From NCBI GenBank assembly GCA_964270895.1, contig OZ185442.1: DNA of 64,000 bases. One strand, 5' to 3'. Positions 1 through 64,000 of the stretch are shown here, piece after piece (within the stretch, counting starts at the first letter, position 1; each line of letters begins with the position of its first letter). The translations under genes and the position numbers were made by a program. The DNA is from Podarcis filfolensis. Its lineage: Eukaryota. The notes under the pieces were generated by a model. It worked only from the letters and a program-made list of their open reading frames with translations. It did not search any database and was not told the DNA's origin.

Positions 1-1000
1 GCTCAGCCTCGGTGGCTCCGTCTCCGGACCCCGCGCACATGGCAGAGCCCCCCGATCGCCCACAGCCCGCGCCGCTCACCGCCTGCTGGAGTCAGCGCAA
101 CGCCTAGATCTTGGGCGAGCGAGAAAGAACCTCGCCCTGGACTGGTTGCTCTCCAGCATCCTTAGGAAACGCCACCGCAGGAGCTGAAAGACAGGTGTCA
201 GGAGAGCTAGCTGGCCGCCCTCGCTGTCTTGTGCCTTCCTCGTGAGACTGAGCTCCGTTCCGGCTCCCTTTAAGCGCGCTCGGGCTCCCGAGCAGGCGCC
301 GGGCTGCCGGCCTTAAATAGCGCACAGCTGGAGCTTCTGGAGCCAATCACAGGGGCCCCCAGCCCGCCTTTTCAGAGTCGCCTCCGCCGCCGCCACCACC
401 ACCGCCGGGCTCCTGCTCTTCCTCTTCTCTCCGCCGAACGCCGCATCTGCTTTTCCGCCTGCTCCTGCTGCTGCTTTTCGGTGAGCCTCCCTCCCCCCCC
501 CCAAGCTCCACCTTCTCGGGCTGCTTACTGAGCAGACGTGGTCGAAGCGGCTGTGGAAACGGCCCGGCGGATTGGCTGGCCTGCTGGGAAGTGCCCGCCT
601 CGGTGGCTTGGCGAGGAAGAGGCAAGGCTCTGGGCGGCTGCAGGGGGGCCGGGGGCGCAGGAAGGCGGCGAGCGAGGGCGGCCGCCAAGGAGCCCTGGTC
701 GCACTCGGTGGCTCAGGAGGCAAGTGAGCCAGGAAGTCCGGGGGGCCAGAGCTTGAAGCGCTTGAGCGCCGGCCGAGAGGCGTCCCGGCCAGCGGATTCC
801 CTCCAGGCCTCTCCTGCGGGGTTTGGTCCTCAGCCTGAGCCAGTGCGGGCGCTTCTTGGAGGCAGGCGGCTGGAAGGGAGCTGGGGGGCCCTGCAGCCCA
901 ATGTCGCGTGTGTCGTGAGCTGCTGCCTTTCCGCTTCCTGCCTTTCGGGCGTTGGGGTGCTCGGACGTGTCCTTTCAGTAAGTGCTGCTTTGCAAAGGGA
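1..1000. promoter_or_regulatory. CpG island, probable bidirectional promoter (ANKRD27 on +; divergent gene on -, probably RGS9BP)
   Basis: Very GC- and CpG-rich. CCAAT at 343-347 and ATTGG at 571-575; TATTTAA on the - strand at 313-319. Candidate + strand donors at 481, 724 and 978. RGS9BP is head-to-head with ANKRD27 in human. Confidence 0.75.
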
Positions 1001-3305
1001 GTGAAGTTGCAGCAGGGTGATGCAGAAAAGTTCAGAGGGGAAGAAGCGTTAGGGGCTTATCGCTTCTCTTGAGGCAGTCCCTGGAAAGTGTTTGGTGTGT
1101 GGCCTGAAATATCCTTGACTGGAGAAGAAATAGGCAGCTGAAGATGTGTTTGAAATGAGTTTCTGGCTACATAACGTCCCTTGCTGGTAATAGATATTAA
1201 GCCGAGTCAACCACGGGGATTATAACTAGAGACTTCATCGGGAATGAGCAGCGGTGCAATCCTGCATGTTTTACTTTGAAGCAAATGCTACTGAGCTCTA
1301 TGGGGCTTGCCCCCAAGTAGTTATGCATAGGATTCTGAAAAGAGGAGTTCTTGCAATGTGGGTACTTTCTGTCCACACAGGAAGTTGTGGTCTGCAGTCT
1401 TTCCAGTGTGGGCTTCTCTGTAACTCCTCTGTGGAAGGACATCTTTGAATCCCTTGGGCATTTTTGAAACATTAAGCAGTTCATAAATGCTTTAAATTCA
1501 CATAAATAAATACATGGGTAAACTTAATTTTTTTGGATGGAAAACAGGATACAGTATTGATGGTACCTTTTATGTAAAGCAGCTAAAAGCACATATTCTA
1601 AAATACCCACCATGACATAGTATCCTTCTAGCAGGCAAACACAGTAATTAAGCAATTAAGACAGTAACCCTATATCAATTTACCTAGGAGTAAGTCCAGT
1701 GGAGCTTCCTGCCGTGTAGGCATGTATAGAATTACATTATGCCATCCCATAGACTAGTGTTCAAAAGACTAGAATCCTGCTCTTGTCTGCTTTGATGCGA
1801 GGTCCACTAAATTCAGTTTTATCTTATTTCCAATAAGTATAGGATTTTTAAGGAGGCAATGCATAGTATCTGCTCAGAGTAAGCCCCCTGCTGAACTTGG
1901 TGGGGGCCCGACTCTGAAGAAACTTGCATTTATGTTGGGTTGCATGCCTGTAATTCTAGACACACTCATTTAGGAATAACTCCCAATGCAGGCACCTGCT
2001 GCTGAGTAAACATGGGTGAGAACACGATGACTTAAGTGATATGTAGGCCATGTTCTCAAAGTGAAACTTTTATTTGTAATTTTCAAGATGCCTTGCATAA
2101 TACAAAGAAACAAGTGTAATAAAGCATTTTTATTAAGAGTTTTGACGAATTCTGGGCGTGAGGTGGGGGACCCGATGACTTGTGTGTAAAGAGTAGTATA
2201 GTTCACATCCAAGCAGAAGCCCAATTCTTCATTTACTAGCATTCACACACACCCTTATTTAAAGTTAAATGTTGGGGTTTGGTACCCTACCTTTTTATCA
2301 GTTGAGGGTTTTTATCTACATGGAGGTTGAGTTCCACTTGCTGTTTTGCTTAGATTCACTAGTTTTGTTTCCAAGATAGGGGCAGGCATTATGCTAAAAG
2401 CTTGTGTGTTAGAAAGCAGTGGCTGCTTGGAAGCAAGCGCACTCCTTGTATGTAGTTAACAAAACAACATAGGAAGCATCAGTTTTGAGTTACCAAAACT
2501 TATGCATGGAGCATTCCTAAGTAGAAAGTTGATAAGTCATGTGGCTGGGCATTTAAATCGGCACCACATCTTGTCAACTGACTTTTTCGGAAAGAGCTTA
2601 CACGTACACTGCTTTTGAAGTTTGTCAAAGCGGCAACTTCATCAGTGTTTTGAGTCAACTTATTTTGGGGGTGGGGTGGGGGATAAGGGCACGCCCCCAG
2701 ACCCGCAGCCCAGTGAAGATTGTGTCCTCACTGACCATATAATGCTGATCAGGGTGTGTGGGTGAGTGAGGGAGAGGCAGAGGCAGAGGGAGCGGGAGCA
2801 GAGTATTATGGAAGATGGCAGTGTGACCAGAGCATTCCACCCACACTACAGCTTCTTGTTGTAAATAGTCTGTTTTGAATAGTCTGTTTTGAAAGACCAC
2901 AAACTCTGCACTCTGAACTCCGTGGCTCAATTATCAAGTTGCATTATTGCATGCCTGTTTTGTAAGTTAAGTGGCAGCATGAACTTCATCAGATATTAGC
3001 TGCATAGATCTGTGGTGTTACAAATCTCTTAAGTGGCCCTACAGGTGGTCTTCATTTACTGCACTGAGAGCAGCAGGCACTTTCCTGATGCTGTGAGTTT
3101 CCTAAGTAGCTTGGGGAATGGGGAGGAAGCCATACTTAATTGTTTGTGTATATATAGATATATAGGTTGTTTTAAAGGCCTTGTTTGTTTTGCATTTTAA
3201 TTATGAATGTTTTGATGTTTTATGACATTGTTTTATTGCATATTTTAATTATGCGTGGTCATCCTTTTTAAACTGGCTTTATATTTGTAAACCACTAAAG
3301 CGGTG

Positions 3306-3340
<35 letters not shown>
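3306..3340. repeat. (AATC)n microsatellite ending an L2-like tail
   Basis: aatcaatcaatc... preceded by tgtaaaccactaaagcggtg. Confidence 0.9.
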
Positions 3341-6300
3341 TCACTGTATATTTTGGAAAGTGGTTTGTCTTGTCTTCTGTTTCTTCTCTATATATTCAGA
3401 CGCCTCTTGAGATATCGTTGCTAAACTTGGCACAAACATTCCTTCCCAAGATGGGGACTGCAGTCTTCATTGATGTTTAGATGCCAGGCACCATTTTGAA
3501 TCAAGATGGTGGACCAAAACATGAGTTTGGATTGGCAGCACCTTATTTTTGGTGTCACAGGTCCAAACTCACAAATTGCATTATCCATTTTAAAAAAAGG
3601 TTTCTAAAAATACCCATGCAGCACTGGGCACTTCCTGCTAGTCAAATAATGATGATGATGATATAATAATATAGAGGATTTCCTGAGGGGATCTGTCTGA
3701 CATCATAGATGATACGGTTACCACCAGTGGGCCAAATAAAAGTGAGTACAATTAGAACTTAATGATTTTCAAAAGGTGGGAGTGAGCATTGGAGATAAAC
3801 TTCTTGGTCTGAAGCCAAAATACTGACTTTAGACACATTGGCATCTTAAAATACAGCTAGGTCTTCTTTTTCTCAATTTCACAGGATGCAACAGGATAGA
3901 TAGATAGATATAGATTGGAGCCAACATTGTGTGTACATGACTTCCCAAATAAGCGGTGGGTGTGCATTAGATTCAGAAAAGATGGGAGTGCATACCCAGC
4001 CTTTGTGGCATGGACTCTTCACTTCCCTGAGCAATGCAGATACGGGGTAGCTTGCTCTAAGTTTAGCTTTCTCTGGATTGGAGCGCTTAACTGTATTTCT
4101 TTGCTCAATCTACAAATAAACAAGTAAAACAGGAATGCAGAGAAAGGGCAGACACCCCATGAAGTAGAAGATCTATTACACCATATCAAATCCCCAGAGA
4201 ACAGGCCAGACCCCAGATATACTTCTAGCATTTAGCTAATTCTGACTGCTCTGCCTCATTTATGCCCAAACTATTGCTCAGCCCCTTCCATTAACTGATG
4301 TGTATGGAGTCACCACCTTGAATCTTTGGCTATCTCTTCAGACACAATGGAGGGATGATTGACTATCTCATAGCAATTGGTTCCTATCAGCTGGCCATTA
4401 AGAGTAGTAGGCCAGAAGCTGTAAAGCCATGTACAGCTTAGGCAGGGAACTTTTCAGCTCAAGTGTCACATTCACTTGTGGGGGCCACATGCCATTTGTG
4501 GGATTGGCCATAGGCAAATGTGGGCAGAGCGACAAATGTGAATTTTATCTTTGTACAAGAGGCTAAATTCTACACATACACACCCCTCTCTGTCCTTCAT
4601 TCACACAAGCTAGAAGCATTATCAGAAATCAGGAACATAGTTCTGCCAGCAAAAACACTCAAGGAGGAATGCAAAGCAGAGCTAGTGAGGGGTGTTGCCT
4701 AAAAACCAGGGTGTGTGGCCTGGGGCGAGGCCAATGGCTGGATAAAGGGGCCCTAGAAGGCTGCATTTGGCTCCTGGGCCTGGGGCTTCCCATCTCTGAT
4801 GTAAGAGAATAGTCTTATCAAATAGTACAGTTTTTAAATTAACTTGGTTATGTGTTGGGATATACAAGAATATTAAGTGGGTATGTTTTTCATAGACAGA
4901 ACTACTAGGCTTTTGCCTCAAACTTTGCAGGATATCCTGGGGTCTGACATGGTTGTGGGATGTACTTGAGATCATTTGCTTGCTTTAAATGAGGTTTTGC
5001 TTTCCTTTTCCCCCAGTCATTTGATGTTGTAGCTGTAAAAGAATGGATCCATTGAAGTTTAGTTTAACTGCCTTAGTCATTGTGAAAATGCTCTGCTTAA
5101 CAGATGAAAAAACAGACCCTTCTTTAGCCACCCCATAAACTTAACAATGTCAGAAGATGACTCATCCACACAAGTGACCTTGAAATATTTCCTGAAAACA
5201 TGCTTGATTGTCTTGCATTGCTAAACCTGTTTAGAGGTGGGCTTGTGGCATTTATGCGAGAACCATCCAACAAATGTGAACTGCTAGACATGCTGTGAAA
5301 TGTTTGTTTGCCAAGCAGGGTAATATTGTGTGGTATCGGCACATGACCACATCCAGTAACACATGTTAAAAAAAATAATCTAGTGATAATCCTTCTTGGG
5401 GTATAAGAATATAGGTTCAGGGATACATAATTTTCCATGTTAATGTTCTAGGAGGAGAGGACTAGGCTAGTACTTCCTTACATAAGGAGGGAGCCTTTTT
5501 TATATGCAAGAGCATTAATCAAGTGATTCCTTCACATGCTTTTCTGGTGGCTGTGTCATGTGGTTTTCTTCTAAACATCTAACATGGCTTTGGCTCTAGT
5601 TCAAATTTTCTTCTGTGAACTTGGGCTAAATGCAATCCCTCTGCCTACCCTACATTGGAGAGTGGTGTTGACTGTAAAAAGGGGATAACCCTCTGTTTTC
5701 CTGAGCCACTCTGAGAAAAGACGTAATGCAATGCTAAAGGTATCACAACACACCTGCTAAGTGTGAATCCAGGGCAGATAGGGGGCCTAGGGTTGCATCT
5801 GACATATTCCCCTGTTTTTCCATATTCTACATTATTCAGCACTCTTCTCTGAACCTTTTCTCAAGTTAGACTATTTCCATCTAGAATGGCTATTAGTATT
5901 ACTACCACAACCCCTTCTAGGATTTTTACTCTTCAGGAATCATAGTAGTTTGCTGTGCCAAGATAACCCCAAATCCCCATCAGAACTGGTCCCTGTCTCT
6001 GCAGGTCATCAACCCCTATCTAATAGTTTTAACTGTCAAGTTTTGAATTGTTTTAACCAGCTCTGATTGGTTGCTGGGTCACCAGGAGGCTGACCATGGG
6101 TATGTCCATCAACTCCCCGCAGCATAAAGTAAACTAAGGAAGAATGAAGTGTTGGAGAGAAGATGTAGTCTGCCAGCTGGTTCTGGGAGCAACTGTTAGT
6201 GTGGCTTGGCTTGTATCTGTTCTGTTGCTACTAAGCAGTTTAGACTTGTCACTTGCAGCGTGTAATCCCATATGCTGGGAATTGCCTGCTGTCTTGCCAT

Positions 6301-6888
6301 CACTTGGAACTACTTCTTCTGGCCCATCAGAGCTACCATCTGTCAATATCAAAACTACTTTATATCACTGTCTATTTGCGTTATGATCCCATCTGCATTT
6401 GGCCATGAGCTATGGATGCTACACTTATAACTAAGCAGCAGCGTTCACAATTAAAAAGCACCAATCGCTTTTGCCCTTAGAATGATTGTAGCTGTTGGTA
6501 CTGTTTGGCTTATAAAGTTATGTTGTGTTTACTAGTTAGTGGCATCCTTCAGGTTTCTCTTAGCAGCTTCAAACTGGGCATCTTTGCTTGATCTATTCAA
6601 GACTATACAGAGATTCTGAACTCCAAATTTTCTTGAAATGGGCCTGTCCTAATCAATAGGCTTTTTCAAGAGGCTTCAGCTGTGTCCCAGAGCATAGCCT
6701 CATGCACTGGGTAGAGTAGCAGTGGGGAATCCAATTAGGCCTGCCTGGTCTCCCCATTTAGCCCACAGCATGGTTTGGACCATGCCATGCCCACCTGTCC
6801 ATCACCTGATGAGATACTGTCAGACACAGGACATATCAGCCCTTAGGGCCAAATTGTAAAGGAAGAATAAAGAACTTCCTTTTAAGTA

Positions 6889-7696
6889 CCATATTTCGCT
6901 CCGTAAGACGCAGCTGACCATAAGACGCACCTAGTTTTTAGAGGAGGAAAACAAGAACAAAAATATTCTGAATGAAACAGTGGATGTATGATTTTTGTGG
7001 TTCATGCTGTGGCCACAGACATGTGATCTGATGGTGAATTTGGGGTGACCCAATGCAAAAATCCTGAGGATCCATGTGGATGTGTGCTTTGTAACCACAT
7101 TTTTGCGCCATTGCAGCCCCAGGAAACAGTGGGTGCGTGATTTTTTTGGTGCAGGCTGTAGCCATGGACATGCTATGTGATCTGATGGTGAATTTGGGGT
7201 GACCCAATGTAAAAATCCTGAGGATCCATGGGCTTTTACCTCCCCCCCTTCCCAGGCAGCTACCACTAGCATCCCTTATCTCTCTTCCGATCCCACCAAT
7301 CAGCTGTTTCCTTTCAACACTCCCTTCCCTCTTGTTTGCCTTAGTGTAGTGACTTTTCCTTAGCTGGAGCAGTTTTTTGCTCCTCCTTTTCTTCTAATTT
7401 CTCTCCTTGTTGCTTTAGTCTTCCTGTTTCCCCCCTTTGCAAGTTTGCTGTCTTTTCCTCCTCCCTCCCAGGCAGCCTCCATCATCTCTAGCATCCCTTA
7501 TCTTTCTCCCCAATCAGGAAATGATCAGTGGCTTTGTTTCAACACCCACTTCCCTCTTACAAAAAAAAGCATGATCTGCTTTTTGCCCCTGGGCAATTTG
7601 GCTCCAGGGACCACGCATTTGCTCCATAAGATGCACAGGCAATTCCCCCTACTTTTTAGGAAGAAAAAAGTGCGTCTTATGGAGCAAAAAATACGG
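6889..7696. mobile_element. Non-autonomous TcMar-Tc2-like DNA transposon (MITE)
   Basis: TIRs ccatatttcgctccgtaagacgca ... gtgcgtcttatggagcaaaaaatacgg with TA at both flanks; internal ~57-bp direct duplication. Confidence 0.8.
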
Positions 7697-8774
7697 TATG
7701 TGCCTCTTTGCCCTCACCTTTGGCATCTGAGATGTGTGTTTTAAGGTCCACCCTATTATGTAGCTGTAATCTATTTTAACCATTCTGAATTCTAAATGGT
7801 TGTAACCTGGCCTGGGACCTGCTGGTGAATGATGGGTAATAGCTTTAGTAATAATAAATGCTCTTCTGATTGTGCCATTCCTGTTGCGGGCACTTTCTGA
7901 GTGTGCAGCAACAAGAAAAAGGTGCCAAATTAAAAAAGGACCAGATTACAACTGGAAAGGAAGAGAGGCTTGAATTAAAGATTGGACTGCAAAGGGAGCA
8001 TTGTGGGGCATGCTTGGAGTGCACTCCTGATCCTTGGGTTCAGAGTTGGATCACCTGATGTCAGATGATTGACAGGTAGGCAGGCACTCCCACTTGTCCA
8101 AGTGGTCCATGGAGAGTGGGCCTGCCAGTTGGATCCAGTTCCCCACCCCTGGGGCAGAGAGAGGGCCTCAGCTGAGAAATCTTTAAGCCTGGTTGTAGGT
8201 GGTTTCTCTTCCTCTAAACCAGGAGCCATACAACTGAATGGCATGGGGAAAAGGTGCTTCTGCTTAGGGGCCCTTATGATGGGGGAAAAAACCTGTGGTC
8301 CCTGTTCACTTACAACTTTTTTGTTTGGTGGTGGTGGTGGGATTTGGCAAACTAAATTTTCACCCAAGGAAGCAAAATAGCATGAATAGACCCTACCGGT
8401 GTTTTGTTTTTTAAATGGAGGGAATAGGAAACTTAAGATTCTAGGATGGATTCTGAAGTGGGCAAGATTGGTTGGGAAGGGTTGAACATGACTTGAGACT
8501 GAAGGCTTGGTTGTGAGTCTTGGAAGACCTGCTCCTTGCCTTGTAGGCCTTTCCCCACCTGGTCTAGGAGGGTGGGGCCATGACAGATGCCTGCTACAAA
8601 AGCTGAGGGCCAACAAACTATTGGGCTGGGGTATTGTTAGGAGTAGTTGTTGTTGCTGTTACTGATTTTAATTTTTTGTATATTTATTTTGTATCTTTAT
8701 TATTATATATGTGGCAATTGTTCAATTTGGTTGTGTACTTTTAAAGGTTTTATTTCTTGTTTTGTTTTGCTTTC

Positions 8775-9107
8775 AATATAAGCTGCACCTTTAAAATTGG
8801 AGGGGGGGGAGAAAAAAAAAGGAAAAATACCTGAATATAAGCCGCTCCATTCCTCATTGCTCCTGGCTGCATACTTGGGGGGGGGGGCTGCGCTGTTTTG
8901 CCGATGGCCTTTCCCCTTCCTTGCTCTCCCCTGGCCTTGGGGGAGAGGACAGGAGACTATGCACGGGGCAGGCGCCGCTTTGCTGTGCTCCTGGCACTGT
9001 TTGCCAGGCTGCATACCATAAGGTTGCGAATATTGTATAAGCCACACTTTAACTTTGTATGGTCAGAATTTTGGGGGAAAGTGAGGCATATATTCAGGCC
9101 AATACGG
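8775..9107. mobile_element. TcMar-Tc2-like MITE, left end eroded
   Basis: Right end atatattcaggccaatacgg-ta; repeated aatataagc(c/t)gc subterminal motifs at the left. Confidence 0.6.
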
Positions 9108-9466
9108 TATGTATTTTTTCATGTTGTAAACTGCCTTGAGCATGGTTTTAACTGTCCCTGGCAAGAAGAGAAATTAAAACTTGAGTATACAATGGAAGCA
9201 TAGACAAAGGCTGTAGTCAGTCCTCTGGTATGGTGGTGTTCTTGCTTTCCTTTTCGTATTTCATAACCTTCAGCTATATATTGAAGCAGAGCTTAGTGTT
9301 TCCTTTATGGTGCAATACAGGAAAGTAATTGGTCTAAACTGTTTCTGATCCATCAGGGGCCAGTGAATAATTAATAAATAAGAATACTAATGATTTTATT
9401 CAGGAATTATTTCCAATTCAGTAAAAAGTAGTAAAACAACTGCATATATAAAAACAAAATGACAAT

Positions 9467-9469
<3 letters not shown>

Positions 9470-9507
<38 letters not shown>
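9470..9507. repeat. (TA)n microsatellite
   Basis: Directly visible in the sequence. Confidence 0.95.
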
Positions 9508-9512
<5 letters not shown>

Positions 9513-10232
9513 ATTTAAAATCCAACTGGGGATAACAGTCTCTACTGAGAAGACCTTTTAGAAGAGGAAAGTGAATGATTGGTGGATCCCTGGTGTCTGG
9601 TGTTACAAGGGACTGAGTTGGGATGGTGACATCTATTCCAAGGCATAGAAACAAACACCCCTGGTCTCCTGTCACATAGTCTGGAAAACACCCAGGACAT
9701 TTTGCTGCTTGAGGTGGGAAAAGGATGGGGTGGCACCCGTTCCTGTCCATATGCAGAAACCTACCAAACTGTTGGTTGACTTTCTTCAACACTGGTGATG
9801 GGGCAGCTGCCTCCACTGCCCCTGAAGGCAGCAACACTTAGCTTGGAGGGGGCACAGGTCAGATTCCTTGGCACATACAGGTTGCATACTGTTCCCTGCC
9901 TCCCAACATTTGCTGCCTGAAACAGTTGCCTCCTCACTCTGCCTAATACTAGAGTTGGACCTAAATGCACCTTTTTCTCCAGTCCCCCTAGAATTTGACT
10001 TTTTCATACTCTTCTATATAATTGTGTACACGGAAATAGTGGTACATAATTATGCAAATGGTTGAGAGGGGTATTGTGGTGCAGTCCTATGTAAACAAGT
10101 GCCATTGAGTTCAATAGGGCTTTCTTTGATGTAAGTGCTTATAGGATTGCAGCCTATGTCTGTGGGAAGAATGATGGGAAGTGTCTTTCTTCTGGTTACT
10201 AATGGTAGCAATTGGGTTTTGACCATGGAGAT

Positions 10233-10242
10233 CTCCCTCCCT

Positions 10243-10282
<40 letters not shown>
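10233..10282. repeat. (CTCC)n(CT)n tract serving as polypyrimidine tract of the ATG exon
   Basis: ctccctccctccctccctctctct... immediately before ctgctttctag. Confidence 0.9.
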
Positions 10283-10284
<2 letters not shown>

Positions 10285-10324
10285 TTTCTAGAAAGTCTCT
10301 AAATTGGATACTTGGGGGGTCCAT

Positions 10325-10426
10325 ATGGCTGTGTATGATGAAGACCTCTTGAAGAACCCTTTTTATCTAGCTATGCAGAAACGACGTCCTGATCTCTGCA
10401 GGAAAGTTGCAGAATTCCACGGAATT
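10325..10426 (+). CDS. ANKRD27: ANKRD27 coding exon 1 (start codon)
   Basis: [34 protein letters not shown] followed by gtaagt; acceptor near 10291 after a (CT)n tract. Confidence 0.96.
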
Positions 10427-13400
10427 GTAAGTAAACTTGATGCCTTCAGAAAATGGGTCCTACAGCTTGGCAGGGAATGAGTTCGGACTTTGGGTTCAGG
10501 GGGTATATTTAACAGATGTGGAAAAATGGGCAAACTACACCTTTGCTGTGGTATACTATTAAGTTTCCTTGCTTTTTGCACCATCACACGTTGCACATAT
10601 GACAAAAGCATTAAAAAAGTGGAGGCATCTTTGGGAATGGGAGGAGGGTGTTCCTTGATGCCAATTCTTTATTCTAAAGATAAGTTTTGTGTAAAAAAAT
10701 ATTAAAATGTTTAAAGAGAAAAAGTGGAGGAGCTGTGCATAGTTGTAGAGAGACCACTCAGTGAGGTGCTTTTAAATGGTTGCCACAAGAGTTAGCCCTG
10801 TTATAAGAATATCTTTTGATGACTCTACATGGAGACTCCAGAATTTTTAAATCAACAATTTTTTAGATGGTTTACAATGATACTTGCTTGGTGCAATCTA
10901 TTCTTCTCTGAACTTGTGTCTGGCTGCCCTTGGAGGAAATACTGGGTGGTGTCCAATGCTACTTTTGGACAGAGTGGACCCATCGAAGTTCATGAACATG
11001 CTTAACTTAGGTTTGTCAAGTTTAGTAGGTCTACTCTGAGTAGGACTTGGTGGGATACAAAACATTGCGTCAAAGTATTAAGGGTTTGAGATATGAAGTG
11101 GTGGCTCTCGTGGCCTCCCACAATATAGTATTCCTTCCCCCAGCCCATTGCACCATGTCATGGTCTGTCCTCATTTGTGGTGATTGAAGATCACCTCCCG
11201 GTGAGTAATGGTTTCTTGATCTGTACTACATTACTGCCCAATTTCAAAACTTGGCATCTTAAAATAGTGTGGTCTGGCAAAATGTTAATACTTTAAGGAT
11301 TTATCGGTTTTGTGTGTGTGCGTGCATGCACCTGACTCCATGTTTACTACTTCTTTAGGTGCTAGTTCCATGCAAAGGAAGTCTTTCAAGCAGCAGCATC
11401 TCAGCTTGCCAGTTTGACTCCTACGTTCTGAAGTCTGTGGAAGAAAACTTTCAAACTGTGAATGGAAAGGTACAAAAAGTATTTTAAGGACAGGGATCTA
11501 GTGCAGTCTTGCACTGAGAGTGGTGGAGGCATCAGCCCACTCTGCAACCTCATGAAGTTCAGTGGAATAAAGGAATTCTAAAGAAATACAACAGTAATGC
11601 TTTAAGAGCTCAAACAGAGAAGGCTTCTTGCTCTAAAACTGATGGACAATCTTGCCCTTCCATCAAACATTTAAAAATCAATTCTGTAATACCATTTCAA
11701 AAGCGGAGTAGTGTGTTTTAACTTTTGGATTGCACTGTCTTGCTTTGGAGAAGCCGCCTTATCTTTCTCAAAATCTGCATGACTAATCACTATTCCTAAA
11801 TAATTGTTCCGCTTGCGTACTCCTCACGTTGATATTGATCTTTTTTCATTTGCCTTTCCCTTCCTCCTGTCCCTTTAGGAAGTCTTCATACAAGGAAGCT
11901 TGATCATCCTTGGGGCTGGCTTCAGCCCTCGTTGCTCAGTGCCTGTTCTTTTTGAGGAAACTTTCTACAATGAGAGAGAAGAGAGCTTCAGCATCCTTTG
12001 TATTGCTCATGCGCTAGAAAAAAATGAGAGTGAAGGTGAGTAGTAGTGCTCTTCTCAGCCAGCCCTTGGACTTCAACAAAGCCAACTCTAGGTATTTTGC
12101 TGCCTGAGGCAGATGGCAGGAGAGTCCCATTTTCCCTTCTGCTGCTCCATTCCATGTACATAATTGGATTGGACTGGCAATTGAACCTTTTTTCAACACT
12201 GGTGAAAATGCAATGCCTTCCACCACACTGGAGGGGGCTGCAGACTATATTAGGAGGTACATGGCAGGTACCCAAGAGGGAACAGGCTAGGTGGCTATCA
12301 CTGCCACTCCACCCTCTGCTGCCTGATGTATCTACCCTACTCTGCCTAATGGTAGGGCCAGCCTTGGGCAATAACACTTCTTTCAGGACCTTCATATACC
12401 ATGAGCAGACAGCTTATGTGATCTAGAAGGCAAGGTCAGAAGCCTTTCATAAGGCGACAAGGATGAGAGCTAGATTACCCTAGCAGGCTTGCATGAAGGA
12501 TCTTCATCCTGATTATTATTTCCTGGAAGAAATGACTCTTCAGAAGCCAGGAAAAGAGTTAAGAGGTCAGCAATAAATATGGGAGTCCTGGTTTCTTGCC
12601 ATGACTTTTTGCATCTGGCAACATAAATAAATCAATAAATAAGGAACTGCTGCTAATGCTAGGAGGAACTGCAGATCTTTCTGTGCACTGACAACTGCCC
12701 TCCATTTCAGAACAATCCTCAACGCCGTCAAACTGTTACTCCCTGAAAAACGTTGAAGATGTGAGAGAGTTCTTGGGGAGACATGCTGAAAAGTTTGATA
12801 AAGCCATTGCATCTTTCCACAGGACTTTCAAGGATCATGACAGGAAAATCCTGCGGCACTACATAGTCAGTATCTCTGTTTTCAGCCTGCCTTAGTCTGT
12901 TGCAAATGCCTATTGCAAGAAACATTCTCCCATTTCTTACGCAGGAAGAATGCCTCTTCTGTGCCATGTATGCATGATCTAAAAAAAAAGTACATATTGC
13001 TTCAAAAGTTTATCTATATGCAAACCTGTAGCTATATGCAAGTCAATGTAGATTAACTAAAATGTTGATTAACCCATTTCAGATACCTTTAAAAAAATTG
13101 AGTTGCAGCCTTAGTTACTGCTCGCTGCTAGATTACTTCATAATGAGAATGGCTCAAGTGCAACTCTAGAATAAATAAAGCACAGTAACCTACTTGATTG
13201 AAATGTGCTCTGCACCCACATGAACTAAACCTTTGGAAGATTAATCTGGAACCTGTACCTCCTCAAAGAATGCACTGGCACTCCACCCAGTTAAGCAACT
13301 TGGACTCTCCTCATGTCTTTCTTAAATGTTCTTTCTCCCCCATCCCTGCAAGGGCCCTCTACCTAGACATGTTGACGCAGTGGCCCAGTTAGGATGGCAC

Positions 13401-16400
13401 ACTGAACCATAGCTCACAAAGAGTGAGCTGCAGCAAGCTTCAGGTGCTCCCTGTTCCTCTACTTTGACCTCAGTGAGTCCATAAGCTTTGGTTCTGTTTC
13501 TGCTTAGCCACAGCTGCTTGTGCCATGGTTTACAAGTTGTTTTGTGTGAAACAAACCATGAGTTAACCAGACTTTGGACAACACAACAAGCTGTCGTTAA
13601 GCGAAAACTTCTGAGCTCCACCTGGCAGCTATGCTGGTGAGGGGAAGTGGGAGTTTGTGAACTTGAATCTCTTGTGATTTAATGTGACATCTGAGCCCAG
13701 GCTTTTGTGCTCCATAATGTCCTTCTTTTGGGTCTCCAGGATTCTGTAAATGCCCTCTACACCAAATGTATTCAGCAGTTATTGAGAGACTCGCACCTTG
13801 TGAGTATGAAATGGTTTGTGTGTGTGTGTGTGTTAAATACAATTTTCTACCCCTTCCCCAGACAGTGCCTGTTAACACTGCCTTTTCTCTCTCTCGTGTC
13901 CTTAGAGGATGCTTGCCAAGCAGGAGCCTCAGATGAATCTGATGAAGCAAGCTGTGGATGTAAGTAGTGGGTTGTTTGTTAGTGGGAATTCCGTAAACTC
14001 ACGGGCATCTCCGGTTCAATTTATTTATTTGTGTTTCAGATGTACATCCACCATGCTCTATATGACCTGATCTTTAAATATGTGGGGACTATTGAGGCGA
14101 GTGAGGTAGGTGTTGCTTTCCCTTGGCCATTCGAATGCCTACTTTTCCAGCGCCAGAATATAAGGTGCTTATCATAGCACTTAAGGAAAGGGTACATTTT
14201 GATCAAAAGGCTTTTGCCTCAAGGTGCATGTAGACATTTCTGACCATTGCTTACATGTATTTTAAAGGAAAAACACTTGGACTATCTGTCCTTAACCCCA
14301 TAGCTCAGTGATAGAGCACCTGTTTTGCATGTAGGAGATGCCATGTTCAATCCCTAGCATCTCCAGTTAGAACGGAGTAGGTAGAAGGTGCCTGAAAACC
14401 TGGAGAATCAAGAGTAGACAATATAGCGCTAGATGGACCAAGCTTGATATACTGAGGCAGCTTCCTATGCTCTATGTACTCATCTACTAGATGGTCTCTG
14501 CGGCCCTCCACCTATTGCTACAATTCCCATCAGACCCAGCAGGCATGGCCACTGGCTAGGAATTCTGGGAGCTGTAGTTCAGCAATGTCTGGAGGGCCAA
14601 AGTTCCCCCATACCTGATCTTCAAACGTCTCAAGATATAGCCAAGAGAGCAGCTTGTTGTGTTTCTAAAATGGCTTCATTTGTATTTGTCAACCAGGATG
14701 CAGCTTTCAACAAAATTACAAGAAGCTTACAAGATCTGCAACAGAAGGACCTGGGTATTAAGCCTGAATTCAGGTGCGCTGCATGGAGATGTCAATCTTA
14801 AAAGATCCACCAGGTTTTTTTGGGGTGGGTGGGTGGGGGAACCAACAACTTGGGTAAGGGATATATGGCTGCTGCTCAGAGCATCTTGCTCTTTGCATGC
14901 TGTGAATCTGTGTACTCTTTGCTGCTTTACCAAAAACAAATATGCAGGTAAGTGGATTGTCGCCCATATGCCCTTGGTGCTACTGAATGAAGAAGTAGGA
15001 AAGGGAGAAGATGAGTTCTGCTGTCAGCACGTGTAACTGGAAGGGCTTGACGGCAACGCTGGACTCTAGACAAATCCCAAGGGATAATACTTCTGCGGCA
15101 ACAGCATATGGAAGAGAGCTTGTAGAACTGCACCCTAGGGATGTGTGCACAGGAGCTTATCAATATGTTGATAAGCAACACAAGTTTTTTTATCAATATG
15201 TTTGTGCTGGAGTTTGCTGACTCCTCAGCTTACTTCCTGTATTTGTGCCTTCAGCAGCAGCTGGATCTGGAGATCATAGTAGGCAGCAGTGTCTTATCTC
15301 TGTCGTAAAGAGCTTCATTTGCTCAGCTTTGTGAATGAAAAAGTCATCAGAACAGGCCAGACCACCTACTCTTCTCCCTGGTCATTTGGCAAGCCTGAAT
15401 TATGCTGAATGTAGGGGTAGAAGTTGGTGTGGTTTGAAATAGGTGCCCACTTTTCGACAGTCACTGTTGCTGCTGCTCAAGTCTGGTGTATGTGCTAAGT
15501 ACTCCTTTCTTTGGACCACACTTCACAGCTTCAACATTCCTCGTGCGAAGCGAGAGCTGGGCCAGCTGAATAAGTGCACCTCCCCACAACAGAAGCTCCT
15601 CTGTCTGCGCAAAGTGGTTCAAATCATAATGCAGTCTCCTAGCCAAAGAGGTCTGTAACCATGGCAATGTAATAATGGTTTCAATAGATCGCCTCTCTGT
15701 GCTTTGAAAAGCCATCTTCATAAGCTTTTAAATGGGGTGCATGTGAGCAGAACCTTGAAATGTAACATTCAGGTGCTTGTTTTCAGGTGTTTATTGGTCT
15801 GTTCTTGTTTTATCATGTATTTTGTGTCCTCATTTTGTATTATGTTGTGAACCACCCTGTGATCTGCAGATAAAGAGTGGTATACAAATGTTTACAACAA
15901 CAACAATTTTTTTTATCACTTGGAAATTAGTGCTTTCCCTTGAACTGAGGCATCTGTATGGCAGGGCTTGTTCTGAGAGACTCCCCCAGCTTGAAAGGGC
16001 TAGAATAGAAGGTATAATTCAGACAGTACTTAGACCATTGTCCCTGGCACTTGTCGGGCTGGTCTTTTCTTCCTTTTACCCAGAAAGATGGCTTGAAAAC
16101 GAGTAAAAGACTTCAAGGAACTGGTTATATCTGTGTAGGGTTTTAAATTGAACTTCCTTGTGTTTAGGAGTGCCTGCTGTATTTCTTTGTTTCACACAAA
16201 GGGCATTCCTTCAAGATGTGCCTGAAGCTTCTGGATTTAAAAACTGCTGCTGATCAATTGTGGTGGCAGCACCTTTAGTCTGCTGAAAGCTTTCTAAACA
16301 CTGCAGCCCTAATTAGAAGCATTTAGGCACTATCACTAGCATAGAAATGTGACTCCACTTTTTCCTCCCCACTTCAGTTAACATGGAGACCATGTGTGCA

Positions 16401-19400
16401 GATGACCTTCTCTCAGTCCTGCTGTACCTTCTTGTGAAAACGGAGATTCCAAACTGGTATGTGACAAGTCTCCTTTTACTCCTGAGTGTTACTTCTCTGC
16501 TGCAAGAGCGCTAAACAAGGCAGAGTGCTGAAAGGTTTCTAGCATTGCTTGAAGTCATGGAGTCTGTAAGCTAGGATGGCTGTCAGCTGCCCACCTCCCC
16601 CCGTCCCAATATTGATTGTGTTTCAGGATGCGAAGGGGTCTGGTTTGTGACTCTGGGTAGCTCCACTTATCCAGATGATTGCATAGCTGATTTAAGTGTT
16701 TGGTTCCATTTCCAAATGTGATTAAGAAATCACATGTTCCAGTATTGGAGCCAAACCCGCTCCAAATAAACTGGAGGCAGAATCTGACTTAAGTCTTAAA
16801 ACCCAACCTACATTTGGTTTATGGGATAATTTGAAGTCTGTACTAGCTGTTCACTAGCAAATGACCGTTGCAGTACAGTCCTCTATCCTGAGCAAAGCCT
16901 TAATTGGATGCTTCTGTGTTCTAAGGTTTTATAGCAGAACTGTGAGAAGCATTGTGACTTGCTTTGGACTTGAAATAGTAGTTTGAGTCAAGGACCAAAA
17001 ATACATATTATCAATTCTATGATTGCATTGCCCTGGAAATGGACATAATAACACTGCGCAGCTGAGTGCTTCTAACTGGTGGCAGTTTCAGACTCTCCAA
17101 TCGAGATGCATCCTGAGTCAGAAATGTTCAACCTGGTCCTCTTATTGCCATTTGAGTAGAAACCCCTTTTGGGTGTGGATATTTAATATTTTGCTGCTTT
17201 TGAAAATCACTTGCCTTGCTTGGACAGCATGTATCACAAATCTGAAATCTCACAGATCTGAAATATGTGTAGGGTACTAACATCTGTCACAAAATAGACC
17301 TTGGTTGTTACATTGGCAAGATGCAACTGGGAACTAAAAATGTAAATGCTTACAGCAGACCTGTTGTATTAGCAACGTGCCATTTCCAGGGATTACATGC
17401 ATTTAACAAATGTGCTTATGTTTTTGGACGTCAGTTATAACGCAGGGCTGATTTTTTCTTTTTAATCTGCGTGTCTTGAATGTGCACGTGTTGTGTCCTT
17501 TTGTAAATGTGTGGCTATTTGAAACAAAGCACTGCACAGCTTGCATCTCAGGACAGGGCCTTGCAATACAAATGACATGGCTTTTTGTGGTGGTAACCTG
17601 CTAGAAAATAAAGCCAAATTGTTTTAATCTTATTTTTTTCTTCTACCCCCTGCCTCCTAAAACCCACCAATATGATTGTACCCATCAGAATGATCCTGGA
17701 AAGCTGTAATAAGTGTGATCCCTATAGTCTTTTTTTATAGCTTGTCAGTTTTGACTGCCAATCCAAGAATGCCATTTGTTCTTGGTTTTGTTGGGGCTGG
17801 GAGTTCAGAGATCAAAACATATCTTGTTATTGGAAGTATGCAGGATCAAACTGCAGAAAAAGTGTGGATTAATAACATGTTGTCTTAATGGCTTTCTGTT
17901 TATTCAGGAGCCTTTCATGATCAGCTGTGTGCATTCTGAAAATGGAACAGGCGCCCTGCTCTTTCCTCCCTAAATATTGTGCCTGCAAGCATTGAAACCC
18001 ACTCAGAATAAATTAAACTTGTGGATGATGAGGGGCTCTCTGTGGGAGATAGGATAAATGTTTTGATCTTGCATTAGTGATTGGAAGTTGAGGAACCAAT
18101 TAGATGTGCATGCAGTTTTAAGCGACCTTTCTCAGTCATCTCCACTTCTTGAGTAATGTCTTGGAAGCCTTATATGCTATTTTATTTTCTGTCTAGGATG
18201 GCAAACTTGAGTTACATCAAGAACTTCAGGTTTTGCAGCTCAGCAAAGGATGAACTTGGATACTGCCTGACTTCAGTTGAGGCTGCAATAGAATACATCC
18301 GTCAAGGAAACCTCTCGGACAGGCCAACAGTAAGTCACTTTAATAGGGGTTGCAACATAAAGTCTGGCTTGATAACTGCAATTGTGCAGCAGTTGTGATT
18401 GTAATAGGAGCGCCTTCTGGACGTACATCTCATTTGCAACAGTTTACTGTTTGCCTGTGCACATTGCTTAAAGGTCTCCGTAAGCAGACTTGAGCCATTG
18501 CTCAAAGAGACTTGTAAAAGGACAACCTTGAGCCCTGGTAGACTTCTGTTCAACTTTATTTGAAGGACAAGGAGTATGAGCTGTAGCATAAGCACACCCA
18601 TGCTCTTCTATGCACTCCACCATTTGTCTCCAAGTGTTGGCATGTTTAGAATAGACAGTGCCCAAAATTATAGCAGTGGGATACAATTAGATCCCTTTTG
18701 TCGGTAAAAAAAATAAATACCATGCTTAACATTTCAGAATTCAGGAAACAGATCTGTAGCATTGCTGAAGCTAAGTAGCTGTTGCCCTCTCCAGGAATTG
18801 GGATGGGAGATCACCAGGAGAGCCCTGTAAAAACAGAACATGCACACAATAAATGTGGGCCACATCTGCACCAGGCATTGAAAGCACTATTAAACCACTT
18901 TAAACTGTCATGGCTTCTCCCAAGGAATTCTGGGAACTGTTGTTAAGTATCAGGAGTTTCTAGGAGATCTCCTATTCCCCACCCCCTGAGCTGCAATTTC
19001 CGTAGTGGGTTAACAATAACTCTCTTCCCAGGGAATTCTGGGAATTGTAGCTCTCTGAAGGGGAATAGGGGTGTCCAACAACTCTCGGAACTCTTAACAA
19101 ACTACAGTTCCCAGGATGCATTTTTTGGAGGGAGCCATTATTATTAAAGTGGTACAATACTGGTTTAAATGTGGGCAATGGATGTGGCCATGAAACAGGT
19201 GGAAATGCTGCAGATATCCTTTGGTCAGTGTAGTTTCCTCGGACTTTATTTTAACCTTCCAAAACTAGGTGCTCCCGCTCTGATATGGAGGCTGAAGGAT
19301 GTGAACCTGGTACCACAATGAAACCTGCACCTGATCCAGCTGCCAAGAGATGGAACTTAGCTGCTTAATGGCTCTGTCTGTGGGGCTTGACATAGAAGGG

Positions 19401-22400
19401 GGTGGGGGCCCTACTGTGGGACACACATCACAAAATCTGCTTTTTAAAATTCGTTTTACAGCATTTTTCACTTTGCTCTTTCAGCGGTAAAATCTTTTAA
19501 GCAGATTTGTGGCACTTGGCTACTCCTTTTTTATATTTAAAAAAAAAGCAAATGTGTATCACAAGTCTTGCTTCCTAACTACTATGTAAAAAAAAGAAAA
19601 GAAAAAAGTTTGTGTCCAAAAAGAGGAGGGGGATAAAAAATAAAAATAAAAGCCCACATTTATATTTCAGTCTTTGATCTGAAGGAAGTTTGAACTCTTT
19701 AATATCAGTTACCCACCTTGTTAACAGAAAAGATTCGGGCAGAGATGTTAAGACTACAGCAACTTGCTATGTTTTGTAAAATAAAAGGCATAAATGAACT
19801 TGGATGACAAATGTGTGTGTGTTCTTTAAAGTAAAGCTGCTTTGAAACAACAACAAAAATGCTTTTCTGTCTTTAAAGTTAGTTTGCTTTTTCTTGCTGG
19901 CAATTTTACCTAAATACATACTTGGATACTTCTACGCTGCCTTGTGCTGCTAGGTTTCAATAGCTTTTTACCGTCAGACTCTTCGTATGGAAGGAGAATC
20001 TTCTGACATTGCACTGACATCTCTTGGTGCAAGATTTCAGACTTAAGTTCTCTCGAGTTTGAAGAATCCTGCTTTACTGTGTGTGGCAGGCAAATTATTT
20101 AAGAGACCTTGACTGTGGATTTCTAGACCCAAATTGGACACACTATCGGGCACACATTTAAACCTAATCAGTTCAGTTACATTGAAAGCAGCGTTGCGGG
20201 GGGCAGCTGGTCTTTATTCTATTTGCTAATGGAGTTCAGTGGGGTAGGAAAGTACCTAGGTAAGCCATCAGTAGGGATTTTTAAAGCACTTTCACTGTTT
20301 GAATTGGGGTCCCTACTTTCTGTCTTCACAAGAGGGCATACCTGGATTTTAAGTATACAAGAACATGGTGAGATGCCTTCACTCCCCACCTCCCCTGATC
20401 AAATTATTGGTGTATCTAGCTTCAGTGTGATAGCAACTCTTAGGTTTGAGATGGGAGTCTTTCGAAGCCCTATGAAGAGATGCTGGGATTGAACCTGGGT
20501 GCTCCTCTCCCATGCAAAGCATGTGCTCTGCCACTGAGCTATGGCCCTCCTTCACAGATGTATGCTGCCATGGCGTTTAGTACCCTGCCTGCTGGATACA
20601 GTGTTAACCCCCCAGCTCCTGTCACTGTTTGTGGCATCAGTTGCCTTTTCTCTGAGGCACTTGTAGAAAATTGTCCTAGGCAGACCAGTCAGTGCTTATC
20701 CCTATTGCTGAAGTACAACTTGAAACACTGCTCTCTAGCGTGCCGCCTTCACGAGAGTAAAAAAGGAAAGGGTTGACGCTTAACACTTGGAAAAAATCTC
20801 TTTAAAACTGCCTGGCAGATCCCTTTGAAAGAAGCCACCAGCAGGGCCTTTCCTCCTCAGTACCCACTGCAGCCTAGAGCTACAGTGTGCAAGCTGTAAA
20901 TTCAGGCATGCGGGCAATGGGAACAGCAGCACTTCCAATGGCTAAATAGTACACTGATTGGCTTAATACAGAATCAGAACACCAGTCTGCCACCTCAGCA
21001 TTGTCTTCAAGGACTGGCAGTTCCTCCCTGGGGTTTCAGGCAGGTTTGGGAATCCCTCCTGAGTCCTACCTGCAGGTGCTACTGGGGCCTTCTGCATGCC
21101 AAGCAGGGACTCAGCCACTGAGCTACGGCAAACCTGGGTCATATGTACAATAGTTTATGTGGGTTGCATAATCCCAGGCATAAATGTGGCAATCTCAGGG
21201 GCACTTGACTCTTGTTTGGAAAGCTGAAGCCATGTCCCCTTGCTCTTCAGCATGTGGCATCGTAGGACAGTGTCTTCTGACTACATCAATTGCAGAAGGA
21301 TGGCTTGCTGTGGAGAGCAAGCAGGAGTCCTACAAAATTAATGTTTAAACCACTAATACTTATCCTGTTCCAATTTCTTAAATTATATGCTGCCTTGGGA
21401 GTGCTCCTCTTGAAATTATCAATGCTCCATCAAGAAAACATTGAAGCCTCTACCAGACCAAATAGCAATAAGCATTTAAAGTAAAGCTTTAAATAATCCA
21501 GTGGCAGCTGTATAGAATCCCTGAAATTACAGATATCTGTGCCCTAGTGCAGGAGCCAGAGCATTGGGTTCCATCACCCTAGCAGAACCCACAGCTGATT
21601 CCTGCTCCACCCTTCTCCCCTACTTTTTTTTTTCTTCCTAGGCATACAGTGCCAGATGATGTGATCAAGGCATCCTTTTAATTTCTACTGTGCCCCAGGT
21701 CATGTTCTGCAGCATTGTGGGAAACAAAAGAGTAGTTAGATCCTGCTGTCAAGTGCTGGTACCAAAGCCAGGTAAAACCTCTTAGAGCCCACCAGCAGCA
21801 GAGGCAGTCCAAGAGAGGACCATTTGCTCAGGGTCCCCTCAAATCTGAGAGGAGCAGTATGAGTCCCTCACCTGCTTGTTGGAGGGAGAAATTGGTGGGG
21901 GCAGTGGAGTGTGCTGCTTGGAAGGAAGAACTGGCTAGGACCATGAATAGGAGTGTCCCTTGCTGGAGGAAGGAAACATTGCCTCTCATATAGCAGGTCC
22001 CAATTGTGTGTATATCACCAGTATGTTCGATATGATGCTAACCTGGTGCCTTGTTGAACAACTATCAGGCCCAGCCAGCACAGCAAATGATTAGGGGAGT
22101 TGGCACCAGGTTCATGGAACTATTTAGCTTGGGGCAATTATATTCTACTTTTATAAGATGAAAAACCACTCAAAATGGCTAAACCCAAGCTGCATTGGAA
22201 ATTGAAATTGAAACAAGGAAACTGAATAAGCAGCAGGAAACCATAGTACGAGTGCAGACAAACAGGTTTATGCTCAAAATATAAGCACTACCTTCACTGA
22301 GTCGTTTCTAATCATACAAAATGTGTACAAAAGAAACTGGGCTCTTCCTTAAACCTGCTGTCCAGTCTAGTCCTAATCTTTAGTAGATTACAGGCTAGTT

Positions 22401-25400
22401 GTTCCTCTAGCCCAGTGTGGTCCACTTTGACTGGCAGGTATTCTCAACGGTCTTCACCATCACAAGCTTCCTGGTTTTGTTATTAGCAACTGAATTTCAG
22501 GATCTTTTCCATGCAAAATGTACTGTATCATTCTTGTCATTCCTTAACCACATTCTAACTTATGGCCCTTTCGTTACCTTACTCCATCAGGCTAGTAGGC
22601 TTTATCCCAAGCTGCCATAGTTATCAGTGGAGGCCAGAGCCCTCTGAGTGGAAGTAATCAAGTGGGAAAGGACCATTTGGTCATACCGAGATGGTCTGAC
22701 GTAGCAATGGTAATTGGACCACATCAGATAAAGCTATGACATAGGGCCAGTGTGAATGTGCTCCACTATTTATTTGTATGGGGCTCGAACTATGCACTCA
22801 TTCAGTTTTACACACCACTGTTGCTGCCATATTTGGAGGTTGTATGCATCACACCCTTGCGGGGTGACCTTGTTGGTGTGGGAGAGAAACCAGATTTTCT
22901 GGCTGGAAATTTTTGACACACACCATAACTCACATGGCAGGGCAACTAAAAACAAATCACTGCCCATATACAGTTTGAGGTGGTGCATTCTCCAAGTGAG
23001 TGAGGACCATACTGCCTTACATACACAGATTCAAATGAGTGCTATAGCTCTGTTTGCATTAGTGCACAAATAATCTGGTTTGTGACACCCGCTTCATGCT
23101 AACGGTAACTTTCCAGGAATTACTGCAAAATGCCCCAATGACTTACAAGCTGAGATGCTGTCTACCCTACATTTATCTTTCTCTTTTACAGAACAGGCAA
23201 TGTTGCTTTCCCATGTGCCATTTTCATCAGCTCTATAAGAAACTTGAAAGTTAGACTGACTAGAGCTATGTATTCAAGGGACACATTAATTTGGACATAA
23301 AACTTTAAGTCAAAGGTTACCTGTGCCTTCAACGTGAATTTACAGCCAAGCCAGGCAGTGCCACTAAACTGAGCACAGGGGAGGCAGGAATGGCTCATAA
23401 GATTCCAGGGCCCTAAAAACACAGGAACTACTTTCCTCAGGAATGTTAAGCTGGCACTTCGATCTGCCTGTAAATTACATTGTTACAGACACCACTTTTG
23501 CCAAATTTCTTTTGTCTCTTGAGAGGACTGGGAAGTACTTGCTATGGGCATAATATAAACATTTATTATGGCACAATATGGCTACATTATATAGTAACAT
23601 GATAAGCACCAGAGGTTAGATGGGTGGTGACTAAAGTGGTGTTCTAGTTAGGGAATACTCTCCTCAGAGACACTTGTATCCACACTTCCCCTTGTCCCGC
23701 TGCTCTCCCCTGGGGAAAAGTGCTCTTTAGTGCTCAGTAGGAGCAAATGGCAATTCAGGTTTTCTGTGGATTGCCATTTGTTCCAATTTATTGTTAAAGA
23801 GCAGATATTCCCTGGGAAAAGAATGGGGCAAGGGGACAACCACATGGACTGCTGCCTAGAAAGCATATAAATAATAAAATTATTATTATTATAGGTCAAG
23901 CAGAAAACCACTCTTATATGTGCTTTCTAGGCACCAGCCCTCCCCTGGTGTCAACGTTGGTGACTTTCTGGAGCCAGTTTAACACTGGTTTATTTGGCCA
24001 CGTTTCTCATGAAACTGCAACCTCTGCTCTTCTATATATATTGCTGCTTTTACTTTGTTTTTTATTGATGGTATTACATGGCCTTAATTCAGTTTCATTC
24101 TAACCTTATTACAGTGGTACCTCGGGTTACATACGCTTCAGGTTACAGACTCTGCCAACCCAGAAATAGTACCTTGGGTTAAGAACTTTGCTTCAGGATG
24201 AGAACAGAAATTGTGCAGCGGCAGCGACAGCAGGAGGCCCCATTAGCTAAAGTGGTGCTTCAGGTTAAGAACAGTTTCCGGTTAAGAACGGACTCCAGAA
24301 TGAATTAAGTTCTTAACCTGAGGTACCACTGTATTGTTATTATTGTTTTTCTTTTTAGTTTTTCTTTGTACATGTAAAGGCAGGGTATAGGCCTTTTAAA
24401 CAAATAAAATAATTGAAAATATCTTACTTGGTATAATCAGATCATGGGCATCAATTTTACGTTGTTGAGCTTGGCTTGAAAATAGACTTTGCTGTGTTGA
24501 ACTGATCAATTCAGTGTTGTATGCTATGCCAGGAATAAATTGATAGTAGGTTCTTTTCCCCCTCACAGGGATCTGAAGGATTTAGTGAGAAGCTATTCTT
24601 AAGACAAAGAATGAATTTACTGTCTCAGATGTCCAACACCCCAATTGACTGCTTGTTTCAGGTTTGGATTGCATGAATATTATGTCAGCTCTGAGAAATG
24701 GCCAGAAAACTACATTCCATTCTAAGAAAGTTTAGAACCCTTGTAACAGCTCAATGTTTTGAAGGTTCCACCCCCCTTAAAATATATCTTAATCTTTCCA
24801 TGATTTTGCTTTTGTTTTAGAGTGAGTGAAAGAGATGTCCAGTCCCCCCACTAGTTTAGCTTTTATTGGATATTTCAATTACTGATGGTTCAAACAGACC
24901 AGGTAGTTGGTTTTGCACAGCCAACAACATGTCCAGTCAGAGTCTGTATATTATGATTAAGAGTTGGGAGAACATGCTGGCTGGTTAGATGACGATATTA
25001 TTATTTTATTAAATTTATATCCTATCCTTCCTCCCTAATGAGCCCAGGGCAGCAAACATGTCAATAATAAAATGACACAATAAAAATGTCTAAAAATAGT
25101 TAAAAACAAAACCCTGATCTCAGGGTTGCCAGGATCTTTCAGCCATCAAAATGGTCAAGTAGGCTGTGACCAAGCTGCTCCAGGATGATATGGGGTATCT
25201 AGACCTACTTCAGTTTGGCTTCTGGATAGTGTTTAGGATTGAAATAACATTGGCTGATCCATTTTTTTGCCATGATATAGAGAGGAGGAGTGTGATATTA
25301 CCAGTTGTGGCACCTTTTAAGGATTGGCCATGGTTCTGCTTCTATGTTGCATTCCAGAAGATGCTGCTGGGAGACCTATGCAGATCTAGGTTTCTGTAAT

Positions 25401-28400
25401 GTATGAATCCACCCCTATTCATATTCACCTTTCTTCTGCCTTCTCCTGCACCCCACCTCCATTTGTTTGGTTCTGAATTTGGCGCCAGTGTCTGTCTCAC
25501 CTTTTGCCCTTCTTTGCAGCATGTTGCTTCAGGCAACCAGGAAGAAGCAGAGCGCTTGTTAAGCCAAGGAGACAACGATAAGGACACTGTGCAAAAAATG
25601 TGCCATCCGCTCTGTTTCTGTGATAAGTGTGAGAAGCTGGTTTCTGGGTAAGGGTTGTGTTTTCAAAGTTTTCCAGACTTTTTCAAAGCATTATTGGAAA
25701 CTATGTTGCTAGTGAGTTGGTTGAGACATAACCCTAAACTATGGTTTGTGCGAACTGCAGTGTAGACTCCAAACCATGGTTTGTGTGGTTCCTTCCCCCA
25801 GTCCCCGAAGAATTTCTGAATTCTCTCCCAAGCAGCAACCTCTGAGGGCAAAGCAACATCCCAATGTTGTTCCAAGGAGCCCAAACCATGTTTTATCAAT
25901 TTAGATGCAAAGTCAAGGCAACAGTTTGCCAAGCCGTAGGTGAACCAGGTTTACACCCTGCTTTGGTGATGGCAGACAATGTTTCAGCCAATCAACTACC
26001 ATGAATGTTTGGTGGTGAGAGAGGGGAATTTAAAGTGGTTGGCTTTTCTACTCACCTTAAGTGCAAAGTGAGCAAAGCGGCTTATAAAGCTTTATTTCCT
26101 CCCCCTCCCAATGACCTTTTCTAACAGCAAAACAGCTTTGCTGACTATTCAGACTGTAGCTTTCCTGCTTCAGCCTTGTTCCTTGGACTAAATTTCCCTG
26201 GGAACAGCACTTCATCGTGGCACAGTGTTGTTCCCAGGGACACCCTCAGGAAAAAAATATGTCTGCCGCCATCACAGCAACTGTTCAGTAAACGTACAAG
26301 AGCTCTGTAAGGAAGATTGTTATTATAATTTCCATTATACGGGTGGGAGGAACTGAGGCGAAGAGAACAGTTGCTAGCGAGTTCAGTGTTGAGACCAGAT
26401 TCAGCTGGTGACCTTACAACAAGCCATGCAAGGCTGCTCACTTGTTGCCATGTTCTTTGGTGATTTTAAACAAGGCAGCTGTGTGAAACATACACTGTCC
26501 TTTGCTTGCCTGTGTTCTGTTTGTTAAGGATGACTTTTTTTTTTACTTTAAGGAAGCTGAACGATCCTTCCATTGTGACACCGTTTTCTAGAGATGACCG
26601 GGGATTCACTCCGCTTCATATAGCTGCAATATGTGGTAAGCGCTGCAGTTCTTCATTCGTGACTATGGCAGTAGTTTTCTGATTCCCCCACTCTCTACAA
26701 ACCATTGTCTTCCGAGGAGTCCCTGACCCCCCCTTCACCTGGCACGTTGCACAGGATTCTCAGGTGTTCTTGAAGGTTTACCTACAGCAGCCGCCAGGCC
26801 TTGGGGACGCTCCCATATAAACTGAGCATAAGTGTAATGATGCATCCAGCGTACACTTACAACTTCAAATTGCAATTGAAGAACGCACTTGACTTTTGTC
26901 CCCTGTTCTAATCTTCTCATGGAGAAGAGACCTTTTGTCTATGGCAGACCCACATGGTTCAACTGCTGGCGTTACAAGTTAAAACTATCAGAGAGTGGGT
27001 GAATGGAAACACCTCTGCTTGAGAGCCACTACTAGTCAGAAAAGAGTGCTGGGCTACTAGTTTAATTTGTTATAAAGCCGTTTCCTTACAACAACAACAA
27101 CAACTTCGACAACAACAACTACTTCTAGTTAACCTTCCATGGATTTCAGGGGTTCTCTGGGGCACAGTTAGAAAGCTATTAGAATTCCACTCCAGGTCTG
27201 GAGTGGATTTCAACATCTGCCCAGCACAAATCTTGCTACAAGGACATCATTTGCTCTACAGGACCAAACTGCAGTATACAGACCTAAGTGTAAGTCTGTA
27301 TGGCTTTGGTTATTCCAGATGGGAGCTGGTGGCCAGATTATCTTGCTTTTTGGCTTGATTTGATTTATTATGTTTCTGTGCTGCTTTTCACTCAAACGAA
27401 TCCCAAAGTGGCTTACAAATAATGAATAATAATAACATGATAGAACATAATAGAACATCATGAATTCAGCCTAGATCATACAGAATAATTAACAAATCAT
27501 CAGTGAAACAATTACAATCCATAAAACACTTGTTAGCAAAACAGCAACTAAAGAACAGGCTAAACATCACAAATAAAAGTCGTATTATATAATTAACAAA
27601 TCAACACAGCATTTATATTCTATGAAAATAATATTAACAAAATATCAATCAAAAAATGAAATAAGTGCTGTTAAGTTCATACACACACTTTCCACACCCC
27701 CAGGTAGCAGTGGGGTGAATTGGCCTTGATAACTTTTGGCTTCCTCCAAATTCCTGACTCTGTAATTCTATTTCTTGGGGAGCTTCCCCTGAAGGCCTTT
27801 TCTGCAGCATCAAATATATTGCTGCAGCATCCACCTGCTGTGTGTAGGCCACTGATTTGAGAATTTGCAGCCAAGTTCACTGGTTTTGGGGGGTTACACT
27901 TAGTTACCTCTTCTTTTCCCAACGTAGGATGACTTTTCTGTGTACTTATAATATGCACTCGCAGCAATTCGTTACTGGGCTGTCTCCAGAGTTGAGATTG
28001 ATTCATTCATTATTGCTGGAAAGGCCCCTGCCAAGCTGTGACCTAGAACAGTAATGTGCCAACAAGCTGAGGGGTGTCTTATCACCACGAGCAAATGCTA
28101 AGTTGCCTGTCATATGGCGCCTGCAAGTGCCAGGAGAGGCAGCAGATTGTTCAGTTCCCAGTTTGACCCAGAGGGTGACACTTCCTTTTCTCACTGTGAG
28201 ATGCTGACATTTTGAGTCTGAGAAGCTATATACCTTTCTCCACAGGGCAAGCATCTTTAATTGACTTGCTGGTCTCCAAAGGAGCCATTGTCAATGCGAC
28301 GGATTATCACGGATCAACGCCACTTCACCTCGCCTGTCAGAAAGGATACCAGAATGTTACCGTAAGCACAGATCTTACGTAATAATAACAACATTTTATG

Positions 28401-28827
28401 TACCTTTCAGTCCAGTATTGCTTGTAGATTAAAAGCAATGGCTTGGCCGTTTGCTGATGACAGGAACGGTGGCTTTTTGAGGGTTTCCCCCCCATGAATG
28501 CTTTTTAAAAAAAATATATATATATATATATATATATAAAGATATTTACATACGGCTATATCATAAAAAATATATCACTACAGTTTGCAACAATATGGCT
28601 TCTCCATATGTTATTTGACTTCAATTCCCTTCAGCTCCCACAAAATACTGACCATTTGGAGGGTCTATAATATTTCTTTAAACAGCAAAAACAAAACAAA
28701 CAAACAAAAAAACCATTAATGAAGTAGAAATCCTCCACTGCTTCCTCTGGAGGAGACAATTTGATGCTGACAGATTTGGCTCTGAAAAAAGTTTCAGACA
28801 TTATGAAATTAGTCTTGTTTTTAAACA

Positions 28828-28865
<38 letters not shown>

Positions 28866-31800
28866 AGGTGCATGGGATCCAGTGTAGTTTAGGGCTTGGA
28901 GTGTTAGACTTGGGCCAGGGAATGCTGGATTAACATCCATTGCCTGTCCATGAAGCTACCTGGTTGACCTTAGGGAAGTCAGGATCTCTTGGCAGGATTG
29001 TGAGAAAACTGTCAGGCAGAGCTCAGTGGAAGAAGAGTGGGTGAAACATGTGAAAAGTCAAAGGATTTGGTCAAGCCCACTTTATGAGCTGTGTGCTGTA
29101 TGTATGTCAATCAGCTGAGAATAATGTATGTGAAGTGATTTGATTGCTTGAAATTTGCTGGATCAGTGCTAAATGTTACTGCTTCAAGCTCTTCGAAGTA
29201 GAGCCACACTGATACCCGGGAATGAAGGAATCCTTCATTAGATTTGACATCATGCATTAATTCACCCCAAGGATGCATTTTGCTCTGCAAGGCGCCCCTG
29301 CAGCGCTGGAGCCTGAGCCTTCCTTGTATTGTTTTGTATCACAGTGTTTAGCGAGTGAAATAATATCTGAGCAGCTTGGGCATGACTCTGAATTGGTTTT
29401 AAGCAGCTCATGATAAGAAGTATTTATATGGTCAGGAATTTGGCCACAATGGTAGCAGCATCAGATGTCAAGGAAATGAACATCTGTCTGACTTTTAGAA
29501 AACATCTGAAGGCAGCCCTGTATGGGGAGATCTTAGAATGTTTGAGGTTTTTTTGTGTTTTAATACTTTGTTGGAAACAACCCAGAGTGGCTGTGGTAAC
29601 CCAGTCAGACGGGCGGCATTTATTATTATTATTATTATTTCTCAAGCCATTAAGGCTTGGCTCCTTCTAAGCAGAGGGGATGCATGTGAGTTATTCCTTT
29701 TGCACAGAAACTGAAAGGAGCCACAATAGGATTTATTCTCCATCCCCCCCACCCCCGGCTCTTTATATCATCGTCAACTCTTATTTGTATTCCACTTTCC
29801 CACAAAAGTGTGCCCAAAGGTGCTCACAGCATATCAAGTGAACAAGTATAACAGTTCAGCCATCAGATTTCATCCCAAACATATGCAAGTTAGAAACAGA
29901 ATTTATGGGACTCAATTTGACACATTTGTATGGCCTTAATTGTACCGTAGCTTCTTCCACTTAATAGAGCTGCCACTTCTAACCCACTGAAATGTGTGCA
30001 TGCCACATAAAAACGTAGCTTGTTTTTTTTTCCTTTTTCAGCTTCTCCTCCTGCACTATAAGGCGAGCACAGAAGTCCAAGACAATAATGGCAACACACC
30101 CCTGCATTTAGCTTGCACTTACGGCCATGAAGATGTAAGTAGTTCGCAGCAACATGTTCAGGGTACCTGAACACCAGTTCAGAGTACCTATAACACCAGG
30201 GTACCTATAACCAGTTAGGTGGACTTTAGCCCCATTGAAAACAAGGGCACTTTGAAAGTGATTTCAAAGGGGCTTAACTTAGTCTGGATGCAGCCTCACA
30301 CTTCAATTTTTATTTCATTTCTGAACTTGTAATCCTCCAGCCTTTTCAGAATGATCCTTGAGGGTTAGAAACAGGAGCCCATCGAGAGAGTCCTTTCTTT
30401 TGTAAAAACTTTGTTAGAGCTTTGGGGTCATGCATGGAACATTCCTCTGTGTCACTGTCTTACCTTGTGGAGAGTAGATTGGGGTAAATTGTGGAAAGTA
30501 AATCTGAGGTAAATTGTGCTGCCCTGTATAGTTGACAGTGTGACCTTCCTGATTCTGCCAATCTGTTCTTGGATGAAAGGAGGTTACAGATTGTGGAGTA
30601 AATGAGGTTCCCTCATTCAAATAGTCATAACAAGGCAGTTCACTTGTCCTTTTTTCTATTTGGGAGAAGGGAGTAGCCTTATGCTGTTGGGCTGCCATGT
30701 TTATAGGAATGACATACAGATGCCATTTACACATTGTATGCACATAGTGTTATGGGTTGGCTCCAACTAAGTCATACTCAAAATAAGCCCATTGAAATCA
30801 ACATACCTAAATAAGTCAGCGAACTAAAGTCCATTGATTTCATGTGGGTCTAGTATATGATTTAGTCAGATACAACTTGTGCAATGTAATGTACAGATTA
30901 GCAGTGGGCTGTGTGGTAGAAACACCTGCTTTGCATGCAGAAGGTCCCAGGTTCAGTCCCCAACAGCATTTCCAGGTAGGGTTGAGAGAGACAACCATGA
31001 CTTGTGTGTTGTGGCTTATTTTATTTTACTATATTTGTATGGCTGCCCAACAACTTGCTTTCTCAGAGCAGTTCCCAGAAAATTTAAAGGATAAACTAGA
31101 GCCTTAAGATGCAGTATAAAAACAGTGATGAGTAGTATAAGAATGATTTGGTCTGGCAAGATGCGATGACAAAATTGCCCTCTATCTCTAGTTCCGTTGC
31201 TTTAGTGATGTGCACCATCACAGCTTTTGTCTTTCTTTTAACTTTCCAGTGTGTCAAGGCTTTAGTCTATTACAACGTTCACTCTTGTAAATTAGACATT
31301 GGCAACGAGAAAGGAGACACTCCTCTTCACATAGCTGCTCGCTGGGGTTACCAAGGGATCATTGAAGTGCTGCTTCAGAATGGAGCCAACCCAAATATTC
31401 AAAACCGGACAAAAGAGACACCTGTGCAGTGCGCATTAAATTCTACGGTACTTCTTAGATACCACTTCTTTTTTTAAAAAAAAACAACAACCCCAAATGT
31501 CTTACATGATTTTAAATTTTGCTTAATTACAAAGAAGCAATATTGGCCAGGGCATTTAAAAATAAAATAAAATTCCATTTGCTTTTGGTGGACAAATGCC
31601 ACTGTTTTATATCCGAGACATCCATGCAGTATGTATTCATTTCTGTGGTCCTCTTAAATTGATCTGCTCTATAATTATTTTTTTTAAGAAAACAAACAAT
31701 GTTATTGTGTTTTTTACTTAATTGGAAGGACAGTGGCTAGCCAGGAACTCTTGAAAATACTTTTTGCTTGTTTTTGACAGGGGAGGGTTGCAGTTCTACT

Positions 31801-34800
31801 CCCAAAGTGCCTGAGAGGCAAGATGAATCTTCCTGATCGGGATGCTCTCTAATCTGCCTTTATATATCATTGCTAATGTCATGCTTGCCTTCTGATCAGT
31901 AAATTTCTCTGGAGAGATGGAGTTGCAACTTGCCTCTTCATGAATGTTTGATCTTTCTGCTTGCAGATTTTGTCCTTAATGGAACTGAACTACCTTGCAT
32001 TTGAAAGAGGGCAGAGTGCTTCTCAGGTAACCTGCAAACCCTTCCTTAGTGTAATGGTATTCAGCTGATCAACTGCTGTGATAACGGCGATGCTGCCAAC
32101 TCTTCCTCCTTTTGTTTTCTTTGCTGGTTCCACTAGTCCCCAACCAGATCTTCTCAGGGTTGTGAGGACTCCATCAGCCAAATATCGTCCATCTCCAGTT
32201 TATCTTCAGCAACAGCTAGACAAGAAGAAGCAAAATCTAGTTATAAAGAGGTAAGTCGATGCAGCATTGGGCAATGAGGAGTGCAGTAGAACTCTAAGGG
32301 GCCAGGACCATTCCTGTTTTCTCCTCCGCTCATAACAGTGGAACTTGGGTGTCATCCCGTGAAGCTGATTAGCAGGAGATTCAGGACAAACAAAAGGATG
32401 TACCACTTCACACACGTCACACTTTCTGACATTCAGTGTAGCAAGATGTGATAGCCACTTGATTAGACGGCTTTGAAAAGAGGAGTAGACACATTTTATG
32501 GAGGAGGGTGAGATCTGTCAATGGCTACTAGCCATGACGACTATATGCAGCCTCTGATTTTGGAGATATTATGGGAAGAGACCATTGCTCTGCTTTCAGA
32601 AGGTCCCAGAGTCAGCCATTGGCAGCAGTGATTAGAGCAGCCTTCACCAGCCAGGTGCCCCCCAGCCCAAATGTTTTGGATTACAGCTCCCATCAGCTGG
32701 CTGGGGCAAAGAAGAATTATAGTCCACAACATCTGGAGGGAGCCAGGTTGGCAAAGGTTGGGCTGGAGGTCTGGTACAGTGTGCAGAGGGTCAGGCTAGA
32801 ACTGGGTCCAATCTCTGGCATCTCCATATTAAACAGAAAGAAACAGGTAGCAGGTGACATGAAAGACTTCTTTCCTGAAAATGCTGGAGAACTACTGCTG
32901 GTCAGAATAGAGAATATTGAGCTAAATGGATGGAGAGTCTGAGCCAGTGTAAGGCAAAACGTTGATGCTCTGTCCCCATCATTATTGTCTCAGGACTACC
33001 TTTGAATTTTGATCTGTCTGTGTGAGATACCTTTAGGTCGCAATGGCTTCTCCTGTCGTGGGTACAGACCAGCCAAAAGTTGCTGTTCTGTAAATGAGAA
33101 ATCATGCATGTATAAAAAAAGTCATTCAGTGTGAGATTGAGGATTGCTTCCTTTGTGCTTTGCTTCTCCTCCTCTTTTCACCTTTAAGATATGAACTTGT
33201 CACCCTCAAGAGGCTGAGGCTTCAGTTCAAGTCAGGGAAAAGAGATTATCTGCATCTTAGACCTTTTAGCTTCTAGAGCTCACGTCCTCTTCGTTTAATC
33301 CAAAATCAGTTCACTCCCATTTGCCATAATTTGTTGCACTTGCCTCTTATTGAGTAAGAAAGTGGTTTCTGATTGTGCCTGATCCTGTATTTTAAGCCAA
33401 GAATGGCCTCTAAATTTAAAATGATGGGTTTTGTTTTGCTGGAGAGTCTTAGTTTTCTGTGAAGATGTCAGAGTTTGACAACCTTTGTTTCTGTCAACAG
33501 ATTAATGCCCCCACCCCCACATTAGAGGCCACATGCCATTGGTGGCTGGAGCCAATGATTGTCAGAGCCAGATACAAGTATTCTGGATTAACTAATCTAG
33601 AATAAAGATAGCCTTTCTTCTGTTTTCACTGTGGCTACCTCAGATTAGAATTCCCAGTCCAAGCATGTCTGCTCAGAAGTAAACCCTACTGAGTTTGATG
33701 GTTTATTCTCAAATGAGCACGCAGAAGAATTTGTTCTGGAAAGCAAGCGAAAGTCATTTCTTTTTGACTTTAGTGTGCTATGCATACATATATGGCAGTA
33801 GTTGGCCAATTTTTTCCTACAGGGGGAAACTCCCACTTGTTCTGAGACTGTATAGCAAGAAGGGGAAAAACACCCTAAAAGCCAGGAAAAGCAAGGAGGA
33901 AACTAAGAGGAATCAGCTCAACTCTCATGGGATGGATGGATGGATGGGGCAGCTTCAGAAGGTATCAGGAACTGCCTCAAGTGAGGTTGGGGGATGCATG
34001 TTGCTCACCTGTGATTCATTCAGAGCCCCCCTTGGCTAGACTTGGTCACTCTCTGCTTCCTGCTTGCAAGATGGAAAGAAGAGCCAAATTTACAAAATGA
34101 TCACTAGACCCCTTCCTACAACTGTTTACAAGGACAAGGAGATGTTTGGCCTGAGGAAGGATGCGAGTGCCACATCACATGCAGTTTGATGGGAGGCTTC
34201 CATCCTATTTGGCAAACTGATTCTCTGGGTGTAGATGCTTTTGTAGCCCAAACAGCAACACCTAGGCACAAGAGGAAGTATCAGCAAGGTTGAAAGAACC
34301 CAAATACCCTAGTAGTACAACTAAACGTTTCTTTTTCTTCTGGCTGTATTCATTACATAGGTGGAGAAACTTTTAAGAGCAGTTGCTGATGGAGACCTTG
34401 AAATGGTAAGATCTCTTATGCTTTGTGCTACCTTGTTTGCATGCACTGATGGCACTTTATAAGGTAGAGATTTCCACGAGCATAACAGTAAGAGTGTGCA
34501 GCTGTTAAACAGTGACATGCTTTTATTCCCATAATGGGAGTGTCTGGAAATCGCATCCTCCCGTGGGGCCAACCTGGACCATATCTTCCTGTGTCAGCCA
34601 CCTGTTATCTTCAGTGGGCGGGGAAAGCAAAACAGCCCGCTGAGCGGAACAAACAGGTTCATTTCCTTTAAGGAGCTACCTCCGTGCCACAATAATAATA
34701 ATAATTTATTATTTGTACCCCACCCATCTGGCTGGGTTACCCCAGCAATTGCTGGCTGATTCTTGGTGGGTGTTTGGGAGGGGGACTGGCAAATTGAGGA

Positions 34801-37800
34801 GGGGGTGTGCAATGGAGTGCCCTTTGTGGGTGGGTTTTTAGCCATCCATCCATCCTGCTGCCAGTTTCCTCTCTTGGTTGATCTAAATTAAGTATTGCAG
34901 TCCAGATGTGCCTTTCATAGATGCAATACCTGTGTTACCTTCTTAGATATTCATATCCATGAGTAACTTTTCTCATGAGTAGTCCTAAGAGGGAAGTTGG
35001 GCTATGTTTTTTCCTCAAATAGTAGTATCAGCTTTGAACAAAAAGTCACGGCAATTTTAAAACTGCCAACAAACACATTTTTTTTGGGTGATGACTTACA
35101 GAAATGTAAAAGCAACTGGGGTTGTTTTGATCTGTAATACCTCGTTTTCCATACAGCAGCAGCAGCCTTGCTGCTTCCATCCTATAATTTGCAATATTTA
35201 CTGTCTCCTGTGATGACTGAAAACTGCCTGAGCCCTGCTATCTTTTTCTCCAGAAGCCTTTTAAAATGGTGACAAGCAGCAGTTGACAGTAAGGCAAATT
35301 ATACCATTGTATGTTTGAAGATTTCTTCATTTTTAAAATAAAAAAAAAATAAGGAAGTTTTGTGAAGCTGTATTCAGATATCATACCAAGCCATTCCAAA
35401 GTCAGCACTGGAAGCTGTGCCTTTGAATTGGGCTCACTATGGTTTGGCATAATATTTGAATTGATAAATCAGTGATGGGCATGGAGCCCATGCCTTGCAT
35501 TCAAAAGGTCTCTGCTTTGATTCCTAGCACTTCCAGGTAGCAAGGAGATGAGAGAGAGCCCTGCCTGAGAGCGGAGTTTAGGCTAGATGGAGCAATAGTT
35601 TGATGCAGGAGAAGGCAACTCCGTAGGATCATTGCTGAAAGGGTCATTAAATCATTAAAATTTTCCCTAAACAGGGCTGCCTTCAGATGTCTTCTAAAAG
35701 TCAGATAGTTGTTTGTTTCCTTGACATCTGATGGGAGGGCGTTCCACAGGGTGGGTGCTACTACCGAGAAGGCCCTCTGCCTGGTTCCTTGTAACTTCTC
35801 TTCTCGCAGTGAGGGAACCGCCAGAAGGCCCTCGGAGCTGGACCTCAGTGTCCAGGTAGAATGATGGGGGTGGAGACACTCCTTCAGGTATACAGGATCG
35901 AGGCCATTTAGGGCTTTAAAGGTCAGCACCAACACTTTGAATTGTGCCTGGAAGCGTACCGGGAGCCAATGTAGGTCTTTCAGGACCGGCGTTATATGGT
36001 CTCGGCGGCCACTCCCAGTCACCAGTCTAGCTGCCGCATTCTGGATTAATTGCAGTTTCTGAGTCACCTTCAAAGGTAGCCCCACGTAGAGCGCATTGCA
36101 GTAGTCCAAGCGGGAGATAACCAGAGCATGTACCACTCTGACGAGACAGTCTGCGGGCAGGTAGGGTCTCAGCCTGCCTACCAGATGGAGCTGGTATAGA
36201 CAGCTGCCCTGGACACAGAATTGACCTGTGCCTCCATGGACAGCTGTGAGTCCAAAATGACTCCCAGGCTGCGCACCTGGTCCTTCAGGGGTACAATTAC
36301 CCCATTCAGGGGTAAAAAGAAAAATGCCTCTTTACCCTGGCTTTTGACACTTGTGGGTCTGAAATATATACCTCTCCTTTTTTCTGTGATTGCAAGTTGT
36401 TTTAAAAAGTTTTTAATATTGTGTTTTAATGTTGTAACCCGCCTTGGGACCTTAGGGTGAATAATATTTTACTATATATCATAATCTCTAGGGAGTGAGA
36501 AGCTATGTAGAATCAAGTTCCACAGCAAGAAGCATCCTTCTAATTGCATGTTTCAATGCACTCCTTCTTGCTCTGAAAGCATTCAGAGTGTGTTACTTGG
36601 TGAGATCAGATTACAGCAGCTCCATGGGATACTTAACACGTGCACCTATTTTAAAATGCATTTAACCTTTTGACCAAAATCCTTCCTTAATCCATTGTCA
36701 TTGGAAACAGATACATTTGAGACAGCGTGATTAAACTTTGGTAAGGCACTGATTTGAAACTTCGGGAGGGAATGTTTTGGGAAGCTGTGGCAAGCTAATG
36801 ATTGGTCTGCTAGACTCCTTGTTGTTCAAGGTTGGGTGATAAATGTGTGCAGCTGAAGAAAGGAGTTTGTGGGGATGACCAGTCTTGTTTCTGCCTGTGG
36901 GAAGGAGGGGTGGCCGGTGGGGGACCTGTCAGGATAATCTGAGGGATTCCTGAATTCTTGAGGTGGGTGAATGACTGACAGGGCTGGCCATTCCCTATTG
37001 GAGCCTTGGTCTCAGTATGGAATGGGAAGGGTTATTGCCCCTCTACTCTTTCCAGCACTGCAGGCTCTGTAATGCTTTCTGGTGTAGGGAAGATCAGACC
37101 GCTGGAATGCACACAGCTGATGTTTTGCAGTGAACACAACTGAGCAGAAGTGAAAGCACCCTACTGTGCCTACTCTGTGGTGGTGGGGGAGGTGGAAAGG
37201 TCTTACTTCACCTTCTTTGTTGCGTCCTCATGGCGTTGTCCAGTTTAGCTCCTTTAGTTGGGATCTGTTTTGGAGGAAAGTGGAGTGGAATCCTTGGCTG
37301 TCTGCTGTGATGGATTTACCCAAGGCTAGCTGGACCATAAAGAAGGCTGATCGCCGAAGAATTGATGCTTTTGAATTATGATGTTGGAGGAGACTCTTGA
37401 GAGTCCCATGGACTGCAAGAAGATCAAACCTATCCATTCTGAAGGAAATCAGCCCTGAGTGCTCACTGGAAGGACAGATCGTGAAGCTGAGGCTCCAATA
37501 CTTTGGCCACCTCATGAGAAGAGAAGACTCCCTGGAAAAGACCCTGATGTTGGGAAAGATGGAGGGCACAAGGAGAAGGGGACGACAGAGGACGAGATGG
37601 TTGGACAGTGTTCTCGAAGCTACCAGCATGAGTTTGACCAAACTGCGGGAGGCAGTGAAAGACAGGAGTGCCTGGCGTGCTCTGGTCCATGGGGTCACAA
37701 AGAGTCGGACATGACTAAACAACAAGAACAGCTGTTTACCCAGGTGTTTTGAGGTGGCTGGTTACAGTCCATTGTTGCTTGCTTAGATTCTGTTACCTGC

Positions 37801-40800
37801 TGATTTTATAGTTTTACATGACTTTTTAAAAATAATAATTTATATACCACCTTTTGTTTCAAGAAAAAAAAAATACACGGGTGGTTAACAAACAAATGGA
37901 AGCCCGCAGCAAAATAACAAGGATAAAAACAGCTTATTAAAAATAGTAATAATTAAAATACAGTACATGGTAAAATAAATTCATCAAGAACATTAAAACA
38001 CCTGTTATTTAAAATGTATAATGAGTGAGCCCATTAAAACCCCATAACATCAGTTGAAGCAGAAGATTCAAGTCAGGAGACATAGGGGGTGCTTATCTCC
38101 AGGTGTGTCTTCAAGAATGCCAGCACTGGTGGGTCCAGGTTTGTGCCCCACCCCATGCTCAATTGATAGAGCAAAGTGAGAAATAAATAAACAAGTAGGA
38201 ACTCAAGTGGAGGGCTGTGCCTGGTTCCTGGGCTGTTGATTCCCACCTAGAAGAGGAGGCAGTGGCAGTAAGGAGGAAGAGGGGGGCAGACTCAAAAGAG
38301 GGCTCCCCACCAAGATTATCTTGCCCAAAGCCCCACCTCCACCCCCACAAAGACAACTTGCCCAAGCCTACGTATGCATTAATTGATGGCAGAAAGACAA
38401 GAAATGACAAACATATTCTCTTTTCTTTCTTGAGAAAAGTCAGCGTTCTTGTCTCTTTGATTAAAAATCAACTGTGGTTGAGGTTGGGTTTTTGTTTTTT
38501 TTTAAGTGGAATAAAGGCTGTTCAAGGAAGCACCTTGGTATATTCTGGCCCAAAGCCCTCCATTTAATCTTCAGCAATCCTGGCTAAAAGGATTTGAGAG
38601 GCCTTGGGCTGAGGTGAGCGTCAAAGACTCGATTAAGTGTGAGGAAGTCATTTCTAATTTACATCATGGTTCCTTGGGAAACTGGTCTGCAGTTGACTTG
38701 TGGGAAGTGAAATGTTAGATTTCCTTTATCTTATCTTTCTGAGAAAGTAACAGGAGACTTTGGACGATGTCCTACTGAAGTGATAACAGGCCTACCGGTA
38801 AGGCCAAGTAGGCTGGAAGGAGCAAGAGGGCAGGGCCTTTTCAGTGGTGCCCCCCCAGCTCTAGTTATGCTATTCCCACTGGATTGTGCCTACCTGGTCT
38901 CTTCTGCACAAGTCTCTATCAATTACCTATTCCAGATTGCTTTTTTCTTACCCGGTTTTAATTGCTGTTGGTTTTTGAAACACAATGATCTGTTTTATGC
39001 TGACCTGTTTGAAATGTTTCTAAGATACTAGTTTTTGTATATCTTTCAAGATCTCTTTGGTGAATTTCTGTGCAGTCTATAATGTACTATACGAGATGCC
39101 TGAGAAGGGCTAGGCAGGCTTCCTCAACCTCGGCCCTCCAGATGTTTTGCGACTACAATTCCCATCATCCCCGACCACTGGTCCTGCTGGCTAGGGATCA
39201 TGGGAGTTGTAGTCCAACAACATCTGCAGGGCCGAGTTTGAGGAAGCCTGGGCTAGAGCAACCTAAAGCAAGGGCTGTGTGTTGAGGGGAGCTGTAGTCC
39301 AACAACATCTGGGGAGCCACAGGTTCCCCATCCCCACCTTGAAAGGTGAGCTTAATATACGCTGAGAAATAAAATCAGTAAGTGCCAATTTCCAGAATAA
39401 TCGGCATATCGATGTTTGAATTAAAATGCTGCCTATGGGGCAGGGGGAGTGCCATAATTTCAGTATTCCTCCATGCAGGCAAAACAACAATACTTCATAT
39501 AGAAAATGAGATATCCAAGCAGAAAGGGCTCAAGCGTGGTTGTCTCTATGACATGGTAGTTTTCTTTGTGTAGTGATTATTTTTCACGAGGGCGCGTTCA
39601 TGGGAGCGTCTCTCTGTCATCAGATGTAGTTCAGTTCAGGGTCGGGTTTACCACCCCAAGGTTTCCTCTCCCAAAAGAAAATAAATACATTCTTTTTTTT
39701 AAAAAAGGGGGACACTAATTTGCATGAAACATGCACATGCTAAGTTATAGGTTATTAACGCAGATTTAGAAACAATTGCTACAATTCTGAATAGAAATAC
39801 AATCCATCTTACCATAGTGAGGGAGACTGCGGCCAGCTGAGCTGTCTGCTTGCTCAGGCTGCTCCTCCTCCTCTGGGTTTTTTAAAAATGTTTAAACCCG
39901 AGTTTGACCAGTCAGCCTTTCTAACAGAGCACTGTTCTCTGTAACGTAGGACACTGGCCACCCTAACCACCCTAGCGAGAATAAGGCCTACAATTCTGAC
40001 TCTAGAACGGCCTTCGTTTCTTAACAGGTGCGCTATCTTTTGGAATGGGCGGAAGACGATCTAGAGGAACCCGAAGAAGCCGGCAGCAGCGTGGAGAAGC
40101 TGGAGTTCTGCCACCCCTTGTGCCAGTGTTCCAGATGTGGCCCTGTGCAAAAGGTCTGCCCGTCTTCCTCCTGCCCAGACCTGTCATTCATTCTGCCCAG
40201 CTCTGAAACATCCTCCGCCCCTTGTCCTTATCAGAGTTCACGACCTCCTGAGATGAAGCTGCTCTCCTGGGTAATCAGGCTCCTGAAAGGATTGAGCAGC
40301 TGCTCAGGAGAAGCTTGTTTTCCTCTGGAAGAGGCAGGGAGGGGGAGAAAACTTTGCACTTTGTCCTCAACTCACCTTCCTCTCAGGGGCGGAGGAAGGG
40401 GAGTGCGGTGGGGGTGGGCTGCCCCAGGTGTCACCACTGAGGGGGGTGACAAAATGCCAGGCGGCACTCACCTGGGAGTGACGCGATGGCTTGAGCGCGT
40501 GCAGGCTCCACACTGCCCAAATGGTCCGCCCGCTGCCTCCCCCTCAGTTGTAGGGCAGCTGAGTGGGAAGAGGCAGGCGGGCTCCTCGGAGGCCCAGCAG
40601 AGTGTCCTGCCCTGGCTCACCCCGCCCCACGGGCGCCTGGCAATGCCCCTTGGCACAGGGCATGCGCAGTGCCCCAGGCACCCAATCGGCTTGCTCTGCC
40701 ACTGCTTCCTCTCCCTGTGGACAATTTCCCTGTCTTGGCATTCCACTCCTCTTCCAGGAGTCTTTGCCTGTGGGAGAGTAAACAAGTAACAAGGCCTCTG

Positions 40801-43800
40801 CTCTCGATTTCCCAGCTGCTGCTTTCTCCCTTGCTAACCAAATGGAATCAGAGAACTGTAGAATTGGAAGGGACCCCAAGGGGCATCTAGTCCAACCCCC
40901 CGCAGTGCAGGAATCTTTTTGCCCAATGTGGGACTCAAACCCATGCCCCTGAGATTAAGAGTCTCATGTTCTGCCAACTAAGCTATGAAAATCATACAGC
41001 AATGGTTGTGATGTTTTAGATTGTAAGCCTGTGGGCAAGTCCTGTTTGGTTTGGGTTTGTTTGTTTTTTAAATGTTCATAGTAGTTTAAGGCAGTTGATG
41101 CTACTACTACTACTACTTAATAAATCACTGTTCATAATAATGGTGAGTTTACACCAATACATTTGCATCATCTCAGCACACAAATAGCACTCTGAAGTTT
41201 CCAAGGCAGCGCTGAATTCCAGGCGGTGGCTGCCGTGGGATGTTTGCTTGCTTGTTCTCTGTCTGGTACATGGGGAGGCCAGCTGAGGAGGCTCTGATGG
41301 AATTTCCCTTTCTTCCTCCCGATAGAAACTCTTCCGAGTTCCCTCCAACGGCCTCGGATTGAACATCACAAACCAAGAGGGCCTGACGCCGCTGCACGTG
41401 GCCTCGCTCCATGGACATGCGGACTTGGTCTCCCTCTTACTGAAGCACGGAGCCAACCTGGAGGCAAAGGATGCTCACCACGCGACACCTCTCCACCTCG
41501 CCAGCCAGAACGGGCACTTCCAGGTACGGGTTGCAGCAGGGAGGTCTCCTCTTCGACCTTACTTATTTATATACTGCTGTATCATTAAAATACATCACAG
41601 CGGCTTACAACAATACAAAAACAAACAGTAAACTCATAAAAAGAAGACCATTGCAGGGGATGCATACTTAATTGCTTGCATATTTCACCTGGTGAAATAG
41701 AAGAGTTTTCAGCAGGCATTTTAAAGCTTGCAGACAAGGTGCCTGCTGAATCTGTGATGGCAGGTTGTTCCACAGCAGACCTCCACTGTTGGAGGCAGTA
41801 AATGCTTCTGAATACCAGTTGCTGGAAACCTCAGGAGGGATGAGCACTCTTTTGCTTGGGTTTTGCCTGTGGGCTTCCCAATCTGGTCGGCCACCATGAG
41901 AACAAAGGGGTGCCCTTTGGCCTGATCCAGCAAGGCTCTTCCACCCACCCAATTTTGTTTCCACTTTTGCACACCTCAGGATTCGCCCAAGTAAGTGATA
42001 GCTCCCTTTGTGTGTATGGATGGGGCCAGGCAACTGCACTCACTATGCCGATAATAATCTTGCTTGCGTCTGTGCTTTACAAAGCATTAATGTGAGTTGG
42101 TTTCGTCTAAAGAAAGAAAGATTGAGAAAATGAAGGGGACTTGAACCCTTTTACTTCTGGCTTTTGCGTGTGTTGAAACTGTTCAAAGCTGCCATGGTAA
42201 CACTTTCTCCTTTTTTCCACAGGTGGCAAAGTGCCTGATAGAGTATAAAGCTAAACAAAATAAAAAGGACATTTATGGAAATACTCCTTTAATTTATGCC
42301 TGCTTGAATGGCTATCTAGAGATAGCGGCCTTTTTGTTAGAGGTAAGGGACCTTTGGGTATTTTCATATTTTCCTTTCTTTCTTTCTTTTGACTGTGGTA
42401 TTTATTTTTCATATTCAGTCATCATGAGGTGGCAGATCTGGCAACATTCCGAACAGGAAAGGACTTTTCATCACACTCTGCTCTTAATTTCAGCATTTTG
42501 AGAGTACATTTTAAAGGATGGGTTGCCCTAAAGCAGAGGTTTTCAACCTTTTTGGGTCCATGGCTCCCTTGACCAACTAACTTCTTTCTGCAGCACCCCT
42601 GTAGGGCTCAGGAGCCCAGTTATGTCACCCTTTGCCTGCAGAGCTGGCAGCCTCTCACCCTTTTTCAAACACCTTCCCTTGTGGAGTGTTCCCTCAGCCT
42701 CCTCCCCTCTCCTTGGGAGTCCTCTGGGCGGCCACAGCTGCCACTCCTGGTCTCTGAGCTGCCCCCCCACCCCCCGCCAAAGAGAAGTGCCTCTTCACAC
42801 TGCCCCACAGGGGCCTGGAAAGCACCCCCTGGCCAGCCCCAGAGGCACCATTCACCTGCAGAGCTTGTAGCCAGAGCTGCTGCAACAAACATCTGTGCAA
42901 GCCTTTGGGAAGCAGAGACACAAGAGGGCATCAGAGGAGGGAGGGAAGGAAAGACGCCAGTGTTGCCCATGGCACACTGGTTGAAAACCACTGCCCTAAA
43001 GTATGATTGGGGAAGCTCCGTCCCTCCGCATCATCATTGAGTGACCAGGTTGACTAGGGTTGATGGGAAAGGGAGTTCACAGTTGCCTGGAGGACCACAG
43101 CTTCTCCATCCCTTCCATAAGAGAAAAGTGGGGGAAATCTAAGCTTCATGCTGGCATTCATTTGTATAAACTTGCCCTTTGTTATATTAAATGTCAGTTA
43201 CAGATCAGCTACTGCAGATGAACTCACCTTATCATGTGAGCATAGTGGGCTGGGATTCAGAGCGGAAGGAAAATAGATTATTGTGCAGCTATGCAAATGC
43301 TTCTGCAAGAGCTGTGCATGGGTGCACTTAGTGCAGAAGCAGCTGGATTACATAGCACTCCCCAGGCATCCTGTTGTGCAATAGCACATTTGGATGTAGT
43401 TTCACATTTCTTCTGTATCTGGAAGGGCATCTTTAGATTCAGCTCGCTGGTCTGGTTCAGGCATAATGGGAAACCGTGGTTTCCTGTTGTGTGAAGAACT
43501 CTGCCCCCCTTCAATTGCAGCTACAATGAAGTGTTGGCCTCCAGTTTGAAACAAGCCACAGTTCAGAACTGTGGTTTATTTAAAAGCAGAAGTGAAAGCT
43601 GCTGGTCTCCTCCTTGTGGCAGCAAAGAGGAAGAAAAGGAAGAAGGCAAGTTCATGGCTCCTGCAGGTTCATTGACATAATGGTAAACTCAGTGGTTTCC
43701 CATTTTGTCTGAACCAGGCTGCTACTTTTCAATGGAAAGCACAGTGGGATGAATGGATTGCTTAATCATTGCCTTTCTGTTGATAGCATGAAATGAGAGA

Positions 43801-46800
43801 GTAGATCTGTCCTTGTCAATTTGTTACATTAAAACGCATATTTCCATATTGGAAGAGCCATTGTGGACTGACTTGAGACCTAGATTCAAATATCACATTT
43901 AACCCATGAAGCTCACGGGTGGACCTTACTCTGAGCCAACCTCACAGGGTTGATGTGAGGATAAAATGGGGGCGGGAGGGAGATGTATGTCACCTTCAGC
44001 TTCTTGGATGAAAAGTGGGGTGTAAATAAGACAAAGGAAGAATTTGAGAGGGGGGCCGTCTTGTACTGACAGAGCAGATACATTTCATGCAGGTTCAATC
44101 CCTGCCATCTAAAGTTTAAGAGGATCAGATGGGAGACAGGAAAGATCGTCTGCCACAGACCCCCAACAGATAACACAGTAAAAGTTGATGCAACTTCCTC
44201 ATCGGTACCATTTTGAGATACTGAAAGAAGTATGAGAACTTGCCGTTTCCGTGTGACCTCCTTTCAGTATCATCACTTGAATGTCCTTTGCCATCCTTTC
44301 TTTCCCTTCAGAACGGGGCCTCAGTTAACCTGTCCAACAACCAAGGCAACACACCTCTCCATAAAGCTGTGATCGGGAGCTATGAGCCTTTGGTGCGGCT
44401 CCTGCTGCAGCACGGCGCATCAGCACATGCTCAGAACAACAGACAGTGCACGCCCCGTGACTACGCTGAGCCTGTAAGTGGCCCATTTGTCCACAGGAGG
44501 AACTTGCTAGCCCACAAGTACAGTAAGCCTACCAGCCTCCATCTGGACTGATGCATTATCAGCCAGAGATTTCAATGGGGGGTGATTGGCTCCAGCTTTA
44601 GCCTGAAGCTATAATTCTCAAGCGACATACATCAGGGGCTCCCGGACGGTGGTTTGTGGACCACAGCTTTAGTCAGGTGGATTTGAGAGTGTCTGCGAAG
44701 GACACTTGCCCTTTGAGTTCTATGGAATCCAAATTGCAATACAAGAAAATGTAAGAAATAAAAAGCAGTAAAAACACAATTAAAAAAACATACAGCATCT
44801 AGCACAATGCATTCCAATTGCTACAATGGGCAAAAAAAATTATGAAGAGGTCTGACAAGACCCTCAACATTTTTCAAGTGCTCCATGGGTGGGGGCGGGT
44901 GGGAGTTTGGGACCCCCTGACATAGACAACAAAAGTAGGAGTGTGGTAATTGGTAGGACTAGCTTGCTGATCAATGATTGGTCAGATATTGTCCATCGTC
45001 CATCCATTGTTTGACTGTACTAAAATATTCCAAGAATCCAGAACGGTCATGATGCTCGGAAAACGTACCTGCTTCTTTATTATACACCCCAGCCCTTTAA
45101 AAACTTGTTTTTACAGTGTTCTGAACCACTGTTAAGTGGCATTTTCATTCGTTGTGCTGGAAGTTCTTATGCTAGAAATATGTTATTTTATTATATGTTA
45201 ATTGTATTTGATCATTTTTTTGCTGCAAGCCACCAAAACAACAGTGCTGTTGGGCAGCTTCATATAATATACAGCAATAAAATAAAATAAAGTATTTTTT
45301 AAATGAGAAACTACCTCCTCTTTTTGTCCCACCTAATTTAAAGAAATCGGGTATCCTTGAGCTGCTGAGGACTGTAGTAACCTCAGAAGAGGGAAGAAAG
45401 ACTGACTGCAGATCTCACGTGGCTGGGAAGAGCAGGAAAAAAAGTGAGTGTGGCATTTTGGTCCATTGGTCCATTTAGCACCAGGGTCTCAGGTAGAAAA
45501 AGGCATCACCCACTACTTCAGATCCTTGTAAGTGAATACACAAGGATTGAATCTGGGACCTTCTAATGCAAAGCATGTACTCTACCACTGGGCTATGTTC
45601 TGTCCCCAGTGCTGGCAAAAGGGCTGCTGTGGCTACTCTGCTCAGCTTTTTTGGGCAAGAACCTAAGAATGTGCCAGATCTAGCTATTTGCCCATTGTCT
45701 ACTGAGGCTGCCAGCAGCTCCCTAGGGCAGTGATGGCCAAACTTGGCCCTCCAGCTGTTTTTGGACTACAACTCCCATCATGCCTAGCTAACAGGACCAG
45801 TGGTCAGGGATGATGGGAATTGTAGTCCCAAAACAGCTGGAGGGCCAAGTTTGGTCATCACTGCCCTAGGTTCTCAACCAGAGAGCTTTCCCATCACCTG
45901 ACCCTCCTTACTGGAGATGCAGAGCAGGTGCCTGATCCCTGCCTAATGCAGGTAGATGTTACCTAATGCACTTTGTGCCAACACCTGGGGTCAGATCGGT
46001 CCCAGGAGAGCTAAATACCTTTGTTTTCCTGTTGTGTAAGCAGAGATGTCACTGGCAGCTTAAATAATTCTAAGCTTTCTTTTTAAAAAAGAACAGGAGC
46101 CAGCCCTGATCCGGTGTTGTTACCTGGGATGGACAAGGCTCTGCCTTTCCTTTTATAGCCCCACCCAGTTTACTCCAAGATGATTGTTTCCTGCCCTAAG
46201 TGGGAATGATTGACAACAGCCCAGTATTCTTGCTAATGTAATTCAATCCCCACAGAGATATTTTTGCACCTGCCGTTTTCTGCCGCCAGCACTAAGGAGT
46301 TGATCCTCATGAAGTTTATTCTAGGAGACCTCGCCATAAGAAGGGATTTTTGAAAGGCTTGGGAGTGGGCTGGGTGGTGATGCGGGGGCCACATAGGTTG
46401 CTTCATGGCCTTCTACTCAGCCTGTATGTTTTGCAGATGGCCATGTGAATGTATGGAGCACAGCATATGCTAGACAGGGTGCCATGTTGAACAAAACCAG
46501 TTTCTGGGTTTGGGGCGATTTTCATGTTCTGCAGGCAGCAGAATGAGGAGGTCAAATCACTTGCACTGGCAGAATGGACGTGCAGGTGAGAATACCTTTA
46601 TTAAACACGTATTCAAACTTCCCTGCATATAAGGGAGGAAGGTTTGATCTCCCCTCCCAACACCTGAAGTGGTGCAGTCCATTCTTCTGATTCATTCCCG
46701 CCTCATTCTTCCTGATGCCTGAGTTCAGCCACAGAGCGGATCTTAGGATTCTCGACCCTCTGTAGCAATGATGCCAAGCTGCTCAGGCATCTCTACAGCT

Positions 46801-49800
46801 TCGGTGGCTTTTAAAAGTTAGCGGAAGGTGGCTTTCATTCATTCTTAATTCAGGATTGTGTGGACTTGATTGCTAAAGAAGTATGCCAATTTAATGGTTT
46901 TTGTTACTTAAACCTGCAGTCAGTTTTAAATCTCCCGAGATAGCAGACGATCTCGTCGCCAGGCGCCTTCAGTTGGTCCAGTCAATCAACCGCTTTAACA
47001 AGTAAGCTTCAAAAACTGCCTTCCGAGTGCTGCCTGCCAGTACTGCCAAAGCATCAGATAACACTGCATGCAGTCTTCAATTGGGCTGGAGCTGCAGGAT
47101 GTCTTCCAAGCCAATCTGGTGTGGTGGTTAGTGTCAAACTAGGACCTGGGAGACCAGGATTCAAATCCCCACTCGACGGCCATGAAGCTCACTGGGCTTG
47201 CAGTGCCCACCACTTTCCCCACTTTCCTTCATAAAGGGGTTGCAGGGGGAGTGTCATTGGTAGATCAATGCATTTGCTTGTGCAGACACGTGTAGCACCT
47301 GCTGTGCATTTGAACAGGGCTTGCCTATGTCGTGCCGATCTAAACATTCCATATTTTGATAGAAACCGTAACCTGAGTTTGAGGTCTTCATTTGAGCAGG
47401 AGCTGGGACAAGCTTTTTGCCCTTCCGTTTAGCCCTTCCATAGTACAGTGGTACCTCGGGTTACAGATGCTTCAGGTTACAGACGCTTCAGGTTACAGAC
47501 TCCGCTAACCCAGAAATAGTACCTCGGGTTAAGAACTTTGCTTCAGGATGAGAACAGAAATCGCACAGTGGTGGTGTGGCGGCAGCGGGAGGCCCCATTT
47601 AGCTAAAAGTGGTGCTTCAGGTTAAGAACAGTTTCAGGTTAAGAACGGACCTCCAGAACGAATTAACTTCTTAACCCAAGGTACCACTGTATGAGCCAAC
47701 ACACCAGGAGGTCTTCAATTAACTATTGTTTCATCTTTTGTCCAAACTGGGGAAAAAAACTATGGTTACTAGCATCAGAACAAACCAGGGTTTGAAGTTG
47801 GTTCAATTACATTGGCTTATTCCAATGCTGGCAACCATAGTTTCTCCTTCTGACACACCATTTGGCACTTAACAGAATTCAGCTCGGTCAGGTCTCTACT
47901 ACTTGAGGCAACTTTCGGAGACTGCACAGGGAGCTGCAGCAGAGAGAATGGCTGAAAAGCCCTTGTGCTTCTCTTTTGGTTCCAGCCTTTGCATATGCCA
48001 CCTGGTTAGTGAATCCTAAAATATAGAAAGGGAGACAGAAATGTTTTTCAATAAATAGGGCCACATCCAAAGGTGCCCCACGGAAAGTTGACATTCTGTG
48101 AATATGGGGAGCTTTGATCCTGTGGAGGCCCCTGTAAATGGATCAGAGTGATTTTTGCAGATTTCTCTCTGCCACTCCTCCAGTTCTATTTAGAAAAGTT
48201 CATCATCCCTCTGATGAGATGGAGCATGTAGGGAAATTGCCAAAATTGCCTCCCTCCACATCAGTTCAAAGGAGTGTCTGTTGGACCCCAAATGGAAGGG
48301 CACTTTTGAATCCAACTCACGATGTCCTAGCCATGTCCAAGTGTGTCACAGTGACACCTCCACTGCTTAGGTAGGGCTGACTTTGTTTAAAGGGCCTGAG
48401 CACCTGCAAAGAGGTCAGGTTGTACAACACTCTGTGACGTCTCAATTAGTGGCTGGAGAATAAAGAATCCAATACACAAGCTGGCTGTCCCTAATTTAGA
48501 CTGTTGGAAAAGTAGCTGATGCTCCTAAGGGTAAATTGAAATGACTTGTCTTCTGACCTTTGTACGCTTAGACTCCAAAGGACAACTCATGACATTTATA
48601 CCCCAGGAAGGTCAAATATTAAGAATTTTCAGCAAAGGCAATGGAGCAGGTTTTGTTACTGAAATTCCGCCACCTGGTGGCTGGCAGAGATACACTGCAG
48701 TACTGAGCGACTTGTACCGAAATGTAACAAGTTTCTTTTAACCATGTTTGTTTGTGTCTTTAGGTCAAAAGACTTGCGGAAAACTATAACGAGAGATAAA
48801 AGTGTCCCTAACTTTAATGATGAATTACTGCACCAGGTAGGAAGACAGGTTTGAAATGAAGGGCTTGCTTTTTTACTTTTTTATTTCATAAAATGTATAT
48901 ACTGCTTGGTTGTAGAAAAAACTCTCAAAGCGGTTTACAAAAATTGCAAACTGAAATAAGTGGTGGCTGAGATTCTTAGGGTGTTAGTTCTACAAATGTG
49001 CTGGATATGCAGCATAATAGACAAGAGTCTATGGCTGGGGAGACCTGATTTCAGACCCCAACTTGCTACGGAGTTGGTTGTAAGCTTACTCAACAGTCAC
49101 ACCTGGCCTGTTATGAAGATAAAAATGGGAGAATCCCGATGTCTCCCACTGTGACCTCCTTGGAAGGGCAGGTGTGCCAGCCATAGCCCCTTCCTCAATA
49201 TGGAGTGCCTCTTACTTGAATGATCCATTCCTTCTCCCCTATATTTTTAGTTATCTATTGGAGAGGTCCAGTAGATGAATTGGTTCAGAAAAAGACAATT
49301 AGGATGGTCAGGGATGAGAAAAAAATAAAGATATTGGTTAAAGATATTGGAGGCGGGGGTAGGCAGGATAGCACTCTTTAAATCCCTGAAAGGCTTTCAC
49401 AAAGAGGAAAGCAAAGAGTTGTTTTTTGCTGCCCCAGAAAGCCAGACTTGTCCCACTGGGCTGAAGTTACAGGAGGGTAGCAGCTGATTAGTAGGAGAAA
49501 CTTTTAATGGTATTTGCTTTAGATTTATCAGCCAGATAAAAATAAAGCATCTTAACGTGTTCTTTTTTGTTTTGATTCTCAAGTTAGCTATTAAGAGCTT
49601 TGATAAGAGCAAGCTAAAGCCCGTGGATCCTTTAAAACAAAGCAGGATGCAGATCCTTGACTCCGGCAGCAGAGGGGAGCCCACACTGGATGAAGTCGAG
49701 TCTGATGTGGCAGCAGCGCCTCTTAGAAGTAAACTAATGCATCGGAGACACACGGTTAATGTGGCCCTTTCAGATGCAGATGACATCCACAATTTATCCA

Positions 49801-49844
49801 GAGATCCCCCTGTTTCTGCACTGGAAGGCTGCTCTGATGATTGA
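10325..49844 (+). CDS. ANKRD27: ANKRD27/VARP (VPS9-domain ankyrin repeat protein), spliced CDS of 28 coding exons, 1055 aa
   Basis: The assembled exons translate to [25 protein letters not shown]..., the VPS9 core ([33 protein letters not shown]), two CHPLCxCxxC motifs and ankyrin repeats. All junctions are GT-AG with consistent phase; total 3168 nt. Synteny with PDCD5 matches human. Confidence 0.97.
11359..11469 (+). CDS. ANKRD27: ANKRD27 coding exon 2
   Basis: tttag|[37 protein letters not shown]|gtacaa. Confidence 0.95.
11879..12035 (+). CDS. ANKRD27: ANKRD27 coding exon 3
   Basis: [52 protein letters not shown]|gtgagt. Confidence 0.95.
12711..12865 (+). CDS. ANKRD27: ANKRD27 coding exon 4
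   Basis: [51 protein letters not shown]|gtcagt. Confidence 0.95.
13740..13799 (+). CDS. ANKRD27: ANKRD27 coding exon 5
   Basis: [20 protein letters not shown]|gtgagt. Confidence 0.95.
13906..13959 (+). CDS. ANKRD27: ANKRD27 coding exon 6
   Basis: [18 protein letters not shown]|gtaagt. Confidence 0.95.
14040..14105 (+). CDS. ANKRD27: ANKRD27 coding exon 7
   Basis: [22 protein letters not shown]|gtaggt. Confidence 0.95.
14296..14478 (+). mobile_element. Squam3-like tRNA/CORE SINE
   Basis: tagctcagtgatagagcacctgttttgcatg...gttcaatccctagcatctccag...gtagacaat...ctagatggacc...ggcagcttcctatg. Confidence 0.75.
14490..14616. mobile_element. Degenerate palindromic hAT MITE abutting a SINE
   Basis: ggccctcca...ctacaattcccatc...tgggagctgtagt...tggagggcc. 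Confidence 0.6.
14697..14773 (+). CDS. ANKRD27: ANKRD27 coding exon 8
   Basis: [25 protein letters not shown](S)|gtgcgc. Confidence 0.95.
15529..15650 (+). CDS. ANKRD27: ANKRD27 coding exon 9 (VPS9)
   Basis: [40 protein letters not shown]|gtctgt. Confidence 0.95.
16378..16456 (+). CDS. ANKRD27: ANKRD27 coding exon 10 (VPS9 catalytic Asp)
   Basis: [25 protein letters not shown](W)|gtatgt. Confidence 0.96.
18197..18329 (+). CDS. ANKRD27: ANKRD27 coding exon 11 (VPS9)
   Basis: [44 protein letters not shown]|gtaagt. Confidence 0.96.
18858..19189. mobile_element. Palindromic non-autonomous DNA element
   Basis: Termini ggccacatc / gatgtggcc; internal inverted blocks (gggaactgt..gttaag / cttaac..acagttccc). 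Confidence 0.6.
20395..20550 (-). mobile_element. Squam3-like SINE
   Basis: gatgctgggattgaacctggg...catgcaaagcatgtgctctgccactgagctatggccc. Confidence 0.7.
21010..21129 (-). mobile_element. Squam3-like SINE
   Basis: gactggcag...gggtttcaggcagg...ccttctgcatgccaagcag...ccactgagctacggc. Confidence 0.65.
24112..24331. mobile_element. Tigger/pogo-like MITE
   Basis: TIR cagtggtacctc ... gaggtaccactg with TA TSD; highly similar copy at 47446. Confidence 0.85.
24569..24661 (+). CDS. ANKRD27: ANKRD27 coding exon 12
   Basis: [31 protein letters not shown]|gtttgg. Confidence 0.94.
25520..25647 (+). CDS. ANKRD27: ANKRD27 coding exon 13 (zinc-fingernail 1)
   Basis: [42 protein letters not shown](G)|gtaagg. 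Confidence 0.96.
26553..26635 (+). CDS. ANKRD27: ANKRD27 coding exon 14
   Basis: [27 protein letters not shown]|gtaagc. Confidence 0.96.
28246..28361 (+). CDS. ANKRD27: ANKRD27 coding exon 15 (ANKR1)
   Basis: [38 protein letters not shown]|gtaagc. Confidence 0.96.
28825..28864. repeat. (CA)n(GA)n compound microsatellite
   Basis: Directly visible in the sequence. Confidence 0.9.
29455..29640 (+). mobile_element. L2 3' end with (ATT)n tail
   Basis: catcagatgtcaaggaaa...gacttttagaaaacatctgaaggcagccctg matches the 3' end of the 35655 copy. Confidence 0.75.
30042..30134 (+). CDS. ANKRD27: ANKRD27 coding exon 16 (ANKR1)
   Basis: [31 protein letters not shown]|gtaagt. Confidence 0.96.
30903..30995 (+). 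mobile_element. Squam3-like SINE head
   Basis: gtggtagaaacacctgctttgcatgcagaaggtcccaggttcagtcccc...ccaggtaggg. Confidence 0.7.
31250..31447 (+). CDS. ANKRD27: ANKRD27 coding exon 17 (ANKR1)
   Basis: [66 protein letters not shown]|gtactt. Confidence 0.96.
31967..32026 (+). CDS. ANKRD27: ANKRD27 coding exon 18
   Basis: [20 protein letters not shown]|gtaacc. Confidence 0.92.
32137..32250 (+). CDS. ANKRD27: ANKRD27 coding exon 19 (Ser-rich linker)
   Basis: [38 protein letters not shown]|gtaagt. Confidence 0.9.
34361..34405 (+). CDS. ANKRD27: ANKRD27 coding exon 20 (VAMP7-binding region)
   Basis: [15 protein letters not shown]|gtaaga. Confidence 0.95.
35470..35640 (+). mobile_element. Degenerate Squam3-like SINE abutting the L2 3' end
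   Basis: ccttgcattcaaaaggtc...ttgattcctagcacttccaggtag...gctagatgga...aggcaactcc. Confidence 0.55.
35655..36309 (-). mobile_element. 5'-truncated L2-clade LINE (RT C-terminal region)
   Basis: [23 protein letters not shown]...[14 protein letters not shown]...[14 protein letters not shown]...[15 protein letters not shown]; upstream [11 protein letters not shown] block separated by a frameshift. Confidence 0.9.
37328..37730 (+). mobile_element. RTE BovB LINE 3' fragment
   Basis: [91 protein letters not shown]...; (caa)-type tail; in-frame TGA. Confidence 0.92.
39115..39250. mobile_element. Short palindromic hAT MITE
   Basis: TIR caggcttcctcaa / ttgaggaagcctg; same actacaattcccatc...tgggagttgtagt core; ggctag-containing flanks. 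Confidence 0.85.
40028..40153 (+). CDS. ANKRD27: ANKRD27 coding exon 21 (zinc-fingernail 2)
   Basis: [42 protein letters not shown]|gtctgc. Confidence 0.95.
40845..40986 (-). mobile_element. tRNA-Lys(CTT)-derived SINE with CR1-type 3' tail
   Basis: Minus strand reads catagcttagttggcagaacatgagactcttaatctcaggggcatgggtttgagtcccacattggg, close to tRNA-Lys-CTT, followed by ...cccttccaattctacagttctctgattc. Confidence 0.8.
41326..41523 (+). CDS. ANKRD27: ANKRD27 coding exon 22 (ANKR2)
   Basis: [66 protein letters not shown]|gtacgg. Confidence 0.95.
42223..42342 (+). CDS. ANKRD27: ANKRD27 coding exon 23 (ANKR2)
   Basis: [40 protein letters not shown]|gtaagg. Confidence 0.95.
42534..42993. mobile_element. 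Non-autonomous hAT (Charlie-like) element, 460 bp
   Basis: TIR cagaggttttcaacc / ggttgaaaaccactg; perfect 8-bp TSD ccctaaag on both sides. Confidence 0.9.
43870..44030 (+). mobile_element. MIR/CORE-like SINE remnant
   Basis: agattcaaat...ccatgaagctcacgggtggacct...acctcacagggttgatgtgaggataaaatgg...; similar heads at ~28875, ~47110, ~49020 and ~57510. Confidence 0.55.
44312..44473 (+). CDS. ANKRD27: ANKRD27 coding exon 24 (ANKR2)
   Basis: [54 protein letters not shown]|gtaagt. Confidence 0.95.
45344..45443 (+). CDS. ANKRD27: ANKRD27 coding exon 25
   Basis: tttaaag|[33 protein letters not shown]+A|gtgagt; resembles the human NSKIMELL...KIRKK exon as recalled. Confidence 0.88.
45483..45598 (-). 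mobile_element. Squam3-like SINE
   Basis: ggattgaatctgggaccttctaatgcaaagcatgtactctaccactgggctatg. Confidence 0.65.
45728..45863. mobile_element. Short palindromic hAT MITE
   Basis: TIR cagtgatggccaaacttggccc / gggccaagtttggtcatcactg; TSD ccctaggg/ccctaggt; core actacaactcccatc...gatgggaattgtagt. Confidence 0.85.
46920..47001 (+). CDS. ANKRD27: ANKRD27 coding exon 26
   Basis: ctgcag|(I)[26 protein letters not shown](K)|gtaagc; phases (1 in, 2 out) fit the flanking exons; divergent from human. Confidence 0.8.
47446..47689. mobile_element. Tigger/pogo-like MITE (second copy)
   Basis: cagtggtacct ... aggtaccactg with TA TSD; carries an extra acagacgcttcaggtt-type subterminal repeat. Confidence 0.85.
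48764..48836 (+). CDS. ANKRD27: ANKRD27 coding exon 27
   Basis: tttag|[24 protein letters not shown]|gtagga; matches the human RDRSVPN block as recalled. Confidence 0.9.
49360..49510 (+). mobile_element. CR1 LINE 3' ORF2 remnant
   Basis: ctctttaaatccctgaaaggctttcac...gggctgaagttacaggag...aggagaaacttttaatggt. Confidence 0.65.
49584..49844 (+). CDS. ANKRD27: ANKRD27 terminal coding exon 28
   Basis: ctcaag|[16 protein letters not shown]...RRHTVNV...EGCSDD-TGA; RRHTV is shared with the human tail as recalled. Confidence 0.88.
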   Translation, partial: LAIKSFDKSKLKPVDPLKQSRMQILDSGSRGEPTLDEVESDVAAAPLRSKLMHRRHTVNVALSDADDIHNLSRDPPVSALEGCSDD

Positions 49845-52800
49845 TGCTTTCGAAAACACTGGCAAGGAAGCAAGTTTGTAACCAAAAACAACAGCAGCAG
49901 CAGCAACACCACCAATTGGCGTCAGTTCCACTCCCTTCAAGAATCAAAGAATCCTTCGGATCAAGGCATTCAAAACTGCAATGTGAAGACTGGCAGGAAG
50001 AGGAACCTCTCCTCCCTCAACCAACACAGTTTGCAGTTGGAGACAGAAGGGCTGTTTATTTGCAGTTGGATCCACAAAACCCAACAGGTGTGATCCATTT
50101 TAAACACACACACAACTGAGATGTATATGGAGATATCAAAAACTATGAGACACATTAGTCTGTACTTGAAGTCTTGAAATCAGATATAACTGTAATGGGT
50201 GTAAGTTTGGAACAGAATACCTATGGGACTTCCAAGGCCTACATAATTATAGTTTGAAAAGACAGCGGTTTCTTTCCATTTTTGCACTACTAGTTTACAC
50301 CAATTGTTGAAAGGAATTACACACACCGGCAGCATAGTTTGACACAAAGGGCAAGATTGCACAGATCCTTTGGTTCTCATTTATTTTATTGAAACATGGG
50401 CCATATATGGGTAGTTGGAAGTGAGGGATGTTATAGTCACTGTTTTATAAACAAAGGGTACATCTTCTTTTGGAGAGCAGGACTTGGATTTTGAATCATT
50501 TTATTTTATGTAGCAACCCACATTAGTGAACATATTCTCAAATACTTGTATTGAGACTACAACCTTACCCTATTTAATTTAAAATAGCAAATATGCATGG
50601 CACAATAATATGATTCCACTAAATGCAATGAGTCTAGCTAGAGAGTACATCTGTTTCCACCGGGTCTTGGAAGAGCTGCTTAGTTGACCTTACTTGAAAA
50701 GACACTTCCAGATTGATAGATGGGGGCACTTTTAGTAATGGAGCGTCATTTTGGTAAACATTCCATTCTTTATTTTTATTTTTAAGAGGGGTTGAATTAT
50801 CACTTGAACAGCACAATAACTTTTGTCAATTCCAATTCTGTTTTTATGTAATATTTGTAAACAATATATTGGGTTTTTTATTGTTTAATATTTCTCTGTT
50901 CAGAATGTTAGTGCAAGGTATATAAAAAGGTAGAATGCTAGTGGGCTCCTGAAGGACAAGGAAAAGTATATTTTTCTACTAAGTAATTGAGTTCACCTAG
51001 ATTTCTTACATGCCTTTGACTTGTGCCAAATGATGGGAGAGAGAGAGAAATAGTAAAATTAACTAATCTATGCTCTTAATGTGGGACTCTTTATTTATGG
51101 TAAGTCATGAATTGCAGCTTGCTGGTTGATGGGAGCTGCTGCCATAAAGCATTTTCTGAAAACTTTATAGCCTGTTGCTCATGTTCCAGTTTTAGCAACA
51201 CAGATCTAGTTGCATGAAGGTGTGGATGCTTCTGTGGAGTCTGGAAGCAGGAGAAAAGCAATGCATTCTGGGTCATCCTAAGCCTCCACTGTAAACAAGT
51301 TCCCTTGTATGCAATTGTGAAAAATTATCAAGTTTGATATGAGCATTGTAGAGGGGGCAGGGAGCAACGTGCATTGGTTTTTTCAAAAATCAGTGCCTAA
51401 TGCTTTATAGCACCCAGAGACACGGGGAATGGTGTCTTCCCTGCTTTATCCCAAAGAAAGAGGCATTTGGCCACAGCTGTAAACAATTAGTGCACCAGTG
51501 TCAATGTGCACTAATTATAGTGTCTTTAATACAATTACAATGGACAAATAATTGCTCTCTACAACTCAGGTTTCTTTATGGAAAGATTTTAATATGTTTC
51601 AAAGCTCTTATTATATATGTTCCACTTCCACAGTGAAGAAGAGGGTCAAACCCCTCCTCCTTTTACAGTCTGCCTTACATGGGATGTTGGTACAGTAGAC
51701 ATACAAAAACCATTTCATTTTGCATTCAACAAAAAGGCACAACCAGAAGTCACAATGGCACCATGATGGCCAGGGGAATTAGGCAGCTGTTTCAATAACT
51801 GCCTGAGAAAAGGAGGCAGTTTGGATAAGAACAAATCTGTTTTGTCTGCTACGAACCTTTAGCCTGTGAGATGACAGGAATTGCAGTTTGGCGACATCTG
51901 GTGAGCCAAAGGTTCACCACCTGGTCTACACAGTTCTGAGTTGCAATGATATTTAAGAGAGAATCCAGCTGCTGTTAAACCTTTAAATAATTTTAATACG
52001 AAAGATTTAAGCACATGCTTAAGTCTTCTGTTGAAATGAAAAGGGCTTTAAAGATCCTGACTTTGGTTGCATCACTCTCAATCACTCATGCTATTAGCAA
52101 ATGTATGGCAGGGGTGGGGAAAGACATCTCTTGAGAGAAATATCTCCCAAGCACACGTTATTTCAAGCTTCATAGCGTGCCAACCAAGATTTATCTAATT
52201 TTCAATCCAACAGATCATCCACCAAGATACTGTATCATGGAACCATATTCTGATCAACAACCAACCCCTCTGGCTTTGGTTCAGTGAAACTGCAAGTGTT
52301 CCAGTACCCAAGCGGACATGACATGTAACTCACACATTACATCATGATCCTTTAACATTTAAATCAGTAGTTTTCAACATTTGGGGACCAACACATGTAT
52401 TTGGGGACCAGTTTCTTAATTTTCTAACCTATCTGTACAGTGGTGGTGCTCCTGTTGCAATCTACCTTAGATCAGGCCCCAACTGAAGACCAATGCTTCA
52501 AAACCACACTAACCGGGATTTGCTGTCCATTAGGATGCTGAAACGGCTTTAAAAACCCTAACAGCAAATTCTAGTTACCATCCTCGGGAGAAAGGGGAGC
52601 TTGAACATGGATGGGGAAATTCCATGGCTGTTCCAAATCCTTCAACCGTGGTTAAAGGATCATGAATGTCATGTTTATACAGCAGCCTCTGTATAAACAC
52701 TGAATCTTACATATTCAAATCAAAATCTTGTATCCTGTGAACTATTTAGCCTGCACATGCAACTCTACTAACTTTGACAAAACCAGCAGGCTGCTTGCAA

Positions 52801-52992
52801 TGCAGCTTTTCTCATTCCCTGCTGGGTTACTATGCATCCTGTTGTCACTGAAGTACGATGAGCATGTTGCCCACGGGTGCCAGTGGCATAGCAGTGTCCA
52901 AAGGAAAAATGAAGTCCCAAGTGATGGGGAGTGAACCACAACTTCTCAGGCCTCTGCTATAAAAACGGTCTAAGAAAACCATTTCACTTAAT

Positions 52993-52998
52993 TTTATT
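52993..52998 (-). terminator. Candidate PDCD5 polyadenylation signal (AATAAA)
   Basis: tttatt on the + strand, about 135 nt past the PDCD5 stop codon. Confidence 0.6.
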
Positions 52999-53131
52999 AT
53001 ACAGAACACAATATCATCCCTTTATATAAAAAAAATGTGTACAGGAAAAAAAAAGTGTAAACTTTTCATCTATGCTTCTGCCAGGCACAGCACATTTCCT
53101 TGACATACGCCAGATGATACGCCTTTCACAA

Positions 53132-53173
53132 TTAATCTTCCTCATCAGAATCCAAAACTTTCCTTCTGTTGAA
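53132..53173 (-). CDS. PDCD5: PDCD5 coding exon 6 (stop)
   Basis: ccctag|[16 protein letters not shown]. Confidence 0.96.
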   Translation of the reverse strand, partial: FNRRKVLDSDEED

Positions 53174-56100
53174 CTAGGGGAGAAAACACAGTGTAGGTGA
53201 AAATAACTTTGAGGCCAAGTTTAATAATCAAGAATTCCCTGTTTGTGTTATGAGAACAAGAGCAAGCAGAGAGCTGCGTGAAGCAAGGAAGCTCCCAGGT
53301 TTTTTGCCAGCTGCATATTTCGCACCTGCCCAGCCTAAAAGTCAATACCCAAGTATTTGTTCATTGCCTTGCTGTATTGCTATATGTATTTTCAAGATGC
53401 ATTGAAGCAAATCTATTACAATAGTATAGTCTTTATATCAAGGGATAATAGGGGCCAGCTTGTAGGCTACATCCTCCCACCAAACTGCAGGAAGTGGCCC
53501 CAGCAGCTTTATCTCCTGGACTGATTAAAGCATGCTCTAAAGAACAAACTGGAGGATATTTTGTCTCTCATCTTAGAGCGAAGCACTACAGCACTAAGCT
53601 CGGAGATGAAGTCAGCTGCCTACTCTTTCCAAGAGTTCAAGGCTGCATTTCTGGCCACTCCCACCCCACCAAACTGTAAGCAGTAGCCATATACAGATTT
53701 TCTGCTCTGTATAAGCTGTCAGCTTCATACAGGAAGAAGCATGCAGATGTAGTAAACCTTTAACAAAGAATACTGGCTATGCTGTGATCCTGCGACCACT
53801 CTACCATTGGCGAACAGGCTCCAGTTTTTAAGATGCCCTACCTTTACTGTTGTTTTCTTGTCAGTTTGCTGACTCACTTTTTCAAGTATTTCTATCAACC
53901 CTTGTTCAGTTACCTAGGAAGTAAAAAAACAATCTCATGTAGCAGATACTCATTTGGTGAGAATGGCACATTTCCTCCTCGCCTCCCTCTGGGGGCAAAA
54001 GGACACACCCTATACAAGCAACTTAAACACTACACACAGATAACACTTTCATCCAGGGCATCGTCACAGTGGAAGGACAAAACCAAACAGCAAAGACCAC
54101 CACCACAGCATCATTAACAGGTCATCTGCTATCCCCCATGTCACATAAAACGATTCATCAACTTTTTATATAAAATAAAAAAGTGATTTGGAAACAAGTG
54201 TGAAGAGGCTAGAGAATTATCCTATAATAGTACAACTTTTCAAAGCTTATAAATCAATGTTTTGCAGGATGTGTAAGAATTATCTTGCCCAGTGAGACAG
54301 AGATCCATCTAATTTGGCATTCTGTTTTCAGGCAACAGCAAACTCAGTCCAGCAGAATAACCAGTGTTTGCTTTCTACTAACAGATCACAAGGTGAAGCC
54401 ATGGTTGTTTGTAGCCTTCCTAACCACGGCTTGTTATCACTGTGGTTTAGCATGATATCCAAACCCTTGCTTGACCATCATTTTGTCGGGCAACAAAGAC
54501 ACAAAGCAGGAACGGGTGGAAAACAAGCCAAATGTCAGAGAAACAAGCAGCAACTTGTTTGCTAGTCTGTGAGGCAATTCATGGTGTGTTCAATAAACTG
54601 GTTAAATTGAAACCATGGCTTTATGTGATGCACAAAGCCTGCCTGCCTTTGAACATTTATTTATAAATCTGTATTTCATTAAAGTTATTTCCTATATTTG
54701 ATTCATCACTTACCTTCCCACCTAACTGTCCAAACCTGCCCATCTGTATGAGGTAATTCTCCACCGCTTTTGCCTTTTCTGGTTTCACAAGCGCTAGATT
54801 ACTTACTGAAAAAGGAAAACAGATATTTTGCAATTTATTTTTTTTAAAAAACACCAGATTACTAAAGTCAGGCAAGACTTATTATTCACAGTACTGCAAA
54901 AGGCCTTGAACTGTTATTTTAAGATGGATTACTGATCTATGCCTGGTCTTATGAAAAAGGAAAACTGTATTTTAAGGAACTCGGTATACTGCTTTGTTCA
55001 AACATGGCTTATTAGGATCTTTACATTTCCCTCCTGCTTTCTGATTGTTCCATTCCACTCAACTTTTAGACTGGGGGAAAAGTCCAAAGTAATGCCTTCA
55101 GACTGCAGTGCTTCAGGGTCCAGGAGCAACTGACAAGAGCTGCAGATATGTGCAAAGGGGAACAGTCAATCATCCTCTTCAGGTCAACTCCAGTCCATAG
55201 TCCTAGCTTAGCACCCACCAATACATTTAGGAATACCACTACAGTATTCTGCAGAAGCAGCTTTTAACTCAGCAGTCCTCACTAATGACAATTCTAGAAT
55301 AATTAACCATATATCAACAATAAGTTCAGAAAGTAGTATCCAGTGGAGTCTCCTCCTTAGAACACAAAAAGCAAATGTAGTGAGAATTGAAACCTACTCT
55401 CCACATTAGTGTGCCTAGCACTGGACCCAAAACACTCTATTATCTTCCTTTAGTAAAGTTAAGTATGTGCAATCTAAGTAAGATGGACTCAGAGAAAGGT
55501 TTTAGAAGTTGGTCAGATACACCATGGATACTTACATCTGGCACGAGCTGCTTGATCTAAAAGCTGAGCCAAAATGTTATTCCTCATTTCTGATTCTCTG
55601 TAATATAAAAATTATGCAGATAAATTACAGCTTCAGAACATGTGCAGTGCATTGCAAGTGAAACACACTGACCATTTTGTACAACAGCAAGTTTCATATT
55701 TAGACATTGCTAGTACTCCTTTATATTTAAGCCATTTAAACTATTATCCTTATGGAATTTACTGTGGAATTTGAGCACAAATTCATTTATTATTATCTGG
55801 GAAAGAGAATCCAACTATGGAAACTTGAAACACATTCATGGCTCAGTACCAAACCCCTACAAAGGTTAAACTCTCACTCGTTTAACAGTGGGCTCTTGAT
55901 GCAGGAAGATTACACACCCATTTAGAAGAGTATGTGCATTGTAAAGATCTAATAAAGACAAAAAGGATAGCAACCTTATTTAAGGAGAATGACAAAAAGG
56001 GGGAAAACTCTACTGGTCTCAGTGTTCTGTGTCTCTTCTGTTTCTGCCTCTAAATCACACTTAATTTAGTAATAAATGCAAACATGGCAGCCCATACCTC

Positions 56101-58329
56101 TGTTGCTGTTTATTTGTTTCACCTTCATTTTTCCTATAAATTTATTTTTATTATTATAAGTTAATTTTATCCCAACATCACGCCTGCAGAGACATGAATC
56201 TGGATGACTCCCAGTAGATGTATCTCACAACATGCTTCCAGTCATGTGGTAATACTGATTACAGGATACAATCATACTAGCAAAAAAAACCCCTAAGATG
56301 TGAAGGGGTGCCTTCTTCCCGCTACTGTGCACGATGTAATAAAGGGATATCAGTCTACCAAAAAGGTGGCTTTTGTTTTCATCCCCTCTGTTACCTCTGT
56401 TTTGCTTCTTGCTGTGCGATGTCACTGGAAGGATCCTGAAATGTTAGAAATAAGAACCAGTTTAGTAGTAAAGCATAGCACCACTGAAGAAGTACAAACA
56501 AACAAACGCTAAAGTACACATATAAGGCCAGGACTGTTCTCATACAGAAAAACTCATAAATGCACAGCTATTACTGCTCCCAGGTAGGGAGAAGGCACTA
56601 GATCCTAAAAGATGAGAGTCAACTTTTGAAGGTGTTGAAGTACACAACCTTCAGGTAATACAGAATCTACCAATCAAGATGGGAAAGTACCGTATTTTTC
56701 GCTCTATTAGACGCACCGGACCATAGGAGGGGGAGAATAGGAAAAAAAACCCTCCCGCCGGGCTTGTGGAGAGCTGCCTGAAGCCCGGGGTGCACAGCGC
56801 CATGCTCCCCGGGCTTCGGGCTGCAGGCAGCTATCCGCAAGCCTGCGGAGCCCAGCGGGAGTTCCCGCTGGGCTCCGCAGGCTTGCGGATAGCTTCCTGA
56901 ATCCTGGAACGCAAGAGGGGTCGGTGCACACCGACCCCTCTCGCCCTCCAGGCTTCAGCGAAAGCTTGCATTCGCTCCATAGGACGCGCACACACTTTCC
57001 CCCTTCATTTTTGGAGGGGAAAAAGTGCGTCCTATAGAGCGAAAAATACGGTAGCTATTCTTCAGCCCCACAGATGGACAAGTTACTTAATACATGCCTG
57101 CAAACTGTGGTAAGAATTGCCTGTAGGTCACCAGGCAAGAAAACTTCACAGAAGTTTCTTTTTTTCCTTTGATGCCACAAATGGGCATATAATAACAGGT
57201 GAGCTGGCAAAAAAGATGTGTACCAGTAATGTTTTTGCAAAGGCTGGCTCTAAATTCCTAGTCAATGGCTAGATTTGACAGGCCCACCTTAGTGGATGAC
57301 TGATAAGTGCTTTCTACACAAGCCCCTTCTCCAGGTTGGCAGCTGGGTGTGGGGCAGTGGAGCAAAGTCATTTAAGAACCTTCCAAGAGCTGCATTTGGT
57401 GCTGGGACTGACAATCACTGAGCCCTATTTCCAGACAGTGGCCGAATCATAGAACCCCTGCTCCCTCCCATTCAGAGCCAGGGTGGCATAACCAATGTCA
57501 GAATACAACCATGGAGACACAGGTTCAAATCCCCACTCAGCTATGACATTAGCTGGGCCACCTTGGGCCTAACTTACCTCTCCCATGGTGGTTACACGGA
57601 TAAATATGGGGTTTTTTTGGGGGGTGGGGGGACTTAGGGTTGACAACAATCATGCACAAAAGCCCATGTAGGGTAAACGCAAAAAACCCAAACCAGACAG
57701 CACCATCAGTCCTTGTTTTCTCTCTTTCAACTGGTTAACTTCATTCATTTTTTTTTAAAGGGAGATGTTTGTGTTAATATTGGGTGTAAGCTGCTTTGGG
57801 GTTTTTTTGCTGAAAAAAAGAAGTGGAAACCCTGAAAATAAAGAGATACGCTGCCACCCCTGTATATACACTTTCGTGGGCGCCAAGCCCCATTGAACTC
57901 AATGGGTTTCCTTAGTGAGTAGGTATGTAGCACTGGAAATAATCCCAACACGTACGTGTGTGTGTGTGTGTGTGTGTGTATACAGACGTGCATAATACAC
58001 AAAACACGGGTCTCTTCCTCTGACTTCTCCCAGAGTGGTCTCTGCGCCCCTCCCGCCTTGCCTCCCACGCCTGAGGCGGCCCTGAGCCCGCAGTGAGGAC
58101 TAGCGCCATGCAATTAAAACCGAAGGCCCAGGCCCGCCCTTCCTCTGGCCGGCCGGCTAGAGGGGCCTCGCCTGTGGGCCAGGACACCGGGCGAAGCGCC
58201 GAAGGCGACGCCCGCCCGCGTGTGAGGGGACGGTCCAGGCCCGGCGCCCTCCGCTCCGCTCACCCCGTGCTTGGCTTGCAGCTCGGCCATCCTCTGCTTG
58301 CGCAGCGCCTCCAGCTCCTCGTCCGCCAT
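53132..58329 (-). CDS. PDCD5: PDCD5 (programmed cell death 5), spliced CDS of 6 exons, 124 aa
   Basis: [124 protein letters not shown]; all GT-AG, 375 nt. Confidence 0.97.
53842..53913 (-). CDS. PDCD5: PDCD5 coding exon 5
   Basis: cctag|[24 protein letters not shown]|gtaggg. Confidence 0.96.
54714..54805 (-). CDS. PDCD5: PDCD5 coding exon 4
   Basis: tttcag|[30 protein letters not shown]|gtaagt. Confidence 0.96.
55536..55597 (-). CDS. PDCD5: PDCD5 coding exon 3
   Basis: ttacag|[20 protein letters not shown]|gtaagt. Confidence 0.96.
56395..56435 (-). CDS. PDCD5: PDCD5 coding exon 2
   Basis: tttcag|[13 protein letters not shown](R)|gtaaca. Confidence 0.94.
56690..57051. mobile_element. Young TcMar-Tc2-like MITE in PDCD5 intron 1
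   Basis: 27-bp TIRs matching at 25/27 (ccgtatttttcgctctat..gacgcac), TA flanks, GC-rich palindromic interior. Confidence 0.85.
57956..57978. repeat. (TG)n microsatellite in PDCD5 intron 1
   Basis: Directly visible in the sequence. Confidence 0.9.
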
Positions 58330-58560
58330 GGCTAGAGACGAGACGTCGGTGACGCGCGACGTGGGCGGGGCCGCTTCTCTCTTCAATCTCTCCGGTTCGC
58401 GTTAGTGCGCCGGCGCAAGAGCAGGCGAGGCCAACGCAATCACGCACCGAGAGGAGGAATTATAGCACAGGCAGCGGAAGCCGAGCGCCGAACAGACCAA
58501 AGGAAGAGCCATCAATAGAATCAGACCACGAGGGTTTTCACGAGGAATCTTTCGCCCACG
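57990..58560 (-). promoter_or_regulatory. PDCD5 CpG-island promoter
   Basis: CpG-rich region spanning PDCD5 exon 1; GC box gggcgggg at 58363-58370; CRE-like tgacgc and ETS-like cggaag upstream. Confidence 0.8.
58264..58329 (-). CDS. PDCD5: PDCD5 coding exon 1
   Basis: [22 protein letters not shown]|gtgagc. Confidence 0.97.
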
Positions 58561-58600
58561 ACCCTGAGAGTAAGGGTCTCGCGCTCTACCAGCTGAGCTT
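58543..58600 (-). mobile_element. Internally deleted tRNA-Lys-derived SINE head upstream of PDCD5
   Basis: Minus strand reads agctcagctggtagagcgcgagacccttactctcagggtcgtgggcgaaagattcc; T-arm/B-box missing relative to the 40845 copy. Confidence 0.65.
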
Positions 58601-59278
58601 AAGAGAGAGAGAGAAAGTTGGTGAGCAAACGATCAATGCTCGCCTACTCAGAAGTTATCGTAAGCGCCCACTGGGTCCAATAAGATGTAGCTTCTCCAAT
58701 ACTGTCATGAAATTCTGCTCAATATTGATCCAGAGCAGAACTCCGACGTATAGTTAGCAGAGTAAAAAATTAAACACGTTGCAAGATTCTCCCAAAACAG
58801 ACCATAGGCAATTAATATTTCACCCAGCAGAACTTTACTGCTACTGAAGGCAAATAAGTTTAATGATCACAAATCCAATACAATACACTGTCCATAAGAA
58901 ATCCAGGTGCAGCAGACTTGACTTTAATTTACAGTAACTTCTTATAAGTCTAAACCTTAACAACTAAGCATACTATGTATAGAACACCACACCAAAAGGA
59001 AAGAAAGGCAGAAAGAGAAAAGTGAAACCCAGGCTCCTCCTGGCCTATTATTATAGTCAGCATGACCTTGACAGAAAGAGATAAGAGAACCAGTTTAAGC
59101 CAACTGTACTCAGCTTCTCTGAAGGTATAACCCAAACATCATGAACCTTCTGTTTGTTTCTTTTACACACAGAAACTTCCAGAACCCTCTTGAATTAATT
59201 AGAATAGGGGAGACCCCTACACATCAGATCAATACTTTCTGTACAAAGAAATGCAAACTGACATATACATGTCGTAAA

Positions 59279-59410
59279 ATCATAGAATCGAAGAGTTAGC
59301 TGGGACCCCTAAGGGTCATTTAGTCTACCCCCCTGCAGGAACCACCAGCTCAATAATCCCTGGCAGATGGGCATACAACCTCTTGCTTAAAAACCTCCAG
59401 TGAAGGAAGG
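59279..59410 (-). mobile_element. CR1 LINE 3' end
   Basis: atcatagaatc...gggacccctaagggtcatttagtct...caacctcttgcttaaaaacctccagtgaagga. Confidence 0.7.
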
Positions 59411-61796
59411 AGGGAAATCCCGAGAGCTTGAGTTGCAACGGCGGGGGGATGTAGAGAAAATGTATAAACATATGTAAGTTTTAAACAAATTTGTGTCCTA
59501 TTATTAGCTCTCCTTTTTATTGACAAACTTCCTCTTTTTTTGGAGCTGTGCAAGCACACACACACCATGTGTAGTTAAGGCCTTAAGACTGATAGGACAA
59601 GCACATTTCTTGTTGGAGGCCTTTTGCCTTTGAATGTCAGTTGTTGGGGATCCAGAAAGAGGGGAAGAGTGCTCTTGCGCTCGGGTCCTGCTTGTGGGCT
59701 TTCCATAGTGGGCGTCTGATTGGCCACTATGAGGAGAGGATGCTGGACTAGTTGAGCTCCCTTCAGCCAAATGCAGTTTCAGGTTTTTTCTTATGTTCAT
59801 TCATTGCTGCTAAGGATTCAGCGTTTCCCATACAGTACTTGGCCTGATCTAACTTCAGGGCTCTTTTTGTGTGGATGGGTGGATAAACAAGAGCACAATC
59901 TTATTCCCAGCAGAGGGAGCCCTCGCTCTACCAAAATCATTATTTTGCTGTCTGGTACTGGCAGGAGCAAAGGCAAGAGCCGGGAGTTTTCTGCTGCACA
60001 GCAGTTCTGTCCTCCCAGATGAAGCTTTAATCTGTAGCGTACATCTTTGCTGCTGTAAATTCATGCTCCATTATGCCACCATATGCTTTGATTCTCCTTG
60101 AAAATGCCGCAGTAATCTGAGTGTTTCGTTCCAGAATTGTGGCTCAGCGTGTCTTCCTTGGCATTTCGGTTTTTTTCTTCTTTCTTACAGACTTTATTTC
60201 TTTATTTAAAAGATTGCATCTAAACAAGTTTGACTTGAGTGAGCCTATTAGCTGGGAGCCTCTGAAGGACATCACTTTTAATGTCACAAGAAGGTCAACA
60301 CCAATGAAGAACTGCGAGATGGATTTTGGGAGACAGATGTCACAGGAGAAGAGCCCCTGCTGGATCAGACCGACAATCCATCTTCTCCAGCAGTCTCTTT
60401 CCCAGCCATGGCTGGCAGATGCCTCCAGGAAGCATCAAACAAACAGGACACAGACTCAGCAGCCCTTCAGCAATGGCTGAAGGGCTCAGAAAAAAGGCTA
60501 CTTCCTGCCTGAACTCTGAAGCCTAGAGAGCTGCATCCAGTCTGTATACAGACAATACGTAACTTGATGAACTCAGCACAAAGCAGCTTTCAGACTTACC
60601 CTATGATGCTCCCAGTTTTTGACATTCAGAGGTATAGTGGTCCTGGAAATGGAGGGTCCATATAACTATCTTGGCCAACACCTTGACAGGCTTCCTCATT
60701 CATCATATCCAGTATCAGCATATTCATATACCATTTAATATGCAAAATCCCTAACCAGTTTACATAAAACACAGTAAGATAATTTGAAGAAGAAAAGTGT
60801 ACATACAACATTTAAAACCAAACAACAACAACAAAATACATCAGTACAAACAGAGGAGTCATCAATAAAACATACAGTTAAATATCAATAAATAATAAAA
60901 CAGAACGTGATGGATTTCATGAGCCGGGAATGACTGCTTAAGTAGATGGGACTTTAAAGCTTGTCACTGTTTCTGCCTTATGAACTGCACATGACCACTG
61001 GCCATGTTGACTGGGGCAGAGGCGAGCCTAGCAATAGCTGGGCTTCCCATCCCTGCTTTAAAAGATAAACCCAGCAACAGGATTTTGGGGGTTCTCAGAC
61101 AAGGCTTCCTCTATGGACCCTTGGAAGTGATCCAATATGCACATTTCTGGGGATTGGGAGAGGGGAGGCTCAGCTGTGTTTGAGGGGACAGTGCACAGTT
61201 AACCCACTGTGCTTGAATGCAGCACACTGAGTATTGGATGAGTGTCTGAGTATCTTCTCTCAAGTTCCCATGTGCTACCAGTCCTGAGAGCTCTGCACTG
61301 CTAGCCAGTGAGCCACCAGGCCCAATTCAAGGTGTTATCACTTGTGGACCCACAAACTTAACTGCTTGGGACCCAAGAACTTAAAAGAGTGCCTCCCCCA
61401 GTATCAACCATCTCAGGCCCTACAACTAGCAGATTGACTCTGGGTGCTGACCCACAACTGGGACTTCTCGGTGGTGGCTCCCCTTTTGAGAAGCGCCTTC
61501 CCCAGTGAGGTGTGTGTGGCCCCCTCTTTACTCACCTTCAGAAGGAATTTAAAAACGTCACACCCCGGCATTGAGTGACTGAAAGATGCTGCTCCCCATC
61601 ATCTAGAAATTATCAGCTGTAAGAATATGTGACTGTTTTGTGTGCTTAAGATGTTCTCAATGATTTCAGGTGTCTTTAACTGTTTTTGAAAGTTTCACAT
61701 AAGCTGTTGCTTTACCTTTAGTTATATTGTTTTGTGTTTTTAGCTCTGGGCTGCTCTGAGAGGAAGGGCAGGATAGAAAACTAATATTGACCACGG

Positions 61797-61819
61797 TGAT
61801 GATGATGATGATATTATTA

Positions 61820-61854
<35 letters not shown>

Positions 61855-61870
61855 AACAACAACAACAACA
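61797..61870. repeat. Compound (GAT)n(ATT)n(AAC)n trinucleotide repeat
   Basis: gatgatgat...attattatt...aacaacaac; source of the poly-L and poly-N ORFs in the track. Confidence 0.9.
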
Positions 61871-62686
61871 GAGATAGAGATATGCCTTGACAAGCTAGAT
61901 TCAGACAACTGGGATCCCTGCAGCAACCAATTACAAGCTCACCATATGCCTCCTGCAACTGTACAAAATGCTGGTCATCTGTGGCCTCCGACCTTGCCGC
62001 TAAGCCCAGCATTACCACCTCTCAACAGATGCTTGGAAATCTGGAGTAGGGGGGAGCAAAGAGGTGGCCAGGCCGGACTTAATCATGCATTCAGAGGCTG
62101 GGGATCAACGCCTCCCCATGCTATTACAGACACCATGCAGTGCGTGCTCTTAAGTGGCTCTGGTATGACTCCTGATCATCTCCCAAAGCATCCATGGCAG
62201 ACAGGATGCAGGATATGGGGCTATGGACAGAAACAGAGAAAGGGATGCACACAACCAATGCTTTCTGCTGCTTCCCAGATAAGTGTGTGCTGCTGAATTG
62301 CTCTTGCTTGCAAACACCCAGACAGAATTACAGATTTAGAGCAGCCGCTTCATCTTTGAATGAAAGCCAAGCTGCTTTATCCCATAGTTTAGCTCCTTCT
62401 CCGTCACCGTAGGAGTGCTCATCAAGAGCAGCTTGTGTTTAATATCTTGGAAACACATGTGGGTCAGCGAGACATATGTACCGAGCGTCGCCAGCACATA
62501 TATGGGAGCTGTCAACCATCAAGGATTCAAGTTAATCATCATAGTGTTCAGCATTTATACAGCATTTTTCCTCCTCTCATTTTTATTTCCTATTCAAAGC
62601 ACTTTGCCTCAGTACTTTTTAGTCATCCTTGCTGCAACAGCTCTGGAAGGATGAGCTAAACATACTGTTATGGATTTGTGGGTTCT

Positions 62687-62779
62687 GTTGTTGTTTAGTC
62701 GTTTAGTCGTGTCCGACTCTTCGTGACCCCATGGACCAAAGCACGCCAGGCACTTCTGTCTTCCACTGCCTCCCGCAGT
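62687..62779 (-). mobile_element. BovB 3' terminal fragment
   Basis: gttgtttagtcgtttagtcgtgtccgactcttcgtgaccccatggacc is the reverse complement of the BovB end seen at ~37700. Confidence 0.85.
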
Positions 62780-63019
62780 GGGTTCTAGACACGCCTAAAT
62801 TCTTGGACCCAGTAACAAGAAGCTTTGGGGGTGCTGATGCTGTGAACCCCTTCATTGTAGGCTCAGGTTGTATATATGTGGAAATAAACCATATCAATCT
62901 GTTGTCCCTCATATCCAATAGGAAACACAGACCCTGGGTAAGTGCCTGGAACACCTGGAATCTTGCACCACTCAAGAGATTCAGGTGGCGTGCAATAATA
63001 CAACCTCACTTGTATTTTA

Positions 63020-63340
63020 CAAATGAGAGCATAAGGAGAGCCTACTGGATCAGGTCAATGGCCCATCTACTCCAGCATCCTGTTCTCATAGTGGCTGAGC
63101 AGATGCCCCTGCAGAAGGAAGCCCACAAGCAGGGGTCTGTTGTTCTGCACAAGCAGGATTTGAGCACAAGCAGGATTTGAGCACTCTCACCCTGGTGGCT
63201 TCCAGCAACTGTTTTTCAGAAGCATTGCTGCCTCGGGCCATGTCGCTATCCTCATTTTCCTTCGTGAATTTGTCTACTCTTTTAAAGCCATCTAGGTTGG
63301 TGACCATTACTGTTCCATAGCTTAACTGTTTCTGCCATAT
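63020..63340 (-). mobile_element. CR1-family 3' region
   Basis: gagcataaggagagcctactggatcagg...cccatctactccagcatcctg...cttttaaagccatctaggttggtgacc; related pieces at ~41790-41945, ~59620-59765 and ~60345-60480. Confidence 0.65.
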
Positions 63341-64000
63341 CCTGAAGACACGTTTTTGTAATATTTGTTGTTCTTTGAGTTGTCTCTCCACACACACACA
63401 CACACATTTATGTTTGTAATTAGGGTAAGAATACAGATATATTTGCAAATATTGTGCAGATTTGTGTGATGAGTTTATGTCTCAAGTCTTTTAAGTATTC
63501 AGCAGTGCACCTGCCAGAGGACACACCCCCCCCAATGCCAAACCTGCAGTCAGCCCTACCTGGGAGTCCAGATCACCTGCTACTACCAATCATTTTTACC
63601 TGTAGATATCGGAGATGTGATTGAAGTGCCTTTTGCAATCAAAGTACATCCTCCAGCACTGAGATATGGCCCCCACCCCACCCCAAATTAGCATCCCTCC
63701 CAATTGGCTTCAAGCCTGGGAAAATGTGTACTTCAAAAGACAATAAAGAACGGTAAATTGGCTCAAGCAGTTATGTCACCCATTTGAAAATACTTGGGTT
63801 CCTAACTCCCAAATAAGAGATGTTAAGCCCCATTAAAATATCAGCAGGTGTTTTCATTGCTCTGGAGCTGCTTTGATTCCAGACTTAAAATACTTCCAGA
63901 ACTGAGCTGTTTTGACTTTGAGTAAGTGTCAAGTAAAGAATTGGTTCTTCTGGGTAGAATCTACAAGGGACCTACAACTAATTAGAAACGCCAGATTTCC

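Follow-up and report, generated by a model that had tools for sequence, protein, structure and literature searches.

A possible tandem pair of WH2/beta-thymosin-like modules in the C-terminal tail of non-mammalian VARP (ANKRD27)

WH2 domains, set in a disordered region, start with an amphipathic helix of at least 2-3 turns, after which comes an extended LKK(T/V)-type motif (PMC7407642). In the WIP structure 2A41, actin is contacted by L46KKT49 and by residues 52-55, with R54 in a salt bridge and S55 at the nucleotide cleft (PMC7407642). VARP connects Rab21, Rab32/38, VAMP7 and retromer on endosomes, the membranes on which WASH generates branched actin, and its two CHPLCxCxxC motifs are defined as VPS29-binding (retromer-binding) elements (PMC4059916). 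The literature we searched links VARP/ANKRD27 to neither WH2 domains nor thymosins and describes no direct contact between VARP and actin. An initial annotation of a lizard ANKRD27 locus had pointed to a thymosin-like motif in the VARP tail as undescribed, and nothing on such a tail motif was found in that literature. We describe here the tail exons, their splicing and conservation, a predicted helix-plus-extended architecture and a sub-threshold family similarity, from which we infer possible actin binding and a possible cellular role for the tail. Our tentative reading, which we place somewhat short of an even chance, is that the tail of non-mammalian tetrapod VARP carries a tandem pair of WH2/beta-thymosin-like G-actin-binding modules.

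The window, a 64,000-nucleotide stretch of Podarcis filfolensis contig OZ185442.1, contains the whole ANKRD27/VARP gene on its plus strand (Table 1). Collinear exons cover residues 2-1068 of Zootoca vivipara ANKRD27 (P0065) at 85-100% identity in tblastn, and the coding region includes the parts expected of VARP: a VPS9 domain, two CHPLCxCxxC motifs at about 25600 and 40110, in the order found in VARP orthologues, two ankyrin blocks and a disordered tail. The ANKRD27 proteins matched in searches bear the Pfam VPS9 and Ank families. Within the tail, a Lys codon is split between the two exons that encode the upstream module (R1), and the second of these ends NFNDELLHQ in phase 0, directly before a GT donor. 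The 3' UTR runs past 50200, and reads over the microsatellite directly after the stop codon were skipped as repeat.

Table 1. Features of the ANKRD27/VARP locus and its surroundings, in positions of the window.
Feature	Positions	Strand	Basis
ANKRD27/VARP coding region, ~29 exons	10292-49844	+	Exon-by-exon tblastn with Zootoca vivipara ANKRD27 (P0065)
Tail exon with R1 amphipathic helix	46920-47001	+	Sequence, tblastn, RNA joints, AF2 helix
Tail exon with R1 LRKT motif, WIP-like 'long WH2' extension TITRDKSVP and first half of R2 helix	48764-48836	+	tblastn, RNA joints, profile alignment to 2a41_C
Last intron, GT..AG, 747 bases	48837-49583	+	Sequence and RNA
Terminal coding exon, 86 codons plus TGA	49584-49844	+	tblastn, RNA; frame open to TGA at 49842-49844
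R2 core, the motif of the initial annotation	49584-49630	+	Ile plus FDKSKLK as in thymosin beta-4; LKPV as WH2-type variant of LKKT/V
Third conserved tail island	49725-49763	+	Conservation profile; mammalian alignment
CAG/CAA microsatellite in 3' UTR	49878-49918	+	
Long intronic ORF resembling LINE reverse-transcriptase C-terminal part	35501-36136	-	By eye
Long intronic ORFs resembling LINE reverse-transcriptase C-terminal parts	37228-37752	both	By eye
Intronic interval of very high depth	45643-46040		Read and contig depth
Intronic interval of very high depth	47434-47831		Read and contig depth
Looks like a first exon ORF of PDCD5, in a GC-rich stretch downstream of ANKRD27	58114-58386	-	By eye

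Several features of the table stand apart from the tail. In the two intronic intervals of very high depth, reads and contigs reach hundreds to thousands of times exon depth in each of the four runs, on both strands, with many loose ends and odd joints; the depth and the joints make these intervals most likely high-copy interspersed repeats. The LINE-like intronic ORFs are probably decayed retrotransposon copies.

The terminal exon opens with the core of the downstream module (R2), encoded by TTA GCT ATT AAG AGC TTT GAT AAG AGC AAG CTA AAG CCC GTG GAT. Its acceptor is preceded by a polypyrimidine tract, with the AG at 49582-49583. RNA from close relatives bears out the joint 48836>49584: two of them have spliced transcript contigs that span it (X1, 3547 nt; X9, 2219 nt), and it recurs as a GT..AG joint in raw RNA-seq reads (X23, X24). 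Its listed position, 48834>49582, is equivalent given two ambiguous letters. The upstream joints, 45443>46920 and 47001>48764, are likewise present in the relatives' contigs and reads, and no sequence difference from the window is listed for the relatives' RNA within the R2 core. DNA and relatives' RNA thus agree with the acceptor and frame originally proposed, and with the identification of the exon as the end of VARP/ANKRD27. In R2, a helix (DELLHQLAIKSF) leads into DKSKLK(P/S/A)(V/I), a stretch that resembles the thymosin beta-4 core. The identity of the Ile and FDKSKLK with thymosin beta-4, on which the original observation turned, is visible in HMMER alignments to PDB entries 4pl8_H and 1hj0_A. 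A six-frame translation of the window (128,000 residues) contains a single occurrence of F[DN]K[STA]K.{0,1}L[KR], at the R2 site.

Not all annotated proteins include both modules. In a set made up of Sceloporus isoform X2 (P0086), the bird models P0006 and P0009, and P0030, P0057 and P0076, some isoforms stop right after ELLHQ with another short tail that lacks R2, and others skip the R1 exons or have insertions between ELLHQ and LAIK that resemble a retained intron. Alternative splicing may toggle the R1 and R2 modules, or the variant isoforms may be annotation errors.

R1 was absent from the initial annotation. It spans the two exons directly upstream of R2, and opens with an amphipathic helix, from which a short linker leads to LR(K/R)T and then to a WIP-like extension. 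Its V, I and F have the spacing of thymosin beta-4 M6, I9 and F12, and are followed by F-[ND]-K-x-K, one extra residue and LRKT. The two modules lie about 31 residues apart in the disordered tail, a spacing within the range of tandem WH2 repeats. When the R1 and R2 profiles were compared directly, hhalign gave a probability of only 15%, with SINRFNKSK aligned in register with AIKSFDKSK.

Natural orthologues stood in for the joined protein, chiefly the Zootoca protein (P0065/P0011), whose tail differs from that of the window at 4 of 86 residues. Used alone as a phmmer query, the terminal exon returned only 9 representatives from the whole library. Word-index searches with gecko, tortoise and opossum tails gave about 150 ANKRD27 proteins from sauropsids, two salamanders, marsupials and placentals; fish, frogs, monotremes and snakes are outside this set. 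R2, in the form [LM]AIKSFDK[STNA]KLK[PSAC][VI], is kept among lizards (geckos, lacertids, anguids, varanids) and is found in amphisbaenians, turtles, alligator, and palaeognath and neognath birds. Both salamanders also have it (Ambystoma, LEIKHFDKSKLKHG; Lissotriton), and FDKSKLK itself is identical in lizards, passerines and the two salamanders. A lizard-specific origin was rejected on this distribution, and the broader suggestion that the motif is a squamate or sauropsid novelty fails on the salamander sequences, which place R2 at least as early as the tetrapod ancestor, with a later loss in therians.

Across 51 non-mammalian tails, residues 20-71, which hold R1 and R2, are the best conserved, with majority-residue frequencies of 0.8-0.98; downstream of them the frequency falls to 0.4-0.6 until a third island is reached. 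In marsupials the R2 position is degenerate (PAVLSDNKVKLEDD), LRKT has become LRET or SRET, and KLKPV has become KLEDD. Placentals (Pongo, Pan, macaques, lemurs, dog, squirrels, aardvark) have an unrelated-looking PGRQSVTLRQNNLP at the R2 position and have lost both R1 LRKT and the R2 motif. The statement of the initial annotation that human VARP lacks the motif is in keeping with this result, the great apes (Pongo, Pan) and other primates being taken as proxy for human; the tail of a Logan sequence that is possibly human (P0115) is identical to that of Pan. The alignments leave out P0115, another possibly human Logan protein (P0117) and a protein labelled Homo sapiens (P0118). Agamid lizards are relaxed in both modules, with KSE/LRKA or LQKA in R1 and ATK or VAE/FHQ/LKTD in R2. 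This joint decay in marsupials, placentals and agamids fits one shared function for R1 and R2. Judged from these alignments, the scope of the pair is wider than first described, extending from salamanders to birds and degenerate in marsupial and placental mammals.

Two tails are recorded as observations in their own right. An ANKRD27-like terminal exon in Logan run SRR22184590 (P0008/L001) reads LAIKNFNNKQNPVD, in which the L-K is lost and RSHTISVAL is kept. In blastn, its contig does not match the window, and its sequence may represent a further lineage without R2. The zebra finch protein (Taeniopygia guttata, P0081) has a long (GSEGGSRSP)n-like tandem repeat after the RRHTV island that the other birds lack.

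The same distribution bears on the possibility that the resemblance is a matter of chance without function, of an annotation or splicing artefact, or of a novelty confined to lizards. A seven-residue identity was, after all, spotted by eye among many possible motifs, and some lineages differ: Anolis reads LSIKIFDKGKLKPM, a Hemicordylus model has a 4-residue gap, and the agamids diverge as described above. Against this, the splice is borne out by RNA, and R2 persists in salamanders as well as in squamates, turtles, crocodilians and birds, which argues that it is neither lizard-specific nor neutral. We regard chance, artefact and a lizard-only origin as largely excluded and this explanation as highly improbable.

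We next consider the family profiles. Pfam Thymosin (PF01290) matches R2 in 46 of the 51 non-mammalian tails at E<=0.1 (best E 7.7e-5); the chicken tail scores highest, at 21.2 bits (E 2.6e-4), lizard tails score 13-19.6 bits, and all fall short of the gathering threshold of 24.8. WH2 (PF02205) matches R1 in 10 of the 51 (best E 0.0011; 0.027-0.24 in individual scans), with listed scores of 11.6-14.6 bits against a threshold of 23.1. Pfam Thymosin thus picks up the likeness to thymosin beta-4 that the initial annotation had pointed out; scores for both families stay below gathering. These matches are only 12-17 residues long, and the Thymosin match covers profile positions 7-23 of 39 only; since it stops at position 19-23, the second thymosin helix is absent from R2. 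No other Pfam family matches more than 6 of the 51 tails, and neither Thymosin nor WH2 matches any of 18 mammalian tails. The terminal exon alone (49584-49841) has no Pfam match; a match requires the upstream helix, as included in the natural orthologue proteins. Noise of similar strength was also seen (PH_RASGAP, E 0.0024; RCDG1, 0.011; antibody VH frameworks on R1, E 3-8). Because the thresholds are not reached and the second thymosin helix is absent, the VARP tail is not filed in either family: the likeness is of the "works like" kind, and not membership.

A profile of the 51 non-mammalian tails was compared with 177,635 distinct PDB sequences and gave five matches, the top four being actin-binding beta-thymosin or WH2 peptides solved alone or on actin. 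Three of these fall on R2: a thymosin beta-4/Cobl chimera (4pl8_H, E 0.014), thymosin beta-9 (1hj0, 0.052) and a thymosin chimera (3u9d_B, 0.1). The fourth, the WIP WH2 peptide (2a41_C, E 0.12), falls on R1, which is aligned with ISKGKKLKKTVTNDRSAPILD. Each of these E-values is marginal, and as three of the four matches share one motif they amount effectively to two independent signals. The mammalian tail profile matched nothing in the PDB up to E 10.

These results have to be weighed against a different view of the same segments, in which R1 and R2 act as short linear motifs recognised by something else than actin and their thymosin/WH2 likeness is convergent or coincidental. Such a partner might be calmodulin, a motor or adaptor, a kinase or phosphatase, or acidic lipids contacted through the basic-hydrophobic KSFDKSKLK patch. 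The family scores, all below threshold, are compatible with this view, and coincidences of short motifs do occur in R1, as with the antibody VH stretches QVQLVQS and RVTITRDTS. Two features of the alignments also hint at another partner: an 11-residue segment of R1 is nearly invariant, far more strictly so than is usual for WH2, and it survives as RDRSVPN in mammals that have lost both L-K motifs. On the other side, the top PDB matches of two distinct regions of the tail are, independently of each other, actin-binding peptides, the order of helix and then L-K/R-x-T/V recurs in both modules, and the R2 core equals thymosin beta-4 at 8 of 12 residues (positions 9-20). We consider a partner other than actin a substantial possibility, nearly as likely as actin.

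The predicted structure of the tail agrees with a modular layout. An AF2 model of the 143-residue tail, computed with 51 orthologues, is largely disordered (mean pLDDT 62), with one predicted helix at residues 14-33 (pLDDT up to 87), followed by SKDLRKT of R1, and a second at residues 52-61 (DELLHQLAIR, pLDDT 76-80), followed by the basic motif of R2. In this model a non-helical basic motif thus comes directly after each helix, as in the WH2/beta-thymosin arrangement (PMC7407642), and no helix is predicted after R2. The helices are amphipathic and lie 20-60 residues past the last ankyrin repeat, and one could imagine that they form an intramolecular element that caps the second ankyrin block, for autoinhibition or as part of the structure. 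When that block (ANKR2) was modelled together with the tail, the ankyrin residues exceeded pLDDT 90, every residue from about 197 on was below 50, and no docking was seen; the model thus does not support such packing, and we give the cap very little credence.

The third conserved island lies outside both modules. Its RRHTV is invariant in 18 of 18 mammalian tails, and the R-H nearly so across the 51 non-mammalian tails. From its sequence it looks like a site for a basophilic kinase (PKA-type RRxT). Such an island is of interest because forskolin drives the Varp-dependent formation of melanocyte dendrites, and inhibiting PKA blocks it (PMC3279394).

If the tandem-pair reading is correct, each helix would dock in the hydrophobic cleft at an actin monomer's barbed face, with the L-K/R-x-T/V stretch following the acidic surface of actin. 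One or two monomers, or the barbed end of a filament, could in this way be held by VARP on VAMP7 carriers or on endosomes decorated with retromer and WASH. The tandem modules would have been present in the tetrapod ancestor and have decayed in therian mammals. A fuller version would make non-mammalian VARP a direct actin-monomer-binding part of the retromer/WASH retrieval subdomain, its tandem pair feeding or capping actin at VAMP7 and Rab32/38 carriers, with the link lost in therians, so that mammalian models miss an ancestral VARP function; this version we think unlikely. Binding of G-actin by the VARP tail would represent a new physical coupling between a SNARE/Rab regulator and the actin machinery. 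It would also supply a natural experiment, in which birds, reptiles and amphibians bearing the motifs are set against mammals that lack them, a contrast that could reveal the role of the coupling, for example in pigment cells or in neurite outgrowth. It would, finally, urge caution, as studies of mouse and human VARP would leave the ancestral protein uncovered.

Compared with known actin-binding systems, R2 is closest to thymosin beta-4, with which it shares I-x-x-FDKSKLK, that is, the end of the N-terminal helix, the linker and the L-K of LKKT. As in thymosin beta-4 and beta-9, the predicted layout is a helix and then an extended stretch, within disordered surroundings. In contrast, the equivalent of M6 is Gln, the KT of LKKT is replaced by P/S/A and V/I, and the second, pointed-face C-terminal helix of beta-thymosins has no counterpart; R2 is, moreover, embedded in a 1068-residue trafficking protein. 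R1, for its part, differs from thymosin beta-4 by the one extra residue between KSK and LRKT.

R1 more closely resembles the 'long' WH2 of WIP/verprolin (2A41). It has an amphipathic helix of three to five turns, with LVQSI in place of LLSDI, followed by KxK, L-R/K-K-T and a T-I/V-T-x-D-K/R-S-x-P extension that resembles LKKTVTNDRSAP of WIP, although its linker from helix to Leu is about three residues longer. In the alignment at E 0.12-0.15, the K/R-S and P of R1 would stand opposite R54-S55 and P57 of WIP, as numbered by counting from L46.

Tandem WH2 proteins (N-WASP V-V, Spire, Cobl) and ciboulot-type beta-thymosins share with the VARP tail a series of helix-plus-LKxT/V modules in a disordered region. 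VARP differs in having only two repeats and no C/A region with a conserved Trp; with that region lacking and the tail ending in EGCSDD, an Arp2/3-activating role is not expected. Mammalian VARP, the form studied experimentally, is orthologous to lizard VARP and has the same domain order. The R1 LRKT reads TSRE or LRET in the mammalian protein, and the tail islands F.FV.S..QFK.K, RDRSVPN and RRHTV are shared between the two.
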